Under the pieces are notes generated by a model. The model ran no database searches and had not been told where the DNA came from. It was given only the letters and a program-made list of their open reading frames with translations. From a virus: 64,000 bases of DNA. Within the stretch, counting starts at the first letter, position 1; each line of letters opens with the position of its first letter. The DNA lies in IMG/VR virus record IMGVR_UViG_3300027754_005988, positions 1 through 64,000 of that record. One strand, given 5' to 3'. The translations under genes were made by a program, and so were the position numbers. This document shows, piece after piece, positions 1-64,000 of this stretch.

Positions 1-1653
1 ATGGCAACTAGATTTGCAATTGGTAGTGGTATTTGGAGTTCAGGTGGGACTTGGGATAATGGTGTTGGGCCAGTAGCTGGTGATGATATATATGCTAATG
101 GTTATACAGTTACAATTAACCAAAATATAAATTTTGCGACATTAAGTAATTCGACTACACCAGTTTATCTTCCTGATAAATCAACACCTAAAATGATAAC
201 TAATAGTTCACCAAGTGGTAGAGCTATAGCATCAATCGATACTAACAATGCTTATAAAGCTTTTGACGAAACTAGTGGTACAATTTGGTCTACAACATCA
301 AACCCTAATTGGTTAGGTTATGTATTTCCAACACCAAAAACTATTAAGAGGTATTATCTTAATTTTGGCGGTAGACCGTCAACTTCATGGACATTTGATG
401 GTAGTAATGATGGTACAATTTGGTCAACGATACATAGTGTTACAGGAAATTCTAGTGGTACTTATTTAAGTAGTGGATTAACTAATACAACAGGATTTAC
501 TTATTATAGAATTAATAGTTTGGTATCACAAACACCTGGAATAAATTATATTGATACGTTTGAAATGACTGAAAACACTACAGGAACCACTTATGGCGTT
601 ACTGGTGGTGGTTCGTATATAGTACCTGCAACATTATCAGGCACAACAACTATAAACTCAAGTGGTGCTGGTCTTATTTGCAATGCATCTATTAATGTTA
701 TTACAATAAATGCAACATCAGGTAATACTGTTAATTTCACTAAAGATGTTGGTAATGGTATCTATATCATTGGACCAGCTATGGTTGGTGGTAACACAAC
801 AGCTTCAGGTATTAGAGTCGCTGGTACTGCAACTGTTAATTATATTGGTGATTTATATGGTGATGATACTGGTACTTGGTATAGTAACGCTGGTGATATT
901 AATATAGCGGCAGCTGCAACTTTTAATTTATATGGTAATATATTTACACCAAGAGGTAACCCATCTACCGCTCATTATGTTTTAAACTCAAGTGTTAATG
1001 GTGCAACAATTAATATAGTTGGTAGTGTGTATGGTACTTCAACAAATCCAACACTTTGTCAAGGTGTTTATAATTCAACTAATTCAACTGTAAATATAAT
1101 AGGTAATGTGGTTGGTAATCTTGGTTATGCTGTTAACAACGTAGGTACAGGTGCATTAAATGTTCAAGGTGTTGTACAATCAACATCATTATCAACATTA
1201 GCTGCTATTATTTCAACAAGTACTGGTTTAGTTACCTTATCAGGTCCAGTTATAAACACAAATAACACAATGGCTGTATATGCGTCTAGATTAAGATTTT
1301 ATTCTGGTACAACACAACAATGGAGATTTCAAGATACTGCAAATGCGACAAGGGTATTATATCAATCAGGATATACTGGAACAACAATTGGTTTACCTGT
1401 ATCAACAGATGTTAGAAATAATACAGTATATGGTCAATATAATGAATTAAGAGGTACATTAATAGTACCATCACCTTCAGATGTTAGAATAAATGTATTA
1501 ACTGATAATACTGTAGGTACAGGACAATTAACTGCTGAAGATTTCTTAAACGCAATAACTGCATCGACAAACTCAATAGCTGTAAGATTAAAAAATATAT
1601 CTACAACACAAACAATGGGTGACCAATTAGCAGCTTTAAGTGGTAGAACTTAA
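1..1653 (+). CDS. Virion fibre/decoration-like protein with an F5/8 type C (discoidin)-like carbohydrate-binding domain
   Basis: 550 aa, Ser/Thr/Gly/Asn-rich. Segment AYKAFD..WST..NWLGYVFPTPKTIKRYYL..WTFDGSNDGTIWSTIHSV resembles F5/8C; the rest looks like beta-helix repeats. ATG is at position 1, so upstream context is not visible. Confidence 0.6.
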   Translation: MATRFAIGSGIWSSGGTWDNGVGPVAGDDIYANGYTVTINQNINFATLSNSTTPVYLPDKSTPKMITNSSPSGRAIASIDTNNAYKAFDETSGTIWSTTSNPNWLGYVFPTPKTIKRYYLNFGGRPSTSWTFDGSNDGTIWSTIHSVTGNSSGTYLSSGLTNTTGFTYYRINSLVSQTPGINYIDTFEMTENTTGTTYGVTGGGSYIVPATLSGTTTINSSGAGLICNASINVITINATSGNTVNFTKDVGNGIYIIGPAMVGGNTTASGIRVAGTATVNYIGDLYGDDTGTWYSNAGDINIAAAATFNLYGNIFTPRGNPSTAHYVLNSSVNGATINIVGSVYGTSTNPTLCQGVYNSTNSTVNIIGNVVGNLGYAVNNVGTGALNVQGVVQSTSLSTLAAIISTSTGLVTLSGPVINTNNTMAVYASRLRFYSGTTQQWRFQDTANATRVLYQSGYTGTTIGLPVSTDVRNNTVYGQYNELRGTLIVPSPSDVRINVLTDNTVGTGQLTAEDFLNAITASTNSIAVRLKNISTTQTMGDQLAALSGRT

Positions 1654-1677
1654 AAATAATTATTTAAGATATAATAG

Positions 1678-1710
1678 AATCACATTAAAATTAATTAATG
1701 TGATTTTTTT
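1678..1710 (+). terminator. Intrinsic terminator-like hairpin
   Basis: AATCACATTA (1678-1687) pairs with TAATGTGATT (1696-1705), followed by a T run. Confidence 0.55.
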
Positions 1711-1749
1711 ATTATATTTATATTTTATAAATTTTAAGTATATTTTATT

Positions 1750-2790
1750 ATGAACACTTTTAAATATAACTATAAAACAACATTACCAAAACAAGCTAAT
1801 GCACCTTCAGTAACTATTGATGGTGCATTATTTTTGGAATATACTGTATCTTTTTACGTAAAGAGAGAAGATGGTCATTTATTAATAAAAAAAACAATAT
1901 GTAGAACTGGTGAAACAGTTTATGCTAATTCGCATCAATGGTATGATGATTGGTACATAACAATACATTTAGGTGAAACTTTAATATCACATGATATATT
2001 TAATCCAACAGGTAAAGTTGTTTTTATTAAAATGGATGCTTACGCTTTAGGAGATAACATTGCTTGGATACCATATGTTGAAGAATTTAGGAAAAAACAT
2101 AATTGCACCGTAATTTGTTCAACATTTTTTAATGATTTATTTGTTAAGGTATATCCAGATATATTATTTGTTAATCCTAATACCAACATAGATAATGTAT
2201 ATGCTCAATATTATATTGGTGCAACAAATGAAGAAAATTCATTGATATCACCAATAAAAGTTAATGAACACCCTCTACAGTTTGTTGCTTCAAATACATT
2301 GGGTTTAACCAATACAGAATTAAGACCAAAATTAGAATCTCAATTTAAAAAATTAAATAATAACAAAAAATATATTTGTATTTCTGAATACGCTAGTGGA
2401 ATAAAGAAACAATGGAACTTTGAAAATGGGTGGCAAATAATTGTTGATTATTTGGTTTCTTATGGTTATGATGTTATTGTGATTTCTAAAGAGCCAACAA
2501 ATTTAAATAATGTAATTGATTTAACTGGTGATAAATCAATATCTGAAAGGGCCAATATGTTATTAAATGCTGATTTTTTTATTGGTGTTAGTTCTGGGTT
2601 ATCTTGGTTAGCTTGGGCTGTTGGTACGCATGTTATAATGATAAGCGATGTTACACCATTAAGTCATGAGTTTAAGACAAATATATCTAGATTATCAGCA
2701 AATAAGTATTTAGATAGAGTTGATTTTAATCCAGTTTTAATAACAACAGCAGAAGACGTAATAATTAAAATAAATAATATCATTTATTAA
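1750..2790 (+). CDS. GT-B glycosyltransferase, AAH/TibC autotransporter O-heptosyltransferase-like
   Basis: Motifs YALGDNIAWIPYVEEFRKKHNC and ERANMLLNADFFIGVSSGLSWLAWAVG match remembered AAH/TibC blocks (TLGD..WFPY and FFIGL.SGLSWLAWA). Confidence 0.75.
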   Translation: MNTFKYNYKTTLPKQANAPSVTIDGALFLEYTVSFYVKREDGHLLIKKTICRTGETVYANSHQWYDDWYITIHLGETLISHDIFNPTGKVVFIKMDAYALGDNIAWIPYVEEFRKKHNCTVICSTFFNDLFVKVYPDILFVNPNTNIDNVYAQYYIGATNEENSLISPIKVNEHPLQFVASNTLGLTNTELRPKLESQFKKLNNNKKYICISEYASGIKKQWNFENGWQIIVDYLVSYGYDVIVISKEPTNLNNVIDLTGDKSISERANMLLNADFFIGVSSGLSWLAWAVGTHVIMISDVTPLSHEFKTNISRLSANKYLDRVDFNPVLITTAEDVIIKINNIIY

Positions 2791-2869
2791 ATATTATTCA
2801 TTTTAAATATATTTATCGTTAACACAATTTACTAATAATTACCATTGTATTTATATAAAAACACAAACT

Positions 2870-5095
2870 ATGAATAACAACCTAATACTAAGAATCCTTA
2901 ACAGTCCATATAATGATATCACCAAAAGTAGTGTGTTAAGTCAAGCTGATGTAGATAACAACTTTATATATTTAAAGGGTGATTTAATCTATGCAGCCAC
3001 CACATCTGGGAGCACAACTTACTTACATAAATATAATGGGGAAACCATATCATTTTTAGGTGGTAGTGGTGGTGGTTCTATATTTACTGGCGGTACAGTA
3101 ACAGGACCTACTAATTTTACTAATGGAGTAACAACTAATACAATATCTGCAACAACATATTATAATTTACCTTTAGACGTTTTTGTAACTGGTGGAACAT
3201 ATTCAGGTGGTGGTATTACATTTAAAAATAATAGTGGAGGTACTTTTAATGTTTCAGGATTTACAACATCCTTTTCAGGAGGGTCAGGTAATTGTATTAC
3301 TGATTTGTATGTAACAAATATACACGGATGTTCCCCAATAACAATACATGATAGTGTTAAATCGGTTGGGTCGTCAGCAACTGGAACAACATCATTTGCT
3401 TTTGGTCTTAATGTTAGTGCCGAGGGAAATTATTCACATGCTGAAGGTGAAGAAACAATCGCTAGTGGTGATACTTCACACGCTGAAGGTAATAATACAT
3501 TATCTATCGGATATGGTTCACATGCTGAAGGTGGTGGAACAACAACAATAGGTTACAGGTCACATTCTGAAGGTTATTTGACAACCGCTATTGGTGATAA
3601 TTCTCATTCTGAAGGTGGTATTACAACAACCATTCGTATATATTCACATGCTGAAGGTGTTAAGACACAAGCTAGAGGTGAAGCGTCACACTCTGAAGGT
3701 GTTCAAACAGCTGCTATTGGTAATGGTTCGCATGCAGAAGGTGGTTATTGTGATGTTGGTAGTAATATATATTATTCTGGTGGAACTGCAATTGGTGATG
3801 GTTCTCATGCAGAAGGTAGAGAAACAACTTCTTTTGGTAATTTTTCACATGCTGAAGGGTATTTATCAAAATCTGGATGGAGAGGATTTACAGTTGATAA
3901 TTATTCATCAGGTATTATCACATTAACTGGTTATGGTGATTTAAGTAGTGCGTTTTACGCTGGTGGTGGTTTTATAAAAGATTCTAATGCCACACCAAAG
4001 TATTATTCAGCATCAACATGGAATGACCCTAATTTTGAGATATATTTATCAGGTAATCCAATTAATTATTTTCCTAGTTTTATTGCCGATACTGATAATT
4101 TATATAATCCGTTAGCTGACTATTTTAACGGTGATAATTCACACGCTGAAGGTGGTAATACAAGCGCAATAGATAGAGCTTCTCATTCTGAAGGTTCTGC
4201 AACAACAGCTTTTGGTCAAGCATCTCATAGTGAAGGAAATGGTACTTTGGCTTATGGTGATAGTTCACATGCTGAAGGTTTAAGTACAACAACTATTGGT
4301 TATAATTCTCACGCTGAAGGTGGTGGCTCAATATCAATTGGTGATTATTCACATTCTGAAGGTGGTGCTACCAATGCTATTGGTATATATTCGCACTCTG
4401 AAGGTCAAAATACAACTGCCGTTGGTAATTACAGCCATTCTGAAGGTGATAATACAAAAGCTATCGGTATACATTCGCACTCTGAAGGTATTGAAACAAC
4501 TTCTATTGGTATTGGTTCTCATTCAGAGGGTTATAAATCAACATCATTAGGTAATTACTCATTTGTGCATGGTACAGGTAGTACGGCTTCTGCATCTACG
4601 TCAATAGTATTAGGTAATAATATTACAGGTACATCTGCAAATACTGTTTATGTTTCCAATTTCAATATTAAAACATTAGGTAGTGGTACTTCAGTTAATA
4701 ACTTAGGTATTGATGTTAATGGTAATGTAGTTACTGGAACATCAGGTGGTGGTGTATCTATAACACCTTATAATAATGTTGGTAGTGCGACTACGATTTC
4801 ATGGAATGTTAGTGGTGTTAGTACTAATTACGAAGTAACATTAACAGGTACATCAACACTTAATTTAACTAATGTTAGAAATGGTGAATATGGTACCATT
4901 ATAGTTAAACAAGATGGTGTTGGAAGTAGAACACTTTCATTCGGTACTGTAAATGGTGGTTCTGTAACACATAAAGTGGTTAATGGTGGTGCTGGTGTTC
5001 CTACATTAACATCAAACGCTAGTGCTATAGATTTATTGTCGTTTACATATAATGGAACATTTATGTTCTGGACAGTTGGTAATGATTATAATTAA
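2870..5095 (+). CDS. Fibre/adhesin with YadA-head-like 14-aa SH(A/S)EG repeats
   Basis: 20 SH(A/S)EG repeats, mostly 14 aa apart, in two blocks of 10; the N-terminal LSQADVDNNF segment is typical of phage fibre N-termini. Confidence 0.7.
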   Translation: MNNNLILRILNSPYNDITKSSVLSQADVDNNFIYLKGDLIYAATTSGSTTYLHKYNGETISFLGGSGGGSIFTGGTVTGPTNFTNGVTTNTISATTYYNLPLDVFVTGGTYSGGGITFKNNSGGTFNVSGFTTSFSGGSGNCITDLYVTNIHGCSPITIHDSVKSVGSSATGTTSFAFGLNVSAEGNYSHAEGEETIASGDTSHAEGNNTLSIGYGSHAEGGGTTTIGYRSHSEGYLTTAIGDNSHSEGGITTTIRIYSHAEGVKTQARGEASHSEGVQTAAIGNGSHAEGGYCDVGSNIYYSGGTAIGDGSHAEGRETTSFGNFSHAEGYLSKSGWRGFTVDNYSSGIITLTGYGDLSSAFYAGGGFIKDSNATPKYYSASTWNDPNFEIYLSGNPINYFPSFIADTDNLYNPLADYFNGDNSHAEGGNTSAIDRASHSEGSATTAFGQASHSEGNGTLAYGDSSHAEGLSTTTIGYNSHAEGGGSISIGDYSHSEGGATNAIGIYSHSEGQNTTAVGNYSHSEGDNTKAIGIHSHSEGIETTSIGIGSHSEGYKSTSLGNYSFVHGTGSTASASTSIVLGNNITGTSANTVYVSNFNIKTLGSGTSVNNLGIDVNGNVVTGTSGGGVSITPYNNVGSATTISWNVSGVSTNYEVTLTGTSTLNLTNVRNGEYGTIIVKQDGVGSRTLSFGTVNGGSVTHKVVNGGAGVPTLTSNASAIDLLSFTYNGTFMFWTVGNDYN

Positions 5096-5097
5096 TT

Positions 5098-6060
5098 ATG
5101 AGTAGAGCCATATTTAGTGCAAATAATAAAGTAGGTCAAATATTTTCATTTCAAACTAATGTCACTAGTGGAAGTACTTTTGACCCAACTATTACATTTG
5201 TTAGTGGAAGCGATAGAGTTAGTTGGGATTTAGGTAATGGTAAGTTGGTTGCTGGAAATAGTTTAAGTTATATATTTACAGGTGATACTGGTACAACTAA
5301 GACTATAAAGTTAAAAACCAATAGACTTAGTAAATTGAAAGAATTTCAAGCCGATACTGATAGTATAATTGGTAGATTAGATATGTCTAAATGGTCTAAT
5401 TTAGGTAATATAGTATCGCTATACTCTAACCCTAATTTAACAGGTGTGACACATACTTATTCAGAACAAACATTTTCATTTCCAATGGGTTATTCAGTAT
5501 ATAGTTGTAATTTAACTGGAAATCATGATATGTCAATGTTCCCTAATTTAGGAAATGCGCTTTATATTTATAGCAATATTAATTTAACTGGCATAACACA
5601 TACAGCATCAACTCAAATATTTAGAAGATATTACGCATATAGTTGTAATTTATCTGGAAATCATGATATGTCAATGTTAACTAATTTGGGCGGTGCTTTT
5701 CAGATTAATAGTAATAGTGGTTTAACTGGGATAATACATACAGCATCAACTCAAACATTTACACAATATTATGCATCCAATTGTAATTTAGATTACGTTA
5801 ATTTTAAACCATTATCTGGCGCAACTTTTAAAAACTGTATTATAAATTTAAACGGTAATAATATGATATCATCCGATGTTAATCATATATTAGACGATTT
5901 TAAAACAATAACAGTGGCAAATTCAACTAGATGGTCTGGTGTTACGTTAAATATTGGTGGTACAAATCAAGACCCTGATACATCAAGCGGAGGTTACAAT
6001 GGGTTAGCCGCAATAACAACACTAACAGGTTCACCTTACAGTTGGTCAATAACTTATTAA
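5098..6060 (+). CDS. Leucine-rich-repeat-like virion/surface protein
   Basis: 46-aa internal repeat (YSCNL.GNHDMSM..NLG..), DNA period 138 nt (5503 vs 5641). Confidence 0.5.
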   Translation: MSRAIFSANNKVGQIFSFQTNVTSGSTFDPTITFVSGSDRVSWDLGNGKLVAGNSLSYIFTGDTGTTKTIKLKTNRLSKLKEFQADTDSIIGRLDMSKWSNLGNIVSLYSNPNLTGVTHTYSEQTFSFPMGYSVYSCNLTGNHDMSMFPNLGNALYIYSNINLTGITHTASTQIFRRYYAYSCNLSGNHDMSMLTNLGGAFQINSNSGLTGIIHTASTQTFTQYYASNCNLDYVNFKPLSGATFKNCIINLNGNNMISSDVNHILDDFKTITVANSTRWSGVTLNIGGTNQDPDTSSGGYNGLAAITTLTGSPYSWSITY

Positions 6061-6072
6061 TAATATATAATT

Positions 6073-6297
6073 ATGGTTTGGAGATTTATATACGATACTG
6101 AAAAAGTATACGACTTATTTGAAACAAGTGATATAACACTTACAACTAAAAATGTATTTGATGGTAACACCATTGATGAGTGCTTTAATAAAATAGATGA
6201 GTTAAAAATTTATTGTGTTTACCCATTAAATGATACACAAGATATTATTTTTAGTGGTGGAGCTAGAACAATAGTTAATACTAAACTATTTATATAA
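6073..6297 (+). CDS. Hypothetical protein
   Basis: 74-aa ORF tightly packed between neighbouring genes. Confidence 0.6.
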   Translation: MVWRFIYDTEKVYDLFETSDITLTTKNVFDGNTIDECFNKIDELKIYCVYPLNDTQDIIFSGGARTIVNTKLFI

Positions 6298-6322
6298 TAA
6301 TAACATTAAATAATTTAACTAT

Positions 6323-6697
6323 ATGGAATTCTTTATAAATAAGAACGCTACTTTAAATAAGCTAAAACTTGAACTAATTAAAGACGGAAGAAACGATTTT
6401 AATAAGTTTCATGAAAAAATACAAAATGCTAATGTAACTTTTACTATGACAGATACAGTTACTGGTGTTAAAAAGATTGCATGTAAACAAGCTAGTGTTG
6501 AAGAAGTATTACCTAACAACAATTGTTTATGTGAAGAATTTTATTTAACATATCAGTTTACAACAAAAGATACCTCTGTAGCTGGTAGATATGTTGGTAA
6601 ATTTGAAATAGATTTTTTAGATGGTTCTGGAACACTTATCGTTCCAATAAGAGAAGAGCTGTTCATTAATGTCCTAGAAGGTTCAATAAAGAAATAA
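6323..6697 (+). CDS. Conserved structural protein, possibly BppU N-terminal/Ig-like
   Basis: 124 aa; ..YQFTTKDTSVAGRYVGKFEIDF..GTLIVP pattern resembles BppU-N-like domains; TATTTATA at 6287. Confidence 0.45.
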   Translation: MEFFINKNATLNKLKLELIKDGRNDFNKFHEKIQNANVTFTMTDTVTGVKKIACKQASVEEVLPNNNCLCEEFYLTYQFTTKDTSVAGRYVGKFEIDFLDGSGTLIVPIREELFINVLEGSIKK

Positions 6698-6702
6698 TTC
6701 AT

Positions 6703-6733
6703 TTGACTTTATAAAAATAAAAAAGTAAGTTTG
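6703..6733 (+). promoter_or_regulatory. Bacteroidota-type sigma70 promoter (polB P1)
   Basis: TTG 6703-6705, 20-nt spacer, TAAGTTTG 6726-6733. Confidence 0.65.
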
Positions 6734-6770
6734 TACGTTACAAACTTAAAAATAAATTTTGCCTTATCTA

Positions 6771-6801
6771 TTGTTTAATTAATATTTGTTTTGTACATTT
6801 G
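6771..6801 (+). promoter_or_regulatory. Bacteroidota-type sigma70 promoter (polB P2)
   Basis: TTG 6771-6773, 20-nt spacer, TACATTTG 6794-6801; ATG at 6818. Confidence 0.65.
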
Positions 6802-6817
6802 TGAAAAATAGTACATT

Positions 6818-9800
6818 ATGAGCCAAGAAAAAACATCAGTAAGTAGTAAAAGAATAGAGGAATTTTTAGAGGGTTCGGACCCTCAAAAATATATCGTAGC
6901 AGTTGAAGCTTCATTCAATGAACCTACCGTAACTCTTGTTATTAACGACCCAGAATCTGGCAAATACCAAGAAGACCATAAATTTAAACCTTTCTTATGG
7001 TTTAAAGAAGATATTACAAGCGTAATATATAATGGTAATAGAAAAAAAATACTAGAAGCTGGTACTAAATATGGTGTTAGACTTAAAAAACTAAGAACAG
7101 CTGATAGTAATGGCTTTTCACCATCCCGTATGGAAAATGGTTATAAATATATCGCCATTTGTACCAAATCTTATAATAGCCTCATAAATTATTTCAAAGA
7201 AGGCGGTATTGATGTATTCAAAGAAGAATATAGAACCAATTTCGTAATGTTTAGTCCAGTTGAACAATTTATGATTCAAACTGGTAAACGACTATTTAAA
7301 GGTATTGATGATTATGATGGGCTGCACAGATTTCAATTTGACTTAGAAACAGAAGGATTATTCGCCAGTAAAAATGGTATCTTTCAAATAGGTGTTCGTG
7401 ACAATAGAGGTATGGATTATCTATTGGAAAATGATGGAGAGAATTATCAAGAAAAACGCGATTCTGAAAGAATCATGATTGAAAAATTCTTTAAGATAAT
7501 AGATATCGTTAAACCAGATATAATTGCTGGATATAACTCTGAAAACTTTGACTGGCCTTTCATATTTGAGCGTGCTGAGCGTTTATCCATACCAATCACA
7601 GAATTAGCCGTAACATTAAATAGACTGCATAAAATCAAACGAAAACAAGCTACAGTTAAGTTTGGTGGAGAAACAGAAACATACTTACAAACAAGTATGT
7701 ATGGTTATACCATTATTGATATTTCACATGCTGTTCGTAGAGCAATGGCGATAAACTCTGAGATTAAAGCTTGGGGATTAAAATATATAACACAATACTC
7801 TGAAATAGCTAAACCTAATAGGGTTTATGTTCCTGGTGATAAGATAAACTCTACATGGGCTGATAAGATTAATAAATACGCTTTTAATGATACAAATGGT
7901 GATTGGTATATGATTACTGATAATAAACCATTAAAAGAAGGTTATGAAATAAAAGGTGGTGATTATATTGTTCAAAGATACTTGTCAGACGATTTATGGG
8001 AAACAGAGCAAATTGATAATATATTTAATCAAGCAAGTTTCCTTATTGGTAAAATGTTACCAACAACATATCAACGCTCATCAACAATGGGTACCGCTGG
8101 TCAATGGAAACTAATAATGGCTGCATGGTCATATGAAAATGGTTTAGCAATTCCAGAAACTCAAAAGAAGCGTGATTTTACTGGTGGTTTATCTCGTTTG
8201 TTAGAAGTAGGTTATGCTAGAAATGTTGTTAAACTAGATTTTGCCGCACTTTATCCTAAAATTCAATTAACACATAAAATATTCCCAGATTTAGATATTA
8301 CTGGAATGATGGAAGGTACTCTTACTTATATAGTGGATACTCGTGACCATTATAAGTTCTTAACTGGTAAAGAGAAAAAAACATATAAAGATTTAGAAAA
8401 GAAATTAAAAGCAGAAAAAGATAATTTATCTAAAGAAGAAATTTCTCAATTAAAAAAAGAGATTGATGAACATAAAGCTTTAGCTAACTTATATGATAAA
8501 AAACAATTACCACTTAAGATTCTTGCTAACTCATGGTTTGGTTCGTACGGTGCACCTTATATCTTTAACTGGGGTGATACAGATTCAGCTGAAGAAACAA
8601 CTTGTAGAGGTAGACAATATTTAAGACTTATGGTTAGCCATTTCACCGAAAAACATGGATTTAGAGCATTGGTTGGAGATTCAGTTACTTATGACACACC
8701 AGTTTATATTAGATATTCTGATGGTACTTTGGACATTAAACCTATTTGTGATTTATTTAATGATGATTCGGAATTTATTGATTTAGATGGATTAAGAGAT
8801 TATGAAGCTAAACCATTTGAAGTTTTGACTGTAAATGGTTGGAAAAATATAAACTATGTTTATAGACATGGTACAGATAAAAAAATACATAGAATAACAA
8901 CTAAAGACAGATTAGTTAATGTAACTGAAGACCATTCTTTATTTCAAAATGGTATTAAAATAAAACCATCAACACTAAATAGAGGTAATTCTATAGATGT
9001 TTATAATAAATTAGATAAGTTTGATTCTTTATCTAGTTTATCTGAAGACCAAGCTTGGTTATACGGTTTCTTTTTAGGTGACGGTTCAGCTAATTGTTCC
9101 GATAGGAAATGTAAATACGTATCTAAAAAAACTGGCGAAACAAATATAAATAAAGGTAAAAGAAGTGATTGGAAGATTTCTAATTCTAGATTAGACGTTT
9201 TAGAAAAATTAAAACTAATACTAGAAAAAGAATTTGGGTTGGTTGGTATTATTAAGGACCATATGAAATCATCTGGTGTTTATAATTTAGTTGTCCATAA
9301 AACAGAATTTACTAATAGTTTTTGTAATGATTTCTATACATCATATAGAGAAAAGAAAGTACCTAGTTTTATACTAAATTCAAATGATACTATTAAAAAA
9401 GTTTTTTTAAATGGTGTTTGCGCTTCAGATGGTTATGGAGATGATTTAGACAATTGTTCTAGTATTGGAATGAAATCGCAAGTTGCAATGGCTGGTTTAT
9501 CTATATTATTTAACGAATTAAATATAGAATATAAGATAATCACTAGAAAAGATAAACAAAATTTTATAACGTTTAGTTTAAAAAATGACAATAGAAATAA
9601 TTCTAGTTTTACAAATAAAACAAAAAAGAAAACAAATGAAGTTTGGAAAAATGAAGTAATCATTAATAATGATAAAAACAATTTTGTTTATGATATATCA
9701 ACAGAGGACGGTACATTCATTGGTGGTATTGGATTGATTAACTTAAAGAATACTGATGGATTCAACTTTGCATTTCCAGATAATATTGATAATATAAAAT

Positions 9801-11593
9801 ACCTTGCCAAAGGTTCTCATTGGAAAACTAGTGGTGATGGTGGAAAAGAATTAGTTGGATTGGATGCAGTATTAGCCGAATTCAATGAAAACTATATGGA
9901 AGGTCGTATGGGGTTAGATATTGATGATATTTGTAATTCAACAATCAACTTTGCTCGTAAAAATTACGCTAATGATATTGGCGGTAAAATTAAACTTGTT
10001 GGTAACTCTGTTAAATCTAAAAAAATGTCAGTTTATATTGAAGAATTTTTAGGTAAAGCTATTCGTATGTTATTAGATGGTGATGGTTATTCATTTGTTA
10101 AGTATTATCATGAATATGTTGATAAGATTTATAATTATCAAATACCATTAGTTAAAATTGCATCTAAAGCTAAGGTTAAACTATCAATTTCTGATTATAA
10201 AAAGAAAGCAACACAAAAAAATAAAGCTGGTAACCCTATGCCTAAACAAGCACATATGGAATTGGCAATGAAAGATAACATAGATGTTACATTAGGAGAT
10301 GTTTTATATTATATCAATACAGGTAACGCTAAATCACATGGTGATTTAAAAACTATCGATAAGAATAAAATGTCAAAGAAAGAAAGAGATGCTTATTTTG
10401 CGTTAAATGGTTCTTATCCTCAGCCAATGAAAATTGTTGAACTTAATTGTAAACTAATTGAGCAAGATACCGTAGAACGTGATTTTGATTTATTGAAAGA
10501 ATTAAACATGTTAAGAGAAGCCATTTCAAAATTAGAAGAAGGTGAAAATGGTCGTGATGAAATGATAACAAGGATAAATGATATTAATAATCAACTATAC
10601 ACTGATGAATATAACGTTTCAAGATATTTGGATGCTTTTAATAAAAAAGTAAAACCATTGCTAGTTTGTTTTAATCCAGATATTCGTAGCAAAATATTAT
10701 TAGATATTGTTAAAACTAAAGATAAAGTAACAAAAAAAGTTACCGAGAAACTTAAAGATAGAAGCGTTTTTACACATTCAGAATGTGTGTTGGTATCTGG
10801 AATGCCTAATAAAGAAGCAGACCAAGATTTGTATGAAGATTTAATGAGAATGGAAGATAAAGAAATTAGATTCTGGGATAGCGTTAATATGGTTCCAAAT
10901 AATATGGAAGAAATAAAATGGGAAGAAATTAGACAAGATTGGAAACATAGAATTGAATTGGCTAAGATAGAAGGTATACAACAACAAAAAGATGCTTTAG
11001 ATGATATCTTTAAACATTTAGAACTTACTGATTTAAATTTAGTGTTATCAACTGGTAAATTACCTGTTGATGCATTTATTATCGCTGATGTTTCAGATGA
11101 TAATACTAGTTTAGTATCTAGAAAATGGGGTGAGATATTATGTCCTATTGGTGATATTTTTAAATATGAAAAACAGTCAATAGACAGAGATAATTATTAT
11201 AAATTAGTAGGTATAGAAAATACAGATAACCGATATGAAGAATACTTAAACTATTTAACAGAACAACAAGTATTAACTGGAGATACCATAACAATCGATT
11301 TTGAAGAACTATCTATAGATAAAAATACTTCTTTTGTTGAGCTGATTAAAGAAAATGCAAATCAAGCAATATCAATTAAATCTGGTGAACCAAAAAAGAA
11401 GAAAAAATTATCAGAAGGTGATGATGAAGATGATGAAATGGTAGAAGAAGAAGAAGATGAAAACGGAGATATGGTAAGGTCTGATGATGTTATTCAGTTA
11501 GATGATGATTTTGACGATACCTTTGGAGAAATACCAGATGATTATTCACCAATAGTAGAAATTAAAATAGAAGAAGATGAATGGGGATTCTAA
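6818..11593 (+). CDS. polB: Family B DNA polymerase with intein
   Basis: Exo motifs FDLETEG and IIAGYNSENFD; motif A KLDFAALYP; motif B KILANSWFGSYG; motif C VGD|TDG split by the intein; acidic C-terminal tail. Confidence 0.95.
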   Translation: MSQEKTSVSSKRIEEFLEGSDPQKYIVAVEASFNEPTVTLVINDPESGKYQEDHKFKPFLWFKEDITSVIYNGNRKKILEAGTKYGVRLKKLRTADSNGFSPSRMENGYKYIAICTKSYNSLINYFKEGGIDVFKEEYRTNFVMFSPVEQFMIQTGKRLFKGIDDYDGLHRFQFDLETEGLFASKNGIFQIGVRDNRGMDYLLENDGENYQEKRDSERIMIEKFFKIIDIVKPDIIAGYNSENFDWPFIFERAERLSIPITELAVTLNRLHKIKRKQATVKFGGETETYLQTSMYGYTIIDISHAVRRAMAINSEIKAWGLKYITQYSEIAKPNRVYVPGDKINSTWADKINKYAFNDTNGDWYMITDNKPLKEGYEIKGGDYIVQRYLSDDLWETEQIDNIFNQASFLIGKMLPTTYQRSSTMGTAGQWKLIMAAWSYENGLAIPETQKKRDFTGGLSRLLEVGYARNVVKLDFAALYPKIQLTHKIFPDLDITGMMEGTLTYIVDTRDHYKFLTGKEKKTYKDLEKKLKAEKDNLSKEEISQLKKEIDEHKALANLYDKKQLPLKILANSWFGSYGAPYIFNWGDTDSAEETTCRGRQYLRLMVSHFTEKHGFRALVGDSVTYDTPVYIRYSDGTLDIKPICDLFNDDSEFIDLDGLRDYEAKPFEVLTVNGWKNINYVYRHGTDKKIHRITTKDRLVNVTEDHSLFQNGIKIKPSTLNRGNSIDVYNKLDKFDSLSSLSEDQAWLYGFFLGDGSANCSDRKCKYVSKKTGETNINKGKRSDWKISNSRLDVLEKLKLILEKEFGLVGIIKDHMKSSGVYNLVVHKTEFTNSFCNDFYTSYREKKVPSFILNSNDTIKKVFLNGVCASDGYGDDLDNCSSIGMKSQVAMAGLSILFNELNIEYKIITRKDKQNFITFSLKNDNRNNSSFTNKTKKKTNEVWKNEVIINNDKNNFVYDISTEDGTFIGGIGLINLKNTDGFNFAFPDNIDNIKYLAKGSHWKTSGDGGKELVGLDAVLAEFNENYMEGRMGLDIDDICNSTINFARKNYANDIGGKIKLVGNSVKSKKMSVYIEEFLGKAIRMLLDGDGYSFVKYYHEYVDKIYNYQIPLVKIASKAKVKLSISDYKKKATQKNKAGNPMPKQAHMELAMKDNIDVTLGDVLYYINTGNAKSHGDLKTIDKNKMSKKERDAYFALNGSYPQPMKIVELNCKLIEQDTVERDFDLLKELNMLREAISKLEEGENGRDEMITRINDINNQLYTDEYNVSRYLDAFNKKVKPLLVCFNPDIRSKILLDIVKTKDKVTKKVTEKLKDRSVFTHSECVLVSGMPNKEADQDLYEDLMRMEDKEIRFWDSVNMVPNNMEEIKWEEIRQDWKHRIELAKIEGIQQQKDALDDIFKHLELTDLNLVLSTGKLPVDAFIIADVSDDNTSLVSRKWGEILCPIGDIFKYEKQSIDRDNYYKLVGIENTDNRYEEYLNYLTEQQVLTGDTITIDFEELSIDKNTSFVELIKENANQAISIKSGEPKKKKKLSEGDDEDDEMVEEEEDENGDMVRSDDVIQLDDDFDDTFGEIPDDYSPIVEIKIEEDEWGF
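8681..9751 (+). mobile_element. Intein (357 aa) with LAGLIDADG endonuclease, at the pol-c site
   Basis: Starts SVTYDTP, block B VTEDH, LAGLIDADG motifs YGFFLGDGS and FLNGVCASDG, ends LKN before T; removal restores GDTDG. Confidence 0.92.
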
Positions 11594-11598
11594 TAAAT

Positions 11599-11627
11599 AA
11601 AAAAGGAGCTATATAGCTCCTTTTTTT
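11599..11627. terminator. Bidirectional intrinsic terminator
   Basis: A6-GGAGCTATATAGCTCC-T7 between the convergent polB and neck genes. Confidence 0.85.
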
Positions 11628-11633
11628 ATTGTT

Positions 11634-12776
11634 TTAATATACCCAGAATCCCATAGGTCTGTAAGTTAGTGATTTATTTAAGAATTCGGCCTCATTTGCA
11701 CCTCTTTCTAATTGTTTTGTCGAAGATAATCTTTCAAGTCTAGTATCAAGTCTTTCTAATACAGCTTTCTTTTCTTCATTACCTTCTTGTATTAACGTTT
11801 CATAATCCATAGTTCTTTCAGCTTCTGGAGGGCCAACAACACCACCAAATTTACCCCTTGTTCTACCAAGTGTTTTCTTAGCTTCAGCTATAAATAATTG
11901 TCTTATAAGTGTTTTTGTTGGTTCATTGAAATCAGCATAATCTAATTTAGATAATGGAACCTGATTTGGCATTTTTATAATATCTGGATTATCTTTTCTA
12001 CAAGCATCAACATCTGAATTTGTTGTATCATAATAAAAATACCATACTTGACAACCAGTCATATTTATAGAACTACCTACACCGCCAATACCTTGTCCAA
12101 ATGATAATTTAGACCCAGGAACACTCAATAAATGTAATAATTTAGTACCATTAGGACCAGCAGTTATCTTATATACTAATTCACTTCTAACAATTCTATT
12201 TTTAAGATTCATATCGGCAGCAGTTAATAAAATATCAAACGCTGGTGCAATATAATAACCCATTCTAGAAAATCCAGCACCACCAGTACCAGTACCACCA
12301 CCAGTTTGTGCAAATCCACCACCAAATCCGTAATCAATACCACCATAATTAGCCAATAAAGCTTGACTAGTAGCTGGTGGTGTTATCCATAAGACTTCAT
12401 TAACTTCACGACCAGCTGGTATTTGATAAACTTGTCTACCTGCTTCTAATTCAACGTAATCTTTTTTAAGTTCCCATGGTCCATTTGTTTGTAACCCTAC
12501 TTGTTTGGAATATGCATAAGTGTATTGTGTCATGAAATCAAAACTTCTAACACTCAATGCAAAAGCCATGTCTATATTATCAACATTATTACCTAATAAT
12601 GATTGCCATTGATGTTCAATCAACCATTCTTGTACATACTGTGCGTAGTCTTCTATACAAATTTCTAAAAGAGTACATAGCATTTCGTCCAATACTTCAA
12701 TTTGACGTATTGGTGCACCAACTGAATGTCTAAATTGGCGAAATAATTTTTCTTTTTCTTCATTACTAACAGCCAT
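11634..12776 (-). CDS. Neck protein (T4 gp13-like)
   Basis: The raw sequence places this ORF on the minus strand (CAT at 12774-12776; reverse complement reads MAVSNEEKEK). N-terminal FRHSVGAPIRQIEVLDEML..ICIEDY resembles gp13 LRRLGAPIINVE. Confidence 0.7.
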   Translation of the reverse strand: MAVSNEEKEKLFRQFRHSVGAPIRQIEVLDEMLCTLLEICIEDYAQYVQEWLIEHQWQSLLGNNVDNIDMAFALSVRSFDFMTQYTYAYSKQVGLQTNGPWELKKDYVELEAGRQVYQIPAGREVNEVLWITPPATSQALLANYGGIDYGFGGGFAQTGGGTGTGGAGFSRMGYYIAPAFDILLTAADMNLKNRIVRSELVYKITAGPNGTKLLHLLSVPGSKLSFGQGIGGVGSSINMTGCQVWYFYYDTTNSDVDACRKDNPDIIKMPNQVPLSKLDYADFNEPTKTLIRQLFIAEAKKTLGRTRGKFGGVVGPPEAERTMDYETLIQEGNEEKKAVLERLDTRLERLSSTKQLERGANEAEFLNKSLTYRPMGFWVY

Positions 12777-12857
12777 AAGTCTATTTATTTTATTATAAAT
12801 ATTTGTATAATTAGGTTTATATTAGTATTTTTACAAATATTTATAAAAACGGTTAAA

Positions 12858-14315
12858 ATGATTAAGAAAACAACAAATGAGTTTATTGCATTATGTTCAT
12901 TAAAACATAATAACAAATATGATTACTCACTTGTTGAATACAAAGGTGTTAGCCATAAAGTTAAAATAATTTGTGGTGAGCATGGTGAGTTTGAAAAAAC
13001 AGCAAGAGACCATACTAATGGACAAGGTTGTCCTAAATGCTCTAAAAAAGAAAAGTATTTAAATTATAAATTATCAAAAGAAGATTTAATTTATTCTTTT
13101 AATAAAAAACATGATAATAAATATGATTATTCTTTTGTTGATTATGTTAACCTAAAAACAAATATTAAAATTATATGTCCAATACATGGAGTTTTTGAAC
13201 AAAGACCAGATGTTCATTTAAACGGTGAAGGTTGTAATAAATGTTATTTAATAGCTAGAGGATTAAATGATAGGTTAACAACAAAACAATTTATTGAAAA
13301 AGCTATCGAATTACATGGTGATGTATATGATTACACACAAACGATATATACAAAAAACACAAATTACATAGATATTATATGTAAAAAACATGGTGTTTTC
13401 TCACAAATGGCTCAAGCACATTTACATGGTTCTAGTTGTCAAAAATGTTCATTAATAACGACTAAACCAGAAATTGATTTAGCAAATTGGCTTAATGATT
13501 TAAATATTTCTATTAAAACAAGTAATAGAACAATCTTAAATGGTAAAGAATTAGACATATACATACCATCTCATAATTTAGCTATTGAATACGATGGGCT
13601 ATACTGGCATTCTGAAAAACATATAGATAAAGATTATCATATAAATAAAACTATTGAATGTGAAAAACAAGGTATACATTTAATACATATATTTGAGGAT
13701 GAATGGTTAAACAAAAAAGATATTGTTAAATCTAGATTACAAAACATACTTGGACTAACACCTAATAAATTATATGCTAGAAAAACAGTAATAAAAGAAA
13801 TATCAAGCGAAAAATCTAAAGAATTTTTAGATAATAACCACATACAAGGTAATGTTAACTCTAAAATAAAATTAGGGTTATATTACAATGATGAATTGGT
13901 ATCATTAATGACATTAGGTCTATTGAGAAAATCAATGGGTGCAACTAATGTAGATGGTTCTTATGAACTACTTAGATTCTGTAATAAATTAAACACAAAT
14001 GTTATTGGTGGTGCTGGTAAGTTACTTAAACACTTCATTAAAACATATAAACCTATTGAAATTATTAGTTACGCTGATAAACGATGGAGTAAAGGTGATT
14101 TGTATGAGAAATTAGGTTTTAAGTTTATCCATGATTCAAAACCAAACTATTGGTATCTAATTGGTAACAATAGGGAATATAGATTCAAATACAGAAAAGA
14201 TATTCTAGTTAAAGAAGGATATGACCCTTCTAAAACCGAACATCAGATTATGTTAGGTAGAGGTATATATAGGATATATGATTGTGGTAACAAAAAATAT
14301 ACCCTATCTATTTAA
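12858..14315 (+). CDS. Free-standing endonuclease: three Zn-binding DUF723-like repeats, a Vsr/DUF559-type nuclease and a Mom-like GNAT domain
   Basis: Three KYDY..IIC..HG.F....H..G..C.KC repeats; KELDIYIP..AIEYDGLYWH; C-terminal NNHIQG..YELLRF..ISYADKRW..DLYEKLGF. Confidence 0.75.
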   Translation: MIKKTTNEFIALCSLKHNNKYDYSLVEYKGVSHKVKIICGEHGEFEKTARDHTNGQGCPKCSKKEKYLNYKLSKEDLIYSFNKKHDNKYDYSFVDYVNLKTNIKIICPIHGVFEQRPDVHLNGEGCNKCYLIARGLNDRLTTKQFIEKAIELHGDVYDYTQTIYTKNTNYIDIICKKHGVFSQMAQAHLHGSSCQKCSLITTKPEIDLANWLNDLNISIKTSNRTILNGKELDIYIPSHNLAIEYDGLYWHSEKHIDKDYHINKTIECEKQGIHLIHIFEDEWLNKKDIVKSRLQNILGLTPNKLYARKTVIKEISSEKSKEFLDNNHIQGNVNSKIKLGLYYNDELVSLMTLGLLRKSMGATNVDGSYELLRFCNKLNTNVIGGAGKLLKHFIKTYKPIEIISYADKRWSKGDLYEKLGFKFIHDSKPNYWYLIGNNREYRFKYRKDILVKEGYDPSKTEHQIMLGRGIYRIYDCGNKKYTLSI

Positions 14316-14566
14316 CCTAAAAATTTCTTTGTTAAATCAGCAGCTTCACGAATGGATTGAAAACTTATGTTAGGTACGAGTAATTGTTTACCAACTTTAA
14401 CAATAGGAACAGAATCTGATTCAGTTATTTTTTGTATTTTATCAAATTCTTTTTCATTTTCTTCTAAATTGACATTCACATCAATAAATTCAATTCCTTC
14501 ATTAGTTAGAATTTCTTTTAATTCTGAACAATAAGGACAATCAGGTATACTATATATCTTAACCAT
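14312..14566 (-). CDS. Glutaredoxin (NrdH/Grx-like)
   Basis: CPYC active site and SVP cis-Pro loop; the likely start is the second Met (14566), 1 nt after the helicase stop. Confidence 0.9.
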   Translation of the reverse strand: MVKIYSIPDCPYCSELKEILTNEGIEFIDVNVNLEENEKEFDKIQKITESDSVPIVKVGKQLLVPNISFQSIREAADLTKKFLG

Positions 14567-14567
14567 T

Positions 14568-17519
14568 TTAATCATTATTTATATTATCTATCATTTTGAT
14601 AGTTATTTCTTCTTCTGTTAATTTATTATCACCCATAATGGTGTTAATTATATCTTTTTTGTTATTTAACATATTCCACATTCTTGTTGATATAGTATCT
14701 ACAAATAATTGATAATATACGTTTACATCATTCTTCTGCCCAATCCTAAACGACCTATCTTCTGCCTGCTCATTTGAGCCAGGAACCCAATCAAATGAAT
14801 TAAAAATAACAACCGTAGCTTCAGTTAATGTTATACCAACACCTGCCGATTTTATGTTACCAATAAATACTTTAATCTTTGGATTATTTTGAAACGAATC
14901 CACAGATTTCTGCTTAGCATTCATAGTCATTGGGCCATTATGTTTTACAGCCAATTTACCAAAATGCTCACTTAAAGCCTCTAATTCTTCAGTAAACGAT
15001 GTGAAAACAATTACTTTCCTACCCATTTCAATAGCATTCTCAACCATTTCTATAGTATTAGGAATAGCCGCCATAGCTATGAACTTTCTTAATAATATCA
15101 ATTCAACCAAATCCTTTTGAGATTCAAGCGATTTCTTACCCTCAGCCTTTCTTTTCTCCATGTAATCATCCCAAAGTTGGTCATACATCTTCCAACCCTT
15201 AAGGTCTAACCTATGATACATTGGCGTAACTACTTTATCTGGCATATCTAATACATCTGTCTTAAGCCTCCTTAAAATAATGTTTTTTGTTTTTGCTGCT
15301 AACTCCTCTAAATTACTAGCACCATCAGTTAACCATATCTGCTTTCTTTGCCCGTTTTTAAGCGTTCTCATGAACTGTTTACCATCACAATACCTAACAG
15401 CATAATGCTTCCAATTATCTGCAATAGGTGACTTAATAATCTTTAATAAATTAAAGAAATCCATAGGCCTATTTGCAACTGGTGTTCCAGTAAGTAACCA
15501 TACTTTAGGTATGTTATGTTTAACACTTAATTCAACCATAATCTTACCACGAATACTTTCATGATTTTTAAGATAATGAGCCTCATCAACAATTGCTAAA
15601 TCAAAATTACAATTAGCCAAATCCCTAAATAAAACCTGTTGCACTTCACCCTCTTTTCTCTTCTTATTATCTGGTAATGTATGAAAGTTTTTAAGAATGT
15701 CAAAATTTATTATCGTAAACTTAGCCTTTTTAAAATTCTTACCATCAATTATTGCAGTATCATCACAAAAAACATTTATCTCACGTTCCCAATTTATCTT
15801 TGTTGATGAAGGACATACAACCAATATGTTTTTAGCATCACTTTCTAATGCAGCTATTATTGATTGTGTCGTATTATGTGTTACTATTGCATGTTCAGTC
15901 ACATATAACTTATCTGGTGCATCAACAGCAATACAAACAGAATCACCTTGACCACAAGGTTCAATATTTTTAATATATCTACCTATTTTATATTTTGCTG
16001 GTATGTTGTATGAATCAGCTTTACGTTTAAGTCTAAACGGATTAAATTGTTCTGGCATTTTAATATTTAACCTATAAGCTTTTTTACAGATAACTTTAGT
16101 ACCATCTTCTTTTTTATAAGAACCTATCTTACTTTTCTTTCTAACGATACCACCCAAAGAATGTACAATCTCTGCAACATCATCAGCCAATTTTTCAGAT
16201 ACAGTACAATACTCAGTACCATTAAACTCACCATTACTTGATTTCATACAATGACCATCAGTATCCATAAGACCTTGTAATATCGCAAGTCTGTTTTCAA
16301 TACTAGAATATTTGTATATATCTGGAATAAATTTTGTATCTGAACGTGTGTGTTCTAATTTTAAATCTTTTATATCAGAACTATGATTATTGATATAAGC
16401 TTTTCTTTTATTACCATCAGTTTTATGTTCAGTTAATAAAATACCTTCAAATAATTCATCAAAATCATCTTTATGTAATTGGATGGTAATTGCTGAAGAC
16501 TTTGTAAAATGACCATCACCTAGAGATAAACCTAATAAATAAGGTTCAATAGGTAAAGTATCATTATTTTCAAACTCAATTGGTTTAACAATTGGTATTT
16601 GCCATTTAGAATCACCATTTTTTTGTTTATAATATGTTTTAAACTTGTAAGGTCTTTTTTCATTCCAACAAGTACCAATTTGTTCTAAAACCAAGTTTTC
16701 ATCTAACATTTGCTCAACACTAAGTGTTATATATCTATTTTCCCTATTTTTAGAATTTTCACCAGAATTATTTGACGATACACTCCATAAATGTTCTTTC
16801 CCAACCAAAATACTATACCCATCATTAAATGTGACTTCATATAAGTCTTTAACACCTTGTGGATATACACCTATAATATTACACGCTTTACCATTTGAAC
16901 CAATAATTTGGTCACCAACTTTTAAATTACCAATTTTACGTCTACCATTTGGTGTAAATACTTGATTACTAGTTACCTCTAATTTACCCAAACCCATGTC
17001 GTCAGCTAATATACAACCATTTCTAGACAGTAGGAATTTAACACCTTCTTCTTGGTGGTTATAAAGTTTTTTATTTTGTTTAGCTAGGGTATTGTTATAT
17101 GGTGTAAAATCTACATCTATATTTATTTCTTCGAAGTATGGGTCATCGGTTACTTGTGTTTTTGGTAACCAGTACATTTTAGATTCTTTTTGGTTTCTAT
17201 TTAGTTTACCGTATATGTGATATGTTTTATCAGTTTCCGCTAGGATAAATTCGATAAGAATTCTTTGTGGTACGAATGATAATCCGTCTTGTTTTTGTAG
17301 TTCTAGGCCTAGGTATTCGGTTATACCGATAACACGATTGATATGTTGTGGTTCTCTATCGTGGTTATCTATTATATATTTGGACTGATTTTCGGTCAGT
17401 ATTAATTTTTTAGTTTTTAGATATTCATTCTTAAGTTTTATTAGATATGGGTTAATACCGTTATATTTTTCTAATAATGAAAGAGCTGAATGGCCTTTTA
17501 AATCGTCAAGGTTTATCAA
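14568..17519 (-). CDS. SNF2/SMARCAL1-like SF2 helicase with intein
   Basis: TTG start; LADDMGLGK|T, IVDEAH, LLTGTP, VGITL and QAEDRSFRIGQ motifs. Confidence 0.92.
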   Translation of the reverse strand: MINLDDLKGHSALSLLEKYNGINPYLIKLKNEYLKTKKLILTENQSKYIIDNHDREPQHINRVIGITEYLGLELQKQDGLSFVPQRILIEFILAETDKTYHIYGKLNRNQKESKMYWLPKTQVTDDPYFEEINIDVDFTPYNNTLAKQNKKLYNHQEEGVKFLLSRNGCILADDMGLGKLEVTSNQVFTPNGRRKIGNLKVGDQIIGSNGKACNIIGVYPQGVKDLYEVTFNDGYSILVGKEHLWSVSSNNSGENSKNRENRYITLSVEQMLDENLVLEQIGTCWNEKRPYKFKTYYKQKNGDSKWQIPIVKPIEFENNDTLPIEPYLLGLSLGDGHFTKSSAITIQLHKDDFDELFEGILLTEHKTDGNKRKAYINNHSSDIKDLKLEHTRSDTKFIPDIYKYSSIENRLAILQGLMDTDGHCMKSSNGEFNGTEYCTVSEKLADDVAEIVHSLGGIVRKKSKIGSYKKEDGTKVICKKAYRLNIKMPEQFNPFRLKRKADSYNIPAKYKIGRYIKNIEPCGQGDSVCIAVDAPDKLYVTEHAIVTHNTTQSIIAALESDAKNILVVCPSSTKINWEREINVFCDDTAIIDGKNFKKAKFTIINFDILKNFHTLPDNKKRKEGEVQQVLFRDLANCNFDLAIVDEAHYLKNHESIRGKIMVELSVKHNIPKVWLLTGTPVANRPMDFFNLLKIIKSPIADNWKHYAVRYCDGKQFMRTLKNGQRKQIWLTDGASNLEELAAKTKNIILRRLKTDVLDMPDKVVTPMYHRLDLKGWKMYDQLWDDYMEKRKAEGKKSLESQKDLVELILLRKFIAMAAIPNTIEMVENAIEMGRKVIVFTSFTEELEALSEHFGKLAVKHNGPMTMNAKQKSVDSFQNNPKIKVFIGNIKSAGVGITLTEATVVIFNSFDWVPGSNEQAEDRSFRIGQKNDVNVYYQLFVDTISTRMWNMLNNKKDIINTIMGDNKLTEEEITIKMIDNINND
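15873..16982 (-). mobile_element. Class 3-type intein (370 aa) with LAGLIDADG endonuclease, in Walker A
   Basis: Starts LEVTSNQ; block B EHLW, block F SVCIAV, block G VTHN before T; LAGLIDADG motifs LLGLSLGDG and LQGLMDTDG; removal restores GLGKT. Confidence 0.88.
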
Positions 17520-17540
17520 AATAATTTATTTTTATATATC

Positions 17541-17580
17541 TATTATATTTAAATATAATAAATTTTTTCAATAAAATCAA
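17541..17580 (-). promoter_or_regulatory. Near-consensus promoter for the helicase, overlapped by a 20-bp palindrome
   Basis: Minus strand TTG (17578-17580), 20-nt spacer, TATATTTA (17550-17557); palindrome TATTATATTTAAATATAATA at 17541-17560. Confidence 0.45.
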
Positions 17581-17627
17581 TAGTTTATTGGTTATTATTC
17601 AAAAGATAAATATTTATAATAAAAGTC

Positions 17628-18659
17628 ATGGAAAATAATAAAATAACACCTATCACTAGAATCAATAAAGAATTCCAACTGTACGGTCTTTATTGTCCAT
17701 GTAGTGGTGAATTGAGATATATTGGCATAACAACTGGATTATTATCAACAAGATTGTCTGGTCATTTAAGTAATCCAACAAATGGTAAAATAGCTTTATG
17801 GTTTAAAGAATTAAAAAAAAATAATAAAAAACCATTGATTAAATTAATTAATAGATATAATTCATACGAAGAATTATTAACAAGCGAAATTAATGAAATA
17901 AAAAGAGGTAGAGAATCTTCAACAGATTTATTAAACGTTGCTGATGGTGGCGATATAAACCCTATGTTTGGTAAAACACATACTGAAGAATCTAGATTAA
18001 AAATTTCATTAAACAATAAGGGGTTGAAAAGGTCTAAAGAACAAAACGAACAAAGAAAAGAGTTATTAACTAAATTATGGGGTAGTGAAGAATGGTCTAA
18101 TAATTTAAAAACTAAAATGAGTGAAAATATGTTAGGTAATAAAAGAGCGTTAGGTTTTAAACACTCTGAAGAAACTAAATTATTAATTAGTGATTTACAT
18201 AAAGGTAATAAATACAGTCTAGGTTACAAACATGGATTAGAAACACTAAAAAAAATGAGTGAAAATAATTCTGGTGAAAATAACCCTATGTACGGTAAAA
18301 CTTTATCAAAAGAAGTGTTATTAAAAAGAAGTGAAAAAGTGAAAAGAGAAGGAACATTTAAAGGTGAAAACAATCCAAATTTTAAATTTAAAATAGGTAA
18401 AGAAGAATTATATTATTTATACATAACAAAAAATTTAAATATTGATGATATTTCTAAAGTGTATGGTTGCCATAGGACAGTTATTTCTGATAACATTAAA
18501 AAACATAACATAAAAAAAGAGGTGTCAAATAAATACAATATTAACTTAGACGATATTAAAAATTATTTATTAAATGGGTTATCACAAGTTGATATTGCAA
18601 GTATTTATGGTTGTAGTAATAAATACATCAATAAAATAATAATAAATAAAATAAATTAA
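17628..18659 (+). CDS. GIY-YIG homing endonuclease with NUMOD3 repeats and C-terminal HTH-like segments
   Basis: LYGLYCP..RYIGIT; NPMFGKTHTEESRLKIS and NPMYGKTLSKE; the first 14 aa duplicate the N-terminus of the downstream gene. Confidence 0.85.
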   Translation: MENNKITPITRINKEFQLYGLYCPCSGELRYIGITTGLLSTRLSGHLSNPTNGKIALWFKELKKNNKKPLIKLINRYNSYEELLTSEINEIKRGRESSTDLLNVADGGDINPMFGKTHTEESRLKISLNNKGLKRSKEQNEQRKELLTKLWGSEEWSNNLKTKMSENMLGNKRALGFKHSEETKLLISDLHKGNKYSLGYKHGLETLKKMSENNSGENNPMYGKTLSKEVLLKRSEKVKREGTFKGENNPNFKFKIGKEELYYLYITKNLNIDDISKVYGCHRTVISDNIKKHNIKKEVSNKYNINLDDIKNYLLNGLSQVDIASIYGCSNKYINKIIINKIN

Positions 18660-18660
18660 T

Positions 18661-19187
18661 ATGGATAAAAATAATAAAATAACACCTATTACACGTATAA
18701 ATCGCTTTTTCTCTGAAGAAGATTTTTTTTTTTAGAGATAAATATGGGCAGAGAGGCTATTGAGGGCGATGGTAACTTTACTGTTATATTATATAGGGTT
18801 GATAGGGAGATGAGTGAGAGTGATTCTCTTTATGGTGAGGCATCGAAGGATGGTATTAGATTTTTCCCTCCAGTTGAGTTGAAGGTTATTCCTATGTTGG
18901 AGGAGGCTGAGAACAAGACATATAATACTAATGGTAGTTTAAGGTATTTGCAAGATGGTCCTTTAACTTTTGGTATTTATGATGCTCAATTAACTGAGTT
19001 AAAGACATCATTATCTTATGGTGATTACATTGGTTATCCGATAAATGAGACTGAGATAAGATATTTTTCAGTTGTTAATGATGGTATTAAGAACTTTGAC
19101 AATAAGCATACTATAATGGGTTATAAGGGTGCTTTTAGAACGATTAAATGTGCTCCAGTGGATAGTTCTGAATTTGGTGGTCGTTAA
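18661..19187 (+). CDS. Probable head-closure/neck protein (T4 gp14-like); frame broken at a T11 tract
   Basis: ATG 18661 reads MDKNNKITPITRINRFFSEEDFFF* because of T11 (18723-18733); T9 or T12 would join it to the 18744 ORF. The gp14 assignment rests on position and the ..DSLYGE.. segment only. Confidence 0.55.
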
Positions 19188-19213
19188 AATAAAAAATAGT
19201 AAATTAAAGAAAT

Positions 19214-20272
19214 ATGTCACCTAAAGGGTTTAAAACAGATATCAATATAAAAAATGGTAAAATTGGTCCAGAGAGAAGACAAGAAATTCTAGATGGTATT
19301 GCCGATAATGGCACTTTTTTACCTAAAGGTGTATTGGAAGAGGACATGGACCAAGCGGTTGTTGAGTTTACAAAATCTGATAAGGGTTTTGCGATTTCGA
19401 TTGATGGTAAGAAAGTACCTGTTATATTTTTAACAATTCAAAGATGGACAGAATTCAGCAAAACATGGCAATTTTCAGATAAATACAAAAACATTGAACT
19501 TCCTTTCATTACAATAATAAGGAAACCAGATATTCAACAAGGTCAAAATCAAGCTGGATTATGGAATATACCTGGAAATAGAACATATACATATATGAAA
19601 GTTCCAACTTGGGATGGTGTAAGAAAGGGTATTGATTTATATAAGATTCCACAACCAACACCAGTTGATATGACCTATGAAATTAGGTTATTCACCAATA
19701 GGATGAAGGATTTAAATAAATTTAATAGAATATTTCAGAGAGCATTTCAATCTAGACAATGTTATATAAATGCAAATGGTCATCCAATGCCTTTACATTT
19801 AGAAACGATTGGTGATGAAAGCAATATCGATGATTTTGAGAACAGAAGATTTTATGTTCAATTATTTGAAGTTAAGCTGTTGGGTTATATACTTGATGAA
19901 GAAGATTTTGAAGTAATACCAACAATTAATAGGACAATGATTGTTACTGAAGTTAGAGAAGAAGTATTATTAAATAATAATATTGTTTTTGAACCGCATG
20001 TTAATGTTAACACTGTTAACTTTACATTTAACTTTAAACCAAAATCAGAACCACAATTTACATTTACTAATCAATATAGTGTTAGTTTTTCTCAATTAAC
20101 AGGTATTGTAAACTTAACAAGAATAGTTATTCTTGTTAATGGTATTGGCGTGTTTGATGGTACTATTTTAACATCGCCATTGGTTTTTAACGCTAATGAT
20201 GTTATTACCATAAAAGTTAGCAAAGGATATTACAATGATGGTGTATTTAAATTAATAGGTAACACAATATAA
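19214..20272 (+). CDS. Tail completion/terminator protein (T4 gp15-like)
   Basis: VPVIFLTIQRW..LPFITIIR..PVDMTYEIRLFT pattern; position next to neck genes. Confidence 0.5.
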   Translation: MSPKGFKTDINIKNGKIGPERRQEILDGIADNGTFLPKGVLEEDMDQAVVEFTKSDKGFAISIDGKKVPVIFLTIQRWTEFSKTWQFSDKYKNIELPFITIIRKPDIQQGQNQAGLWNIPGNRTYTYMKVPTWDGVRKGIDLYKIPQPTPVDMTYEIRLFTNRMKDLNKFNRIFQRAFQSRQCYINANGHPMPLHLETIGDESNIDDFENRRFYVQLFEVKLLGYILDEEDFEVIPTINRTMIVTEVREEVLLNNNIVFEPHVNVNTVNFTFNFKPKSEPQFTFTNQYSVSFSQLTGIVNLTRIVILVNGIGVFDGTILTSPLVFNANDVITIKVSKGYYNDGVFKLIGNTI

Positions 20273-20273
20273 T

Positions 20274-20672
20274 ATGAGCTGTATAAGTAATTCATCTGAT
20301 ATAAATCAAACATTCATAATTGAACCTTTAGTTATGACTGCTGATACACCTACGATATCTGCATGTACGGCTGTTTATACTGATTTAGTTATTTCTTGTA
20401 GTGGTGATTCTGAAATACATTTATCTAGCGGTGAAACTATATTTAACACAAGTATAAACCCAATAATTGATGCAACAATTGATGTTGGTATACCTGCTAG
20501 AAGATTTAGGGATATAAATACTGTTAGTGGAACATCTAGTGTTTGGACATCAACAATAAAGGTAAATACCCCTATGTTAGATTTAGGGTTAGATTCACAA
20601 AGTAATTTAAGACAAATAACTGCTAATAATTCAATTATAGAAGACGATTTTTTGAATGGAGGTAATTTTTGA
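20274..20672 (+). CDS. Hypothetical structural protein
   Basis: 132 aa, starts 1 nt after the upstream stop, ends DDFLNGGNF. Confidence 0.6.
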   Translation: MSCISNSSDINQTFIIEPLVMTADTPTISACTAVYTDLVISCSGDSEIHLSSGETIFNTSINPIIDATIDVGIPARRFRDINTVSGTSSVWTSTIKVNTPMLDLGLDSQSNLRQITANNSIIEDDFLNGGNF

Positions 20673-20706
20673 TAAATAACAATATATTTATATAAAAACA
20701 AAAAAA

Positions 20707-22227
20707 ATGGCGATTAGAAACACTAGATTAATAATTAAGAATAACACGGTACCAAGTGCACCATTTTCTGGGGCAACTTTATACAAAGGTGAGGCAATAG
20801 TAAATACTGCCGATGGTATAATGATGTTTTCTGGTATTACATCATCAACATCAAATTGGACACCAGCTGGCGTTGGTGGTAACGCTAACTTCTTTGAAGT
20901 AGGTTCTAATCTTTATAATTTAAAAATTAGAAATCAAATTACATCATATAGTGGCCTTACAAATTTAAGTGGTTTATTCCTTTCTGGTACATCTAATGGA
21001 TTTGTTTTAGCACCAGTTTCATCAATAAGCGGTTCTGATACTTATGTAACTGGATTTACATATAATAATAGTAACGTATTTACTATAGGTCAAAATAATG
21101 GTCAACCTAGTTTAACAGCATCAATTAATACGATGACTGGTTTGACTATTAGTGGTACGTTGTCTGCTACGACAGCAAATATTGGAACTGAAAATTTAAA
21201 CACGCTTAACGCAACTGGCGCTACTATTACAACGTTGAATTCTACAACCATTAATGGTGGTAACGTAAATGTTAATAATTTAACAGTAACTGGAAGTGCT
21301 ACTTATAATCAAACAGCAACTGCTGCAAATGATATTGTTAATTATTCTACATTAACTGCATATTCACAAACAAATGATGTTTATGTTACTGGTGGTACTA
21401 TTTCATATACTGGACCTAATGGTTCAATTGTTTTAGGTAGAAAAAATGCATCAAATGTAACTTTAACTGGTTTAACAGATGTTTATACGACTGGTGGTAC
21501 TTATAATGCTGGCACACTTACATTAAATAATAATAATAACGCTTCATTTAATGTTACTGGTTTAACATCAACTGATACATTCGTAACTGGTTTCACATAT
21601 TCACCAACAACAAACACGTTTACAATTAAACAAAACCAAGGTCAATCTGATTTACCAGTTCAATTTGCAACAGTTTCTGGTTTAACATTTAGTAATTTAA
21701 CAGCTGGTAGAGTTGTTTATGTTGGTACAGGTGGTTTATTAACAGATAAATCTGGATTTACTTATGATGCTGCTACAAATACATTTAGTGTTCCTACTGA
21801 TGGTACTGTTAATGTTGGTACAGGTGGTTTAAATGTTGCAGGAAGTGCTGTTATTCAAGGTTCTCTTACCGTATTTGGCCCATCCGTTTCAGCGTTTACT
21901 AGTCAATTATATGTAGAAGATAATAACGTTATACTTAATTATAATCCTACTGGAAGTACAACTGTAACATCTATTGGTGCAGGTTTTACTATTCAAGATG
22001 GTTCAGGTATAGCAAATACCGCAACTACTTTAAATATTGGTTTATCTTACTTAAACGGTAATTTATCTCCAAATACTGAATATACAGCTTCAACTGGTAA
22101 CGCTAATAGAAATATATACACACAAGTTGGTGATATTATAATTAGAAACACTAATTATAATGATAGCGCACCAAATGGTGTAAGAGTACTTACGGAAAAT
22201 GATATTTTAGATGGGGGTAGCTATTGA
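20707..22227 (+). CDS. Fibre-like protein with an Mtd-N-like N-terminus
   Basis: RLIIKNNTVPSAP..LYKGEAIVNTADG; Thr/Gly-rich repeats; ends ILDGGSY. Confidence 0.6.
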   Translation: MAIRNTRLIIKNNTVPSAPFSGATLYKGEAIVNTADGIMMFSGITSSTSNWTPAGVGGNANFFEVGSNLYNLKIRNQITSYSGLTNLSGLFLSGTSNGFVLAPVSSISGSDTYVTGFTYNNSNVFTIGQNNGQPSLTASINTMTGLTISGTLSATTANIGTENLNTLNATGATITTLNSTTINGGNVNVNNLTVTGSATYNQTATAANDIVNYSTLTAYSQTNDVYVTGGTISYTGPNGSIVLGRKNASNVTLTGLTDVYTTGGTYNAGTLTLNNNNNASFNVTGLTSTDTFVTGFTYSPTTNTFTIKQNQGQSDLPVQFATVSGLTFSNLTAGRVVYVGTGGLLTDKSGFTYDAATNTFSVPTDGTVNVGTGGLNVAGSAVIQGSLTVFGPSVSAFTSQLYVEDNNVILNYNPTGSTTVTSIGAGFTIQDGSGIANTATTLNIGLSYLNGNLSPNTEYTASTGNANRNIYTQVGDIIIRNTNYNDSAPNGVRVLTENDILDGGSY

Positions 22228-22268
22228 TGGTTCATAGTAACTATTGATTTTAAAAATATCATAATTAT

Positions 22269-22305
22269 AATATGCACAATTTAACGATTGTGCATATTTA
22301 TTTTA
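22269..22305 (+). terminator. 12-bp perfect hairpin with T-rich tail
   Basis: AATATGCACAAT-TTAACG-ATTGTGCATATT followed by TATTTTA. Confidence 0.55.
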
Positions 22306-22371
22306 TATAGGTTATATAACCTTAAAAAACACAATAACTCTTTATAGGGATTTTAAAAATAGACCATATAT

Positions 22372-25300
22372 ATGGCGGATAAGATTAGAAATAACACGTT
22401 TTTAATTAAACGTTCAAACGTACCAGGAAAAGTACCAACCGCTGGTAGTTTACTACTAGGTGAATTAGCATTAAATACTAGTGACGTAATATTATACGCT
22501 TCTGGTACTACAGCAAACTCAATACTACCAATAGGGTGGGATAGAGTTTCTAGAACTGGTGATACTATGACTGGTAGTTTATACGCACCTTCTATTTCTG
22601 CCACAACAATATCTGCTACTACATATCTTAACTTACCTTCATCAACGTTTACTGGTGGTACAGTAACTGGACCAACTAATTTTACAAACGGATTAACAGC
22701 CAATACTATGAGTGCTACAACTTATTATGGTGATGGTTCTAATCTAACTGGTATATCGGCAGTAGCGACTGAATTCGTGGTTAATTGTCGTAACCAAAGT
22801 GGTTCAGATATGTATAGAGGTCAAGTAGTGTATATGAATGGGTCAACGGGGAATAAACCTACAATACTATTAGCACAAGCGAACTCTGAGATGACATCAG
22901 CCAGAACATTTGGTGTGTTAAAAAATGATATTGCAAACAATGATTATGGTGATGTAGTAACAATTGGTTCAATAACTAATTTAGATACAAGAACTTCTGC
23001 AACACATCCATTCACAATAGATACTTTATCTGATGGACAAACAATTTATTTATCCCCAACTAATGCTGGTTATATTACAAATGTTAAACCATACGCACCA
23101 AATCATTTAGTTTATATTGGTAAGGTAGTTAGAACTTCTCCAACTAATGGATATATAGAATATCAAATTCAAAATGGGTATGAATTAGATGAATTACACG
23201 ATGTTAAAATAACTGGGGTAACATATGGTGATTTGTTAACATATTCAGCATATAATGGTAGTAATGTTTGGGTTAATAGTAAAACTCTTAATGGTTCTTA
23301 TACTGTAACTGGTGATACAAGTGTTGGTGGTCAGATGAAAGCTACAACAGTTTCAGCTACAACATATTATAACTTACCAATAACAACAGATATAACAATT
23401 ACTGGTGCAACTTATAGTAATAATACATTTACATATAGAAATAATACAGGTGGTACATTTAGTACATTATTTAATACTGTAACAGGATTAACTGTTACTG
23501 GTAATCTTACTGTAACAGGTGGAACTCAATCTATATTTTCAGGTAATAGTTCATCTGACTTAGTTAGGATAACTCAAACTGGAACTGGTAATGCATTTGT
23601 TGTTGAGGATAGCACTACACCAGATAGTTCAAAATTTGTAATTAATTCTTCAGGTAATGTAGGTGTTGGGATTGATTCTCAACCAACAACAAAATTATAT
23701 GTTAATAATAACGCCTTAGATGGTGTAACTAATGTTATAATTGGTTATAATGGAATTTCTTCAGGTGGAACTGGTGTATATGGTATATCAAGTTTACCAG
23801 CTGTTAATGGTACATCATATGGTGTTAGAGGTGAGTCTAATGAAAACTCTGTATCAAATATTGGTGTATATGGATATGCTTGGAATTCTGATTGGTCTGG
23901 TGGTATAAATAAAGGTGGATTATTTATTGGTGAAGGTAGTAATACTAATATAGGTGTTGATGCCACTGGTCAAGCAGCGAATAGTAATCCTTCACCATTA
24001 TCAATAGGTGGTAAATTTACTGCACAATTTTCAGATAGTAATTATTCAGTTCAATTAATTGATGGTACACAAGGAATAAATAAAGTTTTAGTATCACAAA
24101 CAACAGATGGTAAGGCTAATTGGAGTGATGTATTAAGTGGTCTAACAAGAGTTAATACTACTACAATATCTGCAACAACTTATCAAAATTTACCATTAGA
24201 TATTCGAGTAACTGGAGGTACTTATTCTACTGGTACAGCTACTTTTACAAATAATACTGGTGGTACATTTAGTGTTACTGGATTTAGTACAGCTACAGCA
24301 TTTACAGGAGGTACAGTTACTGGAGCTACAAACTTCACAGGAGGTCTTACAGCGAATACTATATCTGCAACAACATATTTAAATTTACCTGTAACAACAG
24401 ATATAACAATTACTGGTGCTAGTTATAGTAATAATACATTTACATATACTAATAATACTGGCGGAACATTTAATGTATTATTTAATACGGTTACTGGGTT
24501 AACATCTACTGGTACGATATCTTCTAGTATTTTATCTGCAACAACATACTTAAACTTACCTTTAGATATAAGAGTAACTGGTGGTACTTATACTAATGGA
24601 AATGCTACATTTACAAATAATACTGGAGGTACGTTTAACGTAACTGGATTTAGTACTAGTACTGCTACTGCATTTACAGGAGGTACAGTAACTGGTGCAA
24701 CTAATTTCACTGGAGGTGTTACAGCGAATACAATATCAGCTACTACTTATCAGAATTTACCTACTGATATAAGAGTAACTGGAGCAACATATTCAAATAA
24801 TACATTTACCTTTACAAATAATACTGGTGGTACATTTAGTACATTATTTAACACAGTAACAGGACTAACTGTTAATGGTAACTTAACCGTAACTGGAAAC
24901 ACATCAGTACAAGGTTTAAGCGGAACAACAGCTACATTATCTGGTTCAGGTCAAAATATACTTACTATAATAGGTTCTGGGACCACTTCACCTATATTTA
25001 CAGTTCAAGGTTCAAGTGGTGAATTATTTAGCATTACAGACAGTCTTACAGGGTCATTATTTAGTGTTAATGATATATCTGGATTACCAATACTTGAAGT
25101 GTTTAGCGATAACACTACACTTATGGGTAGTTATTTAGCTCCATCATTAAATACCACAACAAAAGTAACACTTACAGCTGGTACGAATACAGTATATTCA
25201 ATACCAACAAGTGCTTATACAGGTGCATTCTTTGATTACACTGTAATAAGTAGTGGTTCAACTGGTGCTAGAGCAGGTAATATAATGGCTATATGGAGTG

Positions 25301-25455
25301 GAACAAGTGCTCAATATAGTGAGACATCAACCAATGATATTGGTAATACTGCTGGTATTACATTTTCAGTTGCTGTATCAGGTAATAATGCGGTATTAAG
25401 TTCATCAGCAACAACTGGTGGATGGACACTTAAAACAATAATAAGAAGTATATAA
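22372..25455 (+). CDS. Long modular fibre protein with an Mtd-N-like N-terminus
   Basis: IKRSNVPGKVPTAGSLLLGELALNTSD; many TISATTY.NLP..DIRVTG.TY modules. Confidence 0.65.
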   Translation: MADKIRNNTFLIKRSNVPGKVPTAGSLLLGELALNTSDVILYASGTTANSILPIGWDRVSRTGDTMTGSLYAPSISATTISATTYLNLPSSTFTGGTVTGPTNFTNGLTANTMSATTYYGDGSNLTGISAVATEFVVNCRNQSGSDMYRGQVVYMNGSTGNKPTILLAQANSEMTSARTFGVLKNDIANNDYGDVVTIGSITNLDTRTSATHPFTIDTLSDGQTIYLSPTNAGYITNVKPYAPNHLVYIGKVVRTSPTNGYIEYQIQNGYELDELHDVKITGVTYGDLLTYSAYNGSNVWVNSKTLNGSYTVTGDTSVGGQMKATTVSATTYYNLPITTDITITGATYSNNTFTYRNNTGGTFSTLFNTVTGLTVTGNLTVTGGTQSIFSGNSSSDLVRITQTGTGNAFVVEDSTTPDSSKFVINSSGNVGVGIDSQPTTKLYVNNNALDGVTNVIIGYNGISSGGTGVYGISSLPAVNGTSYGVRGESNENSVSNIGVYGYAWNSDWSGGINKGGLFIGEGSNTNIGVDATGQAANSNPSPLSIGGKFTAQFSDSNYSVQLIDGTQGINKVLVSQTTDGKANWSDVLSGLTRVNTTTISATTYQNLPLDIRVTGGTYSTGTATFTNNTGGTFSVTGFSTATAFTGGTVTGATNFTGGLTANTISATTYLNLPVTTDITITGASYSNNTFTYTNNTGGTFNVLFNTVTGLTSTGTISSSILSATTYLNLPLDIRVTGGTYTNGNATFTNNTGGTFNVTGFSTSTATAFTGGTVTGATNFTGGVTANTISATTYQNLPTDIRVTGATYSNNTFTFTNNTGGTFSTLFNTVTGLTVNGNLTVTGNTSVQGLSGTTATLSGSGQNILTIIGSGTTSPIFTVQGSSGELFSITDSLTGSLFSVNDISGLPILEVFSDNTTLMGSYLAPSLNTTTKVTLTAGTNTVYSIPTSAYTGAFFDYTVISSGSTGARAGNIMAIWSGTSAQYSETSTNDIGNTAGITFSVAVSGNNAVLSSSATTGGWTLKTIIRSI

Positions 25456-25456
25456 T

Positions 25457-26152
25457 ATGGCATTCAATTATTCACCAAAACCCGTTATAGATAGCAGTCT
25501 AGTATTGTATTTAGACGCAGCTAACCCTAAAAGTTATGTGAGCGGAAGTACAGTATGGACGGATGTTAGTAGAGGTGGGAATAATGGAACACTTACAAAT
25601 GGGCCTGCGTATAATAGTAGTAATGGTGGTACTATTCAATTTGATGGTATTGATGATTTTGTAGTAATGCCTTCAAGAGTGGTTGATTCTACTTTTACTG
25701 CATTATCGGCAGAGTGTTGGGTAAAACCAACAAATGCAAGTACATGTTTAATAATGGAAAATGGCACAGCGTATACTACTAATGGGTTTTTATTAGCTCA
25801 AGAAACTTCAACTCAATTTTCTTTTGAAGTATTTGGTTCGGGATATGATTCCGTGATTGCTAGTACTACGTATTCAATAAATAATTGGTATCATTTAGTA
25901 GGTGTATGGACTGCTGGTTCTATCGTGAACATATATATGAATGGTGTATTATCAAATGGTACTAGAACATCTCAAGGAGCACAAACTACATTATTAAATG
26001 GAAACACTAATCTATATGTTGGAATTAGACCACCTAATTCAATACCCTTCAAAGGAAATATAAGTACGGCAAAAATATACAACCGTGCCTTATCAGCCAC
26101 AGAAGTATTACAAAATTACAATGCCCTTAAAGGCCGATACGGATTAAAATAA
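25457..26152 (+). CDS. LamG/concanavalin A-like lectin domain protein
   Basis: LVLYLDAAN..FDGIDD..WYHLVGV..KIYNRALSATEV. Confidence 0.8.
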   Translation: MAFNYSPKPVIDSSLVLYLDAANPKSYVSGSTVWTDVSRGGNNGTLTNGPAYNSSNGGTIQFDGIDDFVVMPSRVVDSTFTALSAECWVKPTNASTCLIMENGTAYTTNGFLLAQETSTQFSFEVFGSGYDSVIASTTYSINNWYHLVGVWTAGSIVNIYMNGVLSNGTRTSQGAQTTLLNGNTNLYVGIRPPNSIPFKGNISTAKIYNRALSATEVLQNYNALKGRYGLK

Positions 26153-26153
26153 T

Positions 26154-26897
26154 ATGGCAGGAAGAGTATCATATACAGGAGGAATAGTTCGTAACGGATT
26201 GGTGTTGCATCTTGATGCAGCCAAAAGAGATTCATATCCAAAGACAGGAACAGTGTGGAGCGATATATCTGGCAATGGAAATCATTTTTCATTATACGGA
26301 ACACCAACTTTTAATTCAAATAATGGTGGTAGTATACAATTAAATGGTACAAGTCAATATTGTAGAAGTATAAACACTATTAATTTATCATCATTAAATG
26401 GGTTTTCTATACAAATAATAGCAAAAACCAATAGTGTTGCTGGGGCAGCCGTATACGAACACGGTCCTAATACAAATACTACTGTAGGTGGTTTTGGTTT
26501 TTTTTCTAATAGTAATGGGCTTATTACTGACTCCACAACAATGCATTCATTTTTAAATACTAATTTGGGTGCAAATGGCGGTGCTAGAAATATATCATCA
26601 AATTCACAATCTAGTTACTTTATTGAAACAAAAACAATAGTAAAAAATTCTTCTATAGGATTTCAAGATTACTATAACGGTCAATTGACTCCATATATAA
26701 CATCCACATGGGGTACAAGTACTAGTACAGTTGGAATAACTACAACATTTTTAAATGATTATTTATATTTGGGTAGTAGAGGTGGAACAACAAGTTTTTT
26801 AAGTGGTAATATTGCTTCAATAATTATTTACAACAGACCATTATCCGCATCAGAAGTCCTACAAAATTATAACGCATTAAAAGGAAGATATATTTAA
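26154..26897 (+). CDS. LamG/concanavalin A-like lectin domain protein (tandem paralog)
   Basis: LVLHLDAAK..IIIYNRPLSASEVLQNYNALKGRY; both termini shared with the upstream gene. Confidence 0.75.
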   Translation: MAGRVSYTGGIVRNGLVLHLDAAKRDSYPKTGTVWSDISGNGNHFSLYGTPTFNSNNGGSIQLNGTSQYCRSINTINLSSLNGFSIQIIAKTNSVAGAAVYEHGPNTNTTVGGFGFFSNSNGLITDSTTMHSFLNTNLGANGGARNISSNSQSSYFIETKTIVKNSSIGFQDYYNGQLTPYITSTWGTSTSTVGITTTFLNDYLYLGSRGGTTSFLSGNIASIIIYNRPLSASEVLQNYNALKGRYI

Positions 26898-26901
26898 AAT
26901 T

Positions 26902-27171
26902 ATGGAACAATTACAAGATTACGGAAACAGAAAATTTATGATATTTGCGGTAACAGAATTACCACAGATTGATTTCACACAAGTATGTGAAACATCAATG
27001 GACACAGTTAGATGTTCAGTGGATGCCGCGAAAACATTTGTTAAATGGGATAGTGAAACGGTACCTTCAAGTGTTGATGCATTAACAACCAAAGAAGGTC
27101 CATACGCATATGAAGAAATACTTGCAATATTGGCAACACCAGAATGGACTGGCCAAAATCCAATCATATGA
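26902..27171 (+). CDS. Hypothetical protein
   Basis: 89 aa, in operon; ATGA overlap with the next gene. Confidence 0.65.
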   Translation: MEQLQDYGNRKFMIFAVTELPQIDFTQVCETSMDTVRCSVDAAKTFVKWDSETVPSSVDALTTKEGPYAYEEILAILATPEWTGQNPII

Positions 27172-27920
27172 GTACTGTAAACGGAGGTCCTAGATTTGAT
27201 GCAGATGTTTTAGCATTCATTACTGCTGCTGGTATTACAGATACCACACAGAAAAAAGCAATAAATAGACTTGTATTAGATTTAAAAGGTTACGGCATAT
27301 GGACCAAAATGAAAGCTATCTATCCAATGGTAGGTGGAACTGCGGCATCTCATAAATGGAACTTAAAAGACCCAAGAGATTTAGATGCAGCATTCAGATT
27401 AACATTTACTGCTGGTTGGGTGCATAGTTCAACTGGTGCTAAGGCCAATGGAACAAGTGATTATGCTAATACATTTTTCAATCCATCTGTAAGTAGCAAT
27501 ATAAATTCATCACATATATCTTATTATGCTAGAACAGGTAGTAATAACAACACTGTTTGGGTTGGTTCGGGTTATGCTGGATTTTTACAGAGTTTTGGTG
27601 GTACTATGTATGGTTCATTATCTACCGGTTTACCAAATTATATGTCTGTTGCGTCAACAAACTACCAATTTGCTATGGTTAACAGGACATCTTCCAATTA
27701 TATGGAATTAAGAAAATTAGGTGTTATGGTTGCTTCAAGTTCTGTAATTGCATATGGTTATGATGCATCACCATATAGATTGAATTCTTTTGGTAATGGT
27801 TATTATTCACCAAGTGAATGTGCCTTTGCAACAATAGGAGATGGCTTAACAAACACAGAAGCATCTAACTTATATACTGCCGTACAAAATTATGAAACAA
27901 CTTTAAATCGTCAAGTTTAA
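27168..27920 (+). CDS. Virion-associated protein, possible lectin-like fold
   Basis: Start reassigned to ATG 27168 (ATGA overlap, MSTVNGG); ends LYTAVQNYETTLNRQV. Confidence 0.55.
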   Translation: MSTVNGGPRFDADVLAFITAAGITDTTQKKAINRLVLDLKGYGIWTKMKAIYPMVGGTAASHKWNLKDPRDLDAAFRLTFTAGWVHSSTGAKANGTSDYANTFFNPSVSSNINSSHISYYARTGSNNNTVWVGSGYAGFLQSFGGTMYGSLSTGLPNYMSVASTNYQFAMVNRTSSNYMELRKLGVMVASSSVIAYGYDASPYRLNSFGNGYYSPSECAFATIGDGLTNTEASNLYTAVQNYETTLNRQV

Positions 27921-27932
27921 TAGAAAATCAAT

Positions 27933-28154
27933 ATGCAAGGAAGAAAATTAACAACGCAACAAGCAAATGAAATACATGGTGTATTCATATCACCAGAAAC
28001 ATTTATCAATGTAGTTTATGATACGAATGATAATCCATTCCTATTTCTATCTGAACAATGGGAAGAAGCATTGGTGTCGACTGAGTTTGCTTACCTATTA
28101 GCAATACCAAAAGAACAATATACACCTAAGATTGAAATTAATAATAAAATTTAA
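27933..28154 (+). CDS. Hypothetical protein
   Basis: 73-aa ORF in operon. Confidence 0.6.
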   Translation: MQGRKLTTQQANEIHGVFISPETFINVVYDTNDNPFLFLSEQWEEALVSTEFAYLLAIPKEQYTPKIEINNKI

Positions 28155-28166
28155 TATAATAATACT

Positions 28167-28394
28167 ATGGAAACTAAAAAACAAACATACCTTGAATGGT
28201 TCAAAGAAAAATACCAATTTGGTTGGGTAATAGCAGTAGCGATACTTTTTACAATTGCTTCTATATCTGAATTTAATTCAGATTATCCAAACAATGGATG
28301 GGTACCAGTAATTTGTGGTACAATAATATATTGTGTAATATTTTTAATAACTTTTTATCAATATAAAAAAGGTGGAAACACTAAATTTCAATAA
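28167..28394 (+). CDS. Small two-TM membrane protein (holin-like topology)
   Basis: Two hydrophobic stretches and a basic C-terminal KKGGNTK. Confidence 0.5.
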   Translation: METKKQTYLEWFKEKYQFGWVIAVAILFTIASISEFNSDYPNNGWVPVICGTIIYCVIFLITFYQYKKGGNTKFQ

Positions 28395-28397
28395 TTT

Positions 28398-28778
28398 ATG
28401 ATTTATTTTACTATTGGTATATTGTTGATTATAATATCAGCAATATCAGAATCAATAATGGATAAAATTCAATTCCATTTTGAAAAATCCATATTTAATG
28501 ATAATACTTATAATAAATTATTTTGGAATCCATTATACTCATGGGAGAATAAGTGGAATAAAGATTTAACAAAACCAAAATTCTTTTTATCAACAACTCT
28601 TTTGGTATTTCTAACTGATGCTTGGCATTTTTTTAAGTTTTTAAGAAATACAACATTATTTATAGGTTTACCATTAATGGTTTTAAGTCCAATTAATATT
28701 ATTATTTCTATTATTATAGCTAGAATAGTTTATGGACTTGTATTTACGCTATTTTTTGATAAATTATTGGATAAATAA
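28398..28778 (+). CDS. Membrane protein
   Basis: 126 aa with 3-4 hydrophobic segments. Confidence 0.6.
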   Translation: MIYFTIGILLIIISAISESIMDKIQFHFEKSIFNDNTYNKLFWNPLYSWENKWNKDLTKPKFFLSTTLLVFLTDAWHFFKFLRNTTLFIGLPLMVLSPINIIISIIIARIVYGLVFTLFFDKLLDK

Positions 28779-28854
28779 ATTATTTATTAGTTATCACATA
28801 TTTATATATTAAATAATAAGTTATTAATCCTGGATAGGGAAAGGAAGATAATAA

Positions 28855-31764
28855 ATGCCTAGTGAATTTAATATAAAGAATGGATTTATATCCAATTCTA
28901 ACTCATCAATTATAGGTAACTTAACAGTTACTGGTGGAACACAATCACTTTTCTCAGGTTCTAGTTCAGTTGAAATGGTCAAAATAATACAAGATGGCTC
29001 TGGAGATGCCTTTGTAGTTGAGGACCAATCTAATACTGACCCTTCACATTTTGTTATCAATGCAAGCGGTGATACTGCAATTGGTTTAACACAACCATTG
29101 GGTAACGATAAGTTAACGGTATCTGGTAATACCAGTGTATATGGTAATTTTGTCGCAAATACAATATCAGCCACAACATATTTTAACTTACCAATAACAA
29201 CTGATGTAAGGGTTACTGGTGCAACATATTCAAACAATACATTTACATATACGAATAATACTGGTGGTACATTTAATGTATTATTTAATACATTAACTGG
29301 GTTAACTGTTAATGGTAATCTAAGTGTTACTGGTAGTACAACATCTAATTCATTATCAGCCACAACTATAACAGGCACTACATTATACGGTAATGGAAGT
29401 AATTTAACTGGTGTTGTAAAAGGTAGTGGGACTTTTAATTATATCACAAAATGGACTGGTACTACTGGTATATCTAATAGTATTATACAAGATGATGGAA
29501 CAAATGTTGGTGTTGGGACATCGCCACAATCATATACTAAATTAAGTGTTGCAACAACAGCAGGTAATTCTGAATCAGCAATAACCGCACTTAATAGTAA
29601 TATGGGTGCTTCAGGTGTAAAAGCATTATCAAGTGGTAATGGTTCTGCTGGAACAATATACGGTCTTTTTGGTGAATCTACTGATGCTGGTACAACAAAT
29701 ATAGGTGTTTATGGTCTTGCATATGTTAATGCTTTTTCATCAACAAATTCAATAGGTGGTAAATTTCAAGCTGAATTTGCAACTAATAATTATTCAGTAC
29801 AATTAATAGATGGTACTGAAGGTATTAATAAAGTATTAATTTCTAATACCAGTGATGGTAAAGCTAACTGGAGTAGTGTATTAAGTGGTTTAACTAATAT
29901 ATACACAAATACAATATCCGCTACAACATATTTTAACTTACCTACAGATATAAGAGTAACTGGTGCTAGTTATAATAATAATAACACATTTACATATACT
30001 AATAATACTGGTGGAACATTTAATGTATTATTTAATACTGTATCAGGATTAACAGTTAATGGTTCAATATCAGCAACAACAATATCTGGTGGTACATTTT
30101 ATGGTAATGGTTCTAGTTTAACTAATATTCCTATTGCAGGTGTTACCAATTTACAATCTAGTTTAGATGATAAGTTTGATAAGTCTGGTGGAACTGTTAC
30201 TGGTAGTGTTTTAGTTACAGGTGACGTTACAATACTTGGAACAGCAACTACTATCAATACTCAAACACTTACTGTTAAAGATAATATAATCACAATTAAT
30301 AATAATTATACTGGTAATACTGTTCCTTATCCTGGAACTTCTGGTATTGAAGTATTAAGGGGTTCAGCCACAACTGCAACAGTCCTATGGGATGAAACAT
30401 CTCAAAAATGGGTTGCTGGTATAACTGGCAATACAAAACAAATATTGTTATCTGGTGACAGTTTATCGTTATTAAGTAGCGGTCACACTCATCCTATAAG
30501 TGAAATAACTAACTTACAATCATCATTAGATAACAAATATGATAAATCAGGTGGAACTGTTAGTGGTAATGTTTTAGTTACTAATGATGTAACAATAAGT
30601 GGTACTAGTTTAACAAATAAATTAGGTATAAATAAAACACCTTCTTATACTTTAGATATATTAAGTAGTGGTGGAACTACTAATTTATATTATAATGATA
30701 CAACCACAACTAGTCAAGGTATTAATTTAAGTGGGAAAACTGATGGTTTATATTATATAGGTGTTGAGGGTACTGATGTTGGTACTATTAGATTTGGTGT
30801 TGTTGGTAAATCTCAAACAGCTTCAAGTGTTTATGGTAAAACTGGTGATTCATATGTATATTCATCAGTTGTTTCAAATGGGTTAAATATAATCAGTTCA
30901 CCAGGCACTGGTACTGATGATTATATAAGATTTTACGCTGGTACTAATGCATCAGCTACTGTACCAGACATGTATATACAAGGTAGTGGTTCAACTAGAG
31001 GATATATAGGAATTGGTACATCAAACCCTACTGAAAGATTAGACGTTAGTGGTTCAACTATATTACGCGGTTTGGTTAGTGTTGGTGATTTAAGTGGTTC
31101 AGATGCACAAATTAAAGTTGGTGCTGGTAGAACTGTAGATGGTAATGCTTATATCGATTTAATTGGTGATACTACATATACTAATTATGGTACTAGATTA
31201 ATAAGGTATAGTGGCGTTAATGCTAGCACTGCATTAGCACATAGAGGTAGTGGTCTTTTATCAATAGGTACACAAGATTCAGGTTCATTACAATTAGTTA
31301 CTAGTAATTCTGTTAGAATGTATATATCATCATCAGGTAATTCTGGTAATATTGGTATTGGGACTACATCACCTATAGAAAAATTACATGTAGTAGGTAA
31401 TACATTAATTAATGGTGATTTAATAGTATCAGGTAACTCTCAATCTTTATTCTCTGGAAATAGCTCAATAGAATTAGTTAAGATAATTCAAACAGGTACT
31501 GGAGATGCCTTTGTAGTTGAAGACCAAGCTAATACTGACCCTTCCCATTTCGTTATCAATGCAAGCGGTAATACAGCAATTGGTTTAACACAACCAATAG
31601 GTAATGATAAGTTAACAGTTAGTGGAAACACAACAGTTTATGGCGCATTAAGTGCAACAACTGTTTCTGGCGATGGTTCAGGATTATATAATATACCATT
31701 TAGTGGTGTAGGTTTTAACTATGGTTTAGCAAATGCAATTTCAAATTTTAATTTTTTAACATAA
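28855..31764 (+). CDS. Long modular fibre protein
   Basis: 969 aa; modules shared with 22372-25455; N- and C-terminal duplicated block; ..GIGT..P.EKLHV.G repeats. Confidence 0.65.
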   Translation: MPSEFNIKNGFISNSNSSIIGNLTVTGGTQSLFSGSSSVEMVKIIQDGSGDAFVVEDQSNTDPSHFVINASGDTAIGLTQPLGNDKLTVSGNTSVYGNFVANTISATTYFNLPITTDVRVTGATYSNNTFTYTNNTGGTFNVLFNTLTGLTVNGNLSVTGSTTSNSLSATTITGTTLYGNGSNLTGVVKGSGTFNYITKWTGTTGISNSIIQDDGTNVGVGTSPQSYTKLSVATTAGNSESAITALNSNMGASGVKALSSGNGSAGTIYGLFGESTDAGTTNIGVYGLAYVNAFSSTNSIGGKFQAEFATNNYSVQLIDGTEGINKVLISNTSDGKANWSSVLSGLTNIYTNTISATTYFNLPTDIRVTGASYNNNNTFTYTNNTGGTFNVLFNTVSGLTVNGSISATTISGGTFYGNGSSLTNIPIAGVTNLQSSLDDKFDKSGGTVTGSVLVTGDVTILGTATTINTQTLTVKDNIITINNNYTGNTVPYPGTSGIEVLRGSATTATVLWDETSQKWVAGITGNTKQILLSGDSLSLLSSGHTHPISEITNLQSSLDNKYDKSGGTVSGNVLVTNDVTISGTSLTNKLGINKTPSYTLDILSSGGTTNLYYNDTTTTSQGINLSGKTDGLYYIGVEGTDVGTIRFGVVGKSQTASSVYGKTGDSYVYSSVVSNGLNIISSPGTGTDDYIRFYAGTNASATVPDMYIQGSGSTRGYIGIGTSNPTERLDVSGSTILRGLVSVGDLSGSDAQIKVGAGRTVDGNAYIDLIGDTTYTNYGTRLIRYSGVNASTALAHRGSGLLSIGTQDSGSLQLVTSNSVRMYISSSGNSGNIGIGTTSPIEKLHVVGNTLINGDLIVSGNSQSLFSGNSSIELVKIIQTGTGDAFVVEDQANTDPSHFVINASGNTAIGLTQPIGNDKLTVSGNTTVYGALSATTVSGDGSGLYNIPFSGVGFNYGLANAISNFNFLT
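29001..31596 (+). repeat. 97-bp direct repeat pair (29001-29097 and 31500-31596)
   Basis: 91/97 identical by manual comparison; offset 2499 nt, which is in frame. Confidence 0.85.
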
Positions 31765-31791
31765 TAACAATATAAATAAAAATCAATTTTT

Positions 31792-32211
31792 ATGGCAGGT
31801 AATAATGCACCTATATACTCAAGAGTGGCTGATGTTCAATGGAATTCAACACCAGTACAATCAGCAAATACAACAACAGATTTAACATCTGGTACAATAT
31901 ATCCAGTATTCACAGCAGATACCACTAATGGTGGGTATGTTCAAAGAATGCGTTTTAAACCATTAGGAACAAACGTAGCTACAGTAGCTAGAATTTGGAT
32001 AAATAATGGTTCAGCAACAACTACAACTACTAATAATAGTTTATGGGATGAATTAACTATTGTTGCATCAACCGCATCTCAAACATCTGCATTACCAGTA
32101 TATGAAATACCCCTTAACTTTGCTTTACCTCCAAGTTATAGACTTTATGTTACACTTGGTACTAGTGGGGCTACTGGTTATGATGTTGTTACAATTGGTG
32201 GTAAATATTAA
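31792..32211 (+). CDS. Hypothetical structural protein
   Basis: 139 aa, between the fibre gene and the Gly-rich triplet. Confidence 0.65.
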   Translation: MAGNNAPIYSRVADVQWNSTPVQSANTTTDLTSGTIYPVFTADTTNGGYVQRMRFKPLGTNVATVARIWINNGSATTTTTNNSLWDELTIVASTASQTSALPVYEIPLNFALPPSYRLYVTLGTSGATGYDVVTIGGKY

Positions 32212-32219
32212 TATTATTT

Positions 32220-33149
32220 ATGATAGATACGTTTCACATATTAGATAGTAATTTATATAACCAAACGTTTTATTATAACGGTATAACTAATTGGCAAGTA
32301 TGGCAAAAACCACCTAATTGTAGTTTTGTTAACATATTTTTATTAGGTGGTGGTGCTGGTGGTCAAGGTGGTGAAATAGGTGCTGGTGGGGCTGGTGGTG
32401 TTACTAGAGATGGTGGTAGAGGTGGTGGTTCATCATCTGTTACATATGCAACTTTCCCAGCTTTTGCAATTCCTGATACCTTATATATAGAAGTCGGTAA
32501 GGGTGGTTTAGGTGGTGCACCAGCATTAAGTTCTGGTGTTAATGGTGAAGCTGGTGCATTATCTTATGTATCTGTATTACCAGATTCAAATTATACACCA
32601 CAAAATATATTAATACCTAGTGGTAATGCAGCTGCGACATCATTAGGTGTTGGTGGCACAGCTATAGTACTTGCTCAAGTAATATTATCTCAAGTAACAT
32701 TACTTTCATCATATCCTGGTCAAGATGGTGGTTCTGGTGGTGCTAGTTCAACACCTGCTACTAATTTAACACCTACAGTTATACCCCTTACAGGTGGTGC
32801 TGGTGGTAGTGGTTGTAGTAGTGTTGGTACTTTGGGTGCAGCTGCTAGCATAAATGGATTTTTATCTTTCCCAACAATTCCAGCTGGTGTTAGTCGTGCA
32901 ACACTTGGTGGTACTGATGGTGGTAGTGGGTACTCCACAAGAGAAAATTTTAATAATTTAAACTATAGATTACCATTATTCTTTACAGGTGGAGCTGGTG
33001 GTGGAGCTGGTGATACATCAACTGGTGGTAGAGGTGGAAATGGTGCATTTGGTTGTGGTGGCGGTGGTGGTGGTGCTGGTGTAACAAATAGCACTGGTGG
33101 TAATGGTGGTAATGGTGGTAATGGTTTAGTAATAATAACAGTTTCATAA
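32220..33149 (+). CDS. Glycine-rich domain protein (paralog 1)
   Basis: WQ.WQKP..GGGAGG..PDTLYIEVG.GG..GGNGGNGGNG. Confidence 0.75.
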   Translation: MIDTFHILDSNLYNQTFYYNGITNWQVWQKPPNCSFVNIFLLGGGAGGQGGEIGAGGAGGVTRDGGRGGGSSSVTYATFPAFAIPDTLYIEVGKGGLGGAPALSSGVNGEAGALSYVSVLPDSNYTPQNILIPSGNAAATSLGVGGTAIVLAQVILSQVTLLSSYPGQDGGSGGASSTPATNLTPTVIPLTGGAGGSGCSSVGTLGAAASINGFLSFPTIPAGVSRATLGGTDGGSGYSTRENFNNLNYRLPLFFTGGAGGGAGDTSTGGRGGNGAFGCGGGGGGAGVTNSTGGNGGNGGNGLVIITVS

Positions 33150-33161
33150 TAATAATAATAT

Positions 33162-34070
33162 ATGTTAGATTTATTTAATTTATCAGATAATACATGTAGT
33201 TTAAAAAGACAAGTATTTAACTGTAACGCTTCGACTGGTTCTACTTGGCAAACATGGGTTAAACCTAGAAATACTAAATTTGTTCACATATTTGCTATTG
33301 GTAGTGGTGGTGGTGGTGGTGGTGGTCAAACAAATCCTGCTGGTAACACTAGAAGAGGTGGTGGTAGTGGTGGTTCATCATCTGTTGCTACTGGGTTATT
33401 TATAGCTAGTTTAATTCCAGATATATTATATATACAAGTAGGGCCTGGTGGTGCTGGTGGTAGTGCTAATAATGCTGGTGGAACAGGTGATTTATCATAT
33501 GTTTCATTATATCCAGATACAACAATTAATCCAGGAAATATTATCTTACAAAGTGGTGATTCACCAGCTGGTGGTGCTGCCAGTATCGCTGCTGGTGGTA
33601 CTGCTGGTGCTGCTGGCGCAGCTTGGACTGGTACATTATTCGATAAAAATGGATTAGTTAGTGTATTTGATGGTCAGATAGGTGTTACTGGACCAACAGG
33701 TGCCGCAACTAGTAAAAGTATTAGTGGTCTTACATCAGCTGGGGCTTCTGGTGGTGGTGTTGCAACATCTACACCTTCTGCTGGTGGTAATATAACTGGT
33801 ATAGGTTTTATACCAACTATAAGTGGTGGTGTTGTAAGTGGTGGTACTGGTGGTCACGGTTATGCTAGTACTATACCATCTAATAATATGACATCTAGGT
33901 TACCAATGATTTTTACAGGTGGTGCTGGTGGTGGTGCATCAAATGCAACTGCTGGTGCTAACGGTGGAAATGGTAGTTATGGTTCTGGTGGTGGTGGTGG
34001 AGGTGGTGGAACCACTGGTGGTAATGGTGGTAATGGTGGTAATGGTGTTATTATAATAACTTCTTGGTAA
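33162..34070 (+). CDS. Glycine-rich domain protein (paralog 2)
   Basis: Same architecture as its neighbours. Confidence 0.75.
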   Translation: MLDLFNLSDNTCSLKRQVFNCNASTGSTWQTWVKPRNTKFVHIFAIGSGGGGGGGQTNPAGNTRRGGGSGGSSSVATGLFIASLIPDILYIQVGPGGAGGSANNAGGTGDLSYVSLYPDTTINPGNIILQSGDSPAGGAASIAAGGTAGAAGAAWTGTLFDKNGLVSVFDGQIGVTGPTGAATSKSISGLTSAGASGGGVATSTPSAGGNITGIGFIPTISGGVVSGGTGGHGYASTIPSNNMTSRLPMIFTGGAGGGASNATAGANGGNGSYGSGGGGGGGGTTGGNGGNGGNGVIIITSW

Positions 34071-34085
34071 AATATATAATATAAT

Positions 34086-35036
34086 ATGATAGATACTTTT
34101 AATATCCCAGATAATAGTTTAAATAATCAAATATTTTACTGCACATCTGGTACAACTTCATGGCAAACTTGGCAAAAACCTAATGGTGTTAGATTTATAT
34201 ACTTCTACTTAATTAGTGGTGGTGGTGGTGGTGGTGGTGGTCGTTATGGTGCTGGTTCAGGTGCTGGTGCTGGTGGAGGCGGTGGTGGTTCAACAATAAC
34301 AATAGGATTATTCCCAGCATGTTTATTACCAGATACATTATATATACAAGTAGGTAATGGTGGTTTAGGTGGTGCTGGTGGTAGTAATGGTGCTGCTACA
34401 TCTGGTGGTAATGGTGGTAATGGTGGATTATCATATGTTTCAATTAGTTCTACAACAACTACTAACGCTATTGTTATGCAAAGCGGTGATTCAGCACCAA
34501 CAGGTGGTGGTGGTAGTAGTGGTACTGGTGGTGGTGGTGCTGGTGGTGGTAGTAATTCTTGGTCATATACTAACAATATCTTCCCACAATTAGGTAATAT
34601 ATTTTCAGTAAACGGTGATTCTGGTAGTGGTGGTGGTCAGTCTTTAGTCTCAGTTGTAGACGTTGATATATCTATACCATTAACTGGTGGTGGTGGTGGT
34701 GGTGGGTCTGGTATTAATGGTAGAGGTGCCCATATTACCGATACATCTTTTTTATTAGATTTTGTACCAACAGTATCAGGAGGGACAAATGCTACTACAG
34801 TAGCTAGTAGTGGGTTTATTTCTAATATACCATCTACTAATTCATCAGCAAAACAAATGTTCTTAACTACAGGTGGTGGTGGTGGTTATGGTAGTAGTAC
34901 TTCTGATGGTGGTAATGGTGGTAATGGTGGTTATGGTTCTGGTGGTGGTGGTGGTGGTGGAGCATCAACTATTGGTCGTTCTGCTGGTAATGGTGGAAAA
35001 GGTGGAGATGGTTTAATAATGATTACATGTTGGTAA
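34086..35036 (+). CDS. Glycine-rich domain protein (paralog 3)
   Basis: Same architecture as its neighbours. Confidence 0.75.
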   Translation: MIDTFNIPDNSLNNQIFYCTSGTTSWQTWQKPNGVRFIYFYLISGGGGGGGGRYGAGSGAGAGGGGGGSTITIGLFPACLLPDTLYIQVGNGGLGGAGGSNGAATSGGNGGNGGLSYVSISSTTTTNAIVMQSGDSAPTGGGGSSGTGGGGAGGGSNSWSYTNNIFPQLGNIFSVNGDSGSGGGQSLVSVVDVDISIPLTGGGGGGGSGINGRGAHITDTSFLLDFVPTVSGGTNATTVASSGFISNIPSTNSSAKQMFLTTGGGGGYGSSTSDGGNGGNGGYGSGGGGGGGASTIGRSAGNGGKGGDGLIMITCW

Positions 35037-35189
35037 TTAATCCTCATCATATAACCCTTTTTTAGGTATACATTTTTCTTTTATTAATGTTTCTACGAAT
35101 TGAAACATTTTCAATCCTTTTTCTTCACAATACTTTTTAAGTATTTCGTGTGTTTTTGCTGTTATTTTTAAGTTTTTATCTCTTTTCAT
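35037..35189 (-). CDS. 50-aa ribbon-helix-helix DNA-binding protein (absent from the ORF track)
   Basis: Manual translation MKRDKNLKITAKTHEILKKYCEEKGLKMFQFVETLIKEKCIPKKGLYDED*; strand KNLKI, helix A, G turn, helix B. Confidence 0.75.
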   Translation of the reverse strand: MKRDKNLKITAKTHEILKKYCEEKGLKMFQFVETLIKEKCIPKKGLYDED

Positions 35190-35345
35190 GGCGTTTCATC
35201 TAATAAGTATGATAAAAGTATGTCAAAAATCATACTAAAATAAATATATCTTTTTTTTAAACATTACTTTTGAAAAAAACCTAATATTTATAATAAACAA
35301 TCGAATAAAGTAAATAATAACAAAAACAAAACAAAAAAATTATCT

Positions 35346-38225
35346 ATGGACAACAATTTTATTAGAAAAAGCCCTGGTGTATACAGTACGGTGAAAGATA
35401 ACACTTTTACAACTGCTGGTGCTGGAGTATCATCAGTTGGTTTGGTTGGTGAAACCAAAATCGGACCAGCTTTTCAACCAATATTTATAAAAAGTTGGGA
35501 TGAGTTCACAAATTATTTTGGAGGAACCGACACAACTTTAGTGAAAGAAACTGGTTATCCACAATATGAATTACCTTATATTGCATTAAAATATTTTAAT
35601 ACTAACGTAGCTAGCGCATTATTCGTTACTAGAGTATTAGGTTTGTCTGGTTATGATGCTGGTTTAGCTTGGGGTTTAACTTTGGATTCAGCTTTGGATG
35701 ATTCAACAGTTGTAACAACAAATACTGGAACAACTCGTTCACCTTTAATAACCTATACCGCAACATCTGCTGGTACAATCGTAACTTTAGTTTCTACTGA
35801 TGCGGTAATACAAACACTTATTAATAATTCAGATAGTGACTTATTAGGTCAATTAGGCTTTTTAGGTTTAGCTAACACAGGTGATACAGCAAGTATTGAC
35901 CCAATATATTATAAGTCAGGTACCGTATTTAGTGGTGTTTCATTTAATTTAACTGTAACTACTAAAGGAACTGCTAATGCTGGTACTCTTGTAACTGGTG
36001 TAACAACTGGTGTTACTGTACAATACTCTGGAACAGTTTATTCTGAAATTGAAAATCAGTTGGTAGCGTTATTACGTTCTAGAGCTACTGTTAATTTAAC
36101 AACACAAGCACCAGTATTTGAATTATCAGCATCTACAAATCTTGGATTTAGTTCAACTGGTTCTACATCAGTAACTGACCCTAAAGGTACTTTTTATTTA
36201 ACTGGTACATCAACATCTCAAGGTGCTTTTAGTTACGCATTATCATTAAATTCAGCTTCACCAAACAATGATTATTTACCTTTAGCTTTAGGTAGAAATA
36301 ATGACGATAAAAGTACTGCAATATTTGTTGAAGAGTTTTTCCCTACTATGTTAAATTCTGCAATAGTTGCTAATAAAGTAAGAGGTATTAAACAATCATT
36401 GGTTAGTTATAGTGATTCATTTAAAGATTACTTACAACAATTCCAACCAGCAATAACTCCATGGGTTGTATCTGAATTACGTGGTAATAAAGTATTAAGA
36501 CTTTTTAGATTTGTAACCATTTCTGATGGTAATGCAGCTAACGAACAATTTAAAATATCTATTACCAATATTAAACCTGATGAAAAAACATTTAATGTAT
36601 TGGTTAGAAGATTTAATGATGCAGACGATAGTAAAGAAATAGAATCATACGGAAATTGTACAATGGATAAAACTTCCATTAATTATATTGGTAGAAAAAT
36701 TGGTACTATTGATGGTAATTTCCCTGCTGTTAGTAAATATATGCTTGTTGAACCTGATGAAACTTCTAATACTAATGACGCATTTCCAGCTGGTTTTGTT
36801 GGGTATCCTATTAGAGATTACCAATCTAATTCAAATACAACAGTTGCTAATCCAGATTTGATGTATAAACAAACATACAGCGCTACTGAAACCAAATCAA
36901 AAGTAACTTTAGGTATTTCTAAATCTGTTGGTGTTGATTCTGATTTCTTTGATTACAAAGGTGTTCCTCAAACTACATCACCAGATGTTTGGACAGGTAT
37001 GACAAATGGTTTCCACATGGATGTTAATGCTTCAGCGGTAACTATTGATAAAGTATATATTGTTATAAATGCTAGTGGTGGTACTTACAGTCCAATTTTC
37101 AAATTTGACACTGGTAATTGGCAGTTTAGAACAGATTCTGGTTTAATTGGTGGACCTTATGATAAACTAGACGCTAGAAAATTCACATTTGCACCTTACG
37201 GTGGATTTGATGGTTGGGATGAGCATAGAGATGGTAGAAGTAATACAGATAAATACACAGTAAATGGTACTTATGGTGTTGCTGGATTTAATAACGGAGA
37301 AACATTTAAAAAGATTACCTTATCTGATGGTAGTATTGGTTTAAATTCTGATTATTATGCATTTTTAGAAGCTATTTGGACATTTAAAAACCCAGAAGCA
37401 ACAAATATCAATGTATTTGCTACCCCAGGTATTGATTGTTTTAACCACACAAATTTAGTTGAAGCTACAATTGATATGGTTGAAAACGATAGAGCAGATT
37501 CATTATATGTAATGACAACACCAGATAATGTTGATGGTACTAACTTAACAGCTACAGAAGTTGTAAATCAAATTGACGGTTTATATGATAGTAGCTTTAC
37601 ATGTACTTACTGGCCATGGATTCAAATGGTTGATGAAGAGGCAAACAAACAAATTTGGCTTCCATCTACTTGTTATGTTATTGCTGATTTAGCTATAAAT
37701 GACTCTAATGGATATCCTTGGTATGCTGCTGCTGGTGTTAATCGCGGTAATATTGGTAACGCAGATGGACTTGTTATTCAAGCTAGAAAAGTTCTTACAC
37801 AAGGTGATAGAGATACATTATATGAAGGAAGAATTAATCCAATTGCAACATTTGAAGGTAATAGATACATTTGGGGTAATAAAACACTTCAAATAGCTGA
37901 TTCAGCTCTTAATAGAGTAAATGTTAGAAGACTTTTACTATACGCAATAAAAATGGTTACTGCTGTTGGTAGAAACCTATTGTTTGAGCAAAATGATGCA
38001 ATTGTTAGAAATCAATTCTTAAGTCAAGTTAATCCAATATTGGACAATATTAGAGCCAATAGAGGTCTATACGATTTCAAAGTTGTTCTTTCAAATAGTC
38101 CAGAAGATTTCGATAGAAATCAATTAACTGGTAAAATTTATTTGAAACCTACAAAAGTGTTAGAATTCATCGAAATGGAATTTAACGTAATGGGTTACGG
38201 TGCAAATTTGAATAGTAATCAATAA
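35346..38225 (+). CDS. Tail sheath protein
   Basis: SPGVY..VGLVGETKIGPAFQPIFIKSWDEF; YWPW; PWYAAAGVNRG; LYEGRINPI; WGNKTLQ..RVNVRRLL. Confidence 0.95.
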   Translation: MDNNFIRKSPGVYSTVKDNTFTTAGAGVSSVGLVGETKIGPAFQPIFIKSWDEFTNYFGGTDTTLVKETGYPQYELPYIALKYFNTNVASALFVTRVLGLSGYDAGLAWGLTLDSALDDSTVVTTNTGTTRSPLITYTATSAGTIVTLVSTDAVIQTLINNSDSDLLGQLGFLGLANTGDTASIDPIYYKSGTVFSGVSFNLTVTTKGTANAGTLVTGVTTGVTVQYSGTVYSEIENQLVALLRSRATVNLTTQAPVFELSASTNLGFSSTGSTSVTDPKGTFYLTGTSTSQGAFSYALSLNSASPNNDYLPLALGRNNDDKSTAIFVEEFFPTMLNSAIVANKVRGIKQSLVSYSDSFKDYLQQFQPAITPWVVSELRGNKVLRLFRFVTISDGNAANEQFKISITNIKPDEKTFNVLVRRFNDADDSKEIESYGNCTMDKTSINYIGRKIGTIDGNFPAVSKYMLVEPDETSNTNDAFPAGFVGYPIRDYQSNSNTTVANPDLMYKQTYSATETKSKVTLGISKSVGVDSDFFDYKGVPQTTSPDVWTGMTNGFHMDVNASAVTIDKVYIVINASGGTYSPIFKFDTGNWQFRTDSGLIGGPYDKLDARKFTFAPYGGFDGWDEHRDGRSNTDKYTVNGTYGVAGFNNGETFKKITLSDGSIGLNSDYYAFLEAIWTFKNPEATNINVFATPGIDCFNHTNLVEATIDMVENDRADSLYVMTTPDNVDGTNLTATEVVNQIDGLYDSSFTCTYWPWIQMVDEEANKQIWLPSTCYVIADLAINDSNGYPWYAAAGVNRGNIGNADGLVIQARKVLTQGDRDTLYEGRINPIATFEGNRYIWGNKTLQIADSALNRVNVRRLLLYAIKMVTAVGRNLLFEQNDAIVRNQFLSQVNPILDNIRANRGLYDFKVVLSNSPEDFDRNQLTGKIYLKPTKVLEFIEMEFNVMGYGANLNSNQ

Positions 38226-38244
38226 TAAATTACAAAATTAACTT

Positions 38245-38270
38245 AAAACCCCCAACATTGGGGGTTTTTT
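38245..38270 (+). terminator. Intrinsic terminator
   Basis: AAAACCCCCA-ACAT-TGGGGGTTTTTT after the sheath gene. Confidence 0.85.
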
Positions 38271-38304
38271 GTTTTTTGTAATATTTATATATAAACAAAT
38301 GATT

Positions 38305-38709
38305 ATGAAAAAAATTATAATAACATCATCTCAATATAATAAAATATTATTACATGAACAACATGCTCGTTTATCAAATAATATATTAAATGAAAATGTT
38401 AATGAAATACTTATGGGGTTTTCTAAATTAATAAAAATACCACTTACTGGTTTAAATAAAATAAAAAGTGAGTCTGATTTAAAAAATAAAGATGTAATAT
38501 TAAAAATAAAAAATACACTAGAAGATAAAAATAAATTAAAAGATTTAGTTAAATTATTATCTGATAAAAGTGGAAATGAAGAAATTAAAATTAAGTTAGC
38601 AAATAATGCTCAAACTATAATTGATGATTATAATTATTTAGCAACAAAAAATGGTTTAAAAGATATGTTAGGGTTAGATGCTTTAACTAATCTTAAGGAA
38701 TTAGTTTAA
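38305..38709 (+). CDS. Hypothetical protein (MKKIIIT.. N-terminus)
   Basis: Start reassigned to 38305, because the track start at 38269 lies in the terminator T-tail and upstream of TATTTATA at 38282. Confidence 0.6.
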   Translation: MKKIIITSSQYNKILLHEQHARLSNNILNENVNEILMGFSKLIKIPLTGLNKIKSESDLKNKDVILKIKNTLEDKNKLKDLVKLLSDKSGNEEIKIKLANNAQTIIDDYNYLATKNGLKDMLGLDALTNLKELV

Positions 38710-40243
38710 TATATTTTATAGTACCGCAATCATATATTCTATATATACCCCTATCTAACATAATCTGATGTTCAGTTTTAGAATGGTCATATCCTTCTTT
38801 AACTAAAACATCTTTTCTATACTTATACCTATTTTCTCTTTTTATGTTATTTATATAAAAGTAATTAGGTTTGGTATTGTTATGTTTTTTAAATCCTAAT
38901 TTTTCATATAAATTACCTAGACTCCATCGTCTATCAGCATAACTAATTATTTCTTTAGGTTTATAGTCTTTAATAAAATTTTTTAATAATTTATCAGCAC
39001 CACCAATAACAGTAGTATTTAGTTTATTACAAAATCTAATTAACTCATACGAATCTTCTTTATGGTTTAACCCTAATGATTTCCTTAGACCACCAAACGT
39101 CATTAAACTAACCAATTCAGAACCATAATATAATCCTAATCTAATTGTTGAATTAACATTTCCTTGAATATGATTATTATCTAAAAATAATTTTGAATTT
39201 TTAGAAGATACTTCTTTAATTACACACTTTCTACCAAATATTTTATTTGAAGTTACACCTAAAATATTGCTTAATCTTGATTTAACAATATCTTTTTTAG
39301 TTAACCATTCATCTTCAAAAATGTGTATTAGTTGTATTCCTAATTTTTCACATTCATTTGTTTTATTTAAATGATATTTATCATCTTTATAAATTTCAGA
39401 ATGCCAATATAATCCATTATACTCAATAGCTAAATTATGTGATGGTAGGTATATATCTAATTCTTTACCATTAAGTATTTTTCTATTACTTTTAATAGTT
39501 ATAGTATTTAATGAATTAATAAACTCAATTATTTCATTTTCTGGATAACTTATATTGTTTTTTATATCAACACAGGTTTTACAAATTGGTATTTCATTTT
39601 TAAACCTATAGTTTAATTCATTATTGTTAAATTCACTTAATTCATTACATGTATTACATTTAACAGTATAAAATCCATTCTCATTATTTAATATATTTAT
39701 TTTAACATATTTTTCTTTATTTTCAATTCTAATTTTGCTAGATTTAGATTGTGCTGGATATTCGGTATTATATTTTTTAATTGAACCTTCTTTAAAGATA
39801 GCTTTAACTCTATCCAATTTCATAACATTATCAACACCATACCTAGCTATATTGGTTTTTATAGTCTTTAATTTAACTTCTTCCGAAAAAAATGGTGTAG
39901 CACCACCATATATGGTTTTATTTGTTTCTTTTACTTTTTCAATATGGTTATTATTTTTATTGGTACATTTTAATGAACAATATTTACCATAACCATTATT
40001 TAATGATTTACCAAATTTCAATAACTTATCACATTCTAAACATTTAGGTTGTATTGTTTCATTATTTATAAAAAACCATATTTTTTCTTTAAATGAATAG
40101 TTAGATAATGAATATTTTTCAGAATATTTAATAACTTCATTGAATATATCTATAAATTTATTTTTTAATTTATCTTCACAGGTTTTCCAACCAGATTTAT
40201 TATTATTTAAAAAAAAATCTTTATATTTTATATTATTTTCCAT
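38693..40243 (-). CDS. Free-standing endonuclease: Zn-ribbon/TN..RYG repeats, a Vsr/DUF559-type nuclease and a Mom-like GNAT domain
   Basis: Minus strand checked against the raw sequence; C-terminal ~270 aa closely paralogous to 12858-14315; different N-terminus. Confidence 0.75.
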   Translation of the reverse strand: MENNIKYKDFFLNNNKSGWKTCEDKLKNKFIDIFNEVIKYSEKYSLSNYSFKEKIWFFINNETIQPKCLECDKLLKFGKSLNNGYGKYCSLKCTNKNNNHIEKVKETNKTIYGGATPFFSEEVKLKTIKTNIARYGVDNVMKLDRVKAIFKEGSIKKYNTEYPAQSKSSKIRIENKEKYVKINILNNENGFYTVKCNTCNELSEFNNNELNYRFKNEIPICKTCVDIKNNISYPENEIIEFINSLNTITIKSNRKILNGKELDIYLPSHNLAIEYNGLYWHSEIYKDDKYHLNKTNECEKLGIQLIHIFEDEWLTKKDIVKSRLSNILGVTSNKIFGRKCVIKEVSSKNSKLFLDNNHIQGNVNSTIRLGLYYGSELVSLMTFGGLRKSLGLNHKEDSYELIRFCNKLNTTVIGGADKLLKNFIKDYKPKEIISYADRRWSLGNLYEKLGFKKHNNTKPNYFYINNIKRENRYKYRKDVLVKEGYDHSKTEHQIMLDRGIYRIYDCGTIKYIKLIP

Positions 40244-40323
40244 TTATAGATATTTATTAACAAAGATACTAATATTTATCTGTAAATAAAATAAAAATAA
40301 CACAAAATTAAAAAAATATCACA

Positions 40324-40812
40324 ATGGCTGACTTATTAATGAAAATGCCCTTACCATACGAACCTAAGAAAAAGAATCGTTGGTTACTTACATTCCCAGC
40401 TGACCTTGGTATCCAACAGTGGTGGTTATCATCAGCATCAAGACCTTCAATTTCACAACAAGAGGTTGAGATTCCGTTCTTAAATACATCTACATGGGTT
40501 ATTGGTAGATTTACATGGGAATCAATTGATGTAACATTCCGTGACCCAATTGGTCCTTCTGCTGCACAAGCAATTATGGAATGGGTACGTTTACATTCAG
40601 AATCAATTACAGGTCGTCAAGGATACGCAGCTGGTTACAAAAGACCTGTTGACCTTGAAATGCTTGACCCGACTGGTGTTGTTATTGAGAAATGGTTATT
40701 AGATGGAACTATGTTAACAAACGTATCATTTGGTGATTTATCAATGGATGATGATGGTATTGCTGAGATTACCGCAACATTAAGATTTGACAGAGCTATA
40801 TTGCTGTTTTAA
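40324..40812 (+). CDS. Tail tube protein (T4 gp19-like)
   Basis: YEPKKKNRW..SASRPSI..GRFTWESIDVTFRD..LEMLDPTGVVIEKW..ATLRFD. Confidence 0.9.
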   Translation: MADLLMKMPLPYEPKKKNRWLLTFPADLGIQQWWLSSASRPSISQQEVEIPFLNTSTWVIGRFTWESIDVTFRDPIGPSAAQAIMEWVRLHSESITGRQGYAAGYKRPVDLEMLDPTGVVIEKWLLDGTMLTNVSFGDLSMDDDGIAEITATLRFDRAILLF

Positions 40813-40861
40813 TAACTATCTGATAATTAAACACTTATAAAGTTTAATAAAAAAAATAATT

Positions 40862-41620
40862 ATGAGAAGATTTGATAAAAAACACAATTTAGAAAAAGCT
40901 AATTTATTGGCTGAAGCAAGATATCTAGAATCTAAAGGATTGCTTAACGAATATGATAGGGGTCAATTTGATTCTAAGTATTATAATTTAGATAAAGAAA
41001 GAAAAGAAAAAATAATTGATTATTCTAAAGAAAGACAAATAAGAGATGGTTTAAAATTTAAAGGTTTAAATCAAAAACATGAATATTTTTTTTTAAAGGA
41101 TGATATTAACATATATTATTTTAAAGATAATGAAATAGAACCTCTAATAACAACAATGAAAAATTTAGGTGATTTTTTTAAAGAGTTTAACCCAAATCAT
41201 GGTGGCTCTAATTTATCATATCTTATTCAGAAATATAAAATAAGACATGAATTTGTTGATTTTGATAAAAAAAACTTAAAAGATTCTATAAAATTAACTG
41301 TTAGAGGTAGTATAAACAATGTATTAGCACCGTCTTTGTTCAATGATGGTGAATTAAGCTTTGATATTGATATGGTTGGTAATTTAAAAAAACAAAGTGA
41401 TAAATATACACCACCGTTTATTCTTGATATACCTACAATTCAAGTAAGGAGTATGTCTGGTGGTGACAGAGGTGTTATCATCCCTATCGATGCAAAGAAT
41501 GCTATTATGTTTAATAATATTATTAAAGACAAAATACTTGAAAGATACGGTAAATTTGATTTTAATAATCCTATTTTTATTAAAGATGTTAAAATCGATA
41601 GAAACGCAACAGTAAAATAG
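40862..41620 (+). CDS. Hypothetical protein
   Basis: 252 aa; N-terminus MRRFDKKHNLEKANLLAE. Confidence 0.7.
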   Translation: MRRFDKKHNLEKANLLAEARYLESKGLLNEYDRGQFDSKYYNLDKERKEKIIDYSKERQIRDGLKFKGLNQKHEYFFLKDDINIYYFKDNEIEPLITTMKNLGDFFKEFNPNHGGSNLSYLIQKYKIRHEFVDFDKKNLKDSIKLTVRGSINNVLAPSLFNDGELSFDIDMVGNLKKQSDKYTPPFILDIPTIQVRSMSGGDRGVIIPIDAKNAIMFNNIIKDKILERYGKFDFNNPIFIKDVKIDRNATVK

Positions 41621-41641
41621 TATAATAATATTTAAAATATT

Positions 41642-41676
41642 AACCATCCATAATTAATACTTATGGGTGGTTTTTT
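41642..41676 (+). terminator. Intrinsic terminator
   Basis: AACCATCCATAA..TTATGGGTGGTT followed by TTTT. Confidence 0.75.
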
Positions 41677-41762
41677 ATTTTATATGCTTTCTATTTACAA
41701 AAAAACGTATTAATATATATTTATCTATAGTGTTATAATAAAAATAATTAATAAGTTTTAAT

Positions 41763-43070
41763 ATGGATAAAAAACCACAGGTATTCCCTACCCAAGAACA
41801 AATGAATGCACGTAAGTCTGAAGAAGCTAAAATAGCTGCTTTTGAAGCTGAAAAAGCACAAGCAACTAACGAGATATATCATTCAGCAGCCACACAACAA
41901 GATACACCAAAAGTACATTATGATGCTGTAGAAGCAATGAGGCTTAGAACAGAAAAACAATTATCTGATTTAAAAAATAATGGTACTGTAACTAACCCTT
42001 ATTTATTTGATAATAATGATATTAACTCAATAAATAATGAACAAATGAGACTTCGTGATGAACAGTTACGAAAGAATCAAGAAAACACTATTAAGTATCA
42101 ACAAATGGCTAACGAATCAGCGGCTAGAAACAATAATAATCAGAATACCAATTCTGGGTTTTATCAACCTAATACACAACAAAATATGAATCAAAATACA
42201 CAAAGTGTATCTAATAATTATAATGATAATTATATACCACCAACACCTCCATCAGTTCCTCCAACTAATAATTTTGAGAACTATGGTCAAAACCCTTCAA
42301 ATATAAACCCTTATATTGCTGAAATTAGTCAACCTAACTATAACGCACCATTTGATGTTATTCCATTACCATCACAAGGTAAATTATATCCTAGTAAAAA
42401 AGCTAACATCAAAATTGCTTATATGACAACAGCTGATGAAAATATTCTTAGTAGCCCTAATTTATTAGCAAGTGGTGAATTTTTAGAGATATTGATAAAT
42501 AGAAAGATACTAGAACCAAGTTTAAGATATAAAGATTTAACAGTTGGTGATAGAAATGCTATTATGATTTGGTTAAGAGCTACTGGTTATGGTGAAATGT
42601 ATCCAGTTACCATTTATGATGAAAATAGTAACCCTTTTGATACTGATATTAATTTACAAGACCTTAAAACAAAAAATCTTGGCGCTGAACCAGATGCTGA
42701 AGGATTGTTTGATTTTACACTTCCTTTATCCAAATCTAAAATTAAATTTAAATTTTTAACATGTGGTGATGTGGATAATATTGAAAGAATGGTTGAGGCT
42801 GATAAAGCAAATAACATTCCAGTTGATAGTTCTAGTACTTATACTTTAGAAAGAATGATTGTTGAAGTTAACGGTGATAGAAATAGACAAGTTATTAAAG
42901 ACTTTGCTAACTCAATTAGAGTTGGTGATGGAAAAGCAATAAGTGATTACTCATCACAAATAGAAAGTGGTGTTGATTTAAATATAACCGTTAAGACTCC
43001 TGGAGGTGGGTCTATTGCCACCTTTCTTCCGCTTAACATGCGATTTTTTTGGCCTAACATCAAATTATAA
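41763..43070 (+). CDS. Tail/baseplate hub assembly chaperone (T4 gp26-like)
   Basis: FDVIPLPSQGKLYP..IAYMTTADENIL; low-complexity Q/N-rich N-terminus; ends RFFWPNIKL. Confidence 0.7.
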   Translation: MDKKPQVFPTQEQMNARKSEEAKIAAFEAEKAQATNEIYHSAATQQDTPKVHYDAVEAMRLRTEKQLSDLKNNGTVTNPYLFDNNDINSINNEQMRLRDEQLRKNQENTIKYQQMANESAARNNNNQNTNSGFYQPNTQQNMNQNTQSVSNNYNDNYIPPTPPSVPPTNNFENYGQNPSNINPYIAEISQPNYNAPFDVIPLPSQGKLYPSKKANIKIAYMTTADENILSSPNLLASGEFLEILINRKILEPSLRYKDLTVGDRNAIMIWLRATGYGEMYPVTIYDENSNPFDTDINLQDLKTKNLGAEPDAEGLFDFTLPLSKSKIKFKFLTCGDVDNIERMVEADKANNIPVDSSSTYTLERMIVEVNGDRNRQVIKDFANSIRVGDGKAISDYSSQIESGVDLNITVKTPGGGSIATFLPLNMRFFWPNIKL

Positions 43071-43329
43071 AATACCATTGTTGGAAGAAATCTGGATTTG
43101 TACTCAACATATGAAAAATATTAGTTATTCAGATGTTTTAGCAATGCCTACTTATGAACGAAGATATTTTTTAGGTTTATTAACTAAAGATTATAAACAA
43201 AAAGAAGAACAATTAGAAGAGATGAAAACAAAACAAACTACTTCTAATTCAAAAGGTAAACGAACAACAAGTGTTTCTGGTGACCAATTAAAAAATAAAA
43301 TGAAATCTGGTGAGATACCATTAAAATAA
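43051..43329 (+). CDS. gp51/T-like extension, probably reached by a frameshift from the upstream chaperone
   Basis: The +1 frame is open across TTTTTTT at 43044-43050; ISYSDVLAMPTYERRYFLGLL resembles gp51/T-type ..MP.ER..L. Confidence 0.6.
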   Translation, partial: GLTSNYKIPLLEEIWICTQHMKNISYSDVLAMPTYERRYFLGLLTKDYKQKEEQLEEMKTKQTTSNSKGKRTTSVSGDQLKNKMKSGEIPLK

Positions 43330-43330
43330 T

Positions 43331-43356
43331 AAAATCCCCAATTATTGGGGATTTTT
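43331..43356 (+). terminator. Intrinsic terminator
   Basis: AAAATCCCCAA-TTA-TTGGGGATTTTT. Confidence 0.85.
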
Positions 43357-43387
43357 AGTTTAACAGATATTTATAAATAAAATTAAT

Positions 43388-44857
43388 ATGAAAAAAATAA
43401 TTTTAACAGAAAAACAATATAAAGCTTTAGAACAATATATTGAAGAGGCTAGACAAGAAAAGGCCCCTATATCTTTAAAACCGCTTTTTGATAAGAACCC
43501 TACAGCCAAATTTTTTAGTGTTGTACAAAGGTTAAAAACTGGTGGTGATGCTGATTACTATTTTGAACTTGTTGAACAAAATGGGTTTAAAATGGTTAAA
43601 GATATAAATAAAATGGGTAAAACAAAAAATTGTTTAGGTGATTTACATTTAGATACAATGTTATATGGTAACCAAGTTAAAATAGTTTTTAATCAATGTG
43701 GTGAAAGAACAATCAATAATGTTATCGCTGTTAATTTATATGCCACTATTGAAGACCTTAAAAGTGATAAAATATTAGATAAAAAAGAATTAGAACATGA
43801 ATTTGATACCACAGTTGGTGGATTAGCAAATATATATTATGACCGTTTAAAAGCAACACCTATTGATAAACACATTTATATTGATAGTAAAAACAAATGG
43901 GATGGTATTGTTACTAGAAAAACAGCAAATGAGATAGAAATAGAGCTGTTTAAGCATGGTATACCAATTAATGAGGCTGATGATTCAGAAATGTCTTGGA
44001 ACGTTAAACCAACGCAAGATAAAGAGGTAGAGAATAAACCAAAACCTAAACAAAAATCTATTATATTAACAATAGATTTATCAAGCAATCCATTTTATGA
44101 AGAAGATGGTCAATTAATGTTTAAAGGTGTTAGTTATGATAGAGCTACAGATAAAAAAACTGATTTTGTAATACCAGTTAAAAAATTTGATACCAATGTT
44201 GAACCACCAAAACAAAAAGAAGAACCAAAAGCTGATGGTGAAGAATTACCAGTTGGTGAAGAACCAGAAGAAGAAGAAAAAAAATCTGAGGAAGAAATAG
44301 CTGCTGATTTAAAAAGAACTTATGATTTAATTTTAAAAGACCCATTATTACAAAAAGCTTTTTATGATAAAAAGAGCCAAGGTGTTTTGAATTATTTTAT
44401 GGCTGCTCTTAAGGGTAAAAAAGCATATGGTAAAGGAATAATTCATACTTTAGATTTAATAAATGATTACAGTAGAAATAAAGTACAAAAAGATTTAAAC
44501 GCTGAATTTATAATGGGTAAAAAAGTATTTTTTGAACCTTATCAAAAACCTATTAGCATTACATATGATTCAAAATCATTTCAATTAGACACAGGTAAAA
44601 AATATTATGGTGTTGTTAGAAGATTTAAAACTGGTGATGAGCATTACATTATAGATAATAAAGCTGAAAAGTTTAAAGTAATTGTTAAATCTAAAACAAA
44701 TATTGAAGATGTTTATAAATGCAATGTAATAAAATATACTACAAAATCTGATGGTAAATTATCGAAAGAATATCCTAAAGAAGATGTGTTTATTAAATTA
44801 TATAAAGGAAATGAAAGTGATGGTTATAAACCAATAGAAAATAAAACAAAAAAATAA
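43388..44857 (+). CDS. Hypothetical protein (MKKIILT.. N-terminus)
   Basis: 489 aa, TATTTATA at 43368. Confidence 0.75.
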   Translation: MKKIILTEKQYKALEQYIEEARQEKAPISLKPLFDKNPTAKFFSVVQRLKTGGDADYYFELVEQNGFKMVKDINKMGKTKNCLGDLHLDTMLYGNQVKIVFNQCGERTINNVIAVNLYATIEDLKSDKILDKKELEHEFDTTVGGLANIYYDRLKATPIDKHIYIDSKNKWDGIVTRKTANEIEIELFKHGIPINEADDSEMSWNVKPTQDKEVENKPKPKQKSIILTIDLSSNPFYEEDGQLMFKGVSYDRATDKKTDFVIPVKKFDTNVEPPKQKEEPKADGEELPVGEEPEEEEKKSEEEIAADLKRTYDLILKDPLLQKAFYDKKSQGVLNYFMAALKGKKAYGKGIIHTLDLINDYSRNKVQKDLNAEFIMGKKVFFEPYQKPISITYDSKSFQLDTGKKYYGVVRRFKTGDEHYIIDNKAEKFKVIVKSKTNIEDVYKCNVIKYTTKSDGKLSKEYPKEDVFIKLYKGNESDGYKPIENKTKK

Positions 44858-44866
44858 TTTAACTAT

Positions 44867-47305
44867 ATGGCATTGACACCAGATGAAATAGAAAAAGTCC
44901 TTAATTTATTAAAAAAGCAAGCTGAACAACAACAGGAAATCAACAGTGGGTTAGATGGTTATATAAAAGCATTAAAAACTGCTAATGATATAAATGAAAC
45001 CATTGCTCGTAATAGAAAGATTCAGGCAGAGTTACAACAAAATATCAATAAACTTCATGGCCAAGCTAAAATTGATGAACAAGATAAGTTAAATGCACTT
45101 AGGGAACAAACTCTTGAACTAGTTAGGCAAGGAAAAGTATTAAGAGATAATCTTAAAGACGCTAACAAATATAAGATGACATTTGGCGCTATGGGCGCTA
45201 GTATTGCTAAGGGATTTGGTTCATTACCTGGTCTTTTTCAAAATTCTTTTGGTAAATTAAAAGGTTATGGATTGTTTGAAATGGATAAAGCCATTAAACA
45301 ATCTGCCTTGGATATGGGATTGGTTGGTGCAAGAGCGAAGGGTTTATCCACATCTATTCGTGAATCAGCATTAACGACTACTAAATGGGGTATGGGTGTT
45401 AAAGAACTATCTAAATTACAATCATCATATAGTGAAGAATTAGGTAGAACAGTAATGATGGGTAATTCTGGTTTAGAAGCAATATCCGCAATGGGTGTTG
45501 CAACTGGATTAGGCGCTGAAGGTGCTGGTAAGTTAACAGCTGAAATGAATAATCAGGGCTTATCTGCTGAGCGTACAGCTAACTTCATGAAGCAAACCAT
45601 GAATGACTCCACTAAGATGGGTCTTAACACGTCTAAGGTCGTTAAAAACATTCAGAACAACATGAAGTTGTTGAATAAGTATGGTTTTAAGGGTGGTATT
45701 AAAGGATTAGCTAAAATGGCTCAAACAACATCTAAATTAGGTGTTGATATGAACTTTGTTGCTGGAATGGCTGAAAAGTTGTTTGATATTGAAGGTGCTG
45801 TTGATATGTCTGCACAATTGCAAGTTATGGGTGGCGAATGGGCTAAATTAGCTGACCCATTTAAGCTGATGTACATGGCTCGTAATGACATGGAAGGGTT
45901 AACTGAAGCAATGGGTCATGCAGCTGCTTCATCGGCTCATTTTAACTCTGAAACTAAAGAATTTGAAATATCAGCTTTAGAGATGCATAAGTTACGTAAA
46001 ATAGCTGAACAAACAGGTGTTTCATATGATGACTTGGCAAAAGCTGGTAAAAACGCTGCTAAATTTAGTAAAATAGAACAACAAATTGGTTTTAGTTTTG
46101 GTGGTGGTAAAGAAGGTAAAGAAATTAAAGACTTCTTAACTAGTACCGCTGAAATGGATGAAAAAGGAAAAGCATTTATCATTGATATGAAAGGTGATAA
46201 ACAATATCTTGATAAGGTTAGTAAAGATTTGATTAAAAATCAAATGATTGCAAAACAAGAATTGGCAGATAGAGCAAAAGCTTCTATTACTTTCGATGAA
46301 AAAGTAACCAATTTGATTAACATGATTAAGGTTACTATGATGCCTATTGTTGATGGTATTGATTCAGTGCTTGGACCATTGGTTGAACAATTTCATGATG
46401 AAAAATTCACTGGTGAATTAAAAGAGTTAGGTGTATCCATTGGCGAATTTGTTAAATTTGGTGCAGAGATGGTTAAGGGTGTTGGTGAGTTTGTATTAGC
46501 TATAGGTCCTAAGAGCGCATTAGCTTTATTTTTAACAGGTAAAGCTATTGGTTGGTTATTTGAAAAAGCTAGTTGGATTGCTAATGGATTGTTATTGTCT
46601 CAAGGATTTTTAGCTGGAACAAAATTAGGAGGGTTCATGCAAGGAGGTATGGGGGCTATGGCTAGTACTGCTGGAAAAACACTTGGCGCTGCTGGTGGAG
46701 CAATAACTGGTTTGGGAGTTGGTACGGCAATTGGTGGTGGTGGTAAAGGTGCTATGATTGGTTCTGCTATAGGTACTGGTGTTGGTGCTTTTGGTCAACT
46801 TATAGGTATACCTATGCCGATAGGAATGGCTTTAGGTGGTATGGCTGGTGGTTACCTTGGTGGTATGGCTGATGATTATAATAAACCTGCTAATGATGCT
46901 ATATTTAATTCACCTGTAAATGATGCTAAATTTAGTTTAAAACCTAATTTAGGTGGTGCTTTTTCAAAAGATAGAGCTTTAATGCAAGGTGGTAAGATAA
47001 CACCAATTGATAATAAAGATGATTTATTGGCAATGAAACCAGGTGGAGGTATTATGGACTTTTTAAGTAACATAGTTAGTACCAAAGATAATAATAAAGA
47101 AAACACAAATAAAACTAAAAACATTAAAATTGAATTTAGTCCGTTGATATTTAAATTTGAAGACCTGGTTGTTAAAACAAGTGATGGTCAAAGTACTATA
47201 ATTGCAAAAGAATTGTTAAATAATGAACATTTTAAGAGAGATATTGCAAGAACTGTCCATGTTCAAACACAAAAAGCAATTAATCAAGGAATTTTAAAAG
47301 GTTGA
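44867..47305 (+). CDS. Tape measure protein
   Basis: 812 aa, helical and Ala/Gly-rich; C-terminal Gly-Ala hydrophobic stretch; lies downstream of the tube and chaperone genes. Confidence 0.8.
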   Translation: MALTPDEIEKVLNLLKKQAEQQQEINSGLDGYIKALKTANDINETIARNRKIQAELQQNINKLHGQAKIDEQDKLNALREQTLELVRQGKVLRDNLKDANKYKMTFGAMGASIAKGFGSLPGLFQNSFGKLKGYGLFEMDKAIKQSALDMGLVGARAKGLSTSIRESALTTTKWGMGVKELSKLQSSYSEELGRTVMMGNSGLEAISAMGVATGLGAEGAGKLTAEMNNQGLSAERTANFMKQTMNDSTKMGLNTSKVVKNIQNNMKLLNKYGFKGGIKGLAKMAQTTSKLGVDMNFVAGMAEKLFDIEGAVDMSAQLQVMGGEWAKLADPFKLMYMARNDMEGLTEAMGHAAASSAHFNSETKEFEISALEMHKLRKIAEQTGVSYDDLAKAGKNAAKFSKIEQQIGFSFGGGKEGKEIKDFLTSTAEMDEKGKAFIIDMKGDKQYLDKVSKDLIKNQMIAKQELADRAKASITFDEKVTNLINMIKVTMMPIVDGIDSVLGPLVEQFHDEKFTGELKELGVSIGEFVKFGAEMVKGVGEFVLAIGPKSALALFLTGKAIGWLFEKASWIANGLLLSQGFLAGTKLGGFMQGGMGAMASTAGKTLGAAGGAITGLGVGTAIGGGGKGAMIGSAIGTGVGAFGQLIGIPMPIGMALGGMAGGYLGGMADDYNKPANDAIFNSPVNDAKFSLKPNLGGAFSKDRALMQGGKITPIDNKDDLLAMKPGGGIMDFLSNIVSTKDNNKENTNKTKNIKIEFSPLIFKFEDLVVKTSDGQSTIIAKELLNNEHFKRDIARTVHVQTQKAINQGILKG

Positions 47306-47362
47306 TAATTAATAACTTATTAAATAATTTAAATAATATTATTAAAAATATCATCATACTAC

Positions 47363-47393
47363 TTGACAATGTGGTTTAAAAACGGTTAATTTG
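47363..47393 (+). promoter_or_regulatory. Near-consensus host-type promoter
   Basis: TTG 47363-47365, 20-nt spacer, TTAATTTG 47386-47393 (one mismatch to TAnnTTTG). Confidence 0.5.
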
Positions 47394-47476
47394 CATTAAA
47401 TAAAAATAAAATATATATATAATATATAAATAATATTAATATATAAATAATAATTTAAAAGTATAAAGGGAAAATT

Positions 47477-48034
47477 ATGTTTACAAGAAAAAATCAAACA
47501 ATTTCAAATTTTATTGAATCAATTATTACAGAAGCACAAAGATTAGAGTCTGTATATTCACCACTAACAAATTACACACCTTCAAACTATGTTGGTGAAA
47601 CAAAGACAGAAAGTGGAGTTAATGAAGATGGTACTAAATGGTATAGAACAACATATTCAACAAAAGATGGTTCTTATACACAATCATCATATTTAACAAC
47701 AACAGGGTCTGATACCAATAATTGGTATACAACACCTTCTTTTGAAAAAACAAATACACCAACACAAAATACAACAAATACACCAACTTCTGAAACAACA
47801 TATAAAAAAGTTGATTCAACAATATATCAACTTAGAGAATCTCTAACCAAAGCTGTTGAAAATCAAAATTATGAAGAAGCTGTTAGATTAAGAGATGAAA
47901 TTACAACATACGAAAAAAATAGAGAAGAAATTACTAGTTTAAAACTTCAATTAGAAAAAGCTGTTTCAACACATAATTTTGAAGATGCTATCAAATTTAG
48001 AGATAAAATTAAAAAATTTGAATTTGTAAAATAA
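47477..48034 (+). CDS. Protein with two UVR (UvrB/UvrC-type) coiled-coil motifs
   Basis: LRESLTKAVENQNYEEAVRLRDEI and LKLQLEKAVSTHNFEDAIKFRDKI. Confidence 0.85.
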   Translation: MFTRKNQTISNFIESIITEAQRLESVYSPLTNYTPSNYVGETKTESGVNEDGTKWYRTTYSTKDGSYTQSSYLTTTGSDTNNWYTTPSFEKTNTPTQNTTNTPTSETTYKKVDSTIYQLRESLTKAVENQNYEEAVRLRDEITTYEKNREEITSLKLQLEKAVSTHNFEDAIKFRDKIKKFEFVK

Positions 48035-48063
48035 TTAATATATTTTTATTTTAGAATTAATTT

Positions 48064-48087
48064 AAGACACCAATTGGTGTCTTTTTT
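48064..48087 (+). terminator. Intrinsic terminator
   Basis: Palindrome AAGACACCAATTGGTGTCTT followed by TTTT. Confidence 0.8.
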
Positions 48088-48169
48088 ATTATATACCAAT
48101 TTGTTTTAATAAGTATTTATTTTGTTAAAAATTACATTACACTAGTATTTATATATAAATAAATTAATT

Positions 48170-51100
48170 ATGCCAAAAAATTTTCCTTTTTATGACACTA
48201 ATTCACCAACACCTAGTACTAAAAATACTATTACAAGTGTTGCTGCTGGTCCAACAGTAGGTCCAATAACAATTAATGGTATAAGCCCAGGTGGTATCAG
48301 AGATTATTTATTATATAGAAACATATTCCCTATAGATAGGAGTGAAATATATCAACAATTTTTTGATATTAATTCAAATGTTAATGGTAGTGCTTCAATT
48401 GGTGAGCCAGTACTTGATACAATAGTTAATGAAGGTGTTAATAGACTACCTACAAATAGTGATATTTTATTTTTTGGTAAATCATATAGAGATTTAAATA
48501 ATATAAAAAACAATCAATTTAGAAATGTTACTGATGATGATTTAAAGTCTATATCTTTTATTAGAAAAGATAATACCACTTCTATTAATAATAGTAATTT
48601 TACATTTAGTTTTGGTAATTCATATTTTCCTTTAAACTATACAATAACATATCCAAATAAACCAAATGAAACAATAGATGAATATGGTTTATTATCTAAA
48701 ACAACATCTGCTGGTTTTAAAGAAAAAGTAACAATTCAAAACTTATATAATGTTACTTCTGAACAAGTAGATATATCTAAATTCATTGATAACAAATATA
48801 CATCTGATAGTTTTTTAAAATCACATAGTAATGTTGTTAAAAATGAAGGATATCTAAATCAATTTGGTGGTTTAAATCAAGGTGGTGGTGCTGGAATACA
48901 AGCTGCTGATATTATTGGTAGTTTAGCTAATGGTCAAGGAATAGGTCTTGGAAGTCTTAATAATCCAAATCCAATACCAAATTTTGATATTAGAAGTTCA
49001 TTAGCTGGTAGAGTTCTTGGAGCAACTGGTGCTATTGCAGATACAAATCTAGGTATAATTGGTGGAAAACAATTAGCATTACTACTTGTAAATAACGCTG
49101 CGTTTAACGTACAGCAATCAATTCTAGGTAAGCTTAATATAAAAGAAAATATATTAAGTCTTGTAAAAGGAAATGGTTTAGCTGGGTTTAGACCTAATTA
49201 CTCAATTACAGTACCTGAAACTACTTTAGGTAAAACCCTTCAAAGTGTTGTTAACGTTTTAGGATTTACAATACCTAGAAGTTATTTACAACCTGAAGGT
49301 TCAATATTTTCAAGTGAAAGTGGTGACGTTGAAAATGTATCTAGAGCAAATTCAATGATTAAAAACACTGGTAAGGGTCAATTTGTATCATTAATAAAAC
49401 AAGCAACTACAAATCTAGGTGGAACTGGTGAATATGACAAACCAAATGTTACTTCATTTAGAAGTGGATATGCACCTGCTTATGCAAACGGAGATGATGC
49501 AACTGAAGTAGCTTATAATATATATGCATTTTCAAATGGGCAAGGTCATTTGATTGATTTATTAAAATCTGATGATAAAACAATACCAAATATGTCAATT
49601 GACAGGGATGGTAAACTTGCAGATTCTGGATTTGATAGTCAACCTAATGGATTTAAATGGAAAGGAAAAGCTGGCACAGTTAATGGCTATAATGGATATT
49701 TCAGACTCCTTGATGATTTTTTTGATGATGATGATAATAAAAAATCATTATTGGTAAAAACACAAAAACTATTTAATAGTGTTGGTATGAAGAATATAAT
49801 ATCAGCAAAGGGAGATGTTGTAGTAACTGATAGTCAAATACAAACAAGAAATGCTGGTGCTATTTCAAGAGGTAGTGCTGTTCTTGGTGGTTCAAATTTT
49901 AATATTGATAACGGAACTTATGTTGGAACAACAAACCCTAATCAATTTGGTAGAAGTTGGACACATTATGATAGATACGATACAGTAAAAAAATTAGTAA
50001 GAAATAAAGCTTTAGATTCCAAAATAGCATATAGAAATCATATTGAAGGTAGTATATTAGATGATAATGGTTATCCTAAAATAGCGCCATATGCAGATGA
50101 TATGCAAAAAGATGACCCTAAAAAATATATGTTTTCTATTGAGAATCTTGCATGGAATGATGAATATTTTAATTTATTACCTTGTGAAAGAGGACCTGGT
50201 GATTTGTTGACTGGTAAAAAAGGTAGGATAATGTGGTTTCCTCCATATGACATTCAATTTAGTGAATCTAATAGTGTTGAATGGGAATCAAATAAATTCA
50301 TAGGTAGAGGTGAATCAGTATACACATATAGTAATACTGAAAGAAGTGGTACGTTATCTTTTAAAGTTGTTGTCGACCATCCAAGTTATGCTAATTCATT
50401 TAGTAGTGCTTTAGGTGGAAATGGTTCATCACCAATAGATAATTATGTTGCTTCATTTTTTGCTGGTGAGTTAGACCCAACTACTGCATATAGTAATAAA
50501 TTAACAACTGTAGAGCTTACTGATGTAATTACTCAATATAAACCAACAGATAAAAGAAAATTAGCTGTAAATTCACAAACAAAACCTGCAAATACTGAGT
50601 TAAAAATTTATTTTCCTAATGATGTTTATACATATGTTCCAAAGTATGAAAATGGATTAGAAAACCCAGGAACCAAAAAAATAGAAAGTGGTAACGGATA
50701 TACTTTTGGTATTGGATATATGGCTGGTCAAGTTACTAGTAAGAAAACATATAATGATAAATATAATTTTGGGCTTAATAAAGAATTAACAATATATGGT
50801 AATTCATATAGTGGGATTACAGACCCTTCTTTTATTGAAAAATTAAAAACAGAATTAGGACCAGATGGTCAATGTCCAAATTGTACGATAACAATTAAAG
50901 GATATTCTAGTTCACAAGGAACAAATTCGGCTAATGAAGTTTTAGCTAAAAAGAGAGCAGAAACGGTTAAAGAATTACTTAATGGTGTTTTTACTACCGA
51001 TGATGATAGGAAAAAAAGACTTAAATCTGAAATAGGTGGCACTGAAAGTGTTCCTCAATGTGATGAAGATACTGATAACCAAGATGGTGATGAATGTAAA

Positions 51101-52312
51101 AAAGCTAGATTTGTATCTATTATTTTTGGTGTTGATTATAGTTTAAATAATGGTCCTCTTGATTCAGTAATCGTTAAAAAAACATTCACAACAACAACAA
51201 AAATAAATCCATTTTATGATGAGTGCACATATTTTCAAAAATTAACTGAAAATGATTATTTTGTTTTTGATTCATTTAGAGATAGGATAAAATATTTTCA
51301 TCCAGCATTCCATTCAACAACACCTGAAGGATTAAACTCTAGATTAACATTCTTATTACAATGTACAAGACAAGGTCCTACACTTGAAGACCAAGGAGCT
51401 AATAACTTAGCATTTGGTAGACCACCTGTTTGTATACTTAGGATTGGTGATTTTTATAATACTAAAATTGTTATTGATAATATAGGTATTGACTATGAAC
51501 CGTTGGTATGGGACCTTAATCCAGAAGGTATAGGTGTACAACCAATGATTGCAAATGTTAATATGTCATTTAAAATGATTGGTGGTTCAACATTAATGGG
51601 TCCAATAAATAAATTACAAAACGCATTATCGTTTAATTATTTTGCAAATACTCAAGTTTACGATGTTAGAGCTGATTATTTAACTAAGAAAGCAGTAACT
51701 AGTGATAAATTGGGTGGATATCAAATTGCTAATGATGCGACTAGTCAATACGGTGGTAATTTAAATAAAGGTGTTAAAACAACTATAGGTACACCATCTG
51801 TTTATGATTTCAACCAAATAAAGACTAGTTTAGATACAACATTTAAAATAGCTAAGTTTCCAAGTTCGACAGGAGCGGCAATAACTGGAATTACTGGTAT
51901 TAATAAAGTTGATATTAACACAATAAAGGTTAGTGATTCTGAAACTTCATACATAATAGGTGTTAAATTAGACCAAAAAAACATATTTGATACTAATGGA
52001 ACTATGTTGATGACAGAAGAACAATATAAAGAATTTATTAATAAGAATATAATAATAACAATAAAAGGTGTTGAAGATTCTACATATTACTTTGAATCAG
52101 CTATTGAATATGATAGCAAGTTTCAAAATAGTATAAACTTATTTTTTAACAACTATTATTTAGGTGAGCTTAAAACTAGTACTGGATTTCCATACATAAA
52201 ATATTGTAAAAGTGGCTCTTATTGTCTTAAACCAGGTAATTATACATTAACAGTAAGATATGCAGGTCTTGATATTTTTAGTAAACCTATAAATTTACCT
52301 GAAATCCAATAA
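48170..52312 (+). CDS. Large baseplate/tube-initiator protein with an inserted OmpA-C-like domain
   Basis: WFPPYDIQFSESNSVEW..FIGRGE..YSNTERSGTLSF and PPVCILRIGDFYNTKIVI resemble tube-initiator/baseplate domains; ITIKGYSS..ANEVLAKKRAETVK is OmpA-like. Confidence 0.6.
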   Translation: MPKNFPFYDTNSPTPSTKNTITSVAAGPTVGPITINGISPGGIRDYLLYRNIFPIDRSEIYQQFFDINSNVNGSASIGEPVLDTIVNEGVNRLPTNSDILFFGKSYRDLNNIKNNQFRNVTDDDLKSISFIRKDNTTSINNSNFTFSFGNSYFPLNYTITYPNKPNETIDEYGLLSKTTSAGFKEKVTIQNLYNVTSEQVDISKFIDNKYTSDSFLKSHSNVVKNEGYLNQFGGLNQGGGAGIQAADIIGSLANGQGIGLGSLNNPNPIPNFDIRSSLAGRVLGATGAIADTNLGIIGGKQLALLLVNNAAFNVQQSILGKLNIKENILSLVKGNGLAGFRPNYSITVPETTLGKTLQSVVNVLGFTIPRSYLQPEGSIFSSESGDVENVSRANSMIKNTGKGQFVSLIKQATTNLGGTGEYDKPNVTSFRSGYAPAYANGDDATEVAYNIYAFSNGQGHLIDLLKSDDKTIPNMSIDRDGKLADSGFDSQPNGFKWKGKAGTVNGYNGYFRLLDDFFDDDDNKKSLLVKTQKLFNSVGMKNIISAKGDVVVTDSQIQTRNAGAISRGSAVLGGSNFNIDNGTYVGTTNPNQFGRSWTHYDRYDTVKKLVRNKALDSKIAYRNHIEGSILDDNGYPKIAPYADDMQKDDPKKYMFSIENLAWNDEYFNLLPCERGPGDLLTGKKGRIMWFPPYDIQFSESNSVEWESNKFIGRGESVYTYSNTERSGTLSFKVVVDHPSYANSFSSALGGNGSSPIDNYVASFFAGELDPTTAYSNKLTTVELTDVITQYKPTDKRKLAVNSQTKPANTELKIYFPNDVYTYVPKYENGLENPGTKKIESGNGYTFGIGYMAGQVTSKKTYNDKYNFGLNKELTIYGNSYSGITDPSFIEKLKTELGPDGQCPNCTITIKGYSSSQGTNSANEVLAKKRAETVKELLNGVFTTDDDRKKRLKSEIGGTESVPQCDEDTDNQDGDECKKARFVSIIFGVDYSLNNGPLDSVIVKKTFTTTTKINPFYDECTYFQKLTENDYFVFDSFRDRIKYFHPAFHSTTPEGLNSRLTFLLQCTRQGPTLEDQGANNLAFGRPPVCILRIGDFYNTKIVIDNIGIDYEPLVWDLNPEGIGVQPMIANVNMSFKMIGGSTLMGPINKLQNALSFNYFANTQVYDVRADYLTKKAVTSDKLGGYQIANDATSQYGGNLNKGVKTTIGTPSVYDFNQIKTSLDTTFKIAKFPSSTGAAITGITGINKVDINTIKVSDSETSYIIGVKLDQKNIFDTNGTMLMTEEQYKEFINKNIIITIKGVEDSTYYFESAIEYDSKFQNSINLFFNNYYLGELKTSTGFPYIKYCKSGSYCLKPGNYTLTVRYAGLDIFSKPINLPEIQ

Positions 52313-52338
52313 CATTAACTTAAATATATTAAAAAAAC

Positions 52339-52659
52339 ATGGCTAACTATTATGACCGTTACGGTAAATTTAGATATGACGCTAATATGAAACCAGTTAT
52401 TGGTATAACAATACCAGTATCCACATCAGATAAACAAGTAGTTTATAAACAAGGGTCAAGTAGACTTGACAAAATGAGTAATATGTATTATCTTAATCCG
52501 TATAGCGGATGGTTAATTATGTTAGCTAATCCACAATTTGGTGGTTTAGAATTTAATATACCAGATTTATCATTGATAAGAATACCTTATCCTTATGATA
52601 GTGCTATACAAAGATATATAATAGAATTAGATAATCATATAAAGCTTTATGGCGAATAG
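52339..52659 (+). CDS. LysM-like/gp53-like baseplate wedge protein
   Basis: RLDKMSNMYY..GWLIMLANP..LIRIPY. Confidence 0.7.
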   Translation: MANYYDRYGKFRYDANMKPVIGITIPVSTSDKQVVYKQGSSRLDKMSNMYYLNPYSGWLIMLANPQFGGLEFNIPDLSLIRIPYPYDSAIQRYIIELDNHIKLYGE

Positions 52660-55600
52660 AATAGGATGTAGTGCTGGTAAAACAAGTTTAATAGACCCAA
52701 ATAATTTTTCTGGACAAGGTTCTTTTGATAATATATCAGTTCCTTTAGAAGATTTGAACATATCAGTACAATTAAAAACTTTTAAAAAAGGAAGAACAAT
52801 ATTAGCAGCTGAAGGGGAATCAAAAAATGTTGATAGTTCTAAAACAGTATCTGTTACTTTTATTGAAGGAAGTAATGTTGGTGGTAAAAAAGTATTAACA
52901 ACAAAATATACTGATTTAACCACTGTATTAGATAAAGGGGTTGGTGATAGTGAAAATTTAGGTATTACAAATATTGAAGTTGATTTTAACTCATCATTTG
53001 CACCGCTAATAACAATACAATTCATAGATGTTAGAGGTAGCAGTATTTTCCAAAATGAAACAGAATTAAATAATAAAGAAAATAAATATTCAGTATTTTT
53101 TCAATTACCTTATCCGTTATATGAATTAACAATAAAAGGTTATTATGGTCAACCTGTTAAGTATTGTTTACACATGACCAAATTCAATTCAAAATTTAAC
53201 TCGAAAACTGGTAATTTTGAGATTACAGCAAACTTTATTGGGTATACATATGCTATGTTATCTGATATGTTATTAGGTATACTTAAAGTTATTCCATACA
53301 CTGCTAGAGGAGCTGCAAAATACGATGAACTTATAAAACAAAATCCAAAATTATTAAACTTAAATGATTTAATGATTGAAATAAGTCAATTAGATAGTAA
53401 ATTAAAAAAAATAGGTGGTAATGACCCAAATGCAGCTAAGGTTAATACATTAAAACAAATACTTGGTGATTTGGATTCAATTAAAGGCCAAATAGAGAGA
53501 TTTGGTAGTGATATTGATGCGATTCCTGATAGAAATGGTTATGAACCATATAGATATATTGTATCAACTGATTATGAAGGTGAAAAAACTAGTAAAGATA
53601 CGTATATTGGAGGTGTTACATCTATAATAGATAGTTATAATAAAAAAGCTACTCCTCTCGGATTTGCATTAAACTTAACTGATTTTACTACCTTAGATAG
53701 AAACGCATATTTATTTAAATCGCTAAATGACACAACAACACCTAAACTTAGTGATGTTAGTGATAGAGTAGGTATTATAGGTGATACCATAACATTTTTT
53801 GTTTATAATATGAATAAGCAATATAATACTATTAATACAGTTGGTCAATCAATAACATTAGAAATAGGTAAAGCAGAAAACGAATTAGCAATATCAATTG
53901 GTAAAGTACTTAAAGAGGGGCTTGGATTTGAATCAACAGTAAGGAATATAGTTGAATGTTTTACAGTTGCTGTTGAAGTTTTATTATCAGTTATTTATGA
54001 TGTGTCAGTAGAAGCAGAAGAAAACAAAACAAGAAAAGAAGAATTAAAAACCGCTTTTAATAACCCAAAAAATTCTGATAAAAAAGCAAAAGTAAGTGAA
54101 AAATTTTACCCATGGCCAGATTATAGAGAAAAGGTTCAAAATGAAGGTTATAAAGAAAAATACTTAGGTTCTTATGGTGTATTAAAAACACCAAGTAACG
54201 TAACTGAATTGGCATTTATTGATGATTTATTAAACGCTTTTGTAAAGGCTAAAAAAGCTGAAAATGATGCGGCTTTAAATTTAAATGTTGAAAACAGTGT
54301 GTGGTTGCCAGTTAATGCATTTGATACTATTTTATTTGACAAAGTATCTCCATATTCTAGATTACCATCAAACGCAACTAATATTGATGTTATAAGATTG
54401 ATAGTTATAAGAGCTATGACTTTCTTAGGTTATACAAATGATAAAACTGTTTTGTCTAATAATGATTCTGCTGCAATAATAGCTATGGCAACAGCTGAGG
54501 CTAATGCTATAATAAATGATAAAAATTTAAAACAAGATGTAAAAAAAGCTGTTATAGAGTCATTTAAAAATCAGGCTGATAATGTATTTGCTGGAGTGGT
54601 TAGTGTTGAGGGAATTGCTAAAGATATTAGCAAAACCCCTACAACCCCTGAAACTATGAAGGTTCTTAGTGGTGAATATACATATGATTATATATTTAAT
54701 GATACAGTTGTAACAACACCTATTTTAGATAAGGCAGGTTTTATTATAGGTTATACATATACAGATAATCAAAGAAGGATAATACCAATAACAGAAAGTT
54801 TTCAGTTAGGTAATTGGAGTAGAAATATAACTGATTTAAAAAAAATTAGTGCTGGTGGTAATGTTTTTTTAACAAATTATGGAAGTGGGTATAAAGGTAA
54901 TCTATCTGGTGAAATAATCAAACCAGATGATGGTGGGTCATATGTTAAAATTTTAACTATGTCTAAATATAATGAATATAAAGATAGAAAATTATCAGAA
55001 AATAATATAGCAATTGAAAATATATTTAAAATTACTGACCTTACAAAAGGTACAGGGTATAATGTTTTTGGTGGTATATATGGTATTCAGGAATTTGTTA
55101 ATATGGATTATGAAGATACATCATTGGTTAATTTACCACTTAGGTTTGTGTTTTATTCTAATACAAATTTAAATAAAGATGAAAAAAATCAGAATTCAAA
55201 TTCATTAAGTTATAATAGAGCATATAGCAAATTAGATTTATTACCTATTGATATTGATTATCCTAATTTAACCGCAAGTCTAGCAGATTCAGATACTGAA
55301 TTAAAAAAAGTAAAAATTAATGGTGCTGATGTAAACATACATGATGGATATGGCTTCAATAGAAAATTTTTTAATTCAACATCAAATGGTGATACGAATA
55401 TAACATACCCATACATTGAAAACAGATTCAGATTAAAACAAGCTAGTGTTTTGGGTATTATAAACCCAAAAGAAACAAACATTAGTTTATTTGGTAGCAA
55501 ATTTTATTATAATAACGGAAATCCAGCAAAAGCTCTTTTATTTTTAAACACATTACCATTTAATGGTGAAACATTTGAAAAACCAGAAATAATCAATATG

Positions 55601-58135
55601 TTTAATAAAGTTGGTGGTTTTATTCATGCCCCAACACTTTGGTGCGCATATATTGGAGGATTATTATGGAGGGCTGATAATATAGACCCAACAACAAAAA
55701 AATGGAAAGATGTGATAAGATGGGATTTATCTTATACTAATGATAAAGGTGAAATAGAAACAATATATTATGAAGCAGCTACTGATGAGGCAGAAAGGGT
55801 TGAAACTTTTAAACTTATAGGTGCTAAATATGATGGTTACCCTAATGGGCCAGGTTCATTTAGTGATTGTTTATTGTATATGCCAGAACAGGCTAGAAAT
55901 GAATTTAAAATAATTTTTTTTGAGTTTTGTAATGGAAATATTTGGGCAAATATTAAAAATGGGTTAGAGATTTTTAAAGATGGTGTTGAATGTAGGAAAT
56001 TTATAGATGAATTTTATGAATCTTCTTTTAAAAAAAATGATAATAAAACTGTTTCAGCAAATATAATTAATAAAAATTTGTATAATAATTTATTAAATAC
56101 TGAAAAGTACAATTCAATATTGCCAGTGCAATATTTTTACCGCAAAAATTTCCTAAATCTTACTAGCTATAATGATGCTTTATTTTTAGAATTAAAAGGC
56201 GATTATGAATCAAATACAGCTATAAGAGCAATAATTAATGCCATGAAAGAGGAATCAATAATTGTTAATTCTGGTCCTAATATATGGAAAGAAAAACCAA
56301 CAAAATCTGGTGAAGATATTTATGTTGATACAACTACAACAAAAGAAACTTTAAATACTTATTTAAAAGCAATTAAAGATGTTTTTAAAAATAAACCTTT
56401 AGAGGAAGATATAAAAAGCAAAACTAAACAAGAAGTATTTGGAACTGATAGTGATGAGTTTATTAAATTTCAATTATATAGAAATTGTAAAAACATATAT
56501 GATAAATGGATTGGTGGTGCAAAAGATGGTAAAAATATAATGTTTCAATGTGGTTCTTTTGATGAAAAACCAGAACCAACAAGAAATGGTAAAGATATAA
56601 AATTAGCTAAAGAATATAGAAATACTATAACACCTAAACTTATTGATAGTTTTAGATTTGTAACTAGGTCATTTAAAGATATAGGTAGCGATTTCTATGT
56701 TGACCCTACACCAATAGGTACGTATTTAAAAGAAAACCCAAATTCAAGTTTTTATGATTGTGTTACAAACTTATTAGCATCAAATAATTTTGATTTTATA
56801 GCATTACCATCATTTATAAACTATAATGATAGAGAAGTTATGGAATCCTTATTCGAACCATATTCTTATAAAGATAGTATTGAAAATGGTATCTGTGGAC
56901 CTAGTTTTGTGTGTGTTTATGTTGGGCAAAAATCTAAACATTTAGATTTTAATGGTTCAGACTATGAAAACGATGGTTTCGATGTTCAATGTGGTAAAGA
57001 TGGTAACTTGTTAGGCTTACCAGGTGATTTTGCAGAAGAAAGCAAAGATTATGAAAATAATGTGGCGGTATTTAAAGTAGCGTATAGTCAACAAAATCAA
57101 AATATTTTTAAAGACATTATATTAGACCAAAGCGAATTCACGGAAACTGAAGAATCATTAAAAATAATTGATGATATATCTAAAACAGGCTCTGAAAATC
57201 AAAGACATTTTGGTGGTCAAAACTTATATAGTGTATACGGTGTTAGAAGTTACAAAGCACAAGTTGAAATGATGGGTAATGCCATGATTCAACCTATGAT
57301 GTATTTTCAGTTAGATAATATACCAATGTTTCATGGTGCTTATATGATAACACATGTAACACATAGTATAAAACCTAATAGTATGTCTACCAATTTCACT
57401 GGTGTTAGAATAAGAAACCCAGAAACACCAATATCAAAAGCTAGTGATTTATATATATCTTTATTAAGAACTATTGAAATTACCGCAACAGATACAACAC
57501 CTTTAGGTTGCCCACCTAATGGTGGTAGAGAACCAGATAAAACAAGTGGGTTTGGTTATAAAACAACGATAGAAAAACTATTAAATGGTACTGAAACAGA
57601 TGCTAATAAAATAGCTTCATTTGAAGGTTTTAAAACCGTAACATCTTTTTATGATTTTAAAACTAACAAATTAACAGAAACAGGTGTGCTAGCATTATCA
57701 CAAGGAATAGCTGAAGGGCTTGGGGTAAACACTTATAGTTGTTTTAACCCTGGTAATTTAGTTGGTGGCACTTGCGGTTCAAAAAAGAATTTCCAAAAAT
57801 TTGAAACATGGTCAGGTGGTTGGGAAAAATATGAAACATTATTGAAAGAAAAAACAGCATCATTAGGTGATTCACCATCAATTAATTACGCTAACTGTCA
57901 TACACTTGAAACCAATGCTGTATTAAAAGCTGCTGGTGTTAAATATAATGTTAGTGGACCATATAATTATGCTGGTGGTTCACCAACATTAAGACAATAT
58001 ATAAATGTTTATGCTCCATGGGGTGATGTTCCAAATAACCCAGCAAATTATATTGCAGATATAGCGGTTACTATGAAGATTAATGGATATGATATTAATG
58101 TTGATGAACCGATGAGTAACTATATTAAATTTTGA
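52649..58135 (+). CDS. Baseplate hub (gp27/VgrG-like) with a C-terminal lysozyme-like domain
   Basis: VEMMGNAMIQPMMYFQL..GAYMITHVTHSI..MSTNFTG; C-terminal E..FNPGNL..LRQYINVYAP..NNPANYIADI. Confidence 0.65.
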   Translation: MANRIGCSAGKTSLIDPNNFSGQGSFDNISVPLEDLNISVQLKTFKKGRTILAAEGESKNVDSSKTVSVTFIEGSNVGGKKVLTTKYTDLTTVLDKGVGDSENLGITNIEVDFNSSFAPLITIQFIDVRGSSIFQNETELNNKENKYSVFFQLPYPLYELTIKGYYGQPVKYCLHMTKFNSKFNSKTGNFEITANFIGYTYAMLSDMLLGILKVIPYTARGAAKYDELIKQNPKLLNLNDLMIEISQLDSKLKKIGGNDPNAAKVNTLKQILGDLDSIKGQIERFGSDIDAIPDRNGYEPYRYIVSTDYEGEKTSKDTYIGGVTSIIDSYNKKATPLGFALNLTDFTTLDRNAYLFKSLNDTTTPKLSDVSDRVGIIGDTITFFVYNMNKQYNTINTVGQSITLEIGKAENELAISIGKVLKEGLGFESTVRNIVECFTVAVEVLLSVIYDVSVEAEENKTRKEELKTAFNNPKNSDKKAKVSEKFYPWPDYREKVQNEGYKEKYLGSYGVLKTPSNVTELAFIDDLLNAFVKAKKAENDAALNLNVENSVWLPVNAFDTILFDKVSPYSRLPSNATNIDVIRLIVIRAMTFLGYTNDKTVLSNNDSAAIIAMATAEANAIINDKNLKQDVKKAVIESFKNQADNVFAGVVSVEGIAKDISKTPTTPETMKVLSGEYTYDYIFNDTVVTTPILDKAGFIIGYTYTDNQRRIIPITESFQLGNWSRNITDLKKISAGGNVFLTNYGSGYKGNLSGEIIKPDDGGSYVKILTMSKYNEYKDRKLSENNIAIENIFKITDLTKGTGYNVFGGIYGIQEFVNMDYEDTSLVNLPLRFVFYSNTNLNKDEKNQNSNSLSYNRAYSKLDLLPIDIDYPNLTASLADSDTELKKVKINGADVNIHDGYGFNRKFFNSTSNGDTNITYPYIENRFRLKQASVLGIINPKETNISLFGSKFYYNNGNPAKALLFLNTLPFNGETFEKPEIINMFNKVGGFIHAPTLWCAYIGGLLWRADNIDPTTKKWKDVIRWDLSYTNDKGEIETIYYEAATDEAERVETFKLIGAKYDGYPNGPGSFSDCLLYMPEQARNEFKIIFFEFCNGNIWANIKNGLEIFKDGVECRKFIDEFYESSFKKNDNKTVSANIINKNLYNNLLNTEKYNSILPVQYFYRKNFLNLTSYNDALFLELKGDYESNTAIRAIINAMKEESIIVNSGPNIWKEKPTKSGEDIYVDTTTTKETLNTYLKAIKDVFKNKPLEEDIKSKTKQEVFGTDSDEFIKFQLYRNCKNIYDKWIGGAKDGKNIMFQCGSFDEKPEPTRNGKDIKLAKEYRNTITPKLIDSFRFVTRSFKDIGSDFYVDPTPIGTYLKENPNSSFYDCVTNLLASNNFDFIALPSFINYNDREVMESLFEPYSYKDSIENGICGPSFVCVYVGQKSKHLDFNGSDYENDGFDVQCGKDGNLLGLPGDFAEESKDYENNVAVFKVAYSQQNQNIFKDIILDQSEFTETEESLKIIDDISKTGSENQRHFGGQNLYSVYGVRSYKAQVEMMGNAMIQPMMYFQLDNIPMFHGAYMITHVTHSIKPNSMSTNFTGVRIRNPETPISKASDLYISLLRTIEITATDTTPLGCPPNGGREPDKTSGFGYKTTIEKLLNGTETDANKIASFEGFKTVTSFYDFKTNKLTETGVLALSQGIAEGLGVNTYSCFNPGNLVGGTCGSKKNFQKFETWSGGWEKYETLLKEKTASLGDSPSINYANCHTLETNAVLKAAGVKYNVSGPYNYAGGSPTLRQYINVYAPWGDVPNNPANYIADIAVTMKINGYDINVDEPMSNYIKF

Positions 58136-58161
58136 TATTATAAATTAATTTAGTAGATTTG
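58132..58161 (+). promoter_or_regulatory. Bacteroidota-type sigma70 promoter
   Basis: TTG 58132-58134, 19-nt spacer, TAGATTTG 58154-58161; ATG at 58169. Confidence 0.65.
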
Positions 58162-58168
58162 CATAATT

Positions 58169-58795
58169 ATGGTAGCAAATATAGTTTCATTAAATAGTAT
58201 AGATGTTTCACAAGACTTTAATGTAGTGGATTCCATGGATAAAATAATTCATGGTCTCCCTACGCTAATAGTTGGATATAATTTAGTCGATAAAGCATAT
58301 CCAGATTTTGATATATTGGATATATGTGTTACTGAAAACATATATTGGACATTTAAGAAAACTGAAAAAAGAGATAAATTTACTGAAGATTTAGATTGGT
58401 TTATTACCAAAGTATATAATGATTTGGTTAAAGATATAAATTATGTATTTGTAGACCCAATACAATTTAGACCACATACAATCATAAAAATAATAAGAAA
58501 AATATATAATATTAAAAATATTATTACTTATATTAATGATGATATGGTATACATATATGGCGAAAAATTGATATTTGGGGTTGATTTAAGATTATTAAGG
58601 TTTATAGGTGTTGATACAGATAAACTAATAAACAAATTAAAACAAAAAAGTGCTGACTTTTTGATGGGTAAAGAGATACTTATAGAATATAAAAAAACTG
58701 TTGAAACGCTTGGTAACAAGGCGAGATACATACCTTATTTATTTTCTATAAGAAATGGAGAAAACAATACTACTAGCCTCGTTTATATTCCCTGA
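58169..58795 (+). CDS. Hypothetical protein
   Basis: 208-aa ORF downstream of a promoter. Confidence 0.75.
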   Translation: MVANIVSLNSIDVSQDFNVVDSMDKIIHGLPTLIVGYNLVDKAYPDFDILDICVTENIYWTFKKTEKRDKFTEDLDWFITKVYNDLVKDINYVFVDPIQFRPHTIIKIIRKIYNIKNIITYINDDMVYIYGEKLIFGVDLRLLRFIGVDTDKLINKLKQKSADFLMGKEILIEYKKTVETLGNKARYIPYLFSIRNGENNTTSLVYIP

Positions 58796-59156
58796 AAGGG
58801 TTGAATGGTTCTTAAATTATCTTGAGAACAAATTTAGTATAACAAAAGATAAGGTATTTTGTTATAAGAATTTAGACGATGAATCTAAACATATCCTCAC
58901 TTTTAAATTAATAATTCCAGAAAACAAAAATTTAAACCTTAAAGATTTATTTCCAAGTGCGATACCAATACATAAAAAAGGTGATGCGTTATACACAATA
59001 AATGCTTTAAATATGATAATAGATTTAAAACATGGTGATAGTATAGGTAATGTTGAATATCGTTCTATTAAAATAGATTGGTCAGATTATCAAAACAAAT
59101 TAATCATCACAAAAGGAAAAGAACTGGTGTTTTTAAACATTAGTAGAGTTTTTTAA
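58755..59156 (+). CDS. Hypothetical protein
   Basis: 133 aa, overlaps the upstream gene by 41 nt. Confidence 0.7.
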   Translation: MEKTILLASFIFPERVEWFLNYLENKFSITKDKVFCYKNLDDESKHILTFKLIIPENKNLNLKDLFPSAIPIHKKGDALYTINALNMIIDLKHGDSIGNVEYRSIKIDWSDYQNKLIITKGKELVFLNISRVF

Positions 59157-59205
59157 TGTTTTATGATATTTATTATAAAATAACATTCAATTTAAACTAA
59201 TTGGT

Positions 59206-59406
59206 ATGAATAATTATAACGATAAACAAAACAAACCTAAAGATAAAAATCTAAACACTGCTTTAGAGGGTTATTTAGGTTCTGAAAACCAAGACCCTAA
59301 TATGGATTGTACTAGTGGTGTTTGTGTAATAAAAGGCGATAAAAGTCTAGTAGAAAGAATAAACAAAAAAATAATTACCGAAGACGGTAGACAATTATTA
59401 TTTTAA
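59206..59406 (+). CDS. Hypothetical protein
   Basis: 66 aa with CTSGVC; TATTTATT at 59167. Confidence 0.65.
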   Translation: MNNYNDKQNKPKDKNLNTALEGYLGSENQDPNMDCTSGVCVIKGDKSLVERINKKIITEDGRQLLF

Positions 59407-59413
59407 GATATAA

Positions 59414-60145
59414 ATGAGAAAGAAAAATAAATTTAATCCAGAACTACTTAAAGAAGAACTTAATAGATTTAAACTATTAGAAAACTATAACTTCTATACT
59501 GGTAAACAAGAGGTTCCAGAATATCATGTACCAAATCCAGATGATAATGTTATCTTAGGTAATTTGGAAGAATTAGATGAAGCTGATGAAGAACCAACAG
59601 ATGATGAACTTGGAAATTTAGCTTCTGATTTAGGTGTTGATGCACCAGAAGATGAACAAGCACCAGAAGAACCTGCTGATGAAGAGCCAGCAATTGAAGA
59701 GCCAGCTATTGAAGAACCTGCTGGTGATGAAGTAGAAGTTGACGTTACTTCTTTAGTTAAGGGCTCTGAAGAGGCTAAAATGGCTGCTGATAAAGCAAGT
59801 CAAAATTCAGAAATGCTTTTACAAAAATTAACAGATTTAGAATCTAGGCTTTCTAGTATGGATGCCGTTACTAATAAAATTGCTGAATTAGAAAAAGAGA
59901 TAATTAAAAGAAATCCAACTCCAGTTGAAAAATTAGAAATGCGTTCTTTAAGTTCTTATCCTTATTCTCAAAAATTAACTGATTATTGGGCTGATAAAGA
60001 AGGTGCTTATGATGTTATGGATAAAGAGAAAGAAAAGAAAGAATATACTCTAACACAAAAAGATGTTGACACTAGTTATTCTGAACCTGATATTAAACAA
60101 AGTTTCAGCGTTAAAGAGGATGATTATACAGAAGAGGATATTTAA
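59414..60145 (+). CDS. Acidic coiled-coil protein, possibly scaffold or internal head protein
   Basis: Very Glu/Asp/Pro-rich middle (EEPAI repeats), followed by a coiled coil. Confidence 0.6.
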   Translation: MRKKNKFNPELLKEELNRFKLLENYNFYTGKQEVPEYHVPNPDDNVILGNLEELDEADEEPTDDELGNLASDLGVDAPEDEQAPEEPADEEPAIEEPAIEEPAGDEVEVDVTSLVKGSEEAKMAADKASQNSEMLLQKLTDLESRLSSMDAVTNKIAELEKEIIKRNPTPVEKLEMRSLSSYPYSQKLTDYWADKEGAYDVMDKEKEKKEYTLTQKDVDTSYSEPDIKQSFSVKEDDYTEEDI

Positions 60146-60167
60146 TAAAAAATAAAAATGATTAATT

Positions 60168-60188
60168 AAAGGCCCTAGGGCCTTTTTT
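60168..60188 (+). terminator. Intrinsic terminator
   Basis: Palindrome AAGGCCCTAGGGCCTT followed by TTTT. Confidence 0.85.
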
Positions 60189-60217
60189 ATTTTAATTACA
60201 TTTATTTTATTATTTAT

Positions 60218-60331
60218 TTGCTTCATAAATAAATTAAAAGTATATTTGTAAAAATATCTGTTAAATGCTATAAAAATACACAAAATAAATGCTGATATAG
60301 CTTGACTTTTGAGCAAAATTTAGTATATTTG
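60218..60331 (+). promoter_or_regulatory. Two tandem Bacteroidota-type promoters upstream of the SSB gene
   Basis: TTG 60218-60220 +20 nt TATATTTG 60241-60248; TTG 60302-60304 +19 nt TATATTTG 60324-60331. Confidence 0.7.
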
Positions 60332-60386
60332 TGTAACTAAAAAAGTAAATAAATAACATATATATAAACCTAAAAACAAAAACAAG

Positions 60387-61280
60387 ATGAGTGAATCAAA
60401 AAACCCACTAGCAGCAATGTTAGCGCAGTACGAGGCAAACAACAAACCTAAGTACACTAAATCAACTGAAGCCAAATCATATGATTTGAAAAACTATTTT
60501 AATACTTACATTAAAGAAGGTATTAAATCAGCAACAAAACAAATTCGTATATTACCTTCACAAGATGGAACTAGTCCATTTGTTGAAATGTATGCTCATA
60601 AAGTACAAATTGATGGTGATTGGAAAACATTACCATGTTTAAAACATGAAAAAGATGAGGCTTGTCCTTTTTGTGAGGCAAATGATGCTTTACGTGCAAC
60701 AGGTAAAGAGTCAGACAAAGAATTGGCTAAAAAATACAATGCTAAATTGTTTTACATTGTAAAAGTGATTGATAGAGAACATGAAGACGAAGGTGTTAAA
60801 TTTTGGAGATTTGCACATGATTGGACAAAAAGTGGAATCCTTGATAAAATCCAAGGTGTGTTATTAGCAACTAAAAAAGATTTTACACATCCAGCTACTG
60901 GTCGTGATTTGTCAATAACAATTAACAGAAATCAGTTAGGTAAGCCAACTGTATCTTCTGTATCTCATATGGACCCAACACCATTATCTGAAGATTCTGA
61001 TACCGCTAATGAATGGTTAGGTGATACAAGAACATGGGAAGATGTTTATGCTACTAAATCATATGATTTCATGGAAATCGTTGTTAAAGGTGGTGTTCCA
61101 GTATGGAATAAAGAAGAAAAAAGATTTGTTGATAAAGAATCAGTTAAAAATGATGGTGGAGATAACATCGAAGCTGAATTAACAATGGGTGTTGAAAACG
61201 TAAAAGCTAATATAAAACCAGCTACAGTAAAAGCACCAGTAAGCAATGATGATGATGATTCGGATGAATTACCATTTTAA
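60387..61280 (+). CDS. Single-stranded DNA-binding protein (T4 gp32-like)
   Basis: IRILP..PFVEMYAH..C..ACPFCE..VKFWRF..GRDLSIT; acidic tail DDDDSDELPF. Confidence 0.85.
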   Translation: MSESKNPLAAMLAQYEANNKPKYTKSTEAKSYDLKNYFNTYIKEGIKSATKQIRILPSQDGTSPFVEMYAHKVQIDGDWKTLPCLKHEKDEACPFCEANDALRATGKESDKELAKKYNAKLFYIVKVIDREHEDEGVKFWRFAHDWTKSGILDKIQGVLLATKKDFTHPATGRDLSITINRNQLGKPTVSSVSHMDPTPLSEDSDTANEWLGDTRTWEDVYATKSYDFMEIVVKGGVPVWNKEEKRFVDKESVKNDGGDNIEAELTMGVENVKANIKPATVKAPVSNDDDDSDELPF

Positions 61281-61293
61281 TAATCAAATTTAT

Positions 61294-61328
61294 AAAAAGG
61301 TCTGAGCAATTAGACCTTTTTTTTTTTT
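61294..61328 (+). terminator. Intrinsic terminator
   Basis: AAAAAGGTCT-GAGCAATT-AGACCTTTTT followed by a long T run. Confidence 0.85.
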
Positions 61329-61360
61329 CTAAAATAATAAAAATTAAATAATAATTAAAT

Positions 61361-62464
61361 ATGGCCAAAAAACCAGAGAAAAAATCGAATGAAAAAAAAG
61401 AATTTGACTTAGACGCATTTTTAGAATCTGAGAATATTAGTTCAGAACCAAAAGATAAAGAGTTATCATGGGTTCCATTATCAAAAGCATGGCATGATGC
61501 ATTAAAATTGCCAGGATTTCCTAGAGGTTTTGTATCACTTGTAAGGGGTTATTCTAACACTGGTAAATCAACAGCTTTTTATGAAGCAATTGTTGGTTGT
61601 CAAAAAATTGGTGATATGGCTATTGTTATTGAAACAGAAGGTAACTGGAATACAGAACATGCTAAACAAGTTGGTGTTAAATTTATTCAAGTAACTGATA
61701 AAGAAACTGGAAAAGTAACAGAAAAACCAGATGGTTTTATTTTGATGAAAAGCAAAGATTTATATAATAGATATAAAAACTACAATCATCAAGAAAGTAA
61801 AATGATGACAAAACCAACTAGGTTAGAACCAGTTATTGAAGATGTATCATTATTTATTAGTGAAATGATTCAAAAACAAGAGGATGGTATTATAAATAAA
61901 AATATGTGTTTTTTATGGGATTCTATTGGGACGCTTAATTGTTATAAATCTGCTTGTTCTAACACTAGTAATAATATGTGGAATGCAGGGGCTATGGGAG
62001 CTTTCCAAGCAATTGTTAACTTTAAAATACCTTCTAGTCGTTCTGAAGATAGTGAGTTTACAAATACAATGATTTGTGTTCAAAAGATTTGGTTAGATAA
62101 TATGAATGGAACCGTTGTTAAACATAAAGGTGGTGAGTTCATGTTCTTTAATTCTAGAATTATTGTACATATTGGTGGTATTTTAACACATGGTACTAAA
62201 AAATTAACAGCTAAAGCTTTGAATCAAGATTTTCAATATGGAACTGAAGCTAAAATTAGGTGTGAGAAGAACCATGTTACAGGCATTGAAAGAAATGGTA
62301 CTATTGCATCAACACCACATGGATATATCAACCCAGATGAGCTAGATGCTTATAAAACACAGAAAAGAAAATTCATACATGATGCATTAAATGTTAGTTA
62401 TGATACATCAATTGAATATGGTGAAGAAGATGGAACACTTGAAGGTGATGATATTAGAGAATAG
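61361..62464 (+). CDS. uvsX: RecA/UvsX-like recombinase
   Basis: Walker A GYSNTGKS, IETEG, Walker B FLWDSIG, KGGEFMFFNSRI. Confidence 0.88.
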   Translation: MAKKPEKKSNEKKEFDLDAFLESENISSEPKDKELSWVPLSKAWHDALKLPGFPRGFVSLVRGYSNTGKSTAFYEAIVGCQKIGDMAIVIETEGNWNTEHAKQVGVKFIQVTDKETGKVTEKPDGFILMKSKDLYNRYKNYNHQESKMMTKPTRLEPVIEDVSLFISEMIQKQEDGIINKNMCFLWDSIGTLNCYKSACSNTSNNMWNAGAMGAFQAIVNFKIPSSRSEDSEFTNTMICVQKIWLDNMNGTVVKHKGGEFMFFNSRIIVHIGGILTHGTKKLTAKALNQDFQYGTEAKIRCEKNHVTGIERNGTIASTPHGYINPDELDAYKTQKRKFIHDALNVSYDTSIEYGEEDGTLEGDDIRE

Positions 62465-62491
62465 ATTGTTTAACCCATTAAAAATGGAACT

Positions 62492-63529
62492 GTGAATAAA
62501 AGACCATCACGCAATGGTGAAATAATAGAAAAAAAACAAAATACACTTTTGGTAGACGGAAATGCCCTGTTTAAGACAGGCTTTTTCGGTGCCAAAAGCA
62601 TGTATAATTCAGAAGGTAAGCCAATAGGTGGTATTTATCAATTCCTTACAGTTATCCGTAAATTATTAACTGAAGACCTTTATCACAGAGTATATGTATT
62701 CTGGGATGGTAACTATAGTGGTAAATTAAGATATGAAATCTATAGTCCATACAAAAGTGGTAGGGGTAAAGACTATAAAAAAGGAACACAACCCACAGAT
62801 GAATCAGAGTTACAACAACGTAATAGAGTATGGGATTATTTAGCTGAAATGCACATCAGACAATTAAAACATGAAATCATCGAAAGTGATGATTTAATTG
62901 CTTATTATTGTTTAAATAAAAAACATAATGAAAAAATAACTATCGTAACAAACGATAGAGATATGGCACAATTAATAGATGATGAGATACAAATTTATTT
63001 TTGTGACCCAGCAATTAAAAATTATGTTGATAAATCAAATTTTTCTTCGTACTTTTGTTACCATCAAGAAAACGCAGCACTAATTAAAACAATGATTGGT
63101 GATAAAAGCGACACGATAAAAGGTATTAAAGGGTTAGGAGAGAAGAAATTGGTATCACTATTCCCGATGTTAAAAGAAAGTAAATTAACCTTAAACCAAA
63201 TAATAGATGAAGCTAAAAAACAAAAATTAGAAAGAATATCGGAAAAGAAACCTAATCTATTGATATTAGATAATATCATTAATGGTGTCACTGAAGGTGT
63301 TCAAGGTAAAGATATCTATGAAATAAATCATAAATTAGTTAACCTTAAAGAACCAATGATGACAGAAGATGGGATTAAACAATTACATGATTTGATAAAT
63401 GAACCATTAGAAAGAGGCGAATTTAGAAAAATATATGTTATGATGAAAAAAGATGGGTTAAATAAAGAAATGAGTGAATATAGATACGAAGATTTCTTAA
63501 TACCTTTTAAAAGTTTAATAACGAGATAA
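62492..63529 (+). CDS. 5'-3' exonuclease/flap endonuclease (T4 RNase H-like)
   Basis: GTG start; LLVDGNAL, FWDG..R..Y..YK..R, ESDDLIA, TNDRDMAQL, GDKSDTIKGIKGLGEK. Confidence 0.92.
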   Translation: MNKRPSRNGEIIEKKQNTLLVDGNALFKTGFFGAKSMYNSEGKPIGGIYQFLTVIRKLLTEDLYHRVYVFWDGNYSGKLRYEIYSPYKSGRGKDYKKGTQPTDESELQQRNRVWDYLAEMHIRQLKHEIIESDDLIAYYCLNKKHNEKITIVTNDRDMAQLIDDEIQIYFCDPAIKNYVDKSNFSSYFCYHQENAALIKTMIGDKSDTIKGIKGLGEKKLVSLFPMLKESKLTLNQIIDEAKKQKLERISEKKPNLLILDNIINGVTEGVQGKDIYEINHKLVNLKEPMMTEDGIKQLHDLINEPLERGEFRKIYVMMKKDGLNKEMSEYRYEDFLIPFKSLITR

Positions 63530-63553
63530 ATAATTAATTTAAAACAATAAAAA

Positions 63554-64000
63554 ATGGCAACATCAGAAACTAAAACAACAGAAGTAACAAACACAAATGA
63601 TTACGCAAAAAAAAATGAAGAAAGATTTGAATTTGTGTTATTTATAAATGACCACATTATATGTCAACGATATCTTAATATCAGAGATTACAATGAAGAT
63701 GCTATAAAATCATTAGAATTAAAAGACCTTGCAGATAGTATCGTAGGTGTTAATAATGGTTCATTTGGTGAAGTAGGTATTATACCTAAACATTTAAAGA
63801 ATAAAGCAATAGAATATTTGTGGAGTAATTATAACCCATATTATACTAAACCTGAAACAACAACTGATAAAATTGATAACTTTCAATTTGAAGTTAGAGT
63901 TGATAAAAAAGTGGTTTTAAGTTCTGGTTTTTCAGGTAATTTATTTCCTCCAAGAGTTAGATATGCTGTGGATATCAAAGAAATTATACCGTCTATTATG
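63554..64000 (+). CDS. Hypothetical protein, runs off the end of the window (absent from the ORF track)
   Basis: ATG 63554, MATSETKTTEV..ERFEFVLFINDHIICQRY.., open for 149 codons to the window end. Confidence 0.8.
   Translation, partial: MATSETKTTEVTNTNDYAKKNEERFEFVLFINDHIICQRYLNIRDYNEDAIKSLELKDLADSIVGVNNGSFGEVGIIPKHLKNKAIEYLWSNYNPYYTKPETTTDKIDNFQFEVRVDKKVVLSSGFSGNLFPPRVRYAVDIKEIIPSIM

What the first reader, a model, noticed from the sequence alone, without database searches (positions are those of the whole stretch)
12858..14315. Nuclease fused to a Mu Mom-like GNAT domain: possible single-chain cut-and-modify element
Seen: after a Vsr/DUF559-type nuclease core (E..ELDIY..EYDG.YWH), the last ~180 aa (from about 13773) read VIKEIS..SKEFLDNNHIQG..KLGLYYNDELVSLMTLG..YELLRF..KLLKHF..ISYADKRW..GDLYEKLGFKFI. 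Known, from memory of the sequence: Mu Mom, a GNAT-fold adenine-modifying anti-restriction enzyme, reads RVETIS..IIQTKHYS..HLGVFSGRDLVGVLQWG..YMELNRM..QSFADERCG..GVVYQASNFDFI. The His, Arg, Asp and Tyr implicated in Mom activity all have counterparts here. Inferred: these so-called homing endonucleases may modify DNA as well as cut it, acting as selfish restriction-modification units that protect the carrier phage and attack co-infecting phage or host DNA.
Basis: partly seen in the sequence, partly recalled or inferred. Interest (0 to 1): 0.82.

Follow-up and report, generated by a model that had tools for sequence, protein, structure and literature searches.

The report
Hef-type homing endonuclease with Mom-like domain
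This is an intact copy of a very common selfish phage gene (a Hef-type homing endonuclease) whose tail domain really is related to phage Mu's DNA-modifying enzyme Mom; the fusion and the cut-and-protect idea are already in print, but nobody has tested what the Mom-like part does.

Summary
ORF 12858-14315 (+) encodes 485 aa in three parts:
- Three CHCC zinc-ribbon repeats.
- A Vsr-like "EDxHD" nuclease. Its nearest solved structure is the I-Bth0305I catalytic domain, 3R3P.
- A C-terminal GNAT domain. It passes Pfam's Mom model (28.6 bits against a cut-off of 27.1). Its AlphaFold model (pLDDT 91.8) has Mu Mom (8BV8) as top Foldseek match.

The gene is mobile. About 70 of 80 related phage contigs have the two flanking genes about 40 bp apart; only three carry this gene there. 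Two paralogs lie in the same phage record.

Mom's His58, Arg111, Asp149, Arg151 and Tyr159 all have counterparts. The essential Ser124 is probably matched by Gly, and by Asp in both paralogs.

Iyer et al. 2021 (Viruses 13:63) already described jumbo-phage Mom domains fused to REase-fold nucleases as predicted cut-and-protect units. The family is huge: more than 17,000 clusters at 50% identity. This scan has noted the same fusion before on other DNA (161 notes, at least 113 genomes).

Verdict: an ordinary new member of a known kind. The biochemical question stays open.

The parts
12858..14315 (+). Whole gene: 485-aa Hef-type free-standing homing endonuclease (stop codon included)
   Evidence: ORF list. 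Full-length match to phrog_559 (E 7e-136) and phrog_3339 (E 1e-113). 159 phage records cover at least 80% of it; the listed ones are mostly annotated 'Hef-like homing endonuclease', 'homing endonuclease' or hypothetical.
12858..13454 (+). Three ~66-aa repeats (res 1-66, 67-133, 134-199), each with a C-x2-H...C-x2-C zinc-ribbon motif (12972-13040, 13176-13244, 13380-13448); presumed DNA-reading array
   Evidence: Pfam DUF4379 'treble clef zinc finger' E 1.2e-6 and DUF723. Motif positions. Paralogs swap this part: DUF7487 in copy 2, four repeats in copy 3.
13455..13751 (+). Vsr-like 'EDxHD' nuclease domain (res 200-298); E231, D233, E244, H251, K264, E280/D281
   Evidence: Profile hit to 3R3P, E 3.3e-5. 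Foldseek 3r3p_B E 1.7e-4, TMt 0.79, 28% id. D233 95%, E244 90%, H251 90%, D281 97% in 140 sequences: 138 cluster representatives plus the two window copies.
13752..14312 (+). Mom-family GNAT domain (res 299-485). Pocket H328, R373, D407, R409, Y416; P-loop G384-x-A386; basic helical insertion ~res 438-470 (R439, R442, R446, K447)
   Evidence: Pfam Mom above cut-off. AF2 pLDDT 91.8. 8BV8 top Foldseek hit. hhalign to Mom family 81%. Conservation.
12777..12857 (.). 81-bp divergent spacer between the endonuclease start and the start of the 380-aa virion gene; one edge of the insertion
   Evidence: Compared with empty sites of related contigs, which have a 38-bp grx-to-p380 spacer in L081.
14312..14575 (-). 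Glutaredoxin/thioredoxin-like gene. Its stop overlaps the endonuclease stop tail-to-tail; the other edge of the insertion
   Evidence: ORF list. phrog_22 thioredoxin domain E 2.8e-12. Adjacent to p380 in ~70 of 80 related contigs.
11634..12776 (-). Conserved 380-aa virion gene flanking the insertion (weak head-tail adaptor match)
   Evidence: 75-95% identical in 80 viral contigs. phrog_211 E 4e-6.
38693..40243 (-). Paralog 2 (516 aa). Same nuclease + Mom-like core (~70-72% id) behind a different N-terminal module (DUF7487); lies between the tail sheath and tail tube genes
   Evidence: tblastn, ORF, Pfam, insertion hot spot.

Best explanation
This is an intact, mobile, free-standing homing-endonuclease gene of the Hef type.

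Proposed working:
- The three zinc-ribbon repeats read a long DNA target in relatives that lack the gene.
- The Vsr-like EDxHD nuclease cuts that target.
- Recombinational repair from a gene-carrying genome copies the gene into the grx/p380 spacer.
- The C-terminal Mom-family GNAT domain is modelled as one rigid unit with the nuclease. Most likely it engages the same DNA through its conserved basic helical insertion.
- It then takes a base into a conserved His-Arg-Asp-Tyr pocket and transfers an acyl or aminoacyl group to it. The effect would be that the carrier's own target copy is protected (cut-or-protect, like a single-chain R-M enzyme).
- Because the domain keeps the classical GNAT G-x-A phosphate-binding loop that Mu Mom lacks, the donor may be an acyl-CoA rather than Gly-tRNA.

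Shown here: the three domain identities, mobility at a fixed site, purifying selection, and conservation of the pocket.

Inferred: cleavage, the target, any base modification, the donor, and the protective role.

The confidence given is for the whole statement. The identity alone I put near 0.9, and the catalytic DNA-modifying step near 0.5.
For: Domain identities.

Mobility: in ~70 of 80 related contigs grx and p380 are ~40 bp apart. Only L083-L085 carry the gene at that spot. The closest relative by p380 (L081, 95%) is empty. Paralog 2 sits in a sheath/tube insertion hot spot. GC is 0.26 and 0.22 for the two copies against 0.30 for the window.

Rigid two-domain core: pLDDT 93.2, pTM 0.88 for res 195-485. 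116 of 119 nuclease hits in fetched loci have the Mom-like domain directly behind; the other 3 are cut by locus ends.

GNAT pocket, in a sample chosen by the nuclease domain (120 sequences): H328 115, R373 115, G384 118, D407 116, R409 116, Y416 115.

GNAT pocket, in a sample chosen by the GNAT domain (140 sequences): H, R and Y 100%, G384 99%, A386 94%.

Selection: omega about 0.24 for the GNAT part against 0.38 for the nuclease part (dS near 1, so rough).

Independent role: 19 of 140 sequences lack the nuclease catalytic set, and 15 of those keep GNAT H/R/D/Y. Seen by eye in the alignment for P0150, P0158, P0213, P0235 and P0248.

Literature: Mu Mom modifies N6 of adenine in dsDNA. R111, S124 and R151 are essential, and its helical insertion is essential and modelled on DNA (PMC13219725). 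Iyer et al. 2021 predict the same role for these fusions.
Against: - No activity is measured for any Hef-type GNAT domain in the papers I could search.
- The most likely equivalent of Mom S124 is Gly here and Asp in both paralogs. In the near clade it is D 57, S 47, G 5, N 5, which is the pattern of a helix N-cap rather than a fixed catalytic residue.
- The R151 equivalent is Arg in only 54% of distant representatives.
- Y59 and the dimer residue W48 are not kept.
- Homology to Mom is remote: 17-21% identity. By VIA Z-score, Mom is only tied with ordinary GNATs.
- Free-standing homing endonucleases usually gain self-immunity from target polymorphism, so a protective modification is not required.
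- Part of the conservation sample was chosen by GNAT similarity, which inflates those numbers.
Confidence: 0.5

Rival explanations
1. The Mom-like domain no longer transfers anything. It survives as a DNA-binding or base-flipping module that positions or gates the nuclease, and the gene is a plain homing endonuclease.
For: S124 and R151 equivalents vary within the family, and Y59 and W48 are lost. The domain is always attached to the nuclease in the loci sampled. No true stand-alone form was found. The conserved basic insertion (R439, R442, R446, K447) is what a DNA-binding role alone would need.
Against: The GNAT phosphate-binding loop G384-x-A386 (99% and 94%) and the pocket residues H328, R373 and Y416 are near-invariant; a pure DNA clamp would not need them. 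Members with a decayed nuclease motif keep them.
Confidence: 0.3
2. It is not a homing element but a phage weapon. A broad-acting nuclease attacks host or co-infecting DNA while genome-wide acylation of adenines protects the phage. This is the R-M framing of Iyer et al. 2021 and of the first reader.
For: Published prediction. Several paralogs per genome: 3 here, 5 in PA5oct.
Against: - Presence/absence at exact intergenic sites in otherwise syntenic relatives.
- Swappable arrays of DNA-reading modules point to long specific targets.
- Per Taylor et al. 2011, Hef-type homing endonucleases belong to the EDxHD family. That the prototype Hef homes and cuts near its own locus is from my memory of Sandegren et al. 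2005, which is not held.
- Most close relatives of this phage lack this copy, so it cannot be their general protection.
Confidence: 0.1
3. The GNAT domain acts on something other than DNA: aminoacyl-tRNA (as in TacT/AtaT-type toxins), a protein, or the enzyme itself.
For: GNATs are chemically versatile, and Mom's own substrates could not be predicted from structure (PMC13219725 discussion). By Z-score, ordinary protein N-acetyltransferases tie with Mom.
Against: Sequence models pick Mom specifically. The nearest viral structures outside the family are stand-alone ~200-aa proteins, the first named one a Mom. A helical insertion sits at the same place as Mom's DNA-binding insertion. The domain is fused to DNA-binding and DNA-cutting domains.
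Confidence: 0.07

Closest known systems
Hef (T-even phage U5) and 'Hef-like' free-standing homing endonucleases (F-LimIII/VII/VIII/X of Dickeya phage LIMEstone1; copies in PA5oct, AR9/PBS1, Campylobacter phages, Tenacibaculum phage PTm1)
   Same: Same full-length architecture and PHROG families. Free-standing, several copies per large phage genome, next to conserved replication or virion genes. The best isolate match is PTm1, 44.7% identity over 99% of the protein.
   Different: A new sequence from an uncultured phage, at most 45% identical to any isolate's copy. Neither target nor activity is known. The original Hef paper could not be read here, so I did not check whether U5 Hef itself has the Mom-like domain.
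I-Bth0305I, prototype of the EDxHD (Vsr-like) homing endonuclease family, PDB 3R3P
   Same: Nuclease fold and catalytic E/D/H/D pattern. Taylor et al. 2011 already place Hef-type enzymes in this family.
   Different: I-Bth0305I is intron-encoded, has NUMOD/HTH DNA-binding parts at its N-terminus, and ends with the nuclease. It has no GNAT domain.
Phage Mu Mom (PDB 8BV8), a Gly-tRNA-dependent adenine-N6 modifying GNAT
   Same: GNAT fold with a helical insertion between the last strands. Counterparts exist for H58, R111, D149, R151 and Y159. Pfam Mom model passed.
   Different: - 17-21% identity.
- Fused rather than stand-alone.
- No Ser at the likely S124 position.
- Y59 and the dimer residue W48 are not kept.
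- It keeps a canonical G-x-A phosphate loop where the Mom family has P-R-N-x-E-S, so the donor may differ.
- Activity untested.
Single-chain restriction-modification enzymes (Type IIG/IIC such as MmeI or BcgI; from general knowledge)
   Same: One polypeptide with DNA recognition, cleavage and a base-modifying domain. This is the closest analogue for how it may work.
   Different: Those use SAM-dependent methyltransferase domains and PD-(D/E)xK or related nucleases, and they are host defence genes. Here the domain is a GNAT and the gene behaves as a mobile homing element. This is an analogy only, not homology.

Membership tests
Hef-type / EDxHD (Vsr-like) homing endonucleases | Vsr-like nuclease fold with conserved E, D, H, D catalytic residues | tested here: met
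   3R3P by profile, E 3.3e-5, and by Foldseek, TMt 0.79. E231, D233, H251 and D281 are present and 90-97% conserved.
Hef-type / EDxHD (Vsr-like) homing endonucleases | Full-length similarity to annotated Hef-like proteins | tested here: met
   phrog_559 E 7e-136 and phrog_3339 E 1e-113. 159 phage records cover at least 80% of the protein.
Hef-type / EDxHD (Vsr-like) homing endonucleases | Mobile gene: sporadic presence at a fixed site in otherwise syntenic genomes | tested here: met
   ~70 of 80 related contigs are empty at the site and 3 are filled. The boundaries are exact at the grx stop and the p380 upstream spacer.
Hef-type / EDxHD (Vsr-like) homing endonucleases | Site-specific cleavage near its own locus, and homing in mixed infection | not testable with these tools
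   Needs enzyme assays or co-infection. A search for diagnostic target polymorphisms was underpowered.
Pfam PF25680 Mom family (Mom-like GNAT domains in the broad sense) | Score above the curated gathering threshold of the Mom model | tested here: met
   28.6 bits against 27.1 for the isolated domain. 45 of 47 homologs match at E<=0.01. Copy 3 scores 29.0 bits and copy 2 only 21.3.
Pfam PF25680 Mom family (Mom-like GNAT domains in the broad sense) | GNAT fold closest to Mom | tested here: met
   Foldseek rank 1 is 8BV8, E 8.7e-8. VIA Z 13.6 with the longest alignment and highest identity, but tied on Z with other GNATs.
Pfam PF25680 Mom family (Mom-like GNAT domains in the broad sense) | Helical insertion between the last beta strands, at the place of Mom's essential HTH-like insertion (res ~175-209) | tested here: met
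   The model has three short helices (domain res 144-169) between strands 133-143 and 173-186. hhalign anchors domain Y133-L136 to Mom residues 174-177, just before Mom's insertion. The match is in position only; homology of the insertion itself is not shown.
Mu Mom orthologues (stand-alone ~230-aa adenine carbamoylmethyl-forming enzymes) | Essential residues R111, R151, D149, plus H58 and Y159 | tested here: met
   R373, R409, D407, H328 and Y416.
Mu Mom orthologues (stand-alone ~230-aa adenine carbamoylmethyl-forming enzymes) | Essential, family-invariant Ser124 | tested here: not met
   hhalign puts S124 on G387. The paralogs have Asp there. BLASTP offers T380 instead, but T380 lies before helix alpha3, whereas the Ser is described as lying in alpha3. 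S124 is invariant in 37 Mom homologs.
Mu Mom orthologues (stand-alone ~230-aa adenine carbamoylmethyl-forming enzymes) | Dimer residue W48 and stand-alone dimeric form | tested here: not met
   W48 aligns to E318. The domain is always fused in the loci sampled.
Mu Mom orthologues (stand-alone ~230-aa adenine carbamoylmethyl-forming enzymes) | Gly-tRNA(Gly)-dependent modification of adenine N6 in dsDNA | not testable with these tools
   Biochemical assay needed. No tRNA genes in the window, which says nothing either way.

The most novel reading that the evidence does not exclude
The Mom-like domain of Hef-type homing endonucleases is an active, site-directed DNA base acyltransferase. It uses an acyl-CoA donor, since it keeps the GNAT G-x-A loop that Mu Mom has lost. 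It marks the carrier genome's own target so that the fused nuclease spares it. That would make this family of over 17,000 clusters a class of 'homing restriction-modification' enzymes with epigenetic self-immunity. The members with a decayed nuclease motif would then be orphan DNA acyltransferases.
Probability: 0.35. Interest if true: 0.7.

Novelty: new member of a known kind. Interest (0 to 1): 0.3.

Why it matters
As a gene it is ordinary: one more copy of one of the commonest selfish genes of large phages.

What remains open is general. A domain related to the only known DNA-aminoacylating enzyme sits at the end of many thousands of phage nucleases and looks constrained, yet databases label these proteins simply 'HNH' or 'homing endonuclease'.

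If the domain is active, two things would follow:
- It would explain how free-standing homing endonucleases spare their own genome.
- It would reveal rare, site-specific acyl-adenine marks in phage DNA that bulk nucleoside analysis would miss.

The 2026 Mom mechanism paper supplies the assays needed to test this.

Tried and rejected
- **Sequence searches of PDB:** searches with the single domain or its profile did not retrieve 8BV8, although 8BV8 is in the library. hhalign against the single Mom sequence was weak. Only the family-to-family comparison and the fold search linked them.
- **Homodimer prediction** of the nuclease+GNAT core: no verdict, so nothing can be said about dimerisation.
- **Stand-alone GNAT forms:** P0135 (196 aa) lies behind nuclease remnants beside a second truncated copy. 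P0161 comes from a 938-bp contig and itself begins inside the nuclease region, at query residue 276. Neither is a real stand-alone form.
It is not excluded.
- **Target-site polymorphisms** separating gene-carrying from empty genomes: a few scattered columns with no cluster, and only four carriers. Inconclusive.
- **'HNH endonuclease'** (the name of phrog_559): no HNH family appears among the Pfam hits. The nuclease is Vsr-like.
- **Papers not held:** Sandegren 2005, Iyer 2009 and Iyer 2013. Their content is cited only through papers that were read, or marked as recalled from memory.

Full report
**What is there.** Window 12858-14315 (+) is one uninterrupted 485-aa ORF. It matches two PHROG families over its full length: phrog_559, named 'HNH endonuclease' (E 7e-136), and phrog_3339, 'homing endonuclease' (E 1e-113). 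By tblastn it matches 1008 phage records, and 159 of these cover at least 80% of it. The listed ones are mostly annotated 'Hef-like homing endonuclease', 'homing endonuclease' or hypothetical; they include Tenacibaculum PTm1 (44.7% identity), Pseudomonas PA5oct (five places), Bacillus AR9/PBS1 and Yersinia phiR1-37.

**Anatomy.**
- Residues 1-199 are three repeats of about 66 aa. Each has a C-x2-H...C-x2-C motif and hits the treble-clef zinc-finger families DUF4379 and DUF723.
Pfam sees MTES_1575, Vsr and DUF559 only below threshold.
- A profile of 47 homologs finds the I-Bth0305I catalytic domain (3R3P) at E 3.3e-5.
- An AF2 model of residues 195-485 (pLDDT 93.2, pTM 0.88) matches 3r3p_B at E 1.7e-4, target TM 0.79, 28% identity.
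- Taylor et al. 2011 already placed Hef-type enzymes in this Vsr-like 'EDxHD' family.

**The Mom-like domain.**
- Scanned alone, residues 299-485 pass Pfam's Mom model: E 1.4e-6, 28.6 bits against a cut-off of 27.1.
- 45 of 47 homologous domains from viral contigs also hit Mom.
- A family-to-family hhalign against 37 Mu-Mom homologs gives 81% probability, E 1.2e-5.
- The AF2 model of the domain (pLDDT 91.8) has the Mu Mom crystal structure 8BV8 as best Foldseek match (E 8.7e-8), ahead of ordinary GNATs at E 1e-5 or weaker.
- VIA-align gives Z 13.6, rmsd 2.5, 136 residues aligned and 21% identity. That is the longest alignment and highest identity among the closest-scoring rows, but on Z it is only tied with other GNATs.
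- In BFVD, the first hits beyond Hef-like proteins are stand-alone proteins of about 200 aa, the first named one a Mom.

**Residue mapping to Mu Mom.** The functional residues come from Silva et al. 2026 and Karambelkar et al. 2020.

| Mu Mom residue | Counterpart here | Kept? |
|---|---|---|
| H58 | H328 | yes |
| R111 | R373 | yes |
| D149 | D407 | yes |
| R151 | R409 | yes |
| Y159 | Y416 | yes |
| Y59 | I329 | no |
| W48 (dimer residue) | E318 | no |
| S124 (essential) | G387 by hhalign; T380 by BLASTP | no Ser |

- Karambelkar et al. describe the Ser as lying in helix alpha3, and the model's alpha3 starts at domain residue 87. The G387 mapping is therefore the better one.
- Both paralogs have Asp at this position.
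- In the near clade the position reads D 57, S 47, G 5, N 5. That is the residue set typical of a helix N-cap, so the missing Ser is only weak evidence of inactivity.
- The domain keeps a canonical GNAT G-x-A loop (G384 99%, A386 94%), where the Mom family has P-R-N-x-E-S. The acyl donor may therefore differ from Mom's Gly-tRNA. This last point is inference.

**Is the domain constrained?**
- In 140 sequences (138 representatives of 50%-identity clusters chosen by GNAT similarity, plus the two window copies), H328, R373 and Y416 are 100% conserved. D407 is 89% conserved. Position 387 is Ser in 79%, and R409 is Arg in 54%; 91% have a basic residue at 408 or 409.
- That sample favours intact GNATs. 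A second sample chosen by the nuclease domain (120 sequences) gives H 115, R 115, G384 118, D407 116, R409 116 and Y 115.
- Rough Nei-Gojobori estimates give omega about 0.24 for the GNAT part and 0.38 for the nuclease part. dS is about 1 and the pairs are not independent.
- 19 of the 140 GNAT-selected sequences lack the nuclease catalytic set, and 15 of these keep the GNAT H/R/D/Y set. The decay of the nuclease motif is visible in the alignment.
- This points to a role for the GNAT domain beyond helping its own nuclease.

**Mobility.**
- The neighbouring 380-aa virion gene is 75-95% identical in 80 viral contigs.
- In about 70 of them the glutaredoxin-like gene ends about 40 bp before it. Only L083-L085 have a Hef-type gene in between. 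The closest relative by that gene (L081, 95%) is empty.
- The insertion begins right after the grx stop codon and ends upstream of a conserved AT-rich motif before p380.
- The phage record (126,969 bp) holds three copies.
- Copy 2 (38693-40243, minus strand) lies between the tail sheath and tail tube genes. Its nuclease-GNAT core is 70-72% identical, but its N-terminal module is a different one, DUF7487.
- That spacer is an insertion hot spot: of 66 related contigs, 11 have a short gap, 8 a Hef-type gene and 47 other inserts.
- Copy 3 (545 aa, four zinc repeats) lies beside ribonucleotide reductase and a baseplate wedge gene.
- The two window copies have lower GC (0.26 and 0.22) than the window (0.30).
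- All of this fits free-standing homing endonuclease genes with swappable DNA-reading modules on a constant nuclease-GNAT core.

**What is known already.**
- Iyer et al. [quoted passage not shown] They predict that momylation protects phage DNA while the nuclease attacks other DNA, and they count five such enzymes in PA5oct.
- I found no paper that links Mom-type domains to homing endonucleases experimentally.
- The 2026 Mom mechanism paper does not mention fusions.
- The family is very large: 17,324 cluster representatives match the domain at E<=1e-3, and at least 7,910 proteins match the full length.
- This scan has 161 earlier notes on the same fusion in at least 113 other genomes. Follow-up agents reached the same verdict, and I checked their main claims independently here.

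**Verdict.**
- The identity is secure: a Hef-type, Vsr-like homing endonuclease with a Mom-family GNAT domain.
- My best reading of the mechanism is that the enzyme cuts a target in gene-less relatives, and that the GNAT domain engages and probably acylates a base in the same DNA to protect the carrier. I give the catalytic part roughly even odds.
- The main rival is a non-catalytic DNA-binding role. It is supported by the variable S124 and R151 equivalents and by the domain's constant attachment to the nuclease.
- The homodimer prediction gave no verdict.
- The gene is a new member of a known kind. The open question is biochemical and applies to the whole family, not to this window.

Noticed in passing
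window 6818-11593 (+): The 1591-aa family-B DNA polymerase has its polymerase domain interrupted: Pfam DNA_pol_B matches only profile positions 43-200, ending at residue 610. The inserted stretch contains LAGLIDADG-like motifs (LYGFFLGDG). It is probably an intein with a homing endonuclease.
   Followed up: partly
window 14568-17519 (-): In the SNF2-family helicase, the SNF2 domain match spans 654 residues for a 278-position profile, and a LAGLIDADG_3 domain lies inside it (res 410-471). This is a second probable intein, right next to the Hef-type gene.
   Followed up: partly
window 38226-40323, and loci L164-L243: The tail sheath / tail tube spacer is an insertion hot spot. Of 66 related contigs with both genes, 11 have a gap under 300 bp, 8 a Hef-type gene and 47 other inserts. 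The window also has an unassigned 146-aa ORF there (38269-38709) with no PHROG match.
   Followed up: partly
G000:C1:70496-72133 (-), locus L161:1997-3634: A third paralog (545 aa, four zinc repeats) lies outside the window, between a 456-aa ribonucleotide reductase large-subunit ORF that matches only the C-terminal part of the RNR profiles and a baseplate wedge gene.
   Followed up: partly
proteins P0150, P0158, P0213, P0235, P0248 and others: About one in seven GNAT-selected cluster representatives has lost the nuclease catalytic residues but keeps the GNAT His/Arg/Asp/Tyr and G-x-A loop. These may be 'orphan' Mom-like domains on dead nucleases.
   Followed up: partly
proteins P0396, P0410, P0474 (800-821 aa): In the alignment of their last 300 residues, three long relatives with an intact nuclease motif show H->S, R->A/N and Y->F/L at the GNAT pocket positions. 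This is the reverse case (nuclease kept, GNAT pocket altered). Their extra length was not examined, so misalignment is possible.
   Followed up: no
L162:2000-3267: Two truncated Hef-type remnants lie tail-to-tail on one metagenome contig. These are decayed copies that gene callers report as a 196-aa 'Mom (weak)' protein.
   Followed up: partly
L081:5964-6000 and the same spot in L088, L093, L110, L128; window ~12777-12810: Gene-less relatives share a conserved AT-rich, partly palindromic motif (TTTTCTTATATTTATAAGAAAAG) in the 38-bp spacer before the 380-aa virion gene. It may be a late promoter or a terminator. The carrier keeps only part of it (ATATTTATAA).
   Followed up: no
loci L116, L119, L122, L124, L126, L127, L132: These relatives have a different insertion of ~1.2-1.4 kb between the glutaredoxin-like gene and the 380-aa gene. 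It has no similarity to the Hef-type nuclease or the Mom-like domain, so the same spacer is used by another element.
   Followed up: no
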